Shown one piece after another: positions 1-64,000 of a stretch of 64,000 nt of DNA. Under the pieces are notes generated by a model, which saw nothing but the letters and a program-made list of their open reading frames with translations, made no database searches and was not told the origin of the DNA. The stretch covers positions 50,697-114,696 of the forward strand of contig DF237211.1 of assembly GCA_000708835.1 (NCBI GenBank), given 5' to 3'. Each line of letters starts with the position of its first letter. Within the stretch, counting starts at the first letter, position 1. Both the position numbers and the translations under genes were made by a program. Source of the DNA: Klebsormidium nitens. Its lineage: Eukaryota; Plantae; Klebsormidiophyceae.

Positions 1-313
1 AACTAGGTGCTTGTACAATCTGAAGAACAACCTTGAAAGTCAACCTCATCTATGCGGAGTTTGGTTTTCTGAATTGACGTTGTTGGTTTCACCCTTGGGA
101 AGATGATGTCGGACGCTGTTTCGACACGTTTCCCTAAGGATATTGTTGAGTCGGGGCTTCATCTCCTCACCTAAGCGCCAGTATACCGCCTCCCCTTATT
201 CAAAAGGATTCACACGTCAAGCACGTTATCCAGTCCTCAAGGCAAGAACTTCTACCCGGCGGTATCCACCGCGCATATCCGCCGTCTTGCTGACGTCGCC
301 AGCTCGCGCGCAG

Positions 314-3300
314 ATGCCGCGGCGGCCGCAAGATCGGCATCCCGGAGCTGAAGGTGCTGTCGCGCGCGATGGGCGCGTGGCAGGCGCGCGTGCAGGAGTA
401 CCGGCGCAAGAAGGAGCGGCTGCAGCTCGCGCAGGAGTTCCGGAACAAGACGCTCCTCTGGCAGGCGCTCTCGCGCTGGCTATACTTTCAGGTAATGGCA
501 TATGTTAGGCCTTGGCACTTCCGTGCTGGCTCTACTTCCAGGTAAAGGTTTACTAGGCCTTGCCCCTTTCGCGCCGGTTCTGCCCTTAGGAAAGGCAAAC
601 GCGTGGGCCTCGGACGTCTGCGAGATGCTCTAGTGCCTGCAATGTGCCGTCATGTGTAGACGTAAGGCGGGGTTCTGCAAAGCTCTCAGAGTTGTGTTCG
701 GTGTGAGAGCACTACTCGTGTCGCACCGAAAGACTGCTCTCGGGCGCTGGGGCGAGCCGGAGGGCGCTTAACCGCGAATCGATGGTCCACAGACGTTCTA
801 AAAAGATGCAGACTCCTCCTTTCGACACGGAAGCTTGCGATATGAGGGTCATTGAGGGCAGATTTTCTGCCTTCACAGACTACGGATCGCTAAAGCATGC
901 CACTTCGTACTGTCTACATTCCGGTCAATTCTTTGGCGACTTTTCGTCTGATCAGTTTTATCGTTTTCCGTTTAGGACTGGCGCGCGCACAAGGCCGAAC
1001 TGCTCCGGACTGCGGATCTACGGCGCCCGCTGTGGCTGCTCAAGGCCGGTTTTCGGGGGCTGCACGAGAACGTCGCACTCTCGCGTGAAAAGAAGCGCGA
1101 GCGCGAGCGCGCAGTGGAAACTGCGCTCTCGCAGTGGGCAAAACAGGTGAGCGTCTTAGGAGTGAAGTCCTCTTTTGTGGAGCTTCAATGGAAGTAAATT
1201 TCTCGTGTTGTCTATGTTTTAGGGCAGCTATCCGACGTCGGGTGGCTGCGAATATGTCTTGGTTCGGGGCAAGGGGATTGTGAGAGGCAGAACTGCAGGT
1301 ATATATCGATGAGAGAAATTTTCTACGAAGTTTCATAGCTGTCACCTAACCATCCGATTTGTCTGGGCCCGCGCTGGGTAAGATTCTGATCAGGCAAGCT
1401 TACGTGTCGCTACGTCTCTTGGCTACCGAAGAAGATTCCCCGCAACATCGATCGCTCTTTCTTTCTCGTGCAGGCGTCAAAGCACTGCTTTCGAAAGTGG
1501 GCACTGCTTCCGGAGCACGCGCGGCAGAAACGAGAGACGATAAAGGCCGCCCACGAGGCCTTCTGCCGGCTCCTCAAGGCCCGAAGCCTCCGCTGGTGGA
1601 ACAAGTACCGGTTGCAGCGGCGGGAGGGCGCGCGCATGAAAGAAGCGGCGTCGCGGTTCCGCGCGCGCGTGCTCTTCCGGCGCACGCGCCTCGCGGCCGC
1701 GGAGTATCAGGAGTACAAAAAGCTGTCCGCCGTCCGGAAGGCCGAACGGGACCACGTGGTGTCCGAGTTTCGGACGCTGACGGGGAAGCGGAAAGCGTTG
1801 CGAGGGTTCCGGTGGGCGGTCCGGGAACGGGCGTGGAAGGAGGGCGCAACAACTAGAGCGGCGAAGTGCGCTCGCGTGCACTGTTTGGTGCGCGTGCTGG
1901 CGCAGTGGGGGTACTTCGTGGGGCGGCAGCGGCTCGACCGGGAGCACTCGAAGCGGGCCGACGCGCACCGGCGGCGAGCGGCGCTCAGGACGGGGTTTAG
2001 GGTTTGGAGGCGCGCGCGCGCGCGGAGGGTTGCGGAGCAGGGGAAGCGGCGGGCTGCTGTAGAGATGGGGAGAAAGGGCGTGCTCCGGAGGATGCTGCGC
2101 GCGTGGCACGGGTGGCTGGCGGTGCGCGGGGACTCGGAGGTGTGGGACAAGCGGCGGGAGGAGCTGTGTCTCAGAGCCCTGTTCAGAGTGAGCTGCTGAC
2201 GGCTATCCCGCAGATTTTGTCGAGTTTTCATTGTGTTAGGGATGATAGACATCATACCTGGTGGGGTCAAGACGAATTGGTGTCATGCCCTTCTGGAAAG
2301 TCGGACTCTTCTTAAGAGATCACTGAAGCACAGGAGACAGTACAGGAGACAGTAAGAGGTCCTCAACGAGACCCAAACCTGCTTTTCGCTGTCTTTTTCA
2401 CAACCCCAGTCTCTCAGATAACCCTCATGTGCACTGGTCTCGCGGATGTTAAGACCTGCAATCTCGTTACATGTAGGGTCCTTGATCAACCGCTGGCTCT
2501 CTTGTCTGCAGAGCTGGCACGCTTTGGTCGGCCGCCAAAACGCAATTCGCGAGGCCATCGCCGCGCGCGACACCCACCCGCTCGCCGACGTCATGCCCAC
2601 GTGGCACGACGTGGCGCGCCGGCGGCGCCTCCAGCGGCGCTGCGTCCACCGGTGGCGAGCCGCGGCCGCTGCCGCGGCTTTCCAAACCTGGGCCGAGCGC
2701 ATGGCAGATATGAGGCGGAAACGCCACCTGCTGGGGAGGGCGATTCAGCGCTGGATTGCGGCCCCATATCCGTTGATTCAAGTCGCCCTCCGGTGCTTCG
2801 ACCACTGGAAGGCGCTCGTCGAGACGAAGAAACGGGTGAACGGGGGAAAAGCGGGAATGGTCGCGAGGAAAGCGCGACAGACGCGCGGCCGCGTTGTGGC
2901 CACGTGGCGGGAGGAGGTGGAGCACAGGAACCGGTTGCGCGTCGCATTCGGACTTGTGAGCCATCGGGCAAGGCGCGGGTTGAAGCGGCAGTGTCTGGAG
3001 GGCTGGAGGGCGGCTGCTTTAGGAGGGGCACAGGTGAGGAGAGTTGCCCGCGGTGTACAATCGCGTGGGCCTGGCAGTTCTTAGGAAGTCGTATCATGCG
3101 TTGTCGTCAAGTCGGTTTTCATGTAGCAACTCCGTCTTCATGTAGCAATTGTTATTTTTGAAGAGTCCCGGTGCGGTTCAGGTGAATTCCCACGGCACTC
3201 TCCTGATGGATGCCGGCGCTGCGTGTCTGGATATCTGCACGTCTGGGTGCTCATTGGATAGCTTTCCCATCCCTTTATGCAGGAAACAATGTCGGAACAG

Positions 3301-3645
3301 CGAGCTCCCAAAACCACGGAGCGCCCCCAAGTTCAACCTGTACCCGTTGCCTTCGACCCTCCAAGGGAGAGCCGACTTTCGTTCGGTTCTGAGGCCACCG
3401 CTGCGGATGATGTTGAGTGTGCGGCTGACGAGGAACCGTCGCGGTTCCGCGCTTTGTCTGATGTGTTGGCCATCAGCCGCGCTATCAAAGTCGTGGCGCA
3501 GTGGCGGGCGGTGATCGCTCAGAGGAAAATGGCGCGGAGCCTGGAGGTGATAGCAGAGTACCGAGCGACGGACTGCGGTCCGGTGGGAACGGATACCGGG
3601 CAAGTGAACGAACGGACAGAATTTCCTCAGCACGCGGCAGCATGA
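314..3645 (+). CDS. SFI1: SFI1-like centrin-binding repeat protein (5'-partial; exons approx. 314-490, 975-1146, 1474-2188, ~2510-3045, ~3283-3645)
   Basis: Spliced Arg/Trp-rich protein with repeated A-x7-LL-x3-(F/L)-x2-W units: AQEFRNKTLLWQALSRW, ADAHRRRAALRTGFRVW, AVEMGRKGVLRRMLRAW, ADMRRKRHLLGRAIQRW. Exons are bounded by GT-AG. The first visible exon starts mid-codon, so the start lies upstream. Confidence 0.65.
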
Positions 3646-5519
3646 CTTGGAGCTAAGCAAAGTTTAGCTCGCAAGATCTTCCAAGAGTCTACTTCCAATT
3701 GTCCTCAGCAAATCATAGAGAAGCGCATCGCAGTTGGAGCGTTTTGCAGAGTTTCACTTGTGCATGAGCAGCGCAGCCGCGCAAGCGCGGCAACTCTTAA
3801 GTACACATCTCCACATGCATGATTGCAATGATGCCGCGAGTCGCCTACAATCCAGCTTTCATGGCATTCAGTTGCATCTGTCGTGCATCCCCATGTGCAT
3901 TTGACAGTGCATGACAAATATACTCATGCTCAGTCCCCCGCGCGCAAGTCGCTCATTCAATGCTATAATACCTAAAGCTTGCAGCATCCACTTAGTGCAG
4001 GTTGGAGATGCTAGCTGCGCGCACATGTGGTGCGGCGCAATTGACCACTGATCACATACTAACAGCAGCATGTGCTTGTTTAACCACTGAGCCCGGACTC
4101 CATGGCTCCTTTCGCAACACACGATGGCAAGCTCGCAGGCTCAACGTTGCTCTAGGCGCTCCCGCATCCGATCGTAGTCGCGACTAAGGTTAACCCGTTA
4201 GCCTTGCACGTATTCCATGGATATGCACGCTTCAGCTAGTGCACATGTGCATGGTCCATGAGAGGACGCCAAATGCGGAGGCCTCAGGCTGTAGCATGTA
4301 TAGATTTCCAGCATATGGCTCATGCTGTTCGCAATCATGATCACTAACGGTCCGCACTGCCAGAAGCACAATTGCAACGGCTACAACACACATGTGCGAG
4401 GCCATATATGCACAATGAATGATGTCAATGGAGGCTGTACGTGCATCATAGCAGATTTGCAGGCATGACTGACGGTCATGTAATTGTCAGGTTCTGATGT
4501 CCATATGACCGGGCATGATTGCGGACCAAATGCATATGTTCCAAGGCGTCGGCTCTACCCCGCTGCGCTACCACTGTTCAGGCCACTGCAACTGCTCACG
4601 CACATGCTGGGCCGCCAGCAAGGACCGTCCTGACATGGAAGGACGCTCCGCAAAATCTGCCATTTACTTATGTTGAATCCATGGATACTTTATCCAGCTA
4701 CAGATTCTCAAAACGATGAGACAACTCATGTGCTCCGGAAGGGCACATGTAGAAGAACAAAAAGCATGCGCCGTAATTTTTGTCAAGCCATGCTGTCCAT
4801 TTAAGATAGTCGGAGCGGTCCATACCGTGCTGATGGTGGCGACTGCAGGGGAAACAATCTTCGTACCCCTCTTTGTGTTGCCTATCTCAGACCAATGAAA
4901 GATCAGGACAGCAGAGAGACACTCAACGATCACAAGTGGCACGAACGATCGATCTTGATACAGAACGGAATGACTTCTCAAAGAAAAAGAAAAGCAGTCT
5001 CTTCTCCTCAGCAGTACCTGCCACCTTTCCTCAAGCAGATGCGGGCAAGAGCCAACAGTCACCGCTTCCTTGGCAAGGGGGCAACTGGGGCCCGCATCCT
5101 CGGGTTACCAGTATTTTTCCATCATTGGAGAATTCAGAGAAGCTTGAAAGACGTTGAAAAAATCGCAACGTTGGGACACTAACCGTCAGACGATGACTGT
5201 ACGAGTGAGTTGTTCATGTGCAGTCCACAACTACCAGAGAGAAGCTACTTGCAAAAGAAATAAGTGTAGGTGGAGTTCTAGGGATGGCCTCTGACCCCAA
5301 CAGACAAGTGAAGAAAGAGTCCAGCCTTGTGTGTTCCAATCGGATTTGAGCCAGCTTCCGTTAGCATCCGAAAATCAAATTGTCGCTGCCAATGTCAGCA
5401 TGAACGGGACAATAATGTCTGACGAAATGCGACAGTTCCAGAGACACTGCCAGTAGTGTATTGTACTGTTCTCAAAAGCAGGAATGACGCAGTGCTTCCG
5501 CATCTCAGCGCCTCTGCTC

Positions 5520-8500
5520 CTAGAAGTTCATCAGGATGCGTTCCCGTGCGATCCCTTGTTCCGTGAGCATCTCGATCAGTTCCTGCGCGCAAACCATCGA
5601 CAAATAACTCCTGAGTTCTCTTTCTTCGAACAACTCCTACCCAGTAGCCTTATAACGCACATTATCATCCAAACCCGACTCGTTCCGGCAAGAGGTCGGA
5701 CTGAACGGAGCAGCAGAGCATTGAGAAACAGAACAGCACAACGTGCCACCAGTTAATGACAAAGCCGAGCCAAAAAACACACTCACTTGACACATCTCCT
5801 TCTGACCAACGAGCACGGCGCCGGTCGTCGCTGGGTCGGCGATCGGCGGGTCCTTCCGGTACTTCTCCTGGACGAAGCCAACGAAGCCGTCCTTCCCAGG
5901 GGGCTCGGAGAACACGGGGATCACACGCACACCCGACTCCTCCCAGCTCTTGAATCGCTCCTGGATTCAACAAGATTTGAATTCAGGAGTTTGGAGGCAG
6001 TGGGGCTCGAAGCTGTTAAGAGATCGGATTAAGGCTCCATCCGAGGGGCCAAATGCACCAGACGAAGAGGGGGAGAAGCGCGGAAACCTTGCAGCCGCAC
6101 ATCCAGGCTGCCCTTGTCGCGGATATCTAAACGAAGGTCCTAAAAATCAGGAGGCCCGAACAAATTAAGAACAAGCTAACCAACCGAGCCTCGTCTTTCC
6201 GACCTTAATGTAGTCCCAGTGTTTTCCGCAACGTAAGCCCCCCGCGTCAAGCCTTTAAGGACACCAGCATACAAGCGGCTGCAGTAAGGAGTGCCAATTT
6301 AACACTAAAGAGCTCCGTTGCCAACGACTCACAGAACATGAATGGCATTTCTTAGCGTAAGAGGTGCTACTCAATCTGCGCCGAGGAGCCCTGGTAAGCC
6401 AGCAAGACAGGCATAGCCAGAGTGCCAGACATCCGGATTAGGGCGTTATTCGTAGACCCCCCCAGCAAATAATTCGACTGGATTTAGTGCAACAAATTAG
6501 GACCACGAAACCAGAAACCAGACCAACCACTAAGAGCAATCTGTGCAAACTTTCAAAGTCAAAGACCAACACCAGGGTGCAGTTGCTAGGATTGCCCTAT
6601 CTCGTCACCTGGAAGGCCATGGCGCTTGACCGGAACGCTCCATAGTAGAGCCGCACATCCTTTCGCTTGTCAGCCTCAAACCCGTTCTCAATGAGCGATC
6701 TGATTGGGCTGCAGAGAGGACGCGCACCGTTCACACCAGTGAGCAAAGGCCGTTGGTCTTCATCTGAGTTGACCGTGTCAATACATACGGTACTGGTTTA
6801 TCAGGATAACCTGGTGCATAAATCACCACCCAAAACACAGAGCGTCTGAGTTCGAAACGTGGCACCATCAAGATTGCAACGCTGTCCATAAGGCAGCTAA
6901 TGCAAAGTGGAGTCTACTGTGCCGGCTCTGCTCTGACTTGCTGGATCTCTTATAACGCCCGGGTCCGGATATTCTCATGAGCTTAAGGATTATTTCTCAA
7001 GTAGAGTGTCATGTAGGCTCCTTGGGCAACCTAAACAAAAATGCACATGAGCAGAATACAAAGTAGCTGAGACCTGCTCCGCACCCTCCCATTTCAGAGT
7101 GTACAAACTCCCTCTGGAAAGAGCTGGCTCTCAAAGGGAGAACTATGCAAAACGGGAGAGCGCCAACCTGATTCCACTTCCGGTGGCAAAGATGAGCACA
7201 GTGGGAAAGTCAGAGGGAGGCGCAATCAGGTCGATGTTGAAGCCCTTTCCCGCAACCGCGCTGACAAACAGCTTGTCTCCTGCACAGGAATGAGGCGGAT
7301 GCGTACTTGGCTTAATTCAAGTCTTCTCAGAGACAAAACATATTGATCACGATTTTGGGGTGTCAGGATACCAACGAGCACTTCAGAACTGGTGTTAGTA
7401 TGAAAGACAAGACATGTTTATTATCGATTTTGGGGTTTGAGGATACCAACGAACACTTCAGAACTGGTGTTAGTGTGCAAATCTTGACCACCTATCTAAC
7501 TGACCTTGGCTTAGCAGCGAGGGTGACCAGGCGGCCTCTACCACACTCTCAAATACACTTCGACACACTCACCTTTCGATAAATTTGAGAGCAACTCGCT
7601 AGTTCCCCCATTGTCTCGGATGAGGACCTCTAGGATCCCGCTGCGCAAACATTGGGCATGACCAGATAAGCAGAGGTCTCAACACAGCAGACTTCTCAAC
7701 ACCCCATGTGATTGCATAACAAGCCGTTGATCATGAACAATACCTCACATGAGCTTATACCAGAACTCATTAAGAGCTCGTCGCAAACCAACATCCGTCA
7801 TCTCATTTGTCGCTGATCTCACCTTTGTGACTCTTTCGGTGATGATGCGAGGGCAATATAAGCCGGTTTGCTGTCCCCCACCTTCATCTGGATGTACTGG
7901 CCAGGAATCGTGTACCCTGCTGTGAGGCCATCAATCTGTTTCAGCAACCACACAACAACGTCACTCAGTAGGCTAGCAAAATTCTGGTTTCAGGAGTTCA
8001 GAAGTCCCACAAACTTCTACAGGAACTTCAAAAAACCTGCTGCTGGTTTGCAGAAAGCCCAGGAATACTGTTTCTGCCTGTTCCAAGTGCTTGAAAGGGC
8101 AGGGTCTGAACACAAGGGCGCTGACCTCTCGCACGTCAACCCACAAGCTGGTGAGCAGATCCCCCGCCTTCTTCGCATCCGTTATGGTGGCTTCTTTCCA
8201 GTCAACCTGTGCGTTCCAATCTGCCATCACCACCCCCAATTGCTGGTTACTTCTGGCTGTGCTCTGAACCTCCCGCACGCTTTGGACTTGGAAGCGGGAT
8301 GATAGGTCACGAGAGAGGAAGGAGGTGGTGGTAAGCTGCTGAGCGGCGCACCCTGGGCATGGGGAACTTGGGCGAAACCCTGGTGCTGCAAGAAAGACAA
8401 GTCAGGGAAAACCGATCGGATTATTCTTATGGCATCATGTGGTTTGCTTCAGCGGTTTGCAGCTTTCGAAGCACAACTTTGGACAGCGAGCACATTCTGG

Positions 8501-8878
8501 TTTTCCAACCCCTCTTGTGCGCTGAGACCAGTGGATGCGGATTCTCTGAGCTGCTGCTGATTGATCTCTGCCAGAAGTGCCGGAAAGAAACCTTCTGGAC
8601 GATATTGTTGATCAAGCACTGAGCGACAGAAGGTGCACTTTCAATTGTAAGCTGAGATGTTGCATGTTTATAACAAGTTGCTATCTCAGACCCTCGTCAA
8701 GCATCCACTCTTGATCATACCGCCGTGACTACAATCCTCAAGAAGTACTCCAGATTGTGAAGTGATTACCTGGACTCCAAAGGGTCCCTCCATATGAGCC
8801 AGAGGGGGCGCTGTTTCTCCTAGGTTTCAGCAGGCCAAAAGACGCTGTGGCTACTGACTGACACGCGGTCGTGGCCAT
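5520..8878 (-). CDS. FNRL: Plastid FAD/NAD(P)-binding oxidoreductase, FNR-like / fruit protein pKIWI502 family; join(8878-8770,8385-8126,7935-7823,7640-7573,7279-7168,6708-6609,5960-5787,5582-5520), 999 nt
   Basis: Eight GT-AG exons join in frame. Motifs: YTIPGQYIQMKV, PTVLIFATGSGISPIRSLIENGFEADKRKDVRLYYG, ERFKSWEESGVRVIPVFS, TGAVLVGQKEM, C-terminal RILMNF*. The Ser/Thr/Ala-rich N-terminus MATTACQSVATASFGLL looks like a transit peptide. Confidence 0.9.
7331..7474. repeat. Intronic tandem duplication, 2 x ~70 bp (FNRL intron)
   Basis: gattttggggt..aggataccaacga.cacttcagaactggtgttagt occurs at ~7351-7399 and ~7426-7474. Confidence 0.85.
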
Positions 8879-9798
8879 GGTGCTCTGCCTGTATCTGCGG
8901 CTGATTACGAAGCCTCTGGATTCGAGCAACACGTTCACCGCTCGTTCAATGTGCAGGAACGCCAGCGGCCTTGCCGTTCGAAGTGAGCAAATGAGGCAAG
9001 CCGGAGGAGCACTTGGTACCAAGATCTCGCGCTCAACGTGAGCAATGTGGAGCAGAGGAGGCCACCTGCTTCACCTGAACTTCAAGAACCACACCACCTT
9101 GAAGAAGACGCAATGCCGTCGGTGCTTCTCGGTCTGAAATGGCCACCATGATGCAGCAAAGAACGCAGTCAACTCTGTGCTGAAGGAGCCAGCAACTAGG
9201 ATGACGGGATTTGTCAAAGTCGGCATCCCACACATACGTGCTCAAAAGCGCACAGACGGTACCTACCTTCTGCGGAGGTTGCTTTCCTCAACATCGTTCG
9301 ACAGATTCATGCTCATGAGCGGAAAAGTGGGTGGCAGAGTACGTCGGCATCGAACCTAAACTAGGAACGATCTTGTGGATAAATGCTGACGGTATGATAC
9401 CGGTATCTCTGGTTTTTGCCGCCACATGCGCGCCCATGTGGTGTGACTTTCCCAGTCAGACTTGACCAATTGAAAACTTGAAGTTGGAGTCGAAGCCAAT
9501 TGCACAGGCAGAGGAAGCGCCATGGTTGCCATGCCGTAGGTGCACAGCTGTGGCCTCCCAGAAGGAAAGCTTTCCAGCTGCAGGAGGTGCATTGAAGCTG
9601 CTTCGACTGCCTGGACGGACGTCTCCCCAGGAGAACCTCATGTAGTTGAAATTTAGCCAAAATCGGGTCGTAGGGACCGCCGAAGAAAGGAGGGGCCCCT
9701 TACGAACGGCAACCATTACCTGTTAAATTCAAATGTTAGACAGGCCCACGCAATAGCACGCATCCGTGTTGACCATCTCAGAGTGTTAACAGTGAAGC

Positions 9799-12700
9799 AT
9801 GGATGATCATTTGATGCTTACCGATCCAACTTCGGAGGAGGGGCCAGAGGGAGTTCTTGTGGCCCCAGAGTGGCCTCCGTGGTCGGAATTTAACCCGGAC
9901 GATGACTCACTTGCAACTGGGTGGAACAGTTTGCTGCAAGTCGGGAACGAGAATGACGGGGGCATTGGTGGGATGCAGGATCAGGTATGTGCTCTCGTCT
10001 CCTGCGCCCATCCGCAAGCTGAGGTCGGCAAAGAAAATTTTGCATGAGAAGCTTTTGCTGATGCCGACACTAAACCTCAGTCTGTATCCTGTGACTGGTC
10101 TGAGGAGGGGCTTGATTCTACATACTAACCTTTAGTTGCCGGCCCTGGTAGAGTGTTGCTGTAGATTTGGATAATCACCTAAGAATGACCGTTTTGCATT
10201 CTCATCCCACTGAGAACTTGCGCCCGGGCAGATAAAGCTCTGCTCAAAGCATTTAAGCACTTTCGTTCAGGTAGGTTCAGTCTCATGAAGGATGAGTTTA
10301 TACCGCATGCTAATTGCCGTGCACTCCATGTTTTACAGCTTCTTTCAGAACCTGCTTTGAAGGATGACCTAAAGCCCGTTTCGGATTCAAGTGAAGGGAT
10401 GTTACCAGCCACCCACCCGCCCGAGGCAGGTCCCTCGCAGCCTTTCCATCATGGTGCACAGTCAGCCCCCGCCCCATTGCAGCAGCAATTAGAGCAGCAG
10501 CAGCAGCAGGAAGCGCAGAATGCTTTGCACAATAGCTGGCCAATGACTGGCCCCGGTCCTTTGAGGGGCCACGCAGGATCCTCTTTACTGCCTGGGATGT
10601 CTGGGATGGTGTCTCAAGCCGCCGCAGCGGACAGCGATGAAAGAGCAAACCTTTTGTGGGGTGCCCCTTCATCCAAGCAGCGCCTGCGTTGGACCCCGGA
10701 GTTGCACGAACGGTTTATAAAAGCTGTGGAGTCTTTGGGAGGACCCGACAGTGAGTTTACCTCCTTGGTGTCTCTAACCATGCCAGAGGTTTACCTTGTT
10801 CATGAATTTCAATGAGTATCATTTGAGATAACCCCCCATTTCTCCAAAATGCAGAATGTTGGAAACTCCCAGGGGTCTAAGACTTTGAGGGCTCTCTTGT
10901 ATGCACCTAGTTGCATGTTTGCAATCATCCTGACAATTCTGCAGGTTAATTCATTCATTTGCCAGCGCAAGTCGTGATCGTCTTCATGAACTACAAATGA
11001 GAAAAGTTTTTGGCTGCTTGGGCCTGCATCATTTCCACTGTGGCCAAGTGCAGCTCCGGGTAAAGCAATGCAAGCTGATAGGCCATCATCAGATCAGGAA
11101 GCTTTGCCGCGCTGCAGTGGTATCTGGGGCACTTCGCTCCTTGATGTACAATTGTTCCATTGAGCACTATAGCAAAGTTGATGTGCATATTACTCACATC
11201 ACCTTCTCTTGCAGGGGCAACTCCTAAAAGGATTCTAGAGCTGATGGAGGTCAAAGGCCTCGAGGTATCGCATGTCAAGAGCCATTTGCAGGTCAGTTTT
11301 ACCAATTTGAAATTCTCCAAGCAAGGGGCCTTTGCGACGGATAGGTGATTCGTGTGTCTCTGCCTCAATACTAGAAGTAGGTTGGTGTAAGCACCAGCGC
11401 TACTCTCATCGCATTGCTAACCCCCCATTTGGAGTTAAGCTGTTGACGAAGAAATATTGTCCTTTTGAACAAAGAGTACACAAGCAGTTGGTAGCAATCT
11501 GCTGTTGCGGAGCATGCCTTCAGATTGTGGCCTTCTTTCTGAGAATGCCCGTTTTTGTTTGCAGAAATTTCGTATTGCAACACGAATACCGGAGTTGGGA
11601 ACCTATGGGATGCGTGAGTAACCCAGCCTTTCGCCTTCCATTACTTGCCTTTTATGTTGCCGATTGTCAGTAGCGTCTGTTGCAGTTCTGCCCTCAAAAC
11701 TGCTCTTGTTAGAGCGCATTCTTGCAATCAATGGACGCTCTTTTGGATAACCTCCGGTGTTGCATTTGGAGCCTTGTATCTTGCAAACATCTGCAGCAGT
11801 ATTATTGCACAGCAGGACTAGTGTCGCCTGACGACAGTGACTTTTAGCCTGACCTGCTCGTTGCTCCTGCAGACATGGGGAGCTACCAACTTACCGCCCT
11901 TCCCAACTCCCCGATGCCCTCCCCTTCTCCCCCCCTCCCCAACCCCGCCCGGCGCCCCCCCCGCTCCATCCCGCTCCTCTAGTAAACAATCGCACAGACA
12001 GGAGTCCCATAAGCAGGAGGTTGTGTCGCCAGCACCTATCGGTCCAGAACAGGACCTCTCTCCGAAGGCTCGAAAGCCAAGCCCCCAGCCAAAGGTGCTG
12101 CAGCAAATGGTCCAGCCTGCAGCGCCGCTGGAACCACCGCAGCCGCAAGCGCAAGCACCTCCACAGCAGGGGCCAGCCACAGAGTACGTTTTCTCTATGC
12201 TGCTAGGCTGACAAATGCAGGCTGTATGGGGCGAAAGGCGGAGGTTTGGGAACTTGGAGGTTTGAAGGTCTGAACAGATTGTGACCAAAGGGTGGTCTTC
12301 CAGAAAAAGAAAGCAGCTTTGTAGGGTGGGTGGGCTGGTTGCAGGTTGGATAGCACAGGGCCTGGGTGTATGGAAAGGAATGGACCCCTGTCTATAAGGC
12401 GAGTTTGTGATGATGATTGATGCACAACTTCGAAGCTGTCAAATAGAGGTGCTTATGCCGATCTTGTCTGCTTGCAGGGTCGGCGTCGGTGCTGGTGCTG
12501 GGCCTGGGGCGGGGGCCGGGGCTGGCGGCATGGACATAATGGAGGCCCTCCGGATGCAGATGGAAGTGCAGAAGAAGCTCCATGAACAATTGGAGGTAAG
12601 CTTGTCCGGTCCACCTTGAATCCCAACAGTCCGACCAGTCAGTCAATAGAGGCCCTTATATGCTTGCCAATTGGCTTGAAGGTTCCCTCTTGAGAAGACA

Positions 12701-14116
12701 CTCATGTGGTCAACATCCTCGATCAAGGCGGAATACGACTCCTAAATGCAGGTCGCCAGCTTTACTAGCTCTTGTTGCAACTACGGAATGGCATCCGTTT
12801 TCCAAGTAGTAACGGACAGAGGGTGGCTGTGGCCTAGAATTGCTTCCAACCCATCCCATCACAAATAACACTTTGCTTGAGCTCTGCTTCTCAATCAAAC
12901 TCACGACTGAGGTTGCATTTGTCTTGGCAAATGTACTTTTGTGCCGCTTCCATCGTTTTCCAGCTGCCCCGTGGGACATGGGTGCTTGATGAGCGAAGCA
13001 TGGCAAGCGCGCTTGTTCTCAGCCGCGCACCTGTGGTTTTTGCAGGCTCACCGGCGATTGCAGCAGTCGATGGAGGCGAACCTGCGGCGGATCCTGGAGG
13101 AGCAGCAGCGCCAGACCAGCAGCACGGGCGCGTCCGACTCGGAACCCTCGGGGCGCAGCGCGACGCAGTCGGAGCAGCAGTCGCTCCTCGCGCAAGGCCA
13201 GCAGCTGCTGCAGATGTCGCAGCGGCAGCTCACGCAGCAGACGCTCACCGCCCCCCGGCTGCCGCAGCTGGACCTGCCCCCCCCGAAGCAGCGCAAGGCG
13301 CGGGAGGTGTCGGAGCCGCCGCGGGCCAAGCGGCGCAAGCACGACGGGCAGGCGTTTCCGGGGGAGATGCCGGCAATGCCCAGCGAGCGCGCCCGCGCGA
13401 TTGCCAACGGGAGCTGGGGCACGCCGTCGCGCGTGCCCAAGGTTGGGACCCCTCCGTTGCCGCAGCAGGGGTCGTATTCCCCGCGGGCGGCAATGGCGGC
13501 GCCGCAGTATGTACCCTCGTATGGCATGGTCCAAGTGCAGCAGCCCCCGGGGAATGGGGGACATCCGTTGCAGCAGCGGGGGTGGCCGTTGATGCAGCAT
13601 GCGCAGCAGGGGGGGTTCGGGCAGATGCCGACACCAGGATATGGCCCCCCTGGGGAAGAAGGGCAGGCTCCGGTGGATGGTGGGTATGATTCGCCAAGGC
13701 ATCGACAGGGCAAAGGGAACCCCGGGGCGTCGAATCTGGGGGAGGGTCTGGCAAGACGGCACAGCCAGGCGGCACTTGCTCCGGACGGGACTGTAAGCGG
13801 CAGTCTCCAGCCGGGGGCCCCGTATGACGGAGTTGTGCATGGGGTGCAAGCGCAAGCCCCTCCAGAGCATCCAACGCAAGCAGGGCCAGTGACAGGGCCT
13901 GCACTTGACGTACAAGAGAATCCAAGCGAACCAGGGGACGGGAGCGAGGGGCCCGGGGATATGTGGGCACAGCAAGAGGTGCACCTGTGGTTAAACGATT
14001 CTGATCAGATGCCACCTGGTTCGTTAAACCAATGGGATGACGGTGGGGCCACAAACGGCTCAGGGGGTTCAGACGGTTTGGGGAACCGGAGAAGGGCGCT
14101 GAGGGCAAATGCCTGA
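9799..14116 (+). CDS. PHR1-like: MYB-CC (GARP) transcription factor, PHR1/PHL/PSR1 family
   Basis: MYB domain KQRLRWTPELHERFIKAVESLGGPD|RATPKRILELMEVKGLEVSHVKSHLQ|KFRIA across exons 10339-10750, 11215-11291 and 11565-11613. Coiled coil MDIMEALRMQMEVQKKLHEQLE|AHRRLQ. Long Gln/Pro-rich C-terminal exon ends at 14116. Exon structure near 11873-11983 is unresolved. Confidence 0.9.
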
Positions 14117-15161
14117 TCTGAGTGTTTGATTGTTCTCTACACGGTATATGATGTACCTAATAAAGAGAAATAAACTAAGAAAGACACAGTCAAAAGCGTG
14201 GTTGCTTTTCCTTTTCTACGGCGCGGTCGAGGTGTACACTGTACGCTTGGCTAATTTCCTTAATATTTGGGTGAACAAAAAGCTGAAACAGCTTCCAACC
14301 TGGTTCATGTTCATTCATTGGCGGAATACATTGGAGACCCTCATTTGCACCAAAACTCCAACCTACTGCACTGCTCGGGCGGCACGGCGCGCCCGCAGGC
14401 CCGCATGCATGCATGGGCCAAGTCTCGTCCGTTTCACCATGTACCATCATGACGATTCTATTGCATGGACATGAATTTTGGCTAAGCCTAACATTAAGGC
14501 CGGCCCATCCATGTACACGTACGTGCAAATTGACTATGTTGATCCGACTGCAGAATGATCCAGGCATGCAACATCACGTCTAGCTTGTTGAAAGTAATGC
14601 ATCACAACTTTTGTGGCGCTGAGTTCATGTGTGCTGCCATGCACTGCACATTGCAATTACTTGGTTGAATGCCCTCTGCGCAATGAGTGTGCTTTGACTG
14701 ATGTCATGTGCGTTTCGACTCTTCCTTGCCCTGCCACTGCACAAATCTGGGCGCACAGACAAACAATTGCTGCCTACCTGTGTATGATGCTCAAGTTAGG
14801 ACACTTTGATCTTGGCCCCCCGCTCTGCAAGCAACTAGATGCATGCCAGGTCAACCGAGTCGCTTTCTTCTGAATCCCTACTGTGTGCATGTATGTGTCC
14901 TTGAGCTTTCTGTACAACAGACTGGGAGTGCCAGCCTTGGCCTATCCAAGTGTATCCTGATTCGAACCTTCAACTGACCTTAAGGAGCTGGAGGAGCGTT
15001 GACCATCATAATTGCAGCTGCCGACTATATACAATCTCATTCTGACTTCTCCTAACATCTCTCAAGAGCCTAACTACGCTGAAGATCCGCCTGCACAGCT
15101 GCTTACTGAAGCTCTTCCTAGTTACAAACGGGCACTGATTGTCGATGTACGATCCCTCGCT

Positions 15162-18100
15162 CTACTTGCAGAGTCTGGTCGGTCCTTCTTTCGGGTTGTA
15201 GTAGGTCGGATCCAGGACTAGAACATCTGCTCGGATCGTCATCAGCCCGTCCTGCAAGTAGGGGCTGTGTGGCCCTATTGCCTCCTCCCACGGGATGCCG
15301 AGCCAGTCATGGAACGACCAGTCTTGCTGAGGCCCTGCAGTCGCAATAGGAAATGCTCGTAGGCTGGGCCACAATGAGTACTAGCGTGCAGCGCTTGCGC
15401 TCACCGTAGGCGGATGATCTTGTCAGATGCCAAGCTCACCAGCCTTCCATCCACAATCCCGCGTCTGACAATTGAACCAGGCCTGCAAAATTACTACTAG
15501 TAGAACGGAACCACTTCTTTTTGAGGGTGTCCAGAACAAAACCGTGAATGCAAGCTCACGAAACGGAACGACAGAGAGTAACCTTCCGTCAGAGTAATCT
15601 AAAAGAAGAGGAAATGCTTTGCAAACAAATCGGCGCCGTGAAGGTCGACCTACCGGGAAAGTCTCCCCCTTTGACGAACCCACGGGGGCTGATGAAGTCC
15701 CCCGATGGCTGGGTCTGGACGAGGAACTCGCACTCTGCCGTCCCTTTACTGGAACCGACCCTCCACAGCCTAGTAAGACATTGAATGAAGAAGCAACGCT
15801 CTTTGATCGTTTAACATGTTGAGTCCCCGCGGGGACGTGATCCATCTGACGCAGAGTTTGTCTGATTTGGGACCAGACAAAACCAGATACTCACGGAGTA
15901 ACACGCAACAAGGAGAAGAATTGAACCTTCTGCCTGGACGCGTGGCAACCCTGTCAAACAGCGCATCGACGTCCCCAGGCGAAGCAAAGGGAACGGCCGG
16001 TTCGATCTGTTCAAATGAATCCAACATTCAACTGACCTTCAACTCGTCGACTGAGTTCAACCGTTCAACTACTGATCAACGTTCAACGGCTGATTCAGTT
16101 CAACCGTTCAAATGAACCGCTGTCCAACTTTGTTCTACTGCGGCCCTCAGGTCAAACGCCATCACTGGTAAGAACGGGGATTTAAAAGACATGTTAGGAT
16201 GAGGCGATCTTTATCAAGTTAACGACACCCACCCGATGAACATGGCGTACGTGCCGGCGTCGTTGGCGCGGCTGCAGCGGCTGATCTTGACGTCGAACTC
16301 GTGGGCGCCCACCCGGAACTGCGGCGACTGCAGGCTGCCGCCGTTGAGCGTGAGGCCCAGGAACTGCTCCAGCCGGAACTGGAAGGTGAAGGACACGAAG
16401 TGGCCGTACCGCCGCATGCCTGGAGCGGAATAGGAGAGCCGTTGGTAGCTTTCTAAAAATATAAGAAAGCTGCCTGAAATATGGATTTCTCCTGCTAGCA
16501 GTAGTGGAAGGTGAAGGACACGGAGTGGCCGTACCGCTGCATGGCTGCAACGGAGACAGAGAGCTTGCTTGAGAACTGGGAGGCGGAGAAGGTGCCTGAG
16601 TAAGACCTGCAACTCACGGCCCGGAAATGGAAGGTGAAGGACACGAAGTGGCCATACCGCTGCAGGCAGGAAGGGGAGCATCAACGGTGACTTGGTTGTA
16701 GACAGGAGAAAAGATTCTTGCGTGATTTATGCACCTTGTCTGCTAGCGGTTTCCATAAGGGGTTTGCGGGACAGCGGCCCGATGGAGACTAGCGAGAAGC
16801 GGGACACCCACTCCGAGAGGCTCGAGAAAGCAGGATCCGCGAAGAACAACGAAGTTAGACAGGAGAAAGTTAGAAGGACGAAGAAGCCAAGCAGCATCAG
16901 AACTCGAGAGGGTTCGAGCTAGAGGGCTGCGGTAGTGAAAATCAGAGCAGCTACCGTGCAATTGGCTGCCTGACCAACATCTGCTGAATACTCCGTGCCA
17001 CGGTTTCGTCCATAACCTTCCTCTGTCCAGGTACCTTAACAACCTGTACGCTCGATTGATGAGGTGTCTACCCTACCGTTTTGTTTCCGTACCCAATAAA
17101 ACTGGGTATGCTGACCAAATTGTTTAAACCGATTCACGGCACTTACGATACCGGCTGTGCTCCATGGTGGTGACCGCCAGCTCTTGCCGGCGCTCCTCTG
17201 AGAAGGCCTTGTACCAGAGCGCCTCATTGATCAAGTCACGACCGACCGGGGTGTCCAGCTCGGGCGCCTTGGCGGCGCAATCGTACAGGTACTCCCCGGG
17301 CATGAACGGAAACCTGGAAGGGAAAATGATAAGGTTACATTGGCTCTTGATCCAACAATATACCATACGCTGCGGAGCCAGTGCGGAGTCGTACGCCAAG
17401 CAGACAAAACGGCTTTGCTCCAAGGAAAAGCACATCGAAAACAACCTGCTCGTGTTGAACATTTCATCTTTGCATTTCCCCTGCCTATCATGGTTTGCCC
17501 GGCTCAGTGTCTCTCGTATCTCCTTTCGTTTCCACATCGGGATTGCTGTCAAAGTCGATTATAATCCGGGATCCTTCCTCTTACCTGATGAGGGGCGCTA
17601 GGCGGGCCACAGCCTCGTCGCGCTCTTGTCTGCAGTCTGCCGGATAGTGGTAGCGGATCCAGGCCAGGAACACCTCGAAGACTCGGGCCTCTGCCTCGAC
17701 CATGAGGTCGCTCTTGAGCAGGTTCTCCATCACGGGGAGGGGCACCGTCTTCAGCTGCTCAAAGTGGTCCGCCTGGCTCAGCCCCTTGAAGTTGCTCACC
17801 TACGCCAGAAGAAAAGCACTCTTGTTCGAAGTTTACTGATGCAGAGGAAGTTCGATTGGAGTTGCTCTTAGTGCCTCACGTTCTCTGTCATTGTGCGCAG
17901 TACAAAAAACGAGTAAGTAACAAAAGTACATTTCTCATCACAGCAATCGCTGTAGTTTGCAGTTCCAAGAACGCAACTGCTTGTGTTGGTTTCGCGAAAT
18001 TCTTTGAAACATGCAATTCGAAGCGCCCTCACCAGGAAAGTGCTGCACGACTTGACCACCTTCTTCAGAGGGCCGTACGTCTGTTGGAGGCTCTCGGGGA

Positions 18101-19557
18101 GCGTGAGGAAGAAGAGGCTGTTGGCGAGTGTCAGTGGGAGGCGCGCCAGGGAGCGCACGCACTGCTCAGCGCAGGCGCGCACCTCGAAGCGGTCTGCCAG
18201 CATTAGCAGCGTCTTGATCTCTGTGGGATCGGTGACACTGTCGAGGACGTGGCCACCTCCGAACATGAAGCGGAGGAGAAGGATCATGGGGCGCTCCTCT
18301 GTAGAACGAAAGGAATAGAAGCTGAGAAAGAAAAGAAGCGACAGGGCTCAAGTGCATCCACGTGGCTTAGACTGACTTCCAGGAAGGAGACCGTAACTTT
18401 TGACTACGTCTGAGAAGCACTATACTGCATTCAGGCAGGTGCAAAAGTCCGTTGACTTGCCTTTCGGTGAGAAGCATGAAAGGACTTGACCTCGGAACAC
18501 TGGCTTTGAGAAGTTCCTTGTTTTGTACAAACATCTAGAAACCTCTATGACCATCTCAGGTGGTGTGGGGCGCTCTTAAGATGTAGTTTCACTCTCGCAC
18601 AAGCCTGCACTGAGAAGCAAGGGCCAGCAAGTAAAAGATTGATAACCAAAGTAGCTATACCTTCCGGAAAAACCTCCAGGGTCACATTCTTCTGCATGGA
18701 CTCCTTGAAGCCGCTTGGTCCAAAAAGCTTCATAAAGTACGCGCTCCGTCCCGCCAGGATTGCTGAACTGACGTGGATGGAGCGGGTGCGACAGTTCTGA
18801 GGCATCCCACTGCTGGATGCATCTGTTCATGCGCAAATGTGGACCATCAGAAGACATGAAATATCTTGCTCACTCAAATGGATGTCACCTCATGTCGATG
18901 ACGGTTTTTTCAGGTAAGTGCTGCTCTCAGATTTACTAAGTCCAGCCAAAACCTAATGGTGGTACAAGATCATGAATTCACTAATGCACATTAAATCAGA
19001 GACGTTTGAGAACAGAGAAACAGCACGCAATTTTTGCAGATGACGGAGCAGAGATATCCCACAAAGCAGTACAATCCAAAAATCTGTTAACTTTCTGAAT
19101 TTCAAAATCCTTCAACATTCACTCCAGTTGGAGGAAAGAAGCTTAATGAGCTACAAATAATAATAAACTATCATTGAAGCCCTCAAAACCACGAATTTCA
19201 AGGGCAAACTAATAAACTCGCCTACAATGTTGTAAAAACAGAGGATTTGAGGAGTAAGGCGACAAGGACGTAACACCAAATATGACAGGCCAGAATGGTA
19301 CGTACTGGGAACGGACGAAGCGCCAATGAGAGGGAGTCATAGAAAATTAAGCTTGCAGCTGTTGAAGGTAGGAACCAGATGTTGCTTGGATGTGACGTTT
19401 CTTACTTACCACCACTTGTCAGCGTCAGCTGGCCCAAAGGAATTGGACTGTCTTTGACTCTCAACTGAAGCACTCGGTCACTAAATGCAGCATTGTCATA
19501 CGCAAAGCTGAAATCATTGGTTATACAGCAAACGTCAGGTTCACCATCCGTTTCCAT
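15162..19557 (-). CDS. LRB-like: BTB/POZ-BACK protein of the LRB/POB1 family (CUL3 adaptor)
   Basis: Start METDGEPDVCCITNDFSFAYDNAAFSDRVLQLRV, resembling LRB 'DFGFAFNDSNFSDRLLRI'. BTB: RSIHVSSAILAGRSAYFMKLF..GFKESMQKNVTL. Also LLMLADRFEVRACAEQC, BACK segment EARVFEVFLAWIRYHY..LAPLIRFP and C-terminal WLGIPWEEAIGPHSPYLQDGLMTIRADV. Stop at 15162. Confidence 0.85.
16372..16670 (-). repeat. Three copies of a 3' splice site plus exon start (BTB gene): the real acceptor and two intronic copies
   Basis: ggaaggtgaaggacacg(a/g)agtggcc(g/a)taccgc occurs at ~16381, ~16506 and ~16629 on the + strand. Each is followed by ctg (minus-strand cag acceptor). Confidence 0.85.
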
Positions 19558-20347
19558 TTTGCAATTAAACTTGCTCTGCACTCTTGCACTGGGGGCACCT
19601 CACTTTGCTGCTTGCAATTGAAACGATCTTTTGGTCTTTAAGACTGATATCTCTAATGGAAACTGAAATCCGACCCCATAACGAAGTTGCCAAAGTGAGT
19701 CCTGAAAGTTCAGCGGGCTACAAATCACGAAGCCGCCAGCAGTTGAGAAGCTTGACTTCCATTGAATACATAAATGATAATGTAACTCAAAGTAGGCGAG
19801 AATGGGTACATTTACTACAGCTGTTGTAGGCTCTAGACCACTGGCACCATTGCATGCGTCCCCTGCTGCACTCTCCTGCTGAACTCTCTAGTGTAGGGTA
19901 AACACCAAGCTGACTTGAAGTTGAGGATGAAGCACCATTGTGGGAAGACTCAAGAGGTCTGGACAACCGCCGCCATTACCCCGAGGGGAAGTCATCGTAT
20001 CGAACGGCTGAGAATGTCCAAACCAAACCAGATTAAGGTACCTATGAGTTTGCCAAACCGTCCACGATTGCTTTCCGACCAATCACATTGCTTCCACGTG
20101 GAGACTGGTCAGTAGTCGGCGGATGGACCGGGACAGTTGTCACGACACGCGTCAAGGACACAACGATGCGCGCCAATGCCAATGGAGTCACGGACCACGG
20201 TGCTCAGGCTGATGTCAGTGTTTTCAGTCGCTCCGAGTCCAAGTCACTCCACCTTCGAAGTCTGTGCGAACGACACTTCCCTGATCAGTTTTCATTCATA
20301 ACAAACTGCTGTTCGAAGACAAGAGTCTTGCCTTGGAAATCGCAAAA

Positions 20348-23300
20348 ATGGCGCCTTCTGCAGGTCGCAATCTGCTCCTTATAGGAGCGCTATTTGTGCT
20401 CTTCGTTGGTGCCAATGCACAGAACGGGACTACAATTCAAATCAACGTAAGGTCTTGCATGGATCTTTGTTTAGTTATGCAGCTTCGTAGTGCCGCATTG
20501 CTCTGTGTGGTACACTTTTGAAGGTCCGAGCTCCCGCAATGCATTGTCTTATAAAAGGTGCTTTTCCAAATGGTCCTTGACAAAAGTGTTTGTTCAATTT
20601 TGCAATTCGTGTTGCATTCCAATTGTAGAGGTGCGAAAGCTGACTTTATGATTTCAAATGAAGTGCTGGTCAATGATCATCTTCCTTACCTGCAGCAAGT
20701 GGGCTTTAGACTGTCTTTTCTTAGCTTGGAGACTGGGCAAGTGGTTTCTACTGCGTCGTCAGGAAGGGCGCTCTCCAATCTTTGGAAGCAATACATGAGC
20801 TGCTGTTGTATAAAAGGTTCTTGATTGGTGGATCTTTTCAAACTACCTGTGAAATAAAGGAGTTGTCACTACAGTTGCAGAACTGGATACCTTCTTTTGA
20901 CCAGTGGTGAGATTCACTGAAGTTGACCTCCTCTTTGCTCCCAGTTCATCGCCGCCAATGGGCCGGTGGTTGTTGGAAAGTTCCTCCAGTTCACGACCCT
21001 TCTCCGAAACAGTGGACCGAGCAGCTACAATGGTTCCAATGGTACCAATGTAACTGTGGTGTTCAATGGGACGCTGAGCGTCACCTGCTCTGGTAAGGGT
21101 TTAAGTGACAATTCTCCTATGCTTCTTGATCTTTCCAACTTCCAGACTGTGAAACCAGAGATCTCTTGGATGCTCCACAAAGGTTCTCCGCAGATGCTCA
21201 TAAAAGGTGGCACCTTTAGCATTCGGCTTTCTCGCCATCAGTGCCCCTAGCTAAGATGAGATCTGTGCTTCTTGACACTGGCATTGAGAGAAAGTTGATC
21301 AGGGGCAGTCCCCTGATGCTGTCATCAAGACACTCCTTCTGGCCCACCTTCCAAATTGCTGGAGCACTGCCCAAGATTGGAGCAGCAATTACTGGTTGTC
21401 TACCTTCATTCGCATCTTTTCGGGACTTGCATTTGTCACTTCCCCCCCAATTGGAGTTGCGGAAGCCAAGGGTCTTTGTTTTCTGTCTGAATGGAGACGA
21501 CTGCATCATCGGTCAATTGTTTAAGGAGTTTGGTCCAGAAAGTATGTCTGGCCAGGTGCGTATATGCTTGGCGAGACAACACAGAGAGCGTTTTTGTTCA
21601 GACATGCATGCTTCAAGCATCACAATCTCCTCTTGTTCGTTCCTAACGCCCCACGTTGCTCCTTCTTGAGCCAACGCATCATACAAGTTCTGCCTTTCTT
21701 TCTGGAATTGCAGATGCCTACCTTTTGAACGTCAACTCCACCCTCGCCAGCCCTGGGTGCAATGAGCAGATCACCATCCCACCCTATGCGGTTGGCAGCC
21801 AGCTCAATGAAAGCTACCCTGGTTGTGACGTCAACCCTCAGGGCCTGATTGACCTAAACACCACCACCGGCCCCGTGCGATACCCGACATCGGTTACTGC
21901 TGATGGCCATACTGCCACCTGGACGGTAAGGCATCTCCAGTTGCAGACACTGATCAATGAGCTATCTTTTTTACTGGTCTGCATTGATGTTTAGACCCGG
22001 CAAATTGGGATCAGAAGCTTCAATCGCCTGTCGTCATTTGGAACTCACCTGTCCAACGGTTTCACCTTCTTGATTTTGCAGCAGGATTGTCAATGCTAGC
22101 ACCTAACAAGGAGCGAAAGAGTGCCTCCCATGACTGGAATCCAGCATCTTTTCTCTGTAAATGAACCTCCCAGTCTGTCTTTCCTTCCTTTCTGCTTTTG
22201 TTCAGGTTCTTGGACAAATTTTGATTTGAAAGGAACATGATCGCACAGACACCTCCACTATGTTCGCTGCGCAATTCTGGGTTCAGGACCTCGCCCTTTT
22301 TGACGAATGGAACACAAAGGAAAAATTCATCCGACCCTATTTATCTGTTCTGCTCGCAGAATGTCATCCTCGCTCCTGGCGTCACCACGGCTCTTCCCGT
22401 GGTTGGCTTCATCCAATACCAGCAGCCCATCCTGTGCCTGGCCACCTTTGGACCGTCTGACCCGACAGGAGCCAACTCCACCATTCTCAATGCGCCGAGC
22501 GGCGTGAACGGGACTTCGTCAAACACCCTCCAGAAGGGCACCATCTTCAACAGCATCCTGCAGCCGGTGAGGTGTTTTGACAGCTGTTACTGCCCTGTTT
22601 GTGTGCAAGTGATGTACAGTCTATCAGAAACAGTCTGCCCTACATTGTCGCGTCCTGAGGACTGAACGTCAGAGTGCTGGGGAGGGGCTTGCATGCAATG
22701 AAGTTAGGTGCTTTCATTTGCGACTTGGAACGAAACGACACTTGGTTCTGGCACGATTTGCAGCATGCAACCTAAACTTGTTCAAAATCCGAACCAAAGA
22801 TGTCGAGGATCCAGCAGGTTTCTGCTGGTGAGACTGTGATTACTGGCATATGGTAGCTTCCTTCCGCGGGTGCATCACACTGTACTGTGTCATGTAGAAG
22901 GCTCTCTCCATTGTCTTCAAATTCTTGTATGTAACGGCATGCTCCGTTCTTGTTGCAGCCCAACCCGCCTCCGAACCCCCCTCCCCCGAACCCTCCTCCG
23001 CAGAACCCTCCCCCTGCAAACCCCCCACCTGCNNNNNNNNNNNNNNNNNNNNNNNNNNNNNNNNNNNNNNNNNNNNNNNNNNNNNNNNNNNNNNNNNNNN
23101 NNNNNNNNNNNNNNNNNNNNNNNNNNNNNNNNNNNNNNNNNNNNNNNNNNNNNNNNNNNNNNNNNNNNNNNNNNNNNNNNNNNNNNNNNNNNNNNNNNNN
23201 NNNNNNNNNNNNNNNNNNNNNNNNNNNNNNNNNNNNNNNNNNNNNNNNNNNNNNNNNNNNNNNNNNNNNNNNNNNNNNNNNNNNNNNNNNNNNNNNNNNN

Positions 23301-23659
23301 NNNNNNNNNNNNNNNNNNNNNNNNNNNNNNNNNNNNNNNNNNNNNNNNNNCCCCCTCCCAGCCCAATCCCGCCACCCGGCCAAACCCTCCCCCCGGCTAA
23401 CCCCCCCCCCGGCCAACCCCCCCTCCCGGCCCAATCCCCCCTCCGGCCAATCCCCCTCCCGAAAACCCGCCCCCCCTCAAGCCCTCCTCCCGCAAACCCC
23501 CCTCCCGCAGTTACAGCTGGAAACGCAACCGCTGCCCCTGGGCCGAAGGCGGCTCCGGCGCCTGCGCCGACAACCGCTCCCGAACCTCCGCCTTCGCCTA
23601 CTCCTACTCCCACTCCTTCTCCTACCACTGCACCGTCGTTCCCACCTCCTTCCGCTTAG
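20348..23659 (+). CDS. Secreted chimeric proline-rich glycoprotein (signal peptide, Cys-containing beta-rich domain, NPPP-repeat/AGP-like tail); exons 20348-20446, 20945-21092, 21714-21925, 22360-22566, 22959-23659
   Basis: Signal peptide MAPSAGRNLLLIGALFVLFVGANA. Many N-x-S/T sequons. Exon phases are compatible. Last exon reads PNPPPNPPPPNPPPQNPPPANPPP...APAPAPTTAPEPPPSPTPTPTPSP and is interrupted by an N gap. Confidence 0.7.
23033..23350. other. Assembly gap (N run) inside the proline-repeat exon
   Basis: A run of n from 23033 to 23350, flanked by C-rich Pro codons. Confidence 1.
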
Positions 23660-23721
23660 TTCCTGACACACGGGTGAGTGCCGAGATTTTGTCAGGGATG
23701 GACTTGGCGGCATGGTACTTG

Positions 23722-23916
23722 ATTGGTGGCTTGCTAAGAGCGCGAAAACGGATCAGAAAGAGAGGTATTGTACTTTACTGGACCGAAGACAAAATGGAAT
23801 CAGATGAATCGGGCGACATGGTTATATGAATTGGTGGCTTGCTGAGAGCGCGAAAACGGATGAGAAAGAGAGGTACTGTACTTTACTGGATCGAAGACCA
23901 AATGGAATCAGATGAA
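23722..23916. repeat. Direct repeat, 2 x ~87 bp, 3' of the glycoprotein gene
   Basis: attggtggcttgct.agagcgcgaaaacggat.agaaagagaggta.tgtactttactgga.cgaagac.aaatggaatcagatgaa at 23722-23808 and 23830-23916. Confidence 0.9.
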
Positions 23917-25306
23917 CCGGTCGTTCTGGTCCAGTATTGAGTTATCTTGTTCCTGAGAATGTTAAATGGCACCCTTCAAGTTGGTCGCAGGATACTCCGC
24001 ACAGGTGACGAATCTTCGGGCTATTTGCAGGTTAATAAAGCTGCTCTTCTCAAAAAACCGCGCTACTCTGAAGGTGGTAACCAAGGTTTTCTGCGTGGCA
24101 AGAAGGCAGGTTTTCTGCGAGTTCGACACTTTGCAAGCACAGTAACTTATTTAGGGTGACTCCCAATGTCATCTGCTGACTTCTTAAGGTCGTTCTAGAG
24201 ACAGCACATGGTGGATACTGGCACAGTAGACTCTTCTTTTGTCTTTGTTACACCGCACAACCGTTGCACTTAACTTGTCTTGTGTAGGAGTGGAGTAGGA
24301 TACGACCAGATTTCTAGACAACCTGTTGCAACTTGTCTTTAACCTTTTTCAGCTTTAGGGGGTCACTGTTTACAAAGACTGATGCTTGGGCAGGTAAAAC
24401 TAACTAGAGTTGCACGTGAACCCCTCTCCTCGTCTGGATATGTAAAGGCCCCTCCACTGTTGGGCCCCAGCTTGGTCTCACAAAAATCGTCACAAAGCGG
24501 TGTCCCTGCTTCAGGCTACAGAGAGCTTTTCACTAGATCAGTCGGTGCGGCGTTTGGTGCAAGAGGACGTCATGCATCTGTGGTGTGAGCATGGCTTTAT
24601 GCCCATGACGCAATATGTGCACGATCTAGATGTGCACGATTGAGTGCTTAATATGTATTGCTGTTGGACATGGTCGCCCTGGATAAAGTTAAGTTCGATT
24701 TGTGCCAGCTGCTGAGAGCTGCATATCAATGAATGCACCATACAAATTGCAAATTTCATGCATCTCAATCACTTGAGATTCCACTGGCGGGGAGGCCTGA
24801 ACCAACATACACTGCATTTTCACGTATACCTGCCTGCGCCTAAATTTTATCTATTTTTTGGATGGTAAATCTACAATTATTGATGCCGCGCGGGTCCACC
24901 ATTGCACTTGCATATGAGTAACCTAGTGCATGCACGCATGTGCGGCATTCCATGTTTTAATAATTAAAAATAAATCAGCGTTGAAGACATGCATGATCAG
25001 GGATGTGCATGCTGTGACTAATTCTGCAGCACCCGGCGCCCGGCGGCTCGATCATTGATTTCGGCATATGCGTGGCCGGCCATGCACGCGCATGGCTGAT
25101 TCACTGAGAATATCGATCAACGTGCTTGGCGATTGTGTATAAAACCTTATACATTGAGTCCAATAAGTACATGTGTACGGTTATCCTGGCACGCAGCCAT
25201 GTACATATGCACATTGTGGTCATGGACACTGTGGAATATGATATGGCTACTACAACGACCGTGACGGTCACTAACCACATAACCATCGTGTACAATGTCA
25301 ACGGGA

Positions 25307-28300
25307 TCAACCCACAAGGCTTGGAAGAGGCTTGAGGTCCGGCAGCCGGAACACTTCTGCCGCGGATGTATCAAAGATGGACTTCTCGCGATAGTGATCA
25401 AGATACAACCTGCTATTTGTCAAGATTCCCTCGCCCGCTTTCCATCCTTGGCACCAGCTTTTGAACGCTCCGAACTCCCCCCCAGCGCTACACTCCCTGC
25501 CGTCCCCGTCGACACCCCCAATCCGAACCAAACCTGACGCCGCCGCCATGTCCTTCTTGGTTCGCACCCCCCCAGGCGCGGGGCCTCCCTGCCTCGACTT
25601 TTGCCACGTGGCCCGCGCAAAATCCACCATTTGGATCCAGAAGTAGTTGATGGTCATGTGGAACCCGCTTCCTTCGTGCCGTCTCAGCTCGGTTAGTATT
25701 TTCTCCTTTCCCTGAGCCCTTCCCAGCGTAATCAGGTAGAGGAAGATCACCCGGATCAGGCACTCGTGGTTCCACCGGTCGAGCTGCCCGCCCTCGAAGC
25801 GCGCCAAGAAGTCGGCGTCGTTTTCCGAGGCGTGAACGGCTGACGAGAGGAGAGCACGGGTGAGCGAGGGGAGCGGTTTTACGGTGTGACTCTCACTGCT
25901 TCAACCGAGAAAGGTACCGACAACACGCAGGAAGCCGTCACTACTCCGAGCACAATCGAGGTTTCCAATCCGCAAGCAAGGGGCACAAGAGCTGCGGTCT
26001 TGATACCGGAACCGGAGATTGAAGCGAACAGAAAGAATTGCGCAAGCACGGCTTGCACAAGGCAGCCAGTTCGTCGAACAGCGGTCCAGCCGCAACGTTG
26101 GCTCTGAACTCGAGCTCCAAAAGTAACCAGCCGTGTCATAAAAGCTTTTACAGGACTGCAAAATCCGAATCAGCCTCAGCCCTGGCAGCAAAAAGGAAAA
26201 GGCGATCCGAACACTATGTAAATTGTCAAAGCCTGCTTGCAGTGCATACCGGATCCAGTTGAACTGCTCTCCGCTGCCGGCGAGATCCCGGCCGTCTTTT
26301 CCAACGCGCTCGAGCGCTCGCGCACGTCCGACACCAGGCTGGGCAGGGGCGCCTTGTCCGGCAGCACGACGGACGTCCGCGCCTCGGGCGTGTGCAGCAT
26401 CAGCTTCTTGGAGTAGTAGGCCAAAAACATGCCGCCGTTGGCGAGCTGCAGCAACCGCGCAGGGTTTTAAAACCTTTGTGGGTGGAGATCTGAACTTTGC
26501 GGCCGGACGACACTCTAGGCCTCGCCTTCTGCTCCTCATTTGGAGCTTTCCTTCGCCACGGCTGTGCCTGAATACAAGCCCAGGATTGATCTAGCGCGCA
26601 GGTTTATGCAAAGTGGCAGGCTTAGCGACTACTGCCAAGGTTGATTACGCGAACAATGCGCAAAGGGGTCAAGTTGAAACCGTTCAGACCGTCAAACGTG
26701 TCGGCACAGAACGGCCTCAGAGATAAGATTTTCGTTGATCCAGTGGAGCCACCAAATTCAAGGGCGGGCGTCCCACCTGCGGGTTGAGCAGGAGGAAGGT
26801 CTTGAAGCCGCCGTCGGGGTTGCTGGTGGTCGCGAGCGCGTAGTGCACCATATGCACCCAGAAGTACGTCATCGTCTCGTGGAACGTCGTGCCGCGCGCG
26901 CGTTTCGTCCTCGGGCTGTTGGCAATGAACGCCCTGCGCTCGGGAGGGGGTCTACCGTGAACGTCTACAATCTGGGAGTGAGAAGAGAACGGACTGCAGA
27001 TCGCGCTTATGTCAGGTTCGGTTGACAAGTTTGTGAGGCCAGGATTTGGATGGGTTTGCAGAGCAGGCCCCAGCGCTTGTTGGAATTAGTTGTAGCAAGC
27101 GTCTCGAAGGGTAAGGTGCGCAAGGGGCGGGTTCGCTATCCGCTTTCGATCTGCGGGTCCGAGAGCATCGTCAGACAGCCCCCGAAAATGCTCTGATTAA
27201 GCCTCGCCTTACTGACCTTGGCAGGGGTAAAGGACTACGACATCTAGAATCCAATTTACCGAAAAACCGACCGCCCGAAGTTCGACGGCCAGGGATGCAA
27301 GCCTGAAGCAAATGAAAGCATGGCCCGGATGCTCTGGCCGTGGGGGGCAACTTTCGTAACTACTGTTTGAAGAGGTAAAGGGCAGCGGAAGAGGTCAAGA
27401 CGGAGCTGCAATCACAATGACTTCGACCGGATGAGCGCTAAACGCAAAGCACAAACTCTCGTCAGCACTCCCGGGAGTAAACAGAAGATGATGCTTAGAG
27501 AAACCCAGTCGAGCGGCGGAACCTACTTGATCCCCTCGAAAATGAGCCGCATGCCCTCTCTCCGGCCCTCTCTGGTTAAGTACAGCCACGCGATGCGCAG
27601 ATGGGTCCGGTGGTCCCAAGAGTCTAGAGTGTAGGTTCTGCAGCAAGGAAACGCAAGCGTTTACTCGTGCGTACGACTTTCGTCGCGGTGAGTTGATCAA
27701 ATTACCGTGCCAAGTGTCAGACCGGAACGCGTGACCTGGACGGAAAGAGGGTGCGGGGAGAGACGATGTCTGTTCTACGAAACCGCTGTTGCCCACGAAA
27801 GACTTTGAGCTGAGAGTCCGCCCGTGGTGCAGACACTTCTGAAATGTCGCGGGTTAGCAAGAGTTGCCTGATATTCCGAAAGACGTTGCAAACGCAGTCA
27901 GGCCTCCTCAGGGCGAAAGCGCCGCTACACTACGCCGTGGCAATCGACTCACTGACATGATCGGTGACGCTACTCTCAAATTCGATGCTTCCTCGTTATC
28001 GAACCATGCAACTTTCCGGAGGCGAGAGCTTGCCTGCCAAGCAATGCCCTGTTCCGGGTTCCCTCACCTAAACTTGTCCAGAAACTCGTCGTCTGGCTCG
28101 TCCTCCTGCTCCAGCCACTGCTGCAACAGGGCCTCCATCTCCTTCTCCTTGGTGGACAGCTCCGGAGGCGCGCGCGCCGGGCCCGCTTCCTTTCGGCCCG
28201 ACCCTCTCTTGGCTCGAAGAGCATCTTGGATCCACTGAAGACCCTCGTAGAGACCCTCCCCGGTGAACGCCGAGCAGCCGATGCAGGCCCAGGGGCGGTC

Positions 28301-30000
28301 GAGGTTCTGAAGGGCAAGCTTTGAGGATACCTGTGACGTCATGATGGGGGCCGGTCAGAACTTGCCGAAAGACGGAGACCTGTGACGTCATCATTGGAGC
28401 CGGTCAGAACTGCCAGGAAAAGGACAACTGTGACATAGTCATTGTGGCCGGCGGAATAACGGAAGAGGAAGTTGCCCCCTCTCGTGGGCTGAAAGCAGTC
28501 AGTGACACATTTGAAAAGATGCTGATGGTTGGAGCGCACCTCTTCTGGAGTCATCACGTTGGGAAGGTCCTGCTTGGTTGCCCAAACTAGGAAAGGCACG
28601 TCTTGGAGAACCTCCTCACTTAACAGTCTCTGGATCTCCTCCCGCGCTTCATCGACCCTGTCTCGGTCAGACGAGTGAGCGAACCTGCGCAGCCAGACCT
28701 ACAGTGACATTTGTTATACGAAGGGCAACGCAATAGAATCGAGGATGAGAGATCAGTTTGCACCACTTTGGTCGTAGGATGAACGAGCACTGGGTCACTC
28801 CAAATGATGTTGTGACTGTAGTAGTGGAAAGTCGGGATGTGATCATGCACCGCTGCTTATCAAAGGGGATGAGCGTGACTGAGAATCTGAAGTTGCAATC
28901 ACCATAAAGGCAGGAGGGTCAGGGCTCCGGTGCTCCCATGGAACACACTTTATCAACATATCCTTTGCAGGCCCCATCAAGGCATCAAAACGCTTCAATT
29001 TGTCTTTCTCTCATTTTGGGGACTGACCTTTCCTGTCCAAAGTCTCAATCAGAGGAAGGCGGTCAAGCTAGGCCAGAGTATCAGGCTCAAAGCGGGTGAG
29101 GTTTTAAGTAGTCAGCTTCTAAGTAGTGCCAAAACCAGAGTTCACGACCATCATGCCCATATTTCCACCAGAAGATGCAACAAGTTCTCCTTGAAGATAC
29201 GGCCCCAGCTTACCATATGAGAGCCTGCGTATTTTGGAAGTAGTGCCTCCACAGAGGCCTGATCTTGTCGCAGCCCCCGACATCCCACATCGTGAAGGAC
29301 GTTCCCCCATGCGTGACGGTCTCAACGTTGAAGCCTGGAGAAAACAAGGCCGTCAGGTCAGGTGCTAGAAAAGCCCATTCGCAACAAAGGGGCCTCATAC
29401 TGACCTCAACTTACTTGTTTGAGATCTGGAAAACCAGGACTGTCTCATGTCAAGGCCTCCTGTGTTGGGGGTTGTGCTCATCAAGCAGCGTTGATTTGAA
29501 ACAAATGGTGTAAAAGATCTGAGCTAGCAAAGGCACTTGATTGAAGTCATGGCCAGAGGGCCCTCCAGACAGCTTCAATTCTTGCTGAGTAAAGTCTGGC
29601 GACTCGCGAAACAATCACACAGATATACAAGGAAAACAAGGCCGGGATTTTCTTTTTACTGCTCTCAGTCTGATCACCACCATTGCGGCAATCAAGCCGC
29701 TTGACCACCCACGACTGGAAGGCCCTCTCCAATTCATGTGCAACATTGCACATGCATGACTCAAAGCGGCATTCATGGCAAAGGTGTTCACAATTCATAC
29801 AGATGGTGTTTCAAGGCTGTTACTTTTGTGGGAGCAAGGGGCTTTGGAGACTGACCAATGGTGGGGATGGTGGTGACAATCTCCCCCAGCTTCAGCTTAT
29901 ACAGAGTGGTGGTTCTGCCTGCTGCGTCCAGGCCCAACAAAAGAACCCGCACTTCTGGCCGTCCATAGATCTTCTCAATCATCCGACCAATGATGGACAT
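25307..30000 (-). CDS. Atypical ARF-family GTPase fused to two tandem copies of an uncharacterised W(D/N)H...FH(E/M)T..YFW...PD..PLP domain; join(30000-29856,29334-29214,28684-28540,28330-28068,27637-27527,26933-26777,26445-26250,25839-25307)
   Basis: All eight GT-AG exons join in frame. ARF part: [81 protein letters not shown]. Repeat 1: [38 protein letters not shown]. Repeat 2: [36 protein letters not shown]. Confidence 0.85.
28329..28456 (-). repeat. Three ~49-bp tandem copies of an intron 3' end (ARF-fusion gene)
   Basis: (a/c)ctgtgacgtcat....g.ccggtcagaact at 28329 and 28378, and a degenerate copy at 28426. Each supplies a minus-strand cacag acceptor. Confidence 0.8.
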
Positions 30001-30994
30001 TGTGCCACCGCTCTGAACGATGATGTCAAAGAGACCTTAATTGCCAAGGAAATGTCCAACGTCGTTGCAAATCCTAAAGTAGTAGCTTGATTGAAGTTCA
30101 CCAGTCAACTAACAATCAACAGCTATTAGTCAACCAGTCAGCTGTCGGGTTTGAAAGGGCTTTTTAGGATTGTCAGGAAACTCAACCGCACAGTTGTGAG
30201 ACTTGAGGATGAAAGTTTGTATCTCTTGCCCACGCTTCTTCACGACATTGTCCCAGCTCTTCATGATCACAAAGAGCACAGGGATGCTGACAGCAGCACG
30301 AGCCGTCTTGCTGCCCCGTCTCTATCCCAGCATTGTCTCCTACGCTCAAAATGGCTGAAGTGCCATCTGGAGCTAGGCGTCAAGCAATCCCCCTAGCTGA
30401 ACTTGAAGCCACCTGAACTTGAAGTTGAAGCCTTCACTATTACTAGCTTAAAGTAAATCAGCTTAAGTTAGTGGGAGAAACCCCGGAACTTTTTTGACCC
30501 GGGTTCTGCATGTGACCACGTTTGTAACCCAGCAGTTTTCTGCCCAGGGTCCCCGACAACGGCATGCGGTCGCGGGTTCAGATAACCGCTCGGTTTGAAG
30601 AAGAAGCCAGGTTGGTTTTAGCTGGGTTTAGCTCCTGGAAGCAGGAAGAAAGCACTGCGGTGAAACTTCTGAAACAGTGAAAGCACAGGCTGAGGTAGAT
30701 CCTGCCTGTGAAGCTTGCAACTTCAAGCGCCCACCAGCTCTTCTACACAAAGATTTTGCCCTCTCGAAGAGCTGAACGCACGCCAGCAGGGCTGTCAAAC
30801 TCAACTTTGTCCAGAAACCTTACAGAGATTGCCGCAGCAAAAAAGAATTGGACAAGCTAGCAACCAACCGGGCTGCTGCAAGAACGCGCCCGTTTTCTTG
30901 ACTTTTTTGCGCTCCGCATTCGGTACAGCGGCAGACCAGTAATTGGATCTCAGTGGGCGTTGGTTCGTTTGTAGCAAGAGTTAAGGTGGGGACA

Positions 30995-32937
30995 ATGGTG
31001 AAACTTACCTTGATTGCCAGAGTCACGGACGGGTTGCCTCTAGCAGAGGGGCTGGATGATGGCAGGGATCAAAGGGACTTGGAAGTCTACAAGCAGCAAG
31101 CAAAGCAGCTTTTCAAGAAGATGTCGCAAGGGCCGCCGCCTGCATCCAGAATGTCGTACGAGTCGGGACCTTACGTTTTCCAGTATCCTCATGATCAGCT
31201 TTAGTTGCTCTGTCTGCATGCTGAAAGAGTTCACGTTTCCAATGACTTCCGGATGTTTTGAGCATAGATTATTTTCTCTGTTCATCTGTGACAATCCTTG
31301 GAATGCTACTGCAGGCAAGGGGTTGAAATGACGCCACTGCAGGCAAGGGGTTGAAATGATGCCTAAGTTGAGGACTTGCTGTTCACTTTACTGCTAAAGT
31401 CTGGCACCTTGACATCTCAATTCTGTCAGCTACATCATCGAAGGCGGAGTATGTTACCTGACCGTGTGTGAAAAGGCCTACCCCAAGAAGCTCGCATATC
31501 AGTATCTCGAGGACCTTCAAAAGGAGTTTGAGAAGGTTAACCGAGAACAGATTGAGACGGTGGCAAGGCCTTATGCCTTCATCAAATTTGGTAAGTCCCT
31601 TTCAGGATCTCGATGGTGCCGGTGGGACAGCAGTATACGGTTCGTATGTATTGCCCATCCCTCGGAAACATTACAATCAATATCGTCGGTTATCAATCGC
31701 TCTCATTGTTTGATTTTGCGTCGGAAGTCTCCCTTTGCATATGTAGTGTCTGGCTCAACAGTGAGGGTCTTCTTCCCAAAGCTGCAGAGGAGTATACCCA
31801 GGTTTTTGCTCGATCGAAGCCCCACAAGCTTCTGCTTTCCGTCAGCAATTGCTAACCGGCAGTCACCAGACAAGCAATGCTGTCATTTTGGTCAAGGAAA
31901 CCCGACAGATTGATGTTGGTGTCTGCACCACAAGATATCAATTCTGCTTTTGACAAACTCTCTTGATGCAGACACGTTCATACAAAAAACAAAGAAGTTA
32001 TATCAGGACACAAAGACGCAGCGGAACTTGAACAAGCTGCAAGACGATCTTCACGAAGTCCAACAGATTATGACTCGGAACATTCAGGAAGTGTTGGGGA
32101 TGGGAGACAGGCTCGACAGTAGGTTCATTTGCCCTTGCTGACTTTGTATCATCATTTTCGGTGTCTTTCACGCAGAGTCTGAAGAAGTCCATGTCTTAGC
32201 AGAATTTTGCGAGCATCACTTCTGCAGAGAGCTTGACGTACAGCCAAACTGCATCTGTAAATTCGCTTGCAGAGCTCACTGTTATTCCAACATGGAAAGA
32301 TCCTTACAAGCGATCATTTGGAATGCAGAGTACCTGAATCTTTTGACTGCTAATCTGTTGATTGCGTTGTTTAGGTTAGTCTTCTTCTTTTGACGCTGAG
32401 GAGGTTGAAAGCCTCTCACGTTTGTAAGACACATAAGGCATCAAAATGCTCAGTTGAGATTTATATTTGTGCGCCATGGGGGCGTAGAATCTCTGGTGCG
32501 TCCTGGCTTCGGAGAAGGGGAAAGTTTGATCTGTGTTCAGACCCTGTCAGTCCACTCATCAAAGGTTGAGACCTTTCAGCCTGCCTTTAATGCTGGTCAC
32601 TGCTGCTGTTATGCAGATGTCACACGGATGTCCAACACCCTGACATCCGAGTCGCGCATCTATGCCAAGAAAGCGGAGGATCTTAGTCGACAGGTAAGTT
32701 GAGTTCTGTGATTATTCTTCTTTAGCATCGACTCTTCATACGACTCTTCATAAGCTGCCTCATGCTCTCATGTCATTCTTTGCCCCTTTTGGCTCTCGCA
32801 TATGCTTCCTTATCCTCTCAATCGCCAACGAACCGATGTGTTTGCTGCAGGCGTTGATAAGGAAATGGGCGCCGTATGTGATCATCGTAGGAACTGTTCT
32901 GATTCTGACGTACCTCAAAAGCTTTTGGTTTCGGTAG
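30995..32937 (+). CDS. SEC22: SEC22 longin R-SNARE
   Basis: MVKLTLIARVTDGLPLAEGLDDGRD..., YIIEGGVCYLTVCEKAYPKKLAYQYLEDLQKEF, RPYAFIKFDTFIQKTKKLYQDTKTQRNLNKLQDDLHEVQQIMTRNIQEVLGMGDRLD and a C-terminal TM (KWAPYVIIVGTVLILTYL). Stop TAG at 32935-32937. Confidence 0.95.
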
Positions 32938-33403
32938 TGGTGAAGGCTTGCCCACTTTCTGCAAGAGGAAGGCGGCCTTTTTTAGGACGACCGGAAGTCT
33001 CTGCTCTCATATTTGTTCACAGCCGGTGCTTGTGAGTCCGCTTGTCATCATTGTACATAGTCCATGCCTCCTGTTTGGTGACAGAGCACCGACTGCATGA
33101 GCGATAAACTACGTGTTGTATACTTACGTCTCCACAATACTTGCGAAGAATATTGACTTTTCCATCGCACATCCAAGTGGAGGCTACCTACGGCTGGTCG
33201 AAAGATCAGATGCATGGCATGACGCATATCAACAGCGTTAAAAAGCAGATTTCGATTTTATTTCTCTGTTAGTATCCGATTGTATATTGTGGATTCGGAA
33301 GAATTGCGTTAATGTATATGATCAGCTCATGTGCCTTCTTAAAGTCATTTTCATTTGACGGCTGCAGCTCTAATCCTATATGCATATGACCTGGCCATGC
33401 GGT

Positions 33404-33606
33404 CCCAGCTGAGTCTGGCAACGCTAGCTTGCACTAAGAGCAGCTTGCACTAAGATAGGCACCCGGGGGACGGGTGGGGTTAGTCTGGGGGTTAGGGTGG
33501 GTACGGGTGCGGAGCGCGTTGTTTGTAATTGGTTAGGGTTTTTAGTTTGGGTGCCCGGGAGCTACGTATCATAGTGCAAGCGAGCGTTGCCAGTATTCCC
33601 AGCTGG
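33404..33606. mobile_element. Putative MITE (non-autonomous element with ~32-bp imperfect terminal inverted repeats)
   Basis: Left arm ccagctgagtctggcaacgctagcttgcacta (33405-33436). Right arm tagtgcaagcgagcgttgccagtattcccagctgg (33572-33606). Inner ggcaccc/gggtgcc pair and G-rich core with ttaggg motifs. No ORF and no target-site duplication identified. Confidence 0.5.
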
Positions 33607-34222
33607 CCGCCGGGCAGCTATAGATAATTAATATCATTGATCTGTATTCATTAATCGAGTCATCGAATTTAATAGCGGCAATATATAACACTTGAATGCG
33701 AGCATGAAAGATTGCACACCATGAGCCGGGCGGCGTCGCGGCACTGCATGTGAGGCTGGCATGCCAAATCCACGTACGTCGCGAGGCCTACGCCAATTTG
33801 ATACATATAATATCCAACCATGAATGACAGCTAGATTATAACGCGACGGGATCTTCGGGCTGCCTGCCTTTGTCACTATTCTGCTGGTCAAGTGACTCCA
33901 CATGAAGACATCATGCATCAAAGTTCCAATCTTCTAAACTTCGAACTTAACATAGCAGCTGGCCTGACATGATCGGGTCCCTTCAGAAACACACCTGCGC
34001 ACTGTATGCATACAGCCTATTTTATACCTTTCCTGTTAGTTGATGCCGGTTTCCTTTTAGTCAATCGACAATGAGGACCCCATCAACGATTGCAGTTGCC
34101 GGCCCTTTGCACACTCTCATCCACAGAGGAGGGCACATTCATAATCGCCAAATAAACTGCTTTGAAATAGTATGCGTTCTTATGTACAATTATCCTGTTT
34201 GAAGGACTACTTTCTGCTTGAA

Positions 34223-35019
34223 CTAAGAGTGTGGTTCTGCTGTATCGTCTATGTCATGTTTTTGAATATCGATTTCCTCGTATTGGTCTGAATCTGCAGA
34301 AACACATTCAGAAACTTGTTTGGGAACAGAAGCAGGTTAGCAACTGTTGGCTGAGGCAGGGGCAACATCCTTCTTTGCTTTACTTTAATGTCTGGGCTGT
34401 TTGAGCAGGTTTTGATCATGTATACAACAAAACAAGGGCAGACATGGTAAAGATGCTGTCGCATCTCCTGTATTGACGTTGTATTCGGGGCGTGTTCCAA
34501 CCAGATGCAAGAAGGATGCATAGGCTGATCAATGCATCTGAACCATTTACGCTGTATCTTGAAGATTCTCTCCGGTTACTGAAAAACTCACCTGGAAGTT
34601 TATATTGGAGGGCTACGACAGCATCATTTTCTACCTGGAAAATAGATACAAGCTTTTTCACGCAAAGGCAGAAGGGCTCATCAAAACATAAGGGTCTGAG
34701 ACCAGCTCACAGGAAATTGCAATTCATCAGGAACATGTTCGGAAAAAGGCTGAAAATCCAAAGCCCCACAACTTCAAGGAACTTCCCTTGTTCACACAAG
34801 GATTGCCCTTTGTGGAGATGGGGAGTCTTTACTTACTTTCTGCTCAGCGAGCGTCTTTCCATCTTCCAAAACTTGCCCCGTCGAGACCAGAGTCAGTCGT
34901 TGCTGATCCACCGGCTGCTCGCTGAGTGCCTGGAGCTTCTCCTTGACTTCCAGGATTGAGTCAGAAGGCTCAACGTGTAAAAAGTAGGTCACCTTTTTGT
35001 GTTTCACTCTGACGTACAT
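34223..35019 (-). CDS. ELOB: Elongin-B-like ubiquitin-like protein
   Basis: MYVRVKHKKVTYFLHVEPSDSILEVKEKLQALSEQPVDQQRLTLVSTGQVLEDGKTLAEQK|VENDAVVALQYKLP|DSDQYEEIDIQ... in three GT-AG exons. Matches the remembered plant Elongin-B-like ubiquitin-fold pattern. An extra upstream coding exon cannot be excluded. Confidence 0.75.
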
Positions 35020-36138
35020 AGACTGCAAAGAACCACACTCTTGGTCACCTGTCTGGCTTTCAAGTTGATTTCAGTGAGATTCTCACATACCACCGTCACT
35101 GGAAAATTTGATTAAAGGCACACCACCTTTGGTTTCCCTTTGCTCCTAAGTTCTGCAGATAGACAAGCTCTCGGGCTGAAGTACAGCACGTAATAAAGTA
35201 TTGACAATTTTAACCATTTTGCATGCTTTCTAAGAGCATACTTCACACATGGATCAGGCAATTGTGAGCACCACTGGATGATCTGAGACTCAATTGCAAG
35301 TCGATAAATGCCTGCTCTTGCTCAAGAACCTGGGCATACCTCTGATGGGCCTAGACGCAATTGCCAGCGTGCAAACTGTATTTAGGCAAGTCTCTTACCA
35401 TTTTGGCTCCCTTTGTTGGTCCCAATTGGAGGTCCTCAACGCTCCCAAATAACTGTCTAAGTCGCTATGGTGAAGCTGACATGCAACACTCGGGGGATAT
35501 TAGTGGGCACAGAGAAAGCAGGAAGGAAGGCCAATAAGACAATTCGGGAAGCAAGCGTTTTTTGTGCAAAGGTTTTGTGCTCCTTCCTTTAAGTTTCACA
35601 ATGCGGCTGCCTCCTCAGCCTGTCCGGCCGTGCTTCTGTTTCCTCATGCCAGGACAGGCATTGCATATGTTAGCACCATGACATATATCAGCCATATTTT
35701 GTTCGAATACTTGGGCCGCAAGACTTCCATATGCGCTTGGTTTTGCTCCTCGCGGATCAAACCGCAGTATACGAAATAAAGAGAAGGAGACACGAGCCCA
35801 GTGAGTTCGGAAGTCGAGCAGACCATTACTGCCAAGCTACATATTCGAAAGACCCGGCTAAAACGGGGATGCATCGGACGACCATACGTTGACGCTGTCG
35901 AACGCAAAGCTGCGAATTTGTCTCGACGTCTCCCCTCGAGCTGCCAGCTCAAGACTGGATAGGCTAGGCTTGCTGGCGGAAACACCACAACAAAGCTCCG
36001 CGGGCCGCCCCTAGTAAAGGCTGAAGCTTCCACTTCCAGCTGCTCGTAGAGTTTGAACACATCCATCGCAGAAGGCCCACTTGCTTGACACTACAGCGGC
36101 CACGTGAAAAGGTAGGGGCGGAGAGCAGGGTCGCCGCG

Positions 36139-39100
36139 ATGGCTTATAGCCAGGTGTCGATGACTAGCTTTGCCTGCCCCGGAGCACAATTTCTTGGCGT
36201 CCACTCAGTTGGCTCCTCTGTGTCTCACATGCACAGCATTGCTCAACCCGCAACTCTCTGCCTTCTCAAAGCTCACCAGCGATGGGCTCGTAATAACCCT
36301 TGTGACCAGCTTACAGGACGAACGGTGCCACTGAGTGCCAATGAGGGGCTCGAGCGCCGTGCCGGGGCGCTGCGCTTGGCTCTGGCAAGAAGCAGTAGAA
36401 TCCCAAGCTCAAACTGCCAATCAGAGAAGAAGCGGCCGCCAAGTGCGATGCTGGCGACGGAGCAGAAAGAGAGCGGTGAGGAACGCCGTACGGAGAATGT
36501 GGGGGCTGCTCGCGAGGCAGAGGAGGAGCGCCGGCTGAGGTCATCGGAGGGCGGGGCAATAGCGGGGATACCTCGACATGAATGGGTCAGGTGAGCAAAC
36601 AGAGAATGGAAGTTTTGAAAAGGGTGGTGTAACAGTCAGGGACGAAAGCTGTTTTTCTGTCCATCGGGCTCAGCGGCGACCTTTTTTCGATGGTGGGGTG
36701 GTTGCGAAGCCCGCCTGCCCAGGCGGGATGTCCTGACGTCTTAGGCTCTTTTGTAAGATTGAAGTTTTGGCATCCCTGCCTTTCTGAGGTGGTGTCTCCT
36801 GTAGACTCCCCCTTTTGGCTCCTGACACAAACTTGTGCACCTGCACTGGTGGTGCCGCAAGAAGACAACTCCAGTGCATGATAGAAGGCACTGCCATCCT
36901 TTTCCTTTTTACCTCACTAACCAGATGCAACCTTTAGTTTCCACCTCTCCAGCCTTCCCCAGAAGGCGCGCCCGATCTTAATACTTACTCTGCCCAAAAC
37001 ATTCGGAGGGCGCCCGTTGGTTCACACCTCACGAATCATCCAGACTGGTGTGGAAGCGCAGCTGTCAGTTCCATGCCTCAATGACATTCACCAGGTCCTT
37101 CTTTCAAGAAGTCACCCAATACACTCAGCCAGTCAGTCAGACAAACTCTCTCGGCCCCTTACATAAAATGGCCCCCTTTTCACTTCCCCCCAGCATTCAA
37201 AAGCCGACGCGGTACCTGGGCAACGAGTTCGGTGCGGTGCACAAGGAGTGGGCGAGCGCGCGTGTGCGCTTCTCGCTGACCTACCCGGAGGAGTACGAGA
37301 TTGGGGCGTCCAACATGGGCCACGTCATGCTGTACACGCTGCTCAATGATCAGCCGCACATGCTCTGCGACCGCAGCTACATGCCAGGGACCGATCTTGC
37401 ACTCCTCCTCAAGTGAGCTTACTACGTTCGCCGACAGGTTTTTGGTGAAATGTGCGAATGAGACAACCCATGTGAGAAGACGACGGTTTTCAGATTCAGT
37501 ACGGATGAGAGTGGAAGTTCAGTCTCTTTAAGTTCCCCCTGAAGTGGACTTACACCGGTTTGAATGAAATCGAGACCCTCGACGAGTGTGGACATGTCCC
37601 TGATTTGGGATTCACAAACGGAGACGAGGTTTCGTGCAGGTCTTTGCACAGAGGTAAAGACTCCGGACGACAAGGCAATTGGCCGCTTCTGCAACCAGTC
37701 AACCATTGCAGAACATTGCCTATATTTTCCTTCGTCATGCCGCATCTCTGCTCGATAAAGACTCGAATGCAACCTAAGCTACATAATCCATTGAGCACAG
37801 TGCTCTTGATCCGACCCCACCAATCCGTTCCCCTCGTCTCACCAGACCCCTGGCATCATCGACCCCCGTCAATTCACCATTCACCCTGCTCCCACAGGAA
37901 GTACCAGCTTCCCCTCTTTGCTGTGGAGTCAAAGCGCTCCCTGGCCGACTTCGACGCACTCGGGTTCAGCCTGGCGTACGAGCTGGGGGCGACGAACATC
38001 CTCGAGATGTTGGCGCTATCGGGGATCCCCATCAGTTGGAAAGAGCGCCAGGCCAGCGCCGACGGCAAGTGGGACGTCGAGGGCGGCAGCTGGCCGCTCA
38101 TCTTTGCGGGTGAGGTGCCACAAGTGAATCGACAATGCTCAAATCTCAGAGCCGCTTGCACATCGAGATTCGTAGGGACCTGCTGGTTTGCCGTGGACAG
38201 GGTACCACTGCCGAAGTGTCCTCCTGACAGAATGCGTGGAAGGAGAACGTGGACCAAATTCGCACTTTCGGAACCCTACCACAATGTAGTACCCTTTCCA
38301 GCGCGCAGTCCGGTTCGAGGTCCTGACTCCTAGAAACTGCACTGGCTGCATAGCTGGTACGGTGTACCGAGGTACAGTCGCTAGCGGCCGTAGTGCGGCA
38401 CCGGGTCGACACGCGGTCCGGTACAGTCTCCGGAGCTATCGATGATCCCCGGCCAATACTATTGTTCAGGGTACAAAACGGTGATGGGTTTCCGAAAGGT
38501 CCGAATTTGGTCCACGTTCTCCTTCCACGGGTTCTGACAGCTCTTCCGCAGCCTCGAAGCCAAGAAGCCGTCTCACTTCTGTGCAAGTCTCGCCGGCTCC
38601 GCTTCTTACTTCGGAGCTACAAAACCTTCTCGTGCTCCAGTACGAGATCTCAGACTTCCCTTCCGCATTCCGTTCTGCTTCGTGCTTTCCTCTTACCTCC
38701 TTCGACGCAAGACCTCGGATTTTTGCACGCCCCTCTCGCCGATTGGCACCGCCGTTCTTTTCAGCGCCAATCGCACTCAATTCACAAATCGTCCATCGGC
38801 CCTCTCATTCTCGACGTATCCTCCTCAGGCGGCCCCACTGCCACGTCCAACCCGGAGCCCTTCGCCGACTTCTTCGACTTCTTCGCTCTGGGCGACGGCG
38901 AAGAGTGCCTCCCGGAGATTGGCCGGTGCCTGGACACATGTAAGGCGGAGGGTCTCTCCCGCGACGCCACGCTCTTCCGGCTCTGCACCACGGTGCGAGG
39001 GGTGTACGTGCCGCAGTTCTACGAACGGCTCGAGGGGTGAGCACATCAGGCTGAAGCAGAAGAGAGTTTCTTGTTCGAAAATCTGGTGCATAGATAATCT

Positions 39101-42100
39101 GGTCAGGTTTTTCCGTGATGAGATCGGTTGTTGTACTTGAGTGACGAACGGCAGGCTGCTGGCACTATGGTGGGAAGTCGTAAATACCGCAGTGTACGAG
39201 CGCTTCAATATTTGAGCAGCTTGCCAGCTGCGAGCCGGAGAGTTGGGTTGCTCCACGTTCGTAGGCTGAAAGCGATGTGAGATTTCTGCTTTTGTTTTTC
39301 CACAATGCTGGGCAAAAAAAAACATTCCACGTACGCGTCGGTTTTGAGGTCACGAGCGGTCGGCTTGACGATTGGGATCGGTCAACGTACACAAGAAGTC
39401 ATTGACTTATATCTTGAATTCTACGCTCGCAGCTTAACGCTCAAGCATTCAAAGAAAGGGTTCCGCTCATATTCCGCTGTACCTGTGCCGCAGCTTCGGC
39501 GGCGCTGTCTTTCCCATCCGAGAGGGCGTTCCCGAGCGGATACTGCGACGAGTGGCGGCTCCAAATCCGTTCGTGCAGATCGGGCTGGTGCCGTATGTAG
39601 AAACGATTCACGACCGGCTGACGGTCGAAATCAGGAGGTGAGCTGTTACCGTTCTTTGGCGTTTTTTCGAATGCGGTTCTTTGTGTCGACTTACTGCTGC
39701 GCAGAAGATAAGAAAACAGAGTTTCGAAAAGAAGGCGAATCGAAACGATGGACAGGTTTTAACAAGGTCAGCCTGACCCGGTGACACTCTGGCACTGCTC
39801 CCCACTCCCGGTCGAGCGCCCCTAGTTTTGAGTGTCTCCCGAGCACTGGCACAGGATGCGTTCACATCGCGGTTCAGGATACGATTGTTGTTTGATTTGC
39901 CCTTGCTTCCTTTGGATCATACCGGCGTTTTGTCTGGCCCACCATCGTCTCTCAGCCCGGTAATTTATATCGAACTCCTTTACACGTTCTCAACCAATCT
40001 TACAACCCATCATAACACTTTCTTTCACCCGGGGTTGTGGCTCTCGAAACAATTTGTAGCCCGAAAGTTGGACCCGCTTCCAAGTCCGTCTTCCGCTTAT
40101 CCTTGCCGCCTCATTAACCGACATCGATGCGCCAACGCTCCCAAAAATGGCACCCGGGGACTGCCGCTTTTAACCCAGCGTTTGACTTGCATACAAACTC
40201 ATCTTCGAATGCTCTTAGCCCACACTGTAATCTGTAATCTGCGTGTCTCCCGCCCCGGGGTTGCACCCGGGCTGCCGCTTCTGATTAGATTCTGGACTCG
40301 CAGGCACGCTCCTTTTTCCTTTACCCACATCTCAAACCCCGCCCCGGAAAGACGAATACAACTTGAAAGCTTTAACCCGCTCAGTAACCCGCACTCTAAC
40401 CCCGCCCCAGGGGGTGCACCCGGGGCGGCCGCTTCTGCCAGCCAACCGTGCCTGAGTCTATTGATTCACTCACAGCTTTTTTCCCAAATCTCTTAACCTG
40501 CACCCTCACCCGCGCCGTTCCCGCCCAAGAGATTAGACGTGTGGCTGCCGCTTACAAACAAATTCTTCAAAATCCACTCAACCCGCCTTTCTAACCCGCA
40601 CGCTAACCCGCCCCAGGGGGTGCACCCGGGGCTGCCGGTTCTGCCAGCCCGGCATGCTGACCCGCCCCGCCCGAGACGTCCCCCCCGAGGACGTCGTCCA
40701 GGCGGTGGAGGAGGGCATGCGCCGCACCGGCTACAACGAGTTCTCGCTCCTCTCGCTCTCCTGCTCCGATTACCTCGCGCTGCCCGCCGTCGGCCTCGAG
40801 GTGCGCTTCCGAGGCGTGTTACGGGCTGTTTGGGTTTGGAGCAACGGTTCAACTTTTTCGCTTTAGATTGGTGGGCTTGGGTGAAACGGTTCGAACTCCG
40901 GGTTGTCAATGAAGGTCTAAACTTCCTGTCCCTAGCATTGGGCAGTTGGCTTCAACGCAGCTTGATGCTTGCGCCATTTTAGGTATGCTTCGCTTCCAGG
41001 CATGGCGCAAGGAACGAAGGCTTTCCCTCAGCCGGGGCACCCAAGTGTTCCGACAGCACAACAAGCAAAATCATGAACTCCTCGGGAAAATAAAACCAGG
41101 AAAAGCCCAACTTAACAAGCAAAACGTATGACGAGAGGACGCCTCCTGGAACTCCGTGTTTCAGATCAAGGACTTCTGAAACTGAACATCAGGAGAATCA
41201 AGGCGGTTTGGAACTGTGTGTCTCAGATCAAGAACCGGCTGAAGGACGACGCGGTGACGCTGGCGCTGCCGAGCCAGCGCGTGGACCGCTTCGACGACAA
41301 CATTGCCAACATCGTGGGGGGAACACGCACCACGGGGCTCACCTTCGCGCCCGAGGGGGGGACGCAGCGCATGCGTGACATCATCAACAAGGTGTGAAGG
41401 ATCGGAGTCTCTCCATAAATCTTGAGAAGGATTGGTTGAGCTGAGATGATAGACCAAGCTGAGATAGTCATATGGTCACTGCGCTGGACAGGTAGGATTA
41501 GTTTGGCTTTTTTGGTGGGAGGGTTTGGAGCAGGTAAGTCTCCGGGTTAAAAATTTTCGGTGTTAGCCGTGGCTTGTTGTTGCCTTTGCTGTGCTAGCCG
41601 TGGCTTGTTGTTGCCTTCGCTTGTCAATTTCTTTCCTGAGAATGGTCATTATTTTCAGGGGGATTGGGGGGTGGCCGCTACGGTTCATGGTCACGGCTAC
41701 TGCTTCCTGGGCAAGACATGGAGAGGATCCAACGAGACGCAGTCAGTAGCACGCTGGCTCTCGCGCCGCTGCCCATGTCGGATACGCCGGAGCTCACTTC
41801 AGGCCTCGGTGTCTGACGGTCGGTCGGCCTCGGTTGCTTCTAATGACTCTTCTCGATGTTCCGTTCTACAAGGGCTGCTAAGAACCCCTTACGATTGCTG
41901 AAAGGCTCCATATCCGAGCGGGCAACTCGCCGCACTACTGCGATACTCGCAGTACGTAAACCTCCAAACATCCCGCCAGAGTTTGAGACCGACCCCTTTG
42001 AAAATCTTCGTTTTCTCCGACACAGGGCCTGACGAACGAGGAGCTGCTGCGGGGCGTCAAGACGGCGTGGGACCGCGGGTGGAAGCAGGTCAAGCTGTAC

Positions 42101-45100
42101 TTCATGATCGGGCTGCCGGGCGAGACGGACGCTGACGTCATCGGGATCGCCGAGACGGTGCAGGTGAGGCGGCGGTTCGAGCGGGCGGCCTGAAGCGGTT
42201 TGCGCTTCCTTTGTTGATTCACCCAGTCTTGTGAGTGGGTCGTCGCCGAGCTCCGGTGTCGTGTGAGCCGGAGAGACTGTGCTTGCCGGAGGCGGCGCAT
42301 TCATCTACAGGACCATGACGAAGAGTCTGGGACGAATCTTACATTTTTGCTTCTACCGAAATGCATCTCCATACTTTGCTCTACAGTGGCTTCGATCCCA
42401 GTGCCGCGACCGCAGCACCGCAACTCCGTTCAGCAAGTCTTCAAACCCCCAACCTCACTCTAAGACCAAACAACATAACGACAATTCTAACCTTTGCTTC
42501 CGCTCTTCCGTTTTGCAGTGGCTGCAGTCCCAGTGCCGCGACCGCAACGGCACCGCAATGTCGTTCAAGCTGACGGTGTCCAGCTTCACGCCCAAGCCGC
42601 ACACGCCCTTCCAATGGCACAGCCAGAGCACGGACGAGCTGCGGCGGAAGCAGGGCCTGCTGAAAGCCGCGCTGCGAGACACGCGCGGGATCAGCGTCAA
42701 CTACTCGACAATAGAGCTGTCGGCCATGGAGGACTTCATCAGCAGAGGGGACAGGCGGTGAGTGAATCTGATGCTTGAGAGACTCGGGTCCCTTGACCTC
42801 GCACCCAAGATGCTGTTTTCGACAGAGTGTTCGATAGTTCCCACAAAAGTCGGGGGTAAGGTATATTGTCAATTTCCGTACATTTCGCAGCGAATGCGTT
42901 GCAGACTGGCTGTGCAACATCTCGGGTGCGAGTCTAAGGTGCCCGAGAAAGGGAAGGGACAACTATGTTTCTGGGGAGGAAAGTTGATTGAGGAGAGTTC
43001 TCTTGGCAGGAGGCACGGGCGGCGGGCGGTCCTAAGTTCTAGGGGAGGGGTGCGTGTATGGTGCGTATCAACTGGGGCAGAGGAGTTTGGCCGAGCCGTT
43101 GTGATAGTGGGCTTCGTCAGCAGAGAGCCGACGAGGTGTTTGGTTGTTGAGGTTCGTAAAAAGGTTGCACCTTCAATGGGATTAACTTTTAAAGCGGCTG
43201 AAAACCCTCGGGCTCCCGGTTTGCTCATCGGGTTTGCCTAAACGACAATGCAACTGATATTGAGACGTGAACAAGTATCGACCTCTTCGCTCGTTCTTGT
43301 CCCCGTAGGATCTGCGCGTGGCTATTTGACCCGCTCACTTCACAAGGATCTTAGGACATGGACGAGCTCTCAACCGTAAATATCGCTTAGGCCCCTTGTT
43401 CCTCACCGCAGGATTGGCGCGGTGATCCGGCGCGCGTGGGAGCTGGGCGCTCGCAACGACGGGTGGTGGATGGAGTACGAGAGCTGCTACAAAAAGTGGG
43501 GGCAGGCGATCAAGGACGCGGGGATGGACTGGAAGTATCGCCAGGCAAGGCTGCCGAGCAGCATGCATTTTTTTTCCTTCGACGTCGAAGAAACCAGGTC
43601 TGGACTGCTTCTTCTCGGCCGAGCTTTCAAAGCCACCGTGGTGTCGGCGCATAATCCCAGTTATTGATGCAACCCACCCGAGAGAATATTTCGATCCGGT
43701 GTCCTTGACAGTGCCGTGCAAGTGTCACCTGGATCATTTTTCGTCCAGCTCTCAGACTCTGTAAAACTCCCCGGTTCGGACAACCCCGTTCCGACAAACA
43801 AATGCTCCTGTCCCTGCCTAGTTCTTGACCTGGCTGAACAAGCCCGGATGCCACGTGTCATCTCGTCAACTGCTCTGGAAACGGCTTTGATGCTATCCTC
43901 AAGGTAATAGCACGCGAGTGAAATCGGATTTTGCGTGCCGTCTCCTCACGAACAATCTGTATTGAATGACTGTGGTCGTCTCCCTGTTCGGTTGAAGCAG
44001 GCAAATGAAGTGTGCCGGGATGCCAGGTGTAATCTCCTCATGACCATCACTTATCGGACAGCTGTGGTGGTCTTGTACGTTGAAGCAGGCGAATAGAAGG
44101 TGTCCTGATGCCACGCGTCGTCTCCCCACAAACACTACTAATCGAGTGGTTCTTGTGCTCTCCCTGTAGGTAGAAGCGGGAAATCGAAACGTGCCCTGAT
44201 GCCACGTGTCGTCTCCACACAAACACTGCTTATCACGTGCTTCTTGTGCTCTCCCGGCAGGTAGAAGCGGGCGAATGGAACGTGCTGGAGAAGCTGGGCG
44301 ACGGGCAGTACCGGGGCCAGGGCGGGGGGGGAAAAGGCCGCCTGGACCGGGGCCCCCTGGCGGACCCGCGACTGGACATGCCGCTGCCCTGGGACATCGT
44401 CGATGTGAGTCCCTTAACCTGCGCGACTCTGTCTTGCCGAAACTCCCAAGATTCTGAGGCTCGACAAAAGGTTCAGGGTTTTTCTACAAGTGGGGAAGCC
44501 TGTTGAGAGGAAGGGCGAAAAAACGAAATTGTGTTCAGCCCTGGGACATCGTCGAAGTCAGCCCTTGAATTGCCCAGAGGCTTAGTGACAGATTTTCCAA
44601 ACATCTTCAGAAGAGAGAGTAAATCTGTTGAGACGAAGGAGGGAGGGCGGGGGGCAAGGAGACTGTCATCTGCTTGGGGAACCGTCGATGTAAGCTCCCT
44701 GACCTGCGCCGGTGTGGCTCAAACCTTCACGGGATCATCCTAAAAGTAGCTAAAAATGTCGAAGTGAAGTGATGACAACAGAGATCGGGCCCCGTGGTGA
44801 AAGAGCGTTGAGATTTCTCAAAGTTCGGCGCTGACCTGACCGTTTTCCGAGCCACTTCCAATCATACTGCGTGTCATCCCCGTCGTTTCAAAACTCTTTT
44901 AACATTCCAGTACACTACAGTCTATCTGTGTTTCTTCAGTCGGTTAGGAGTTTGGGCTCCATGCTTGCAATCTATCTGCATGTGTTTTCTTGGGGTTCTC
45001 CACCTTTAGTATCTCGACGCTCACTTTCTCCGTGCAGACGGGCATCACCAAGTGGTGGCTCAAGACCGACCTGCAGCGCGCGCTCGAGGCCGCCACGGTG

Positions 45101-48100
45101 CCCGACTGCTCGCACAGGTGGGCCAGCTCCTCGCCTCCGTGATTTGCCACGTGGCGCTCTCCTGGCGTTGCAGGCAGCTTTTCCAAAGCCATGTGGCCAT
45201 TCCCTGAATCCGGAGGCGAACAACTTTTTTGGATGTTAACAACCATGCTTTTGCTACAAGCGGCTCTGCCACGTGCTAGTCCGTATTGTACGCATTTCTT
45301 CGGGAGATTGCGAGTAAGCATGACAGTAGCCGGCCGTTCGAAACCGACGTCAGTCGTGCGTCCGGCTCTTGAGCATGACGCTACCCCTATCCTCCACTTG
45401 AGATTTGAAGTTGGATTTCCCAAAACAGAGGAGCGGATGAAGATGAGTTTGCTTTTGGCTCGATCAGCCCCCTCACCTGTCCACCTGAAGTAAGGTATCG
45501 TGCAAGAGCATGAGCGCTCTTACTTGGCGACTGACAGCCCTCCGGTCGCACTAAGTTAATGTTTGGAGACGTTAACCAGTTTCGGCTGTCCCCTGCAGCG
45601 GCCTCTGTTCCGAGTGCGGTGTTTGCGGTGACGAGTTCGGTGAAAACGGTGAGCACTCATATCTCCAGCTAGAACGCATCTGCCACCTTTCGTAACCACA
45701 TCAACTGCTCTTATCTGATTGCTCTAGGCTCTTTTAGCAAGTTCCTGGGTCTCCTCTCTGCCCGCCCCCTTTCAGTCGATTCATTACCGCAATAAACCCA
45801 ACCAGCTGTCGCCTGTGCAACCGGTCGACTCGACGAGCGAAGGAGTCGAAGCCTCCTTTGTACGAAAAGATTGTCAACCGGCATAAATGTCACTCTTTGA
45901 CTTGTAAGCCGCGCCGGCTCGTACTGACCCCCGTGCCGCCAGTCTCGTCCCTTACGTCGCTTCACGTCCCTTTCCTCTCCAGTCGTAGCGGAGGTGCCTC
46001 CCATTCCCGCCTACGAGGGCCATCAAAAGCCCAACTCCGACAGGATACAGGTAAGACTTCCGCTGTCAGATCTTCGCTTTCCTCTATTCTGATACAGGCA
46101 GATATTGTGGCATCTCAACATTTCCTTCTACGGGAGGGACTTTCTTCAGGAGCTATATGACCGCCCCCGCACCCAAGGTCGGTCCGAAAACGGCTTTGGC
46201 AAACATTCATGTTGTGCTCCAGCTGCGCCGCCGCATCCCCACGCAGCCTCCTCCCAACCTCTTCATTCGCTTCATTATCCGTTGTCATCGTCTAACCGAC
46301 TCGCAACTCTCTTTATAAGTTCCTCTTTGCGATTCGTTTTTTTGTCAAGTCTCTCGTCATTCTCGTGACCAGTCGAGGCCCTGTTCCTGTCCAATCTCAC
46401 GAAAGCTTTTGTTAAAGTTCGGAACAAAAAGGTGACCGCACTGGATCTGGGAGGGGTGCGGGACAGGTAGTTTGACGAGTAAACGTCATCCGTCTTTGTC
46501 GTTTTGTCATCTTGGCTCAATCCTTAAGCTCGTTTCTGACTATTCTCCCCATTTTTCACCCGTTTTTTGCCAGCGGCTGCGCGTGCGCTACGGCAAGCTG
46601 GGCACTATGGTGTACGTGGGCCACCTGGACCTGCAGAAGCTGTTCGAGCGGGCCCTCCGCCGCGCCGCGGTCCCCGTCAGCTACGACTCCGGCTTCCACG
46701 CCCTGCCCCGCATCGCCATCGCCAAGGCGCTGCAGCTGGGGGCCAGCAGCACCGCTGAGGTAAACAGGGACATGATTTTGACTTTTCCAAGTTTCGGAGT
46801 TTGGCTTGTTTGGTTTTAGATTGTAGTGGTTCGATTTCGGGGTTTTCACGCCCCGCCGCACATGCCATCGCCAAGGCGCTGCAGTTAGGCGCTAGCAGCA
46901 CCGCAGAGGTAAGTCGAATAAAGTTTTGGCGTTTGCAAGTTTTGAGGTTTCGGTTGTTTGGTTTTGGGTTTCCGAGAAAGGCTTTCCAGACCCTATCTTG
47001 CATCGCCATCGCCAAGGCGCTGCAGTTAGGCGCCAGTAGCACCGTAGAGGTACTTGACGACCAGATCTTGTTTCACGTTTTAGTGTTGCCGGGGGTTTGA
47101 GTTTTGAGGTTTGGTTTTGGGGTTATGATTTCGGCTTCCACGCCCTGCCGCGCATCGCCATCGCCAAGGCGCTGCAGCTCGGAGCCAGCAGCACCGCAGA
47201 GGTAAGCAGGGACAGGATTTTGGTTTCTGAAGTTCCGGGGTTTGGCTTGTTCGGTTTTGACTAATGGCTTTGATTTTCTACACCGTGCCGTGCATCGCCC
47301 TCGCCGAGGTGTTGTAGCTGGGCGCCAGCAGCACCGCGGACCTCAGCGGTGCCTGATACTGAATGTTGAGATTATTTTTAATGTGTTCGGTAGTTGGACT
47401 CACATCTTTGGGTACAGGAACCTCAGCGTTTTTACGTTCCCAGGCTTTGCTGCGCGCTGCCTGTGCGAAGACGTTTTAGCTAGGATTCAGTGCGCCGCCG
47501 AGATTAATGGCACCTGGATTGAGGAGTTGGGCTTTTGGTGTAGTGGGTAATCCAATTACCAAGGAATGGAGCTTTGCAGGTTTGAAAGTTTCAGGTTCTA
47601 AGTCTGCTGTTCGTGGGTTTGCCAGTCGCCGGAACTCGCGAGAGCAGAAGCAACTTCGACTGATTGCGTCGACTGCGAATCAGTGTTCCAATGAAAGCAA
47701 TTGGCGATTCAATTACAACGGCGATCCTGTTACAACTCCACATACAACTTTGGATATTTACCGGGTTTGTGGACTGCACTCTCAAGTCATGTCCAACTGG
47801 ATCTATGTACGTCCTAGTCTCAGTGGGGAAATACGTCCGCAAGCTTCTCTCCGTGCTACTGACCCAACTTTCGCTTGCACACAATCATCCTCTGACGCTC
47901 CGATTTCCATTCAGATCGTCGACATCGAGCTCTACCGGACCACCTCCCCGGCAGAGTTCAGGGAAAAGCTGGAGGCTCAGGTCGGTTGCCGCCTTCCTCA
48001 CTATCTTAAGCTTTTGCACCTGTTGGGAACGCTTTGTCAGGCCAGCGTGGACCAAGAAGTATGTATCCGGTACGCACACCAAGCTGGTGCGAAAGTTTAC

Positions 48101-50883
48101 CTGGGTGTACTTGGAATGGAGATGCGAGGCTGGAAGGCCTAGCACTTTTCTGGTCGACGCAAAACCTTCCGCTTCTCAGGGACAAGCTCCTTGAGGTCAT
48201 GAATTGAAATCTTTCTTTCCGAGTGGACCATATAAGAGAACAATGGTTCCTTGTATCGCCTACCGTTTGTGGTCGGATGCTATCCCTTGTCAGACACATC
48301 AGATTGTCACTTTCTACCACCCCAAGCAGTCGCTGATACGTTGGCTGAGGCCATTGAAACACAGCGGTGCACTTGTAGGATTCCACGTTCGTCCCCCTCG
48401 CATAATCAAATCTCGGGACCCCATTGTTCTTCCCTCTGCCAGCAGGTGCGCAATGCTCAACGCTGAGGTTCCAACTCAGATGGTTCGTTGACCATGCTTA
48501 TAAACCGCTTCTTCTCCTCCTGTCCAGTTGCCGGAGGGGCTGCCAATTTACAACGTGGAGGTCATACCCATGAAGCGGGCGGACGGCAAGTTCTCGGACT
48601 CGATCGGACAGGTGAGGCAACCGAATCCAACCGAGTCAGATTGTCGTGAGTTGCGTTGACACCACAAGGGGAACACTAAGTTGGCTTTGGGCGTTGGATC
48701 AAAACTCAAAACTCTCTCAGCAGACGTGACCTTCTCAAACGCCGCTGGAGAATCCATGTTCAAACATCAATGCACTTTCGTTCACGATGGAATAATCCAA
48801 GGGCATTCAGATGACCGTTTGCTCGGAGCGAAATGGTTGGACTTCTAAAGGCGGTCACCCCGTCCCTGAGTTGTCGAGTACTGACGGATGGTTCTCTGGC
48901 TCGTGGTGTCCCGCTCGCAGCTGATGCAATCCATCGAGCACTTCGTCGTCATTCAAGAAGACATCTCTCCGGACGAGGTCCCGGCTCACCGCGACGGCAG
49001 CAGCACGGCGGAGACGAGCGCGAGCGACGGCCAGTCAGAGGGCGCCACGTTGGCAGAGTACCGCGGCTGGGTGGAGGAGATCCTCGCCATGGACAAGTGC
49101 AAGCTGGAGCTGCCCGGGAGCAAATTCAGCGCCCGGAAGGGGCGGCAGAAGACTAAGGTGAGCAGGCTGGGCGAGTGCCCGGGGAATGGGAACCGGAGGG
49201 AAGAAAGCGAGCGCACGTGGGCTGCTGTGAGACGAGCTGTTTTGAACACTCACAGCAGAGAGGCGGTACGCGAGTCTGCCTGCTCGCGAGGAAAGCAAGG
49301 CCCTACGGGCTTGTCTCTTTTCAATCATTGCGGACAGTCACCTGCTGATTTGCCGGCTTCGGAGTCGGTAAGAGATTCCCGGCAGTGGTGATCAAAGCAG
49401 AGAGCAGAAAGGTGTGATGAGTCCTACGCTCCTTTCGGAACCGGCAAATTCGTTCGGACAGACCCGATAGCCTTTACGTCCAGGAAGCGAAAGCCAACAT
49501 CCTTCCCGTTTCAACACGGAAACACCGTTCTCTTTTTTTGTGCTGCCAGGCTATTGACGCGCGTAAGCCCATTCTCGGGTTGGAGGCGCTGCCGTGGGGG
49601 GCCGGTCCCCAGGCGCTGTGGGCTAATTACGGCGGCCCCGAGCGGGGCCCTGGGGCGGTGACGCTTCGTTACGTCAGCCAGGCGGCGCAGACGGAGCCCG
49701 CTCTCACGCCAGCGGCGCTAGTGAAGCTTATGGCTAAGGTGGGACCCCGATCTAGTTCTTGCGGGTGCGGGTAAGAGCTTAGCTAAGTAGACGTTTGAGG
49801 CTTCAAAAAGCTTCGAAGGTGTCTTCCATATAAGGCGTTTTGTAGTCTACTTTTGCAGTCAAGCTTCCTGGTGCAGCATTCCGCATCAGCAAAAGCTTGA
49901 TACGATTTAGAGCCTTCCGACCACGTTTTTGTCTTTCTGCCACGAGCCCGGCTCAAGTACCGGATTGGCTATCTCTGCATCCTCTGAGCTCCCTAGATCC
50001 GCCTATGTCTCTTCGCAAATTTCTATTCTATCTGGCCGAATTCCTTCTCGCAAGTAGGTTTCTCGGTGCAAAGGCGTACTGGCCTTCTACCCGTCCTCCC
50101 CCAATCCTTTGTGGTGCAACCGGAATGTTTGAAATCTTGAACTGAGGTTCTCAAATCGCCGACATACTATGACAATGGTCGTGATTTGTCCTCCCCGTGC
50201 GTCTCCAGGTCTCGAAGCGGCGCTTCGTCTCTCTGCACGTGCACCGGAGCGCCATAGGACTGGCGGAGCCGTCGAAACCGCAGGTCAGCTGGGCCACATG
50301 ACTCAACGAATCCAATTGTGCGATCCCGTTTGCGAGAGACTTTTGACGGCCATCCGTTTGCAACCCTGTTCTGTGTGAACAGTAGGGCGCAATTGCAGGC
50401 CGTTGTCATGGTCTGCGAAAAGCGCTTTCTTGCCAAGTTGATGGTCAGGACTCCAGCTTAAACAAAACGTGTTGCGGTCAAGTAGGTCAAGCGGCCAATA
50501 TTGAAGCTCTTTTTCCGGACGATTCCTCTCATGGGTCCGAGTCCTTGCTCGCTGTCAGCCATCTTCGTTGCTCCGACAATCCACTCCTTATAGATCGACG
50601 GACACTATCCCCCAGATCTGAAGCTGAGCACAAGCGCTGAGGCCTTGTTCAACCGTTACTTCGTTCTTGTACGCAGGTGGATACCCGGTACTTGGCCTTC
50701 CTGTGCCGGGACGAGGCCCATGCTGCAGCGTACCGCCAGTTTGATGGAACGAGCAGGATCGAGCAACCGAACTGGCCGGGTTACAAAAAGCAGTCCAAAA
50801 ACGTGTACGAAGCGTCGACCTACGCACGAGAAATGGCGCAGAACTCAAAGGGACAAAAGCTCGCTAGTGTAGGAACATTCTGA
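36139..50883 (+). CDS. Cyanobacterial-type TIGR03960 (B12-binding-like) radical SAM protein with C-terminal TIGR03936/DUF2344 domain and N-terminal transit peptide; ~21 exons
   Basis: IQKPTRYLGNEFGAVHKEW..YPEEYEIGASNMGH, LFAVESKRSLADFDALGFSLAYELGATNILEML, PTATSNPEPFADFFDF..GDGEE, ETIHDRLTVEIRRGCTRGCRFCQPGM (CxxxCxxC), LTFAPEGGTQRMRDIINKG, VKLYFMIGLPGET, FTPKPHTPFQW. DUF2344-type RLRVRYGKLG..VGHLDLQKLFERALRRA..GFHALPRIAIAKALQLG. Exon phases checked for the first five exons and several later junctions. Confidence 0.92.
38235..38529. repeat. Intronic inverted repeat (foldback/MITE-like)
   Basis: cgtggaaggagaacgtggaccaaattcg (38235-38262) is the exact reverse complement of 38502-38529. Imperfect pairing extends inward to gtaccc (38294) / gggtac (38469). 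Confidence 0.8.
40250..40650 (+). repeat. Two upstream intronic copies of the acceptor plus CxxxCxxC-coding exon start
   Basis: ccgcccc(a)gggg(t)tgcacccggg..gccg(c/g)ttctg at ~40250 and ~40402, and the true exon at 40617. Confidence 0.85.
44100..44700 (+). repeat. Duplicated acceptor region (2 x ~95 bp) and triplicated donor region around exon 44261-44405
   Basis: cctgatgccacg.gtcgtctcc.cacaaacact...cttgtgctctccc..(t/c)aggtagaagcggg appears twice (~44104, ~44195). gccctgggacatcgtcga(t/a)gt.ag appears at ~44385 and ~44538, with a degenerate copy at ~44671. Confidence 0.85.
46688..47342 (+). repeat. Five tandem ~145-bp copies of exon 3' end plus 5' splice site (DUF2344 exon)
   Basis: catcgccatcgccaaggcgctgcag.t.gg.gc.ag.agcaccg..gaggta ends at 46759 (real exon), ~46908, ~47049 and ~47201, with a decayed copy at ~47340. 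Confidence 0.95.
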
Positions 50884-52347
50884 GGTACTACGATTGGCGT
50901 CATTCGTGTTGCAAACAACTTCGTGTTGAGTACGTGCTGAAAGACGAGTTCATACACGACGGGCGTACTAGCCGTGTAGCACCTGTTTGCACGGCTAGTG
51001 TTCAATGAGTTCGGCTATTCTGCGCGGGGTTGCAGAGCTTACGCACCTTGCTCGACCTGTGCCTTCCATCTCACAAAACGTATTTGGCTTTGTCTTGGCC
51101 GTTAGGTTGCAACACGTCGCAAGCTTTGCGAAAAATGAAGAGCCATTACTGCTTATTCCAGACATGCACTTGGAAGCTCTTGAAGGACCATTTACTTTAG
51201 CTAGCAGGCTAAGCATGCATGAGCCTCGAAGTCTTCAAATGCAAAGCACGTGCATGATGCATCCCCAAAAGGCGTTCTAGTTAGGTGCACTGGCAAGCCG
51301 GGTGCATTTTCATGGTGGTAAAACTTGGCCACCGCACTACCCTAGCTCATGTAAGTGCATGCCAAAGACTTTGTCAAGTCTTGATCAGAATGGTCTCTCA
51401 CTGAATGCTTTGGCTCTATCGTGGCATGCTGCACTTTATGATGCAGTAAGATATTTCTATTTGATCGACGTATGTTGGTGCAAGACGCATGTCCCCTGAT
51501 TGTCAACATCAATGGCATTGGGAAATTGATATGCCAAAATATCATCCTGGCAAACCTGTGGCAACCTAGTCCCTACACAATGCACAGGTCACAAACAACA
51601 TGATCCACACTAGTTACGTTGATACCGGTAGTCAAAACTCTACCTACCGTCTTTCACCGCCAGCGGCGCCAGGCCAGATACCTGAGATAGAGCTAGGTCT
51701 GAGCTAGGTAGTACCGTCAGGACTCAGGATGCAAGGCCAAGGATCCTGAGTCGTCGATCGTCAGACTGTCAACCGTACGTTCGCAAAGAAGTGAAGGCTA
51801 GTATGGACTCTCAGCTGTCCGATCGTTTTGTAGACGATCAACGGCTGCGGATGAATTTTCTTCTACGTGCCAGCTGGGGCAGGCTGGAGCTTGGCGCACG
51901 TGTTTTGAAATTTTTACCAGTCGGGCTCTGCAAGCAGCATTCAGGGCAGGTATGATCAGACTCAGAGTCTTTGCAGAATCTATGGGCGGCGCCATGGCGA
52001 TCAGGGGCGCCACAAGATCGTGGGAACAGTCAGGAGCTAGGTAGCTCAACCGCAACGGGTGCCAGGAGCATCAGAAGCAAAGCCGATCCTCTTTCCTCGA
52101 AAGGGTCCGTTTTCAGCCTCACCGCGGTTGTGCAGAGTTTCTGCTGCAGTCAGAAACCTGATGCCAGTGAGGGCGACAATACGAAGGAGGCGGCTTCTTT
52201 TGAGCCTAGAGCTGCATGGATGAGATGTCAGTCACATCCGGGTGACCTGTTGCTGGATTTAGACTGGGTTTGGACTGAGCCTGAAGCGCTCTGCTAGGTT
52301 TCGGTGCACGCAGGATGTAACCAAGAGAAAATGCCGTTTGCATCACG

Positions 52348-55300
52348 ATGATGGGGAAGAGGAAAGCACCCTCCAGTTCCTCAACTCCACCTGGCCAAAA
52401 AGCAAAGGGCCCCCGGCAGGACTCAGGTGCGGCGGATGGCTCATTGCCTGAGCGGCGGTCATTTGTGCACGGATCTGCTTTCCTCATCGTGTGCTTCGCC
52501 TGCTTTCTCCTTGGGTTTCGCCTTTCCTGGGAGGGCAAGGCTGCATTCCTGGGTGCTTACCGGATTGGTCCTGAATCCGGCAAGCTGGTGTTGAGGGACA
52601 CCGGGACGAGCTTGGATTACGCTGACAGCGAGTCAGGAGGCGGCGCAGCGCAGGGGGGGCTGGATTTGCGGCCAGGGGCGTGGGAGAGCGGACAGGGTGA
52701 CAAGTACGGGGCTGGAGTCGCTGATGGGGAGTGGGAGAGGATCGAGACGAGGATCTTAGCATCAGCAGGGGGGGTGGTGAATGCTTCAGAGAGCAATCGC
52801 AGCAGAAGACTGCTGCCACGGCCTCCTCCCTCGCCCCCGGAGCACCCATGGGTTGGTCGGCACAACATTTCCGTCCGACCGTGGCCGCACCCAGACGCGG
52901 GGGAAACGCTGCTGGCGCATGCATTAATTGCAGCAGTACAGGTGCTTACCAGATCCTGAGAGGACTTGCCTGTTGCTCGTTCTCTTGTTGTTTTGTCCTG
53001 CGTCTTTGAGGGACGTCGTCACCTCCTGAGAGGATGTCAACACTAGGGCGTGTGAACTTCTGGTTATAGGGTCAATTGTAAAATCCTTACTGTGATGAGG
53101 CATTAAGCAGATTGATGGATCGAAGAGGCTCAGTAAGAGAATCTAGGGTAGCAGCAGACCTTTGTTGATTATACATCTGGAGATTTTCAAACTGAGGTGG
53201 TTGGCAATGCTATCCCCGTGCAAAAGGTGCTGGCACTTTCTTGCAGAAGGAACACAGGAGACATGGCACTCTACTGGAGAAAGTCTAGCGAAATCACACC
53301 ACCACGATCGCTGGCTTATATGAGTGCATCTGGCATAGCAATGCTGTCTTGCAAGCTCCTATTCTAGGGTCATTTCAGGCTTGGTTGATTGTTCCATTTG
53401 GCGAAAGTCAATCAGTCTTGATCGTGTTAACTATCTAGGGAAAGTTAGGTGCGCCGCCTGGTAAATGGCCCTTCGTCTTGCTGGACGTTGCGCTTTGGTT
53501 GGTCTTGGATCTTGAAGGAAAGGCTGCTACTTGAGCCGGCAGATCCTGCTTGTGACCAAACACAGGCCACTCATTCTCCAAGCCCTGTGCACCTGGACCG
53601 CGCACATTTCAGCCGAAGCTGCATGTACGCTTAGGTTTACTTCGTTCTCCCTCACGGTCACTTCCCGCCTCAATCTGCTCAAAATATGCATATCACCCCC
53701 TGATGCAGCGCGAGCAGCAAAACCAGTTCGGCGTCCCCCTTGATCGTCGAAAACGCATGATTGTCGTCACGCCGACCTACCGCCGCGCCTTTCAGCAAAT
53801 CCACTTGAGCCACCTTACGGACACCCTGCGCCTCGCCCCGGAACCCCTCTCCTGGCTGGTGGTCGAGGCCGGCGGCCCCACCGAAGAAACGCAGGCCATT
53901 CTGAGCAAGACGGGACTGGCAGACATCCACCTGCTTCCCGTACCCGGGGTAACCATGCCCGACGTGCGAGCGCCGGAACGGCCGATCGTCGAGGACTACC
54001 TGCGTGATGTCGCGCTGGGGTACATCCAGAAACAAGCAATGGAGGGCGTCGTCGTCTTTGCGGACGACAGCGCGACGCTGCGCCTGGCGCTCTTCCAGGA
54101 GCTGCAGAAGGTGCGCTGGTTTGCTGCGTTCTCGGTGGGGATGCTCGTGCAGGGGGGGGGCAGCCAGGTGGATCTCCCGGTGCAGGGCCCCGTGTGCGGC
54201 CCCGAGGGGGACGTGCGGGGGTGGCATGCAGCTGACCACGAACTGCTGCGGTTGAAGAAGCCGGCTGTGGTCCCAAAAAGAGCGCTGCTTGGCGCCGCGG
54301 AGAAGAGACTGCCGGGAGGGGAGGGAGCACAGCGGCGGTTGCTAGCGCTTGAGGTTCCAGAAAGAACCGAGGGGTTTGGGGCCGGAAGCGATTCAATCAG
54401 CCAGTTGGGGGCGGGGACTGTCGTACGGCAGCTGCAGCAAGTGGAGCAGTCCGAGTACTTTGAGCCCGAGCTGTTCATTCCGAAACTAGAGTGGGTGGGG
54501 TTTGCCTTCAATGCGCGCCTGCTGTGGGCCCCAGCAGAGCGGCCCGCCTGGTTGCGGGAGTGGAAACCGTCGACGACACTAGGGAAGGTGGACGCTGTCG
54601 TCGGGGATTACGAGGGCGACGAGGACCCTACCGATTTATTGGCCAGGATGGTTGAGGACGAGTCGCAGGTCGAGACGCTGGGGCGGTGCGGAAAGGACGT
54701 GCTTGCGTGGTGGCTCAAAGTTGAGGCTGCTGAGGAAGGGCAGTATCCGGCCGGGTGGCGCCTGGCGGAGAATCTGCCGGTGGTGGCGGAGCCGCAGGAG
54801 TGGAGCGAGGAGCAGTGGGCGGAGTACGAGGCGCGGCTGGTGGAGGAGAAGAAGAAGAAGAAGAAGAAAAAGTCCAAGAAGAAAAAGAAAGGTCGGATAC
54901 GCGAACTTGAGGATTCAACACTCAACGAAACCTGGTTTTTTTTCATGTGAAGCTTGAAAAGAGAATCCAGCCCTGGGGCTTGCAAAGACCGAATCGGTAC
55001 TGGCTTGTAGAGACTGGATTTGGTACTGGTGCAGACGAAGATGACGATGAGCGTCGAGCGGGCGCCTTGAAAAATGGCTTTATTGAGCCACTCGTGTGCA
55101 GTTTGGGGCGGTCGTCAGCAGTATGTTGGACCTCGATCCTATTTGGCAACGGGAATGCTGTTCCACACGACATAACACGGGCTTATGTGATCTTTGCAGC
55201 CCCAGAAGCCACGAAAGTTGAAGAGGATGCGGCGGCCAGGCAAGCAGCGGAGCAGGCTGCTGCAGACGAAGCACGGCGGGTGGAGGAGGAGAAGCAGAGG

Positions 55301-56330
55301 GAACTGGTGAGTCTCGAGACAGAAACGATTGTGATTGACCAGTCAAAAAAACATTCTTCTTTAAAAGAGAAACAAGAGGAAGCCAGGCAACCCTGCCTTT
55401 GGAACCACACCTTAAGGGTTGGGGTAACGACTTAAGGGCCTGGCCGATTTTCATATTGCCTGAAACAGTTGCAGTTATTCTTTCTGTTTTGTTTATATGA
55501 AGGCATCTCGGTGGCTTTCTTTTGTGTCAGAGAGTCTTTGAGACCACTGGACTACACGCTGTTTAAGAGCTCAGCAGATGCTTTCGCATGGGGACAATCC
55601 CTGCAAATTGGATCTTTATGCCCTATTTGCAGTAGCAGGTTGCTCTTCTACCCACCCATGGCTTGTTCAAGCATGTACTACATCGGGTTCCGCCATGATG
55701 CGAGTGGCGTTATGCAGTCTTTTACTGGTCTCTTGCTCCTTCTGTCTGTCTGTATCAGGTTGTTTTAGCAGCTTCGCAAGACTGTAATTTGTTTACCTCG
55801 CCAGCGTTTCTGAAACATATGCAACAGATGATGCACGAAAGCAGTGAGCTTACTCGAGCACTTTGAAATCCTGCGTTTGTCGCGTATTCGATTGCGCCTG
55901 TGTAAGAGTTTTCACAAGATCCTTCAGAACTGAAAAGGAGGAAGGCAAGGAAGTTCGGAGGCAGTCGCAAACGTCTGTTTGAGTATAGTTGACTTCGTTC
56001 ACCCAAGTCTCCTTCAGGCTGAATGATCGACATTTCATGTAGGAACAGGAGGCGGCACGACAAGCAGAGGAGGAGCGACAGACCAGATTAGCAGAGGCAC
56101 AAAAGGCTGAGGTAGAAGATAATCTAGATAGCGTGCAAAAAGCTAAAGCTGAGGTCAGGACAGACCCCGAGAAAGAAGGGGAGAAAGCAGAAAGTAAGCT
56201 GGAAAGCTCAGCATTGGCCGAAAAAGAGGCGCTAACAAACAATGCGAAGGAGGTCCTAAATAAGTTGGTTGAGGGGGCAGATGGTGGTGTCGCTGATGAT
56301 ACCCAAGCGAGGGAAAAGCAAACATCATAA
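52348..56330 (+). CDS. IRX14: Glycosyltransferase family 43, IRX14-like xylan synthesis protein; join(52348-52941,53709-54891,55200-55306,56043-56330)
   Basis: Type II TM (FLIVCFACFLLGFRLSW). MIVVTPTYRRAFQQIHL..LSWLVVEAGGPTEET, GVVVFADDS, VRWFAAFSVGML, LPVQGPVC..VRGWH, PKLEWVGFAFNARLLW, LGRCGKDVLAWWLKVEA..YPAGW. Exon phases are compatible. Confidence 0.9.
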
Positions 56331-57919
56331 CGGTGAGCGACGAAGTTGTGGTTGGGCTCTTTGTTTGGCAGCTAATGCTTCCTACAGCAGGATGGTGAGT
56401 ATCCTTGTTGAATGAAAAGATGCTACGAATCTAATTTAAGCCGAAGCAAAGTATTGTGATGATACGATGCTTCTTGGAGGATCTACGTTTGGCCCGGGCA
56501 TGGACAGAAGCTCAGCATGCGTTTTTGTCATACAGCTTGTATCAAAGTGTTCCGGATGATGCAAGCCCTTAATATAAATGACTGAACGATTGGCTTACAA
56601 GAAACATGTGGTCAACCTTGGTGAAACAAATGGATAAACGACATGTGAGCATGCATTTTCTCCATCAATGGTTGGAACCTCGAAAGAGTTCGCAGACACG
56701 TCGAGAATTTCAAGTAAGAATATATTCCACAATGACAGCGCCGGCGCTTTGTGCTGCTGATCCATTCAAGAGCTGCGATCTGTGCCGCCATTTCTGTACG
56801 TCACGGTCGAACCTTAAAGTTAGAGAGTCAGACGCGCAAACGTTTTGCACACAAGTCGATGATCAAGCTGGGGATGCATGGAGTTATGGCCGTCGATGTT
56901 GCCCTCCTCGCATCGGACGTCACAAATGGCAGCGCGGGATAAAAGAGCAAGACTGTACGAAATCAAGCTGTTCGATGGTTTCTTTCGAGAAGCAATCTAA
57001 CGGCTTGGGATCGCGCCCAAGCCAAGTTCACAGCATTGCTCGGGTCAAAGGTACGGTGCACTCCTGCATGAGCATTCATTTTCAAGCAGGACAATTTCCA
57101 GACTTCAGCAAGCCCTGGCAGTGCCAGCATAGGTATCTAAAACATCTGATTCTAAAAAGCTGCATTGGACGTGCATGAAGGCTGAACCCTTCATTGAAGG
57201 TCCTTTTGCCGTTGGCCAGGCCCGCTGCAAAAAGGTTCTGGTCTAGAAAGTGTACCACTAGGCTGGGGCCGCAGTCATAAAAATTGATGATGCAATCCGA
57301 GTACCAAGCTGATAGTCGCGGTGGTTGTTGATTTTGTCGCACTTGTTTTGAGGCAAAGTGTCAGTGCCCAGAGCATACACGGACGGCGCGAGCTTGAAGT
57401 TGCATCCATCGATCATGAGCACCATATTTGCCGGCAAGCGCAGGTTTGGTGAGTGCTTTCTTTCGCCTTTGGAGCTCTCGCAAGCAATCTGATGTGCAAG
57501 CCACAGTCACGGTCTCCCACCTTCAGAGCTCTTTAATTTTCGTCCTTATGTTCGATACTAATGGTCCTCGCTGATTTGCAATCTGCCCACAGTTTTTCTT
57601 CTGTGACTTTTGAATGTCAAGGGGAACACAAGAGTAGCTTCAAAGCCTCATTCACCTATTCACCACATATTGTTCTTTTGTACAAGTCGGCGAATTTCGG
57701 TTGCAGAGCAGCTTCAAGCTTGTGTCTGTCTCGCTTGCGCTCTAAAATGTAGCGCCCTCTACCCTCAAGGCTTAATCAATTTTGGATTGGAATTTCAGGT
57801 TGTGACGGTCAGGGGCGGTCCCTGTGATGTGACTTCAATCAATCGGCATTGATATGCTGCAATATTCCCAAACAGCCGCTGGACCTCCTTCAACTTTGAC
57901 AGTTCTTCAAGAAGGGAAG

Positions 57920-60900
57920 ATGGCAGCCACTGAACAGGAGATTGATGATGCGATCAGGAAGAGAGCGCCAAAGTTCCGTTCAGAAGCGGAGTGAGTAGTC
58001 CTTGTAAACGCATCCTCATTTTGAGCCAGTTTCATGCGCTGCGGTCATGGTTGGAGGCATTGGTGCTTTTGCCTGGACAGGGTGTTTGCTGAGAGCAGTT
58101 AGACACAGGGTAAATTTAAGTGGCTTGAAGCGCATACATGGCCTCTCTTGGAGGAATCATTGCCCTGTTCTGCCCCTGCTTGAGCTTGATACAGATACAC
58201 GCTTTCTGCAGAACTATCACAATGAGAATCGTGCGGCGGCTCCTGGAAGAAGACCTTGGACTGCCAGCAGGGTCCCTTGAATCTCGGAAGAAGTATATCA
58301 GTGCCGCGGTAGACAGGGTAAGCGGAACGCAAGCACCTCAGCTGCTTGCTTGAGTTCTGTGCCGTCCAACCCTTGCAGGTCATGTCACATCATGGGCGAG
58401 CTAAAAGGTGGCTTTCAAACTTTGGGCTCTGCAGGGAAACTAGTCAAAAAAAGATCTGGAGATCTATGTTTCGTTCCACAATCCTCGTCCCAAACTCCGG
58501 CAAACCGCTCATAAGGCCTCACCAGCACAGCATTTTTCCAGAGATTTGATCATTCTTTCACGGTAGAAGTTGATGAAATATATTGCGACATCGCAGGTAC
58601 TGAATGAGGCAACACGGAGCAATGGGGCGGCAAACTACGGGGCAAATGCTGAGGCACCTGGAACCCCCAAGGGGGCTCTCATGGATAGAGGCCAACAAGG
58701 GGAGCCGCCTGGGCACAAGTCTGAAGCGGAAGAGACGCCAGAGGCTTCTGATGAGGAGGAGGAGGAAGAGGTGGTAGTACACAAAAAACGGAAAGCAACG
58801 GAGCAGTCGGGAGGCAAGCATACTCGGCGTCATGTGAAGATGGACGAGGAGAAAGACAGTGAGAACGAAGCAGGTGAAATTCTTCACATGCAAAGCCCTG
58901 CTATCTACTCTCTTGCAAAGAAGATTCCGTTCTTCCATAGTCGAAGTGCCTGAAATTTTCTTTGCATTGTGACCGGCCAAGCATCATCTAATGATTATGC
59001 ATGCTTCGGAAGACCTCTGGTCAGAGCATTTATGACACCCGACTCACCGACGAATCTGGTCGATTGTGCAGCCGAGGAAGAATCTGAGGAAGAAGAGCGA
59101 CATGTGAGGAGGATACAGAAGAAAGAATTGAAGGTTAAAGGGACCAAGCAGATGAGGCGCAGTGAACATAAGCCTGCGCCAAAGGACGAGGAAGAAGAGA
59201 CGGAAGAATCGTCTAGTGAGAATGCCTCGCCTTTCTTGAGCAGGGAGGACTATTGTAGCCATTATCAACTCTTTGATAAGAACTGAAGTTGAGGAATGCT
59301 GAGCAATATTGTCCACTGGAAGCGGAAGGATCCTCTCTGGGTGCAAGGTGTCGCAACTTGGCCAAAACTATGGGACTCGACGTCCCTGTTGAGTGTCTGA
59401 CAATCTGCAAAAACCAATGCACAGTAATCTCTATCTAACAGGTGAAAGCGAAGAAACGGACCAGGAAGAAGCAGTTGTGAAAGAAAGGGCCAGAAAACGA
59501 GAGCCCCAGTCAGACGAGGAAGAGAGCGACGAGGAGTCAGGTATCCAACTTCGAGCTCTTTCTACCACCACTTGTGACTGTCAGCGGGCTGATACACAAC
59601 TTCCCCACCGGTCGGCCTTAATCGACAAGTTGCGCCGTTTCAATCTTCGACTTCCATTTCAAGGACCGACGATTGGGTTGTCAAGGTCGGAGCTCCTGAG
59701 AGCTTTGGACGAGCAGCATTACGCACGGACACGAGGTTTCCGGGACAAACAGCGACTCGGAGATTACACATGACTTCATGCATCTCTCGAGCTCGAAATT
59801 CCCCACTAATGGTAGGATTATGCTGATACGTTTCCCCCCCAATGAAATTTGTTTCACGTTCTGCCTTCAATAGGTCTCAAGGTGTGAATGCCCTGAGGAT
59901 GCAAGCTGTGATGACTGCTGCAGGCTCCAGCGAAGACGAGAAGCCGGGACCATCAAAGCGGCGAAAAAAAGAGGAGAGCTCGTCGGAGGCCGAAAGCGGG
60001 GAGAGTGCAGACTCGGAAGAGGAGCCCACCCGTAAGCAGACGTCGCGGAGGGAAGCTGTCAAGAAGAAAAGAGAAGATGAGGTACGGATTCTTCCGTTGG
60101 GTGACCACAGGATTGAGTGCGGGTCTTGCTTCCGCATATCGTCGAAGAGCAATTGAAAGGTTGCAATTTCAGTGGGCCAAACTTTGCCTGCTGTTAAGGG
60201 TATCGCCATACTCAGGCAAGAATCGTCGTCTCGAGTCTAACTCGTTCTTATCGGTACTCTTTCTCGGGGACCTCAGAGGAGACCGGATCAGCTCTGAGCT
60301 TCGAGGACCCCGTGTGCAGGTTCCAAGCAAGCCGTCTCAAGCTGCCTACCTGACTACCAAGCGGGTCGTGGAGCTGAAAAGCATTTTGAAGCAGTGCGGC
60401 ATCACGTAAGTGGACAGACTGATGGTGCCTTGTTGCCGAGTCAATTTCGAATCATCACTTGCAGTTTCCGCTTTCTTTCGGAGTTTCGAATTTCCTAGCT
60501 GGCGCTACAGCATAGTGGCGCGTACTACTAGCGTCTGGAACTGGGAACCGCTCGAACACGTGGCGAGCGCCCCAAGTAAGATCCATGTCATGTTTTGTGA
60601 GGCCAAGCGCCGGTGTCTCTTTTGTTTTTTCCTCATCCTGACTGCCCAAATCTTATGTTGGAAGAAGTGTAGGCTACAAAGATGTCTGAGGACGCTGAGC
60701 ACTTATGAAAGCACCTGAAGACCTTTTCGTCCTAGAGAAGTCTCAATATTGGCACGCATCATGTCAGCGCTTTTACTCATTCACAGATTGATGTCACTTG
60801 ACGTCGTTTCTATTGCGGTACCCATGCAGGATTCCTCCGGCGGTGTACAAGAAGGCAAAGGATGCAGACGCCGAGAATCGGCAAGAGGCCCTGATTCGCG

Positions 60901-62073
60901 GCCTCAAGGACCTGCTCAAGAAGGAGGGCCTCTCCGGCCACCCTTCGGATCAAGGTACGCCCTGTTGCAACCCGAGCTGAAGGGTCGAGGAAGCAGCCCG
61001 ATTCGATGCGCAGATTGCAGTTGCTCACCTGTTTCATTCTCGTATCTCCTATTACCTTTGGTGTCAAACAGAAACGGTGAGGAGCGAAGATGGAAACTGG
61101 AAAGCAATTCAAGGCTGGAAAGCAATTCTTCAACGAGGCGAAAAGAGGTTCGTGCTTAGCCGTCTGCGGGGCAAGGTGCAAGACGTCGTAGCTGTGTCTG
61201 GCGGCATGTGCTGCGGTCGGACTTAGCCGACACCCCGGCGAGTCGACCAATCCGTCTCAGAAAATCAAACCGAATATATGCTGCTCTTCGAGGTTCAGAA
61301 TTAAGTCTTTCCTATCGAGGTTTCCGGTGGCGCTGATTATGTCGGTCGAGGTAGTCAGAGACTTTCCCTAAAACGGAAAGCAGTGCTTCTTTTGACGTGG
61401 CTTTTGGCTCCGTGTCTCAGAGATCAAGCGCGTACGCAAGCGGCTCCAGACGCAGAAGGAGCTGGAAGGCATCGACACCGAGAACATCATCGAGGAGGGC
61501 GGCCGCGGCAGCCGACGGGCGGCCCGCGAGGCGGCCGCGAAGGTGCCCCGCTACACGGAAGCGTCGGAGAGCGACGAGAACGACGAAGGGGACGAGGGGG
61601 AAGAGGAGGACGAAGATGAATCGGGGGGGGAGGACGAAGAAGATGGTAAGAGGCCCGTTGTCATTTGATCAAGGGTTTCGACTTAAGAGAAGCGGTTCTT
61701 GTAGGGAAAAGGGGAGAGGTCCTGAGTTCGGTGTCAGGCAGTTCGTTACTCCTTGCGTCTGCACTGGAGGGGCCTTTCTTTGAACTGGTTATAGTGAGGT
61801 GTTGTAGGCTCTGGGGACCTGCGGCGTTTTGGGACGTGGTTTGCTTATCGTGCATTTGAAGTCAAAGCGTCAAGCCCGTTGTCGAATAGCCTTTACTGGA
61901 CGCCTGGCATGTACCGAGCAGCGTTTCTGAGCACTTGGTAGTGCGGGAACTCGACGAAGTTTGTCGAACGTTGCAGCGATAACAGTCCGCTCGTGCAGCT
62001 CTTGTTTACGGTTGCCGCTTCTGGCACACCCTGATAAAGCCTCGTGGTCTATTTTGCAGAGGACGAGGATTGA
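57920..62073 (+). CDS. HIRIP3: HIRIP3-like acidic histone chaperone (N-terminal DEK-C-like helix bundle, C-terminal CHZ-type motif)
   Basis: MAATEQEIDDAIRKRA..|TITMRIVRRLLEEDLGLPAGSLESRKKYISAAVDR. Long Glu/Asp/Lys-rich centre. RVVELKSILKQCGIT|IPPAVYKK..LKDLLKKEGLSGHPS..|EIKRVRKRLQTQKELEGIDTENIIEEGGR. Acidic tail ends TGA at 62071-62073. Confidence 0.8.
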
Positions 62074-63469
62074 GCAGACGCTGAGTGATCAACTGTGGGG
62101 CCACCCGCTCGAGGAATCTGTCAGCTAGGGTTCAGAAACGGAAGCACTAACCACTTCAAGCAGACGTGGAGATTGAGTCATATGGTGCTTCTTTCCATAC
62201 CATTCGGTTCAAATTGGAGGTCAATCTGCAGATTGGGTGACTGGTCACCTTAGAGATTAACCTTAGAACCTCCGCAATTGGAGGCAGAGGTTACGTGTAG
62301 CCTAGTAGGTGGAAAGTGTTCTGGCGACTTCCATGCAAAGGTCCCACAGCGGCGGTCGACCTTGTTAGTTTCGTAATTCGGTACACACGACGACTTGATG
62401 TCAATTCAAGAAGTATAAAGATGTTATGAACCATGTTATGAACCATCAATGAGGTTGATCGACAAGATCTATGAGCAAGAAAATTGTTTGCGGGTGTCAT
62501 TCTGATGCCCGGCAATCCCGCCTCCATTTAGTGTGTGCCTGCTTTCGCAATTTTTCTTCGACATGTTACATTTGTGCAGCTGAACACTTCTGCAATTCGC
62601 AGACTTGCAAACCTGTGGGTCGGAGGCCCGTAGCCATCAGGAGAGTTTGAGATGTACTGTTTTGAAGAGTTTGGACCGGTCGAAACTCCGCTAAAGTTTA
62701 CCGACCGTCCGCGTACTTTCGGGGAGTTGCCACCGACGTCAGCAGCATGACGTCACTTTAAATAAGGTGAGAATATCAGTGATTTCTAGTGGTAAAAAAA
62801 ATCAATAATTAAAAAAAAATGCAAAGTGAGAGTCTCTACTACGTACTTACCGCCCCACCGCCGCGTTTCAAGGAGCCTGTTTGTATTTCAGAACTTGCGT
62901 GTGGCCTTCCGACACTCTTCCCATGCACAAATAGTGACGGCTCACTCTCATTGTATTACAAATGATACCACATGTTCCTTGGTCGACTCGGATAGGCTGT
63001 TGTGTTGGCTTATCTGGACCGCATCATACTTATGCTCGCTATAGCTCTGAAGCATCTTATTGTGACTTCTCCCCCTCTATCATGATTACATTCTACTTTC
63101 TATTCACACGAAACGAAAGAGTACGAATCATTCCAATCCCCTTTCGCCTAATGCCCTTCTCATCCACTATTTAGAGCGCGCACTCTCTCACTGCATTCTC
63201 ATTGTGCTTACGTGATCCTTCATGTTTCTCAAAATACTCCTTCAAAGACAGAGGTCAATATCTATCTATCTATTTGTCTTTCATTACCTTCGTTCCGATT
63301 TAGGGGCGCCATGGCAGGCCGCTTCGAGACAGGAGCGATACAAATTAGATTTTGCGCCCGATTTACCGTCAAACCTTTCTGACATCGATCCGCTTATACT
63401 CAATTGTCCATTCTCGAACAAACTTTGATCACACATCGCAACCAAGTCACTTTGGCTGTCATATCGCGC

Positions 63470-64000
63470 AACCCTTCATTGAAGACCTGTATGCATCCTC
63501 TCCCAAGTTATGGGTCACCCACTCTCTCCTTCGTTCCGCCTTGCGCTTCGAACAACACTCTAATAATTCGATTTTATTCAATTGTCTGATTAGGAACAAC
63601 GTTTGACGGCACGCCGCAGTCACGTCACTCGGGCCGCCATGTCGCACGACCCCTCTTAGAGACCTGTATGCATCCTCTCCCAGGGTATGGCAGTATGGGT
63701 CACCCACTCTCTCCTTCGTTCCGCCTTGCGCTTCGAACAACACTCTAATAATTCGATTCTATTCAACCGCACCGCGCCTTGAACAACCTTGATAACAAAT
63801 CGGTTTTATTTAATTGTTTGAGTTTGAGCAAAATTTGACGGCACGTCGCAGCCACGTCACTAGTGCTCCTATGTCTCGAAACCCCTCTTTAGAGACCTCT
63901 GTGCATCCTCTCCCAACTTACGGGTCACCCACTCTCTCCTTCGTACCTCACCGCGCCTCTCACAACTTTGATAACAAAACGTTTTTTTTTTTTTTTCCTT
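63470..64000. repeat. Patchwork tandem repeat (~180-230 bp modules, 3 copies visible, may continue beyond the window)
   Basis: gacct.t.tgcatcctctccca...ggtcacccactctctccttcgt at ~63483, ~63661 and ~63893. ttgacggcacg.cgcag.cacgtcact at ~63603 and ~63836. accgcgcc..acaac.ttgataacaaa appears twice. Confidence 0.85.

Follow-up and report, generated by a model that had tools for sequence, protein, structure and literature searches.

Arl17 of Klebsormidium nitens, an Arf-like protein with a cysteine in place of the catalytic glutamine, is probably a maintained GTP-binding switch

The ARF family includes an ancient paralogue, Arl17, to which no function has been assigned; its member in Klebsormidium nitens, KniArl17, has been catalogued and listed without Gly2 (Vargová et al. 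2021, Genome Biol Evol 13:evab157; PMC8358228). Chlamydomonas reinhardtii has two members, Arl17a and Arl17b (PMC8358228). The Arl17 GTPase domains were termed 'very divergent'. In the published alignment some fungal members are degenerate to a much greater degree and have lost DxxG, so that nucleotide binding may have disappeared in part of the family. An origin by Arf1 duplication is reported with weak support for the phylogenetic position, and neither the catalytic Gln nor the P-loop nor hydrolysis is taken up in the main text (PMC8358228). Together with two other ancestral paralogues of the ARF family, Arl17 is missing from model organisms.

The gene described here lies on the minus strand of a 64,000-nt stretch of K. 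nitens DNA (the window) and is KniArl17 (kfl00262_0160). We compared the exon translations by eye, exon by exon, with the protein sequence given for KniArl17 in the supplementary material of PMC8358228 and found agreement at every junction. Consequently, both the gene and its family were already known, which an earlier sequence-only reading of this DNA had not recognised; the ARF domain belongs to a gene already on record rather than to an element of a new kind. New in the present analysis are the quantification of the family-wide Cys and of the Lys/Arg split, and the residues and dN/dS in orthologous loci.

The gene model comprises eight exons and seven introns, all GT-AG and in phase, with 1671 nt of coding sequence for 556 amino acids (Table 1), which supports the earlier reading of an intact gene with in-frame splicing. 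In the protein, an Arf1-like GTPase domain is followed by an acidic linker helix and then by two copies of a novel domain (ND). The Arf domain is encoded by exons 1-4, each of which matches the Pfam Arf family PF00025 separately (E 2e-11, 1e-14, 1e-10, and 1e-4), so that the assignment is not due to chance. The two ND copies, encoded by exons 5-7 and by exon 8, align to the ND of the relative L006, to the ND of family members and to the K. nitens rows of the published ND alignment. Relatives were found with single exons and with L006; in the later searches exon 1 was represented by positions 29896-30000, leaving out 29858-29895.

Table 1. Features of KniArl17 in the window
Feature	Position	Strand	Content
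exon 1	29856..30000	-	start codon (ATG 30000-29998), N-terminal helix MSIIG without myristoylation, P-loop GLDAAGRTT (29934-29908; Arg29, AGA 29916-29914), beginning of switch I
exon 2	29214..29334	-	interswitch and switch II (DVGGCDK 29284-29264; Cys70, TGC 29272-29270)
exon 3	28540..28684	-	(W)FAHSSDR and G4 motif WATKQD (28584-28567; Thr125, ACC 28578-28576)
tandem array	28324..28451	.	49-nt unit, 2.6 copies, in intron 3
exon 4	28068..28330	-	G5 (CSA), end of Arf domain, basic or Gly-rich linker, conserved acidic helix
exon 4 donor AG/GTGAGG	exon end 28068	-	
in-frame TGA	28064..28066	-	within donor GTGAGG, intronic; not used as a stop codon in the published protein, nor in L006, a relative with a single ORF
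exon 5	27527..27637	-	first part of ND1, W-D-H...H-L-R motif
exon 6	26777..26933	-	middle of ND1, FHETMTYFW motif
exon 7	26250..26445	-	end of ND1 (NGG...YYSKK...LPD..PLPS) and linker
exon 8	25307..25839	-	ND2 and stop codon (25309-25307)

The sequence-only reading had taken position 28068 as the lower bound of the gene, but this position is a splice donor. The donor joins in frame to the acceptor at 27638/27637, by which the GTPase domain and the ND are predicted to lie on one polypeptide. In L006 a single open reading frame runs from the acidic helix straight into ND1, two orthologous loci (L007 with L003; L001) share the gene order with KniArl17, and dozens of proteins of 400-650 aa show an Arf domain followed by ND. 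A stand-alone ARF of 225 aa ending at the TGA (28064), which was our first reading, was rejected in view of the L006 open reading frame and the published protein. The tandem array overlaps the exon 4 acceptor and thereby provides additional copies of the acceptor sequence tgacgtcacag. The stretch is contained in 20 sequencing runs from seven studies, none of which is recorded as RNA; the lower word shares among the runs (0.33-0.36) may fit exon-only contigs.

All the motifs named in the sequence-only reading, GLDAAGRTT, DVGGCDK, WATKQD, WFAHSSDR, and MSIIG, were found on the minus strand where it had placed them, WFAHSSDR straddling the junction of exons 2 and 3. Arg29 corresponds to Lys30 of ARF1, Cys70 to Gln71, and Thr125 to Asn126, and position 2 of the translation is Ser. 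Of the features of a canonical Arf (Arf1/Arf6), KniArl17 lacks Gly2, the P-loop GxxxxGK(S/T), the switch-II Gln, and NKxD. The contrast with canonical ARF holds within the same genome, where KniArfA1 begins with MG and carries GLDAAGKTT, DVGGQDK, and ANKQD.

Searching with the ND gave 1179 proteins at E<=0.001. Our family sample consists of the 91 Arl17 cluster representatives with an Arf region among the top 150 of these 1179 matches. At the Gln71 position, 69 of 77 sampled representatives have Cys, the others being Arg (4), Gly (2), Thr (1), and Ser (1), and none has Gln; a Cys where ARF1 has its catalytic Gln is a hallmark of Arl17 as a whole. The P-loop Lys position (n=68) is Lys in 46 and Arg in 20 representatives (Arg about 30%), and the first G4 residue (n=90) is Asn in 68, Thr in 15 (about 17%), and Ser in three. 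P-loop Arg and Thr for Asn in NKxD are therefore recurrent minority states. The sequence-only reading had proposed testing whether the three substitutions recur in other ARF fusions; all of them do, but not as one package, only the change from Gln to Cys being family-wide. Likewise, the absence of Gly2 is real in KniArl17 but not peculiar to it: Gly2 is present in only 3 of 65 complete N-termini of sampled representatives, and its absence is the norm for the family.

The remaining nucleotide- and Mg-contact columns are near-invariant across the sample, including the Arg subgroup. In the 20 Arg-bearing representatives the P-loop Thr is kept in 19 and replaced by Ser in one, the switch-I Thr is present in all 20, DxxG has Asp in 19 (Glu in one) and Gly in 20, and G4 has Lys in 19 and Asp in 20. 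A maximum-likelihood tree of the Arf domains (in-family only) was poorly resolved, with 8 of 61 branches starred, and on it the number of Lys/Arg changes, at least 10 versus 16-19 with shuffled labels, is indicative only.

KniArl17 is under strong purifying selection, and the earlier statement that the gene is maintained and not a pseudogene was borne out. With the method of Nei and Gojobori (NG86), 163 Arf codons gave a dN/dS of 0.13 against two orthologous loci, the same value at a dS of 0.46 and of 1.5. The exons that encode the P-loop and the switches give the lowest ratios (0.05-0.07 or below). Both loci keep the P-loop Arg and the Cys at the Gln71 position, and both are without Gly2; in place of the Asn of NKxD, one locus has Thr and the other Ala. 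For the Cys the orthologues use different synonymous codons (TGC versus TGT).

The ND model obtained by structure prediction is all-helical and folded with high confidence, and its near-invariant residues include Asp, His, Arg, and Tyr, some of them in the patterns Asp-His...His and His-x-Thr-x-Thr. In Mucoromycota the ND is fused to a flavin-reductase domain. The ND exons have no match in Pfam. With the ND model no relative was found by Foldseek against the PDB (best E 1.2, TM <=0.34) or by a wide VIA-align search (best Z 4.5). The domain also occurs alone in bacteria, and two short stand-alone ND proteins whose genomic context we looked at sit on contigs of less than 1.5 kb, too short for the context to be informative. 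For the relative P0032, prediction of a complex of ND1 with the GTPase domain, GTP and Mg being included, gave a score of 0.00, which counts neither for nor against a contact.

Judged from the sequence, KniArl17 is probably a maintained GTP-binding switch whose hydrolysis is non-canonical or absent, rather than a protein with a dead pocket or the product of a pseudogene. The pocket would still bind guanine nucleotide and Mg: it retains Gly and Thr in the P-loop, Thr in switch I, the DxxG motif, and Lys and Asp in NKxD, and in switch II the protein hardly differs from ARF1. Hydrolysis of the Gln-dependent, ArfGAP type would be absent or very slow. In ARF1 the exchange Q71L prevents hydrolysis; Walker-A Lys-to-Arg mutants commonly bind nucleotide and do not hydrolyse it. 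TKxD is the normal G4 motif in dynamin and SRP GTPases, and AKxD is that of septins. As in class II pseudoGTPases, the catalytic Gln is missing (Cys70; no Gln in the family sample). The loss of phosphate, Mg, and base residues that marks class I was not found, only the Lys being replaced, by Arg. The domain would then act as a long-lived GTP-form switch or as a nucleotide-stabilised module, presenting an Arf-like switch surface and relying for output on the ND domains at its own C-terminus, and any membrane contact would be made via the unmyristoylated amphipathic N-terminal helix. Against this explanation, no residue of P-loop NTPases is more conserved than the P-loop Lys, and an Arg in its place could weaken binding; part of the family, to judge from the degenerate fungal domains, may not bind nucleotide; and the conservation of the switch residues could be structural or due to partner binding, without nucleotide.

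For the family as a whole, we tentatively consider a more far-reaching possibility. Arl17 may be a hydrolysis-dead or unconventionally hydrolysing Arf in which the Cys of switch II plays a separate role (in redox or acyl control, or in ND contact) and which carries a built-in output domain; the all-helical fold of this domain is so far unsolved, and bacteria too have it, on its own. It would then be a GTPase with a new kind of cis effector or enzyme, dating to the last eukaryotic common ancestor.

Alternatively, Arl17 could be a working on/off switch in which catalysis has been relocated, a dedicated GAP or the ND domain in cis supplying the missing catalytic residue, much as RapGAP provides the catalytic residue for Rap1. 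Cys70 would then serve otherwise, in redox sensing, acylation or ND contact. The retention of Cys rather than of any small residue in the sampled representatives agrees with this, as do the synonymous change of its codon and the near-invariant Asp, His, Arg, and Tyr of an ND that is always linked in cis. However, neither Foldseek nor VIA-align revealed a recognisable GAP-like fold in the ND, and we consider this alternative unlikely.

The Arf domain could also be a class I pseudoGTPase that no longer binds nucleotide and serves only as a folded scaffold for the ND domains or as a module to which they dock. Three G-motif residues are off consensus together, the P-loop Lys among them, and the divergence of the Arl17 GTPase domains described by Vargová et al. 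(PMC8358228) and the loss of DxxG in some fungal members point in the same direction. Yet all the other residues that contact phosphate, Mg, and guanine hardly vary in K. nitens and the whole Arg subgroup, which is unexpected for an unused pocket, and the minimum of dN/dS falls in just the P-loop and switch exons. We therefore regard this explanation as rather improbable, and the term 'pseudo-GTPase' offered by the sequence-only reading, if it is taken to mean a dead pocket, is disfavoured; its other term, 'locked switch', may apply.

That the gene is a decaying Arf1 duplicate, or that an assembly or sequencing artefact lies behind the odd residues, is hardly credible: nothing except the unusual motifs speaks for it, and it is refuted by the intact frame with its GT-AG introns, by the dN/dS, by the presence of the same residues in relatives that were assembled independently, in the gene model of PMC8358228 and in a eukaryote-wide family, and by the presence of the stretch in runs from several studies.

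These results turn a catalogue entry into a concrete and cheap biochemical question, namely GTP binding, and any hydrolysis, by Arl17. The Cys and Arg positions are candidate residues for mutation, and the ND, a fold without a solved relative that is present alone in bacteria, offers a second handle on the function of Arl17.

Among known systems, the canonical Arf1 of the same genome, KniArfA1, is almost identical to KniArl17 in switch I, interswitch, and switch II, but is a single-domain protein with Gly2, the P-loop Lys, Gln71, and Asn126. TRIM23/ARD1 resembles Arl17 in having an Arf domain without Gly2 that is fused to other domains and substituted at the Gln position, by Lys; unlike in Arl17, its Arf domain is C-terminal, its partners are RING, B-box, and coiled coil, and it is animal-specific. 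ARL13B, with Gly at the catalytic Gln position, shares a long C-terminal extension with Arl17. Human ARL13B, ARL10, ARL15, and ARL16 are, like Arl17, members of the ARF family without the switch-II Gln and are held to be atypical or pseudoGTPases (PMC12722892), but they have other residues at the Gln position, keep the P-loop Lys, lack an ND and are not derived from Arf1. The class II pseudoGTPases Rnd1-3 and RhoH differ from Arl17 as prenylated single-domain proteins of the Rho family that keep the P-loop Lys, but they are like the mode proposed for Arl17 in that GTP is bound and not hydrolysed and regulation does not proceed by a nucleotide cycle (PMC12722892, citing Stiegler and Boggon 2020).

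Four exons on the minus strand, from 30000 to 28064, encode the Arf domain of KniArl17 in translation, and each of exons 1-4 separately matched Pfam Arf (PF00025). The motifs claimed by the sequence-only reading, i.e., the MSIIG start, the P-loop, switch II, G4 and (W)FAHSSDR, were all found in the exon translations. The canonical Arf1 of K. nitens has MG..., GLDAAGKTT, DVGGQDK and ANKQD; KniArl17 differs at all four.

The ARF domain had been placed at 28068-30000. This range covers the Arf exons but not the end of the gene, since four further exons run to 25307. An in-frame TGA (28066-28064) directly follows a good donor (AG/GTGAGG) at the exon end, 28068. This donor is joined to the acceptor 27638/27637 with the frame kept, three more GT-AG introns follow, and conserved His/Trp-rich coding sequence is present downstream of 28068. 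The eight-exon GT-AG model totals 1671 nt (556 codons and a stop), in agreement with the earlier claim of an intact gene with in-frame splicing. The fusion of the GTPase to ND, the novel domain of Arl17, is independently supported by L006, a metagenome contig with a distant relative, in which a single unbroken ORF leads from the acidic helix into the first downstream domain.

Features of KniArl17 (window positions)
Feature	Position	Strand	Remark
Exon 1	30000-29856	minus	gene model
Exon 2	29334-29214	minus	gene model
Exon 3	28684-28540	minus	gene model
Exon 4	28330-28068	minus	gene model
Exon 5	27637-27527	minus	gene model
Exon 6	26933-26777	minus	gene model
Exon 7	26445-26250	minus	gene model
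Exon 8	25839-25307	minus	gene model
ND coding part	25307-27637	minus	gene model
Arg29	29916-29914	minus	codon AGA, = ARF1 Lys30
Cys70	29272-29270	minus	codon TGC, = ARF1 Gln71
Thr125	28578-28576	minus	codon ACC, = ARF1 Asn126

Intron 3 contains a tandem array (28324-28451; 49-nt unit, 2.6 copies). As it overlaps the exon 4 acceptor, the acceptor sequence tgacgtcacag is present several times; similar repeated acceptor-like copies occur in the orthologous locus L007. In L006 the intron between ND1 and ND2 (886-950) is filled with telomere-like CCCTAA-type repeats. A run of N (assembly gap) lies at window ~22840-23660, with Pro-rich and Gly-rich repeat coding flanks on both strands.

When the first downstream domain of L006 was used as query, 1179 proteins matched at E<=0.001. 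Many were proteins of 400-650 aa with the match beginning near residue 200-250 and an Arf domain at the N-terminus; named members are from Pigoraptor, Pyxidicula, Astrephomene and an MMETSP (marine microbial eukaryote) transcriptome. [quoted passage not shown] 2021, PMC8358228). Its distribution is patchy, it is absent from model organisms and its function was called "completely unknown" (PMC8358228). The KniArl17 sequence (Klebsormidium nitens, gene kfl00262_0160) is given in the supplement of that paper, and our exon translations match it at each junction. The window is therefore from K. nitens, and both the gene and its family have already been catalogued and published. The main text of PMC8358228 nowhere discusses the catalytic glutamine, the P-loop or hydrolysis, GGC is visible in several members of its supplementary alignment, and our literature search found no later paper on this Arl17. 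In one protein from the ND search (P0105, 1583 aa) Arf and ND occur together with a Rad50/SbcC-like ATPase with zinc hook, which could be a genuine fusion or the result of merging gene models.

ND1 was modelled from the L006 residues and 77 relatives (alignment A1; modelled region L006:100-591) and is confidently predicted to be all-helical (pLDDT 95, pTM 0.89). No relative of the model was found among solved structures. Among predicted structures the shape was found in fungal Arl17 proteins, in stand-alone proteins of ~150 aa from Planctomycetota and Acidobacteriota, and, joined to a flavin-reductase domain, in a protein from Mucoromycota. The near-invariant positions of the domain comprise Trp-Asp-His, His, Arg, Gly-Arg, His-x-Thr-x-Thr-x-Phe-Trp, Tyr and Pro-Asp...Leu-Pro.

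Two orthologous loci were reached via gene-call fragments, L007 with L003 (~83-97% amino-acid identity to KniArl17 in the Arf exons) and L001 (~60-75%). Both keep the Met-Ser-Ile-Ile start, the P-loop Arg and DVGG-CDK, which in L001 is split precisely after DVGG by an additional intron (L001 3679-3738 and 4089-4145). Cys is encoded by TGC, TGC and TGT in the three loci, and G4 reads WATKQD in L007 and WVAKQD in L001. Nei-Gojobori dN/dS over 163 Arf codons (29858-29895 left out) was 0.13 at dS 0.46 and 0.13 at dS 1.5, with its lowest values in the exons of the P-loop and the switches. These values and the same residues in both orthologous loci exclude a pseudogene or an assembly error; KniArl17 is intact and maintained, as had been proposed. 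A SEC22-like longin/SNARE gene on the plus strand (window ~30995-32150) lies head to head with KniArl17, the start codons ~1 kb apart, an arrangement also present in L001 and L007.

Of the top 150 ND matches, 91 cluster representatives carried an Arf region and entered the residue census. At the Gln71 position 77 representatives had Cys (69), Arg (4), Gly (2), Thr (1) or Ser (1), and none had Gln. The P-loop Lys position was Lys in 46 and Arg in 20 of 68, the first NKxD residue Asn in 68, Thr in 15 and Ser in 3 of 90, and Gly2 was present in 3 of 65 complete N-termini. Arg, Cys and Thr were found together in four representatives besides KniArl17. The Lys/Arg distribution requires at least 10 changes on a tree of poor resolution, versus 16-19 with shuffled labels. 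Judged by census and change count, Gln to Cys is a hallmark of the Arl17 family, and Lys to Arg and Asn to Thr are recurrent minority states. Thus all three changes, whose recurrence in ARF-fusion homologues had been in question, do recur, but only Q>C is family-wide.

Dynamin, SRP GTPases and septins, which are all GTP binders, normally have Thr or Ala as the first G4 residue, and Walker-A Lys-to-Arg mutants usually bind nucleotide and do not hydrolyse it. The 20 Arg-type representatives kept the P-loop Gly (19-20) and Thr (19, one Ser), the switch-I Thr (20/20), the Asp (19, one Glu) and Gly (20/20) of DxxG, and the Lys (19/20) and Asp (20/20) of G4; switch II DKIRPLW was nearly invariant, and near-invariant pocket columns are seen family-wide too. 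An unused pocket should have relaxed, yet the other contact residues are kept, which favours a pocket that still binds GTP and Mg. Hydrolysis of the canonical ArfGAP type is unlikely, as the catalytic Gln is absent from every sampled member; ARF1 Q71L is GTP-locked. This work adds a residue census across the family and an argument, drawn from sequence conservation, for a live pocket that would not hydrolyse. Among the pseudoGTPase classes as summarised in PMC12722892, Arl17 is probably nearest to class II; like Arl17, human ARL10, ARL13A/B, ARL15 and ARL16 are without the Gln (PMC12722892).
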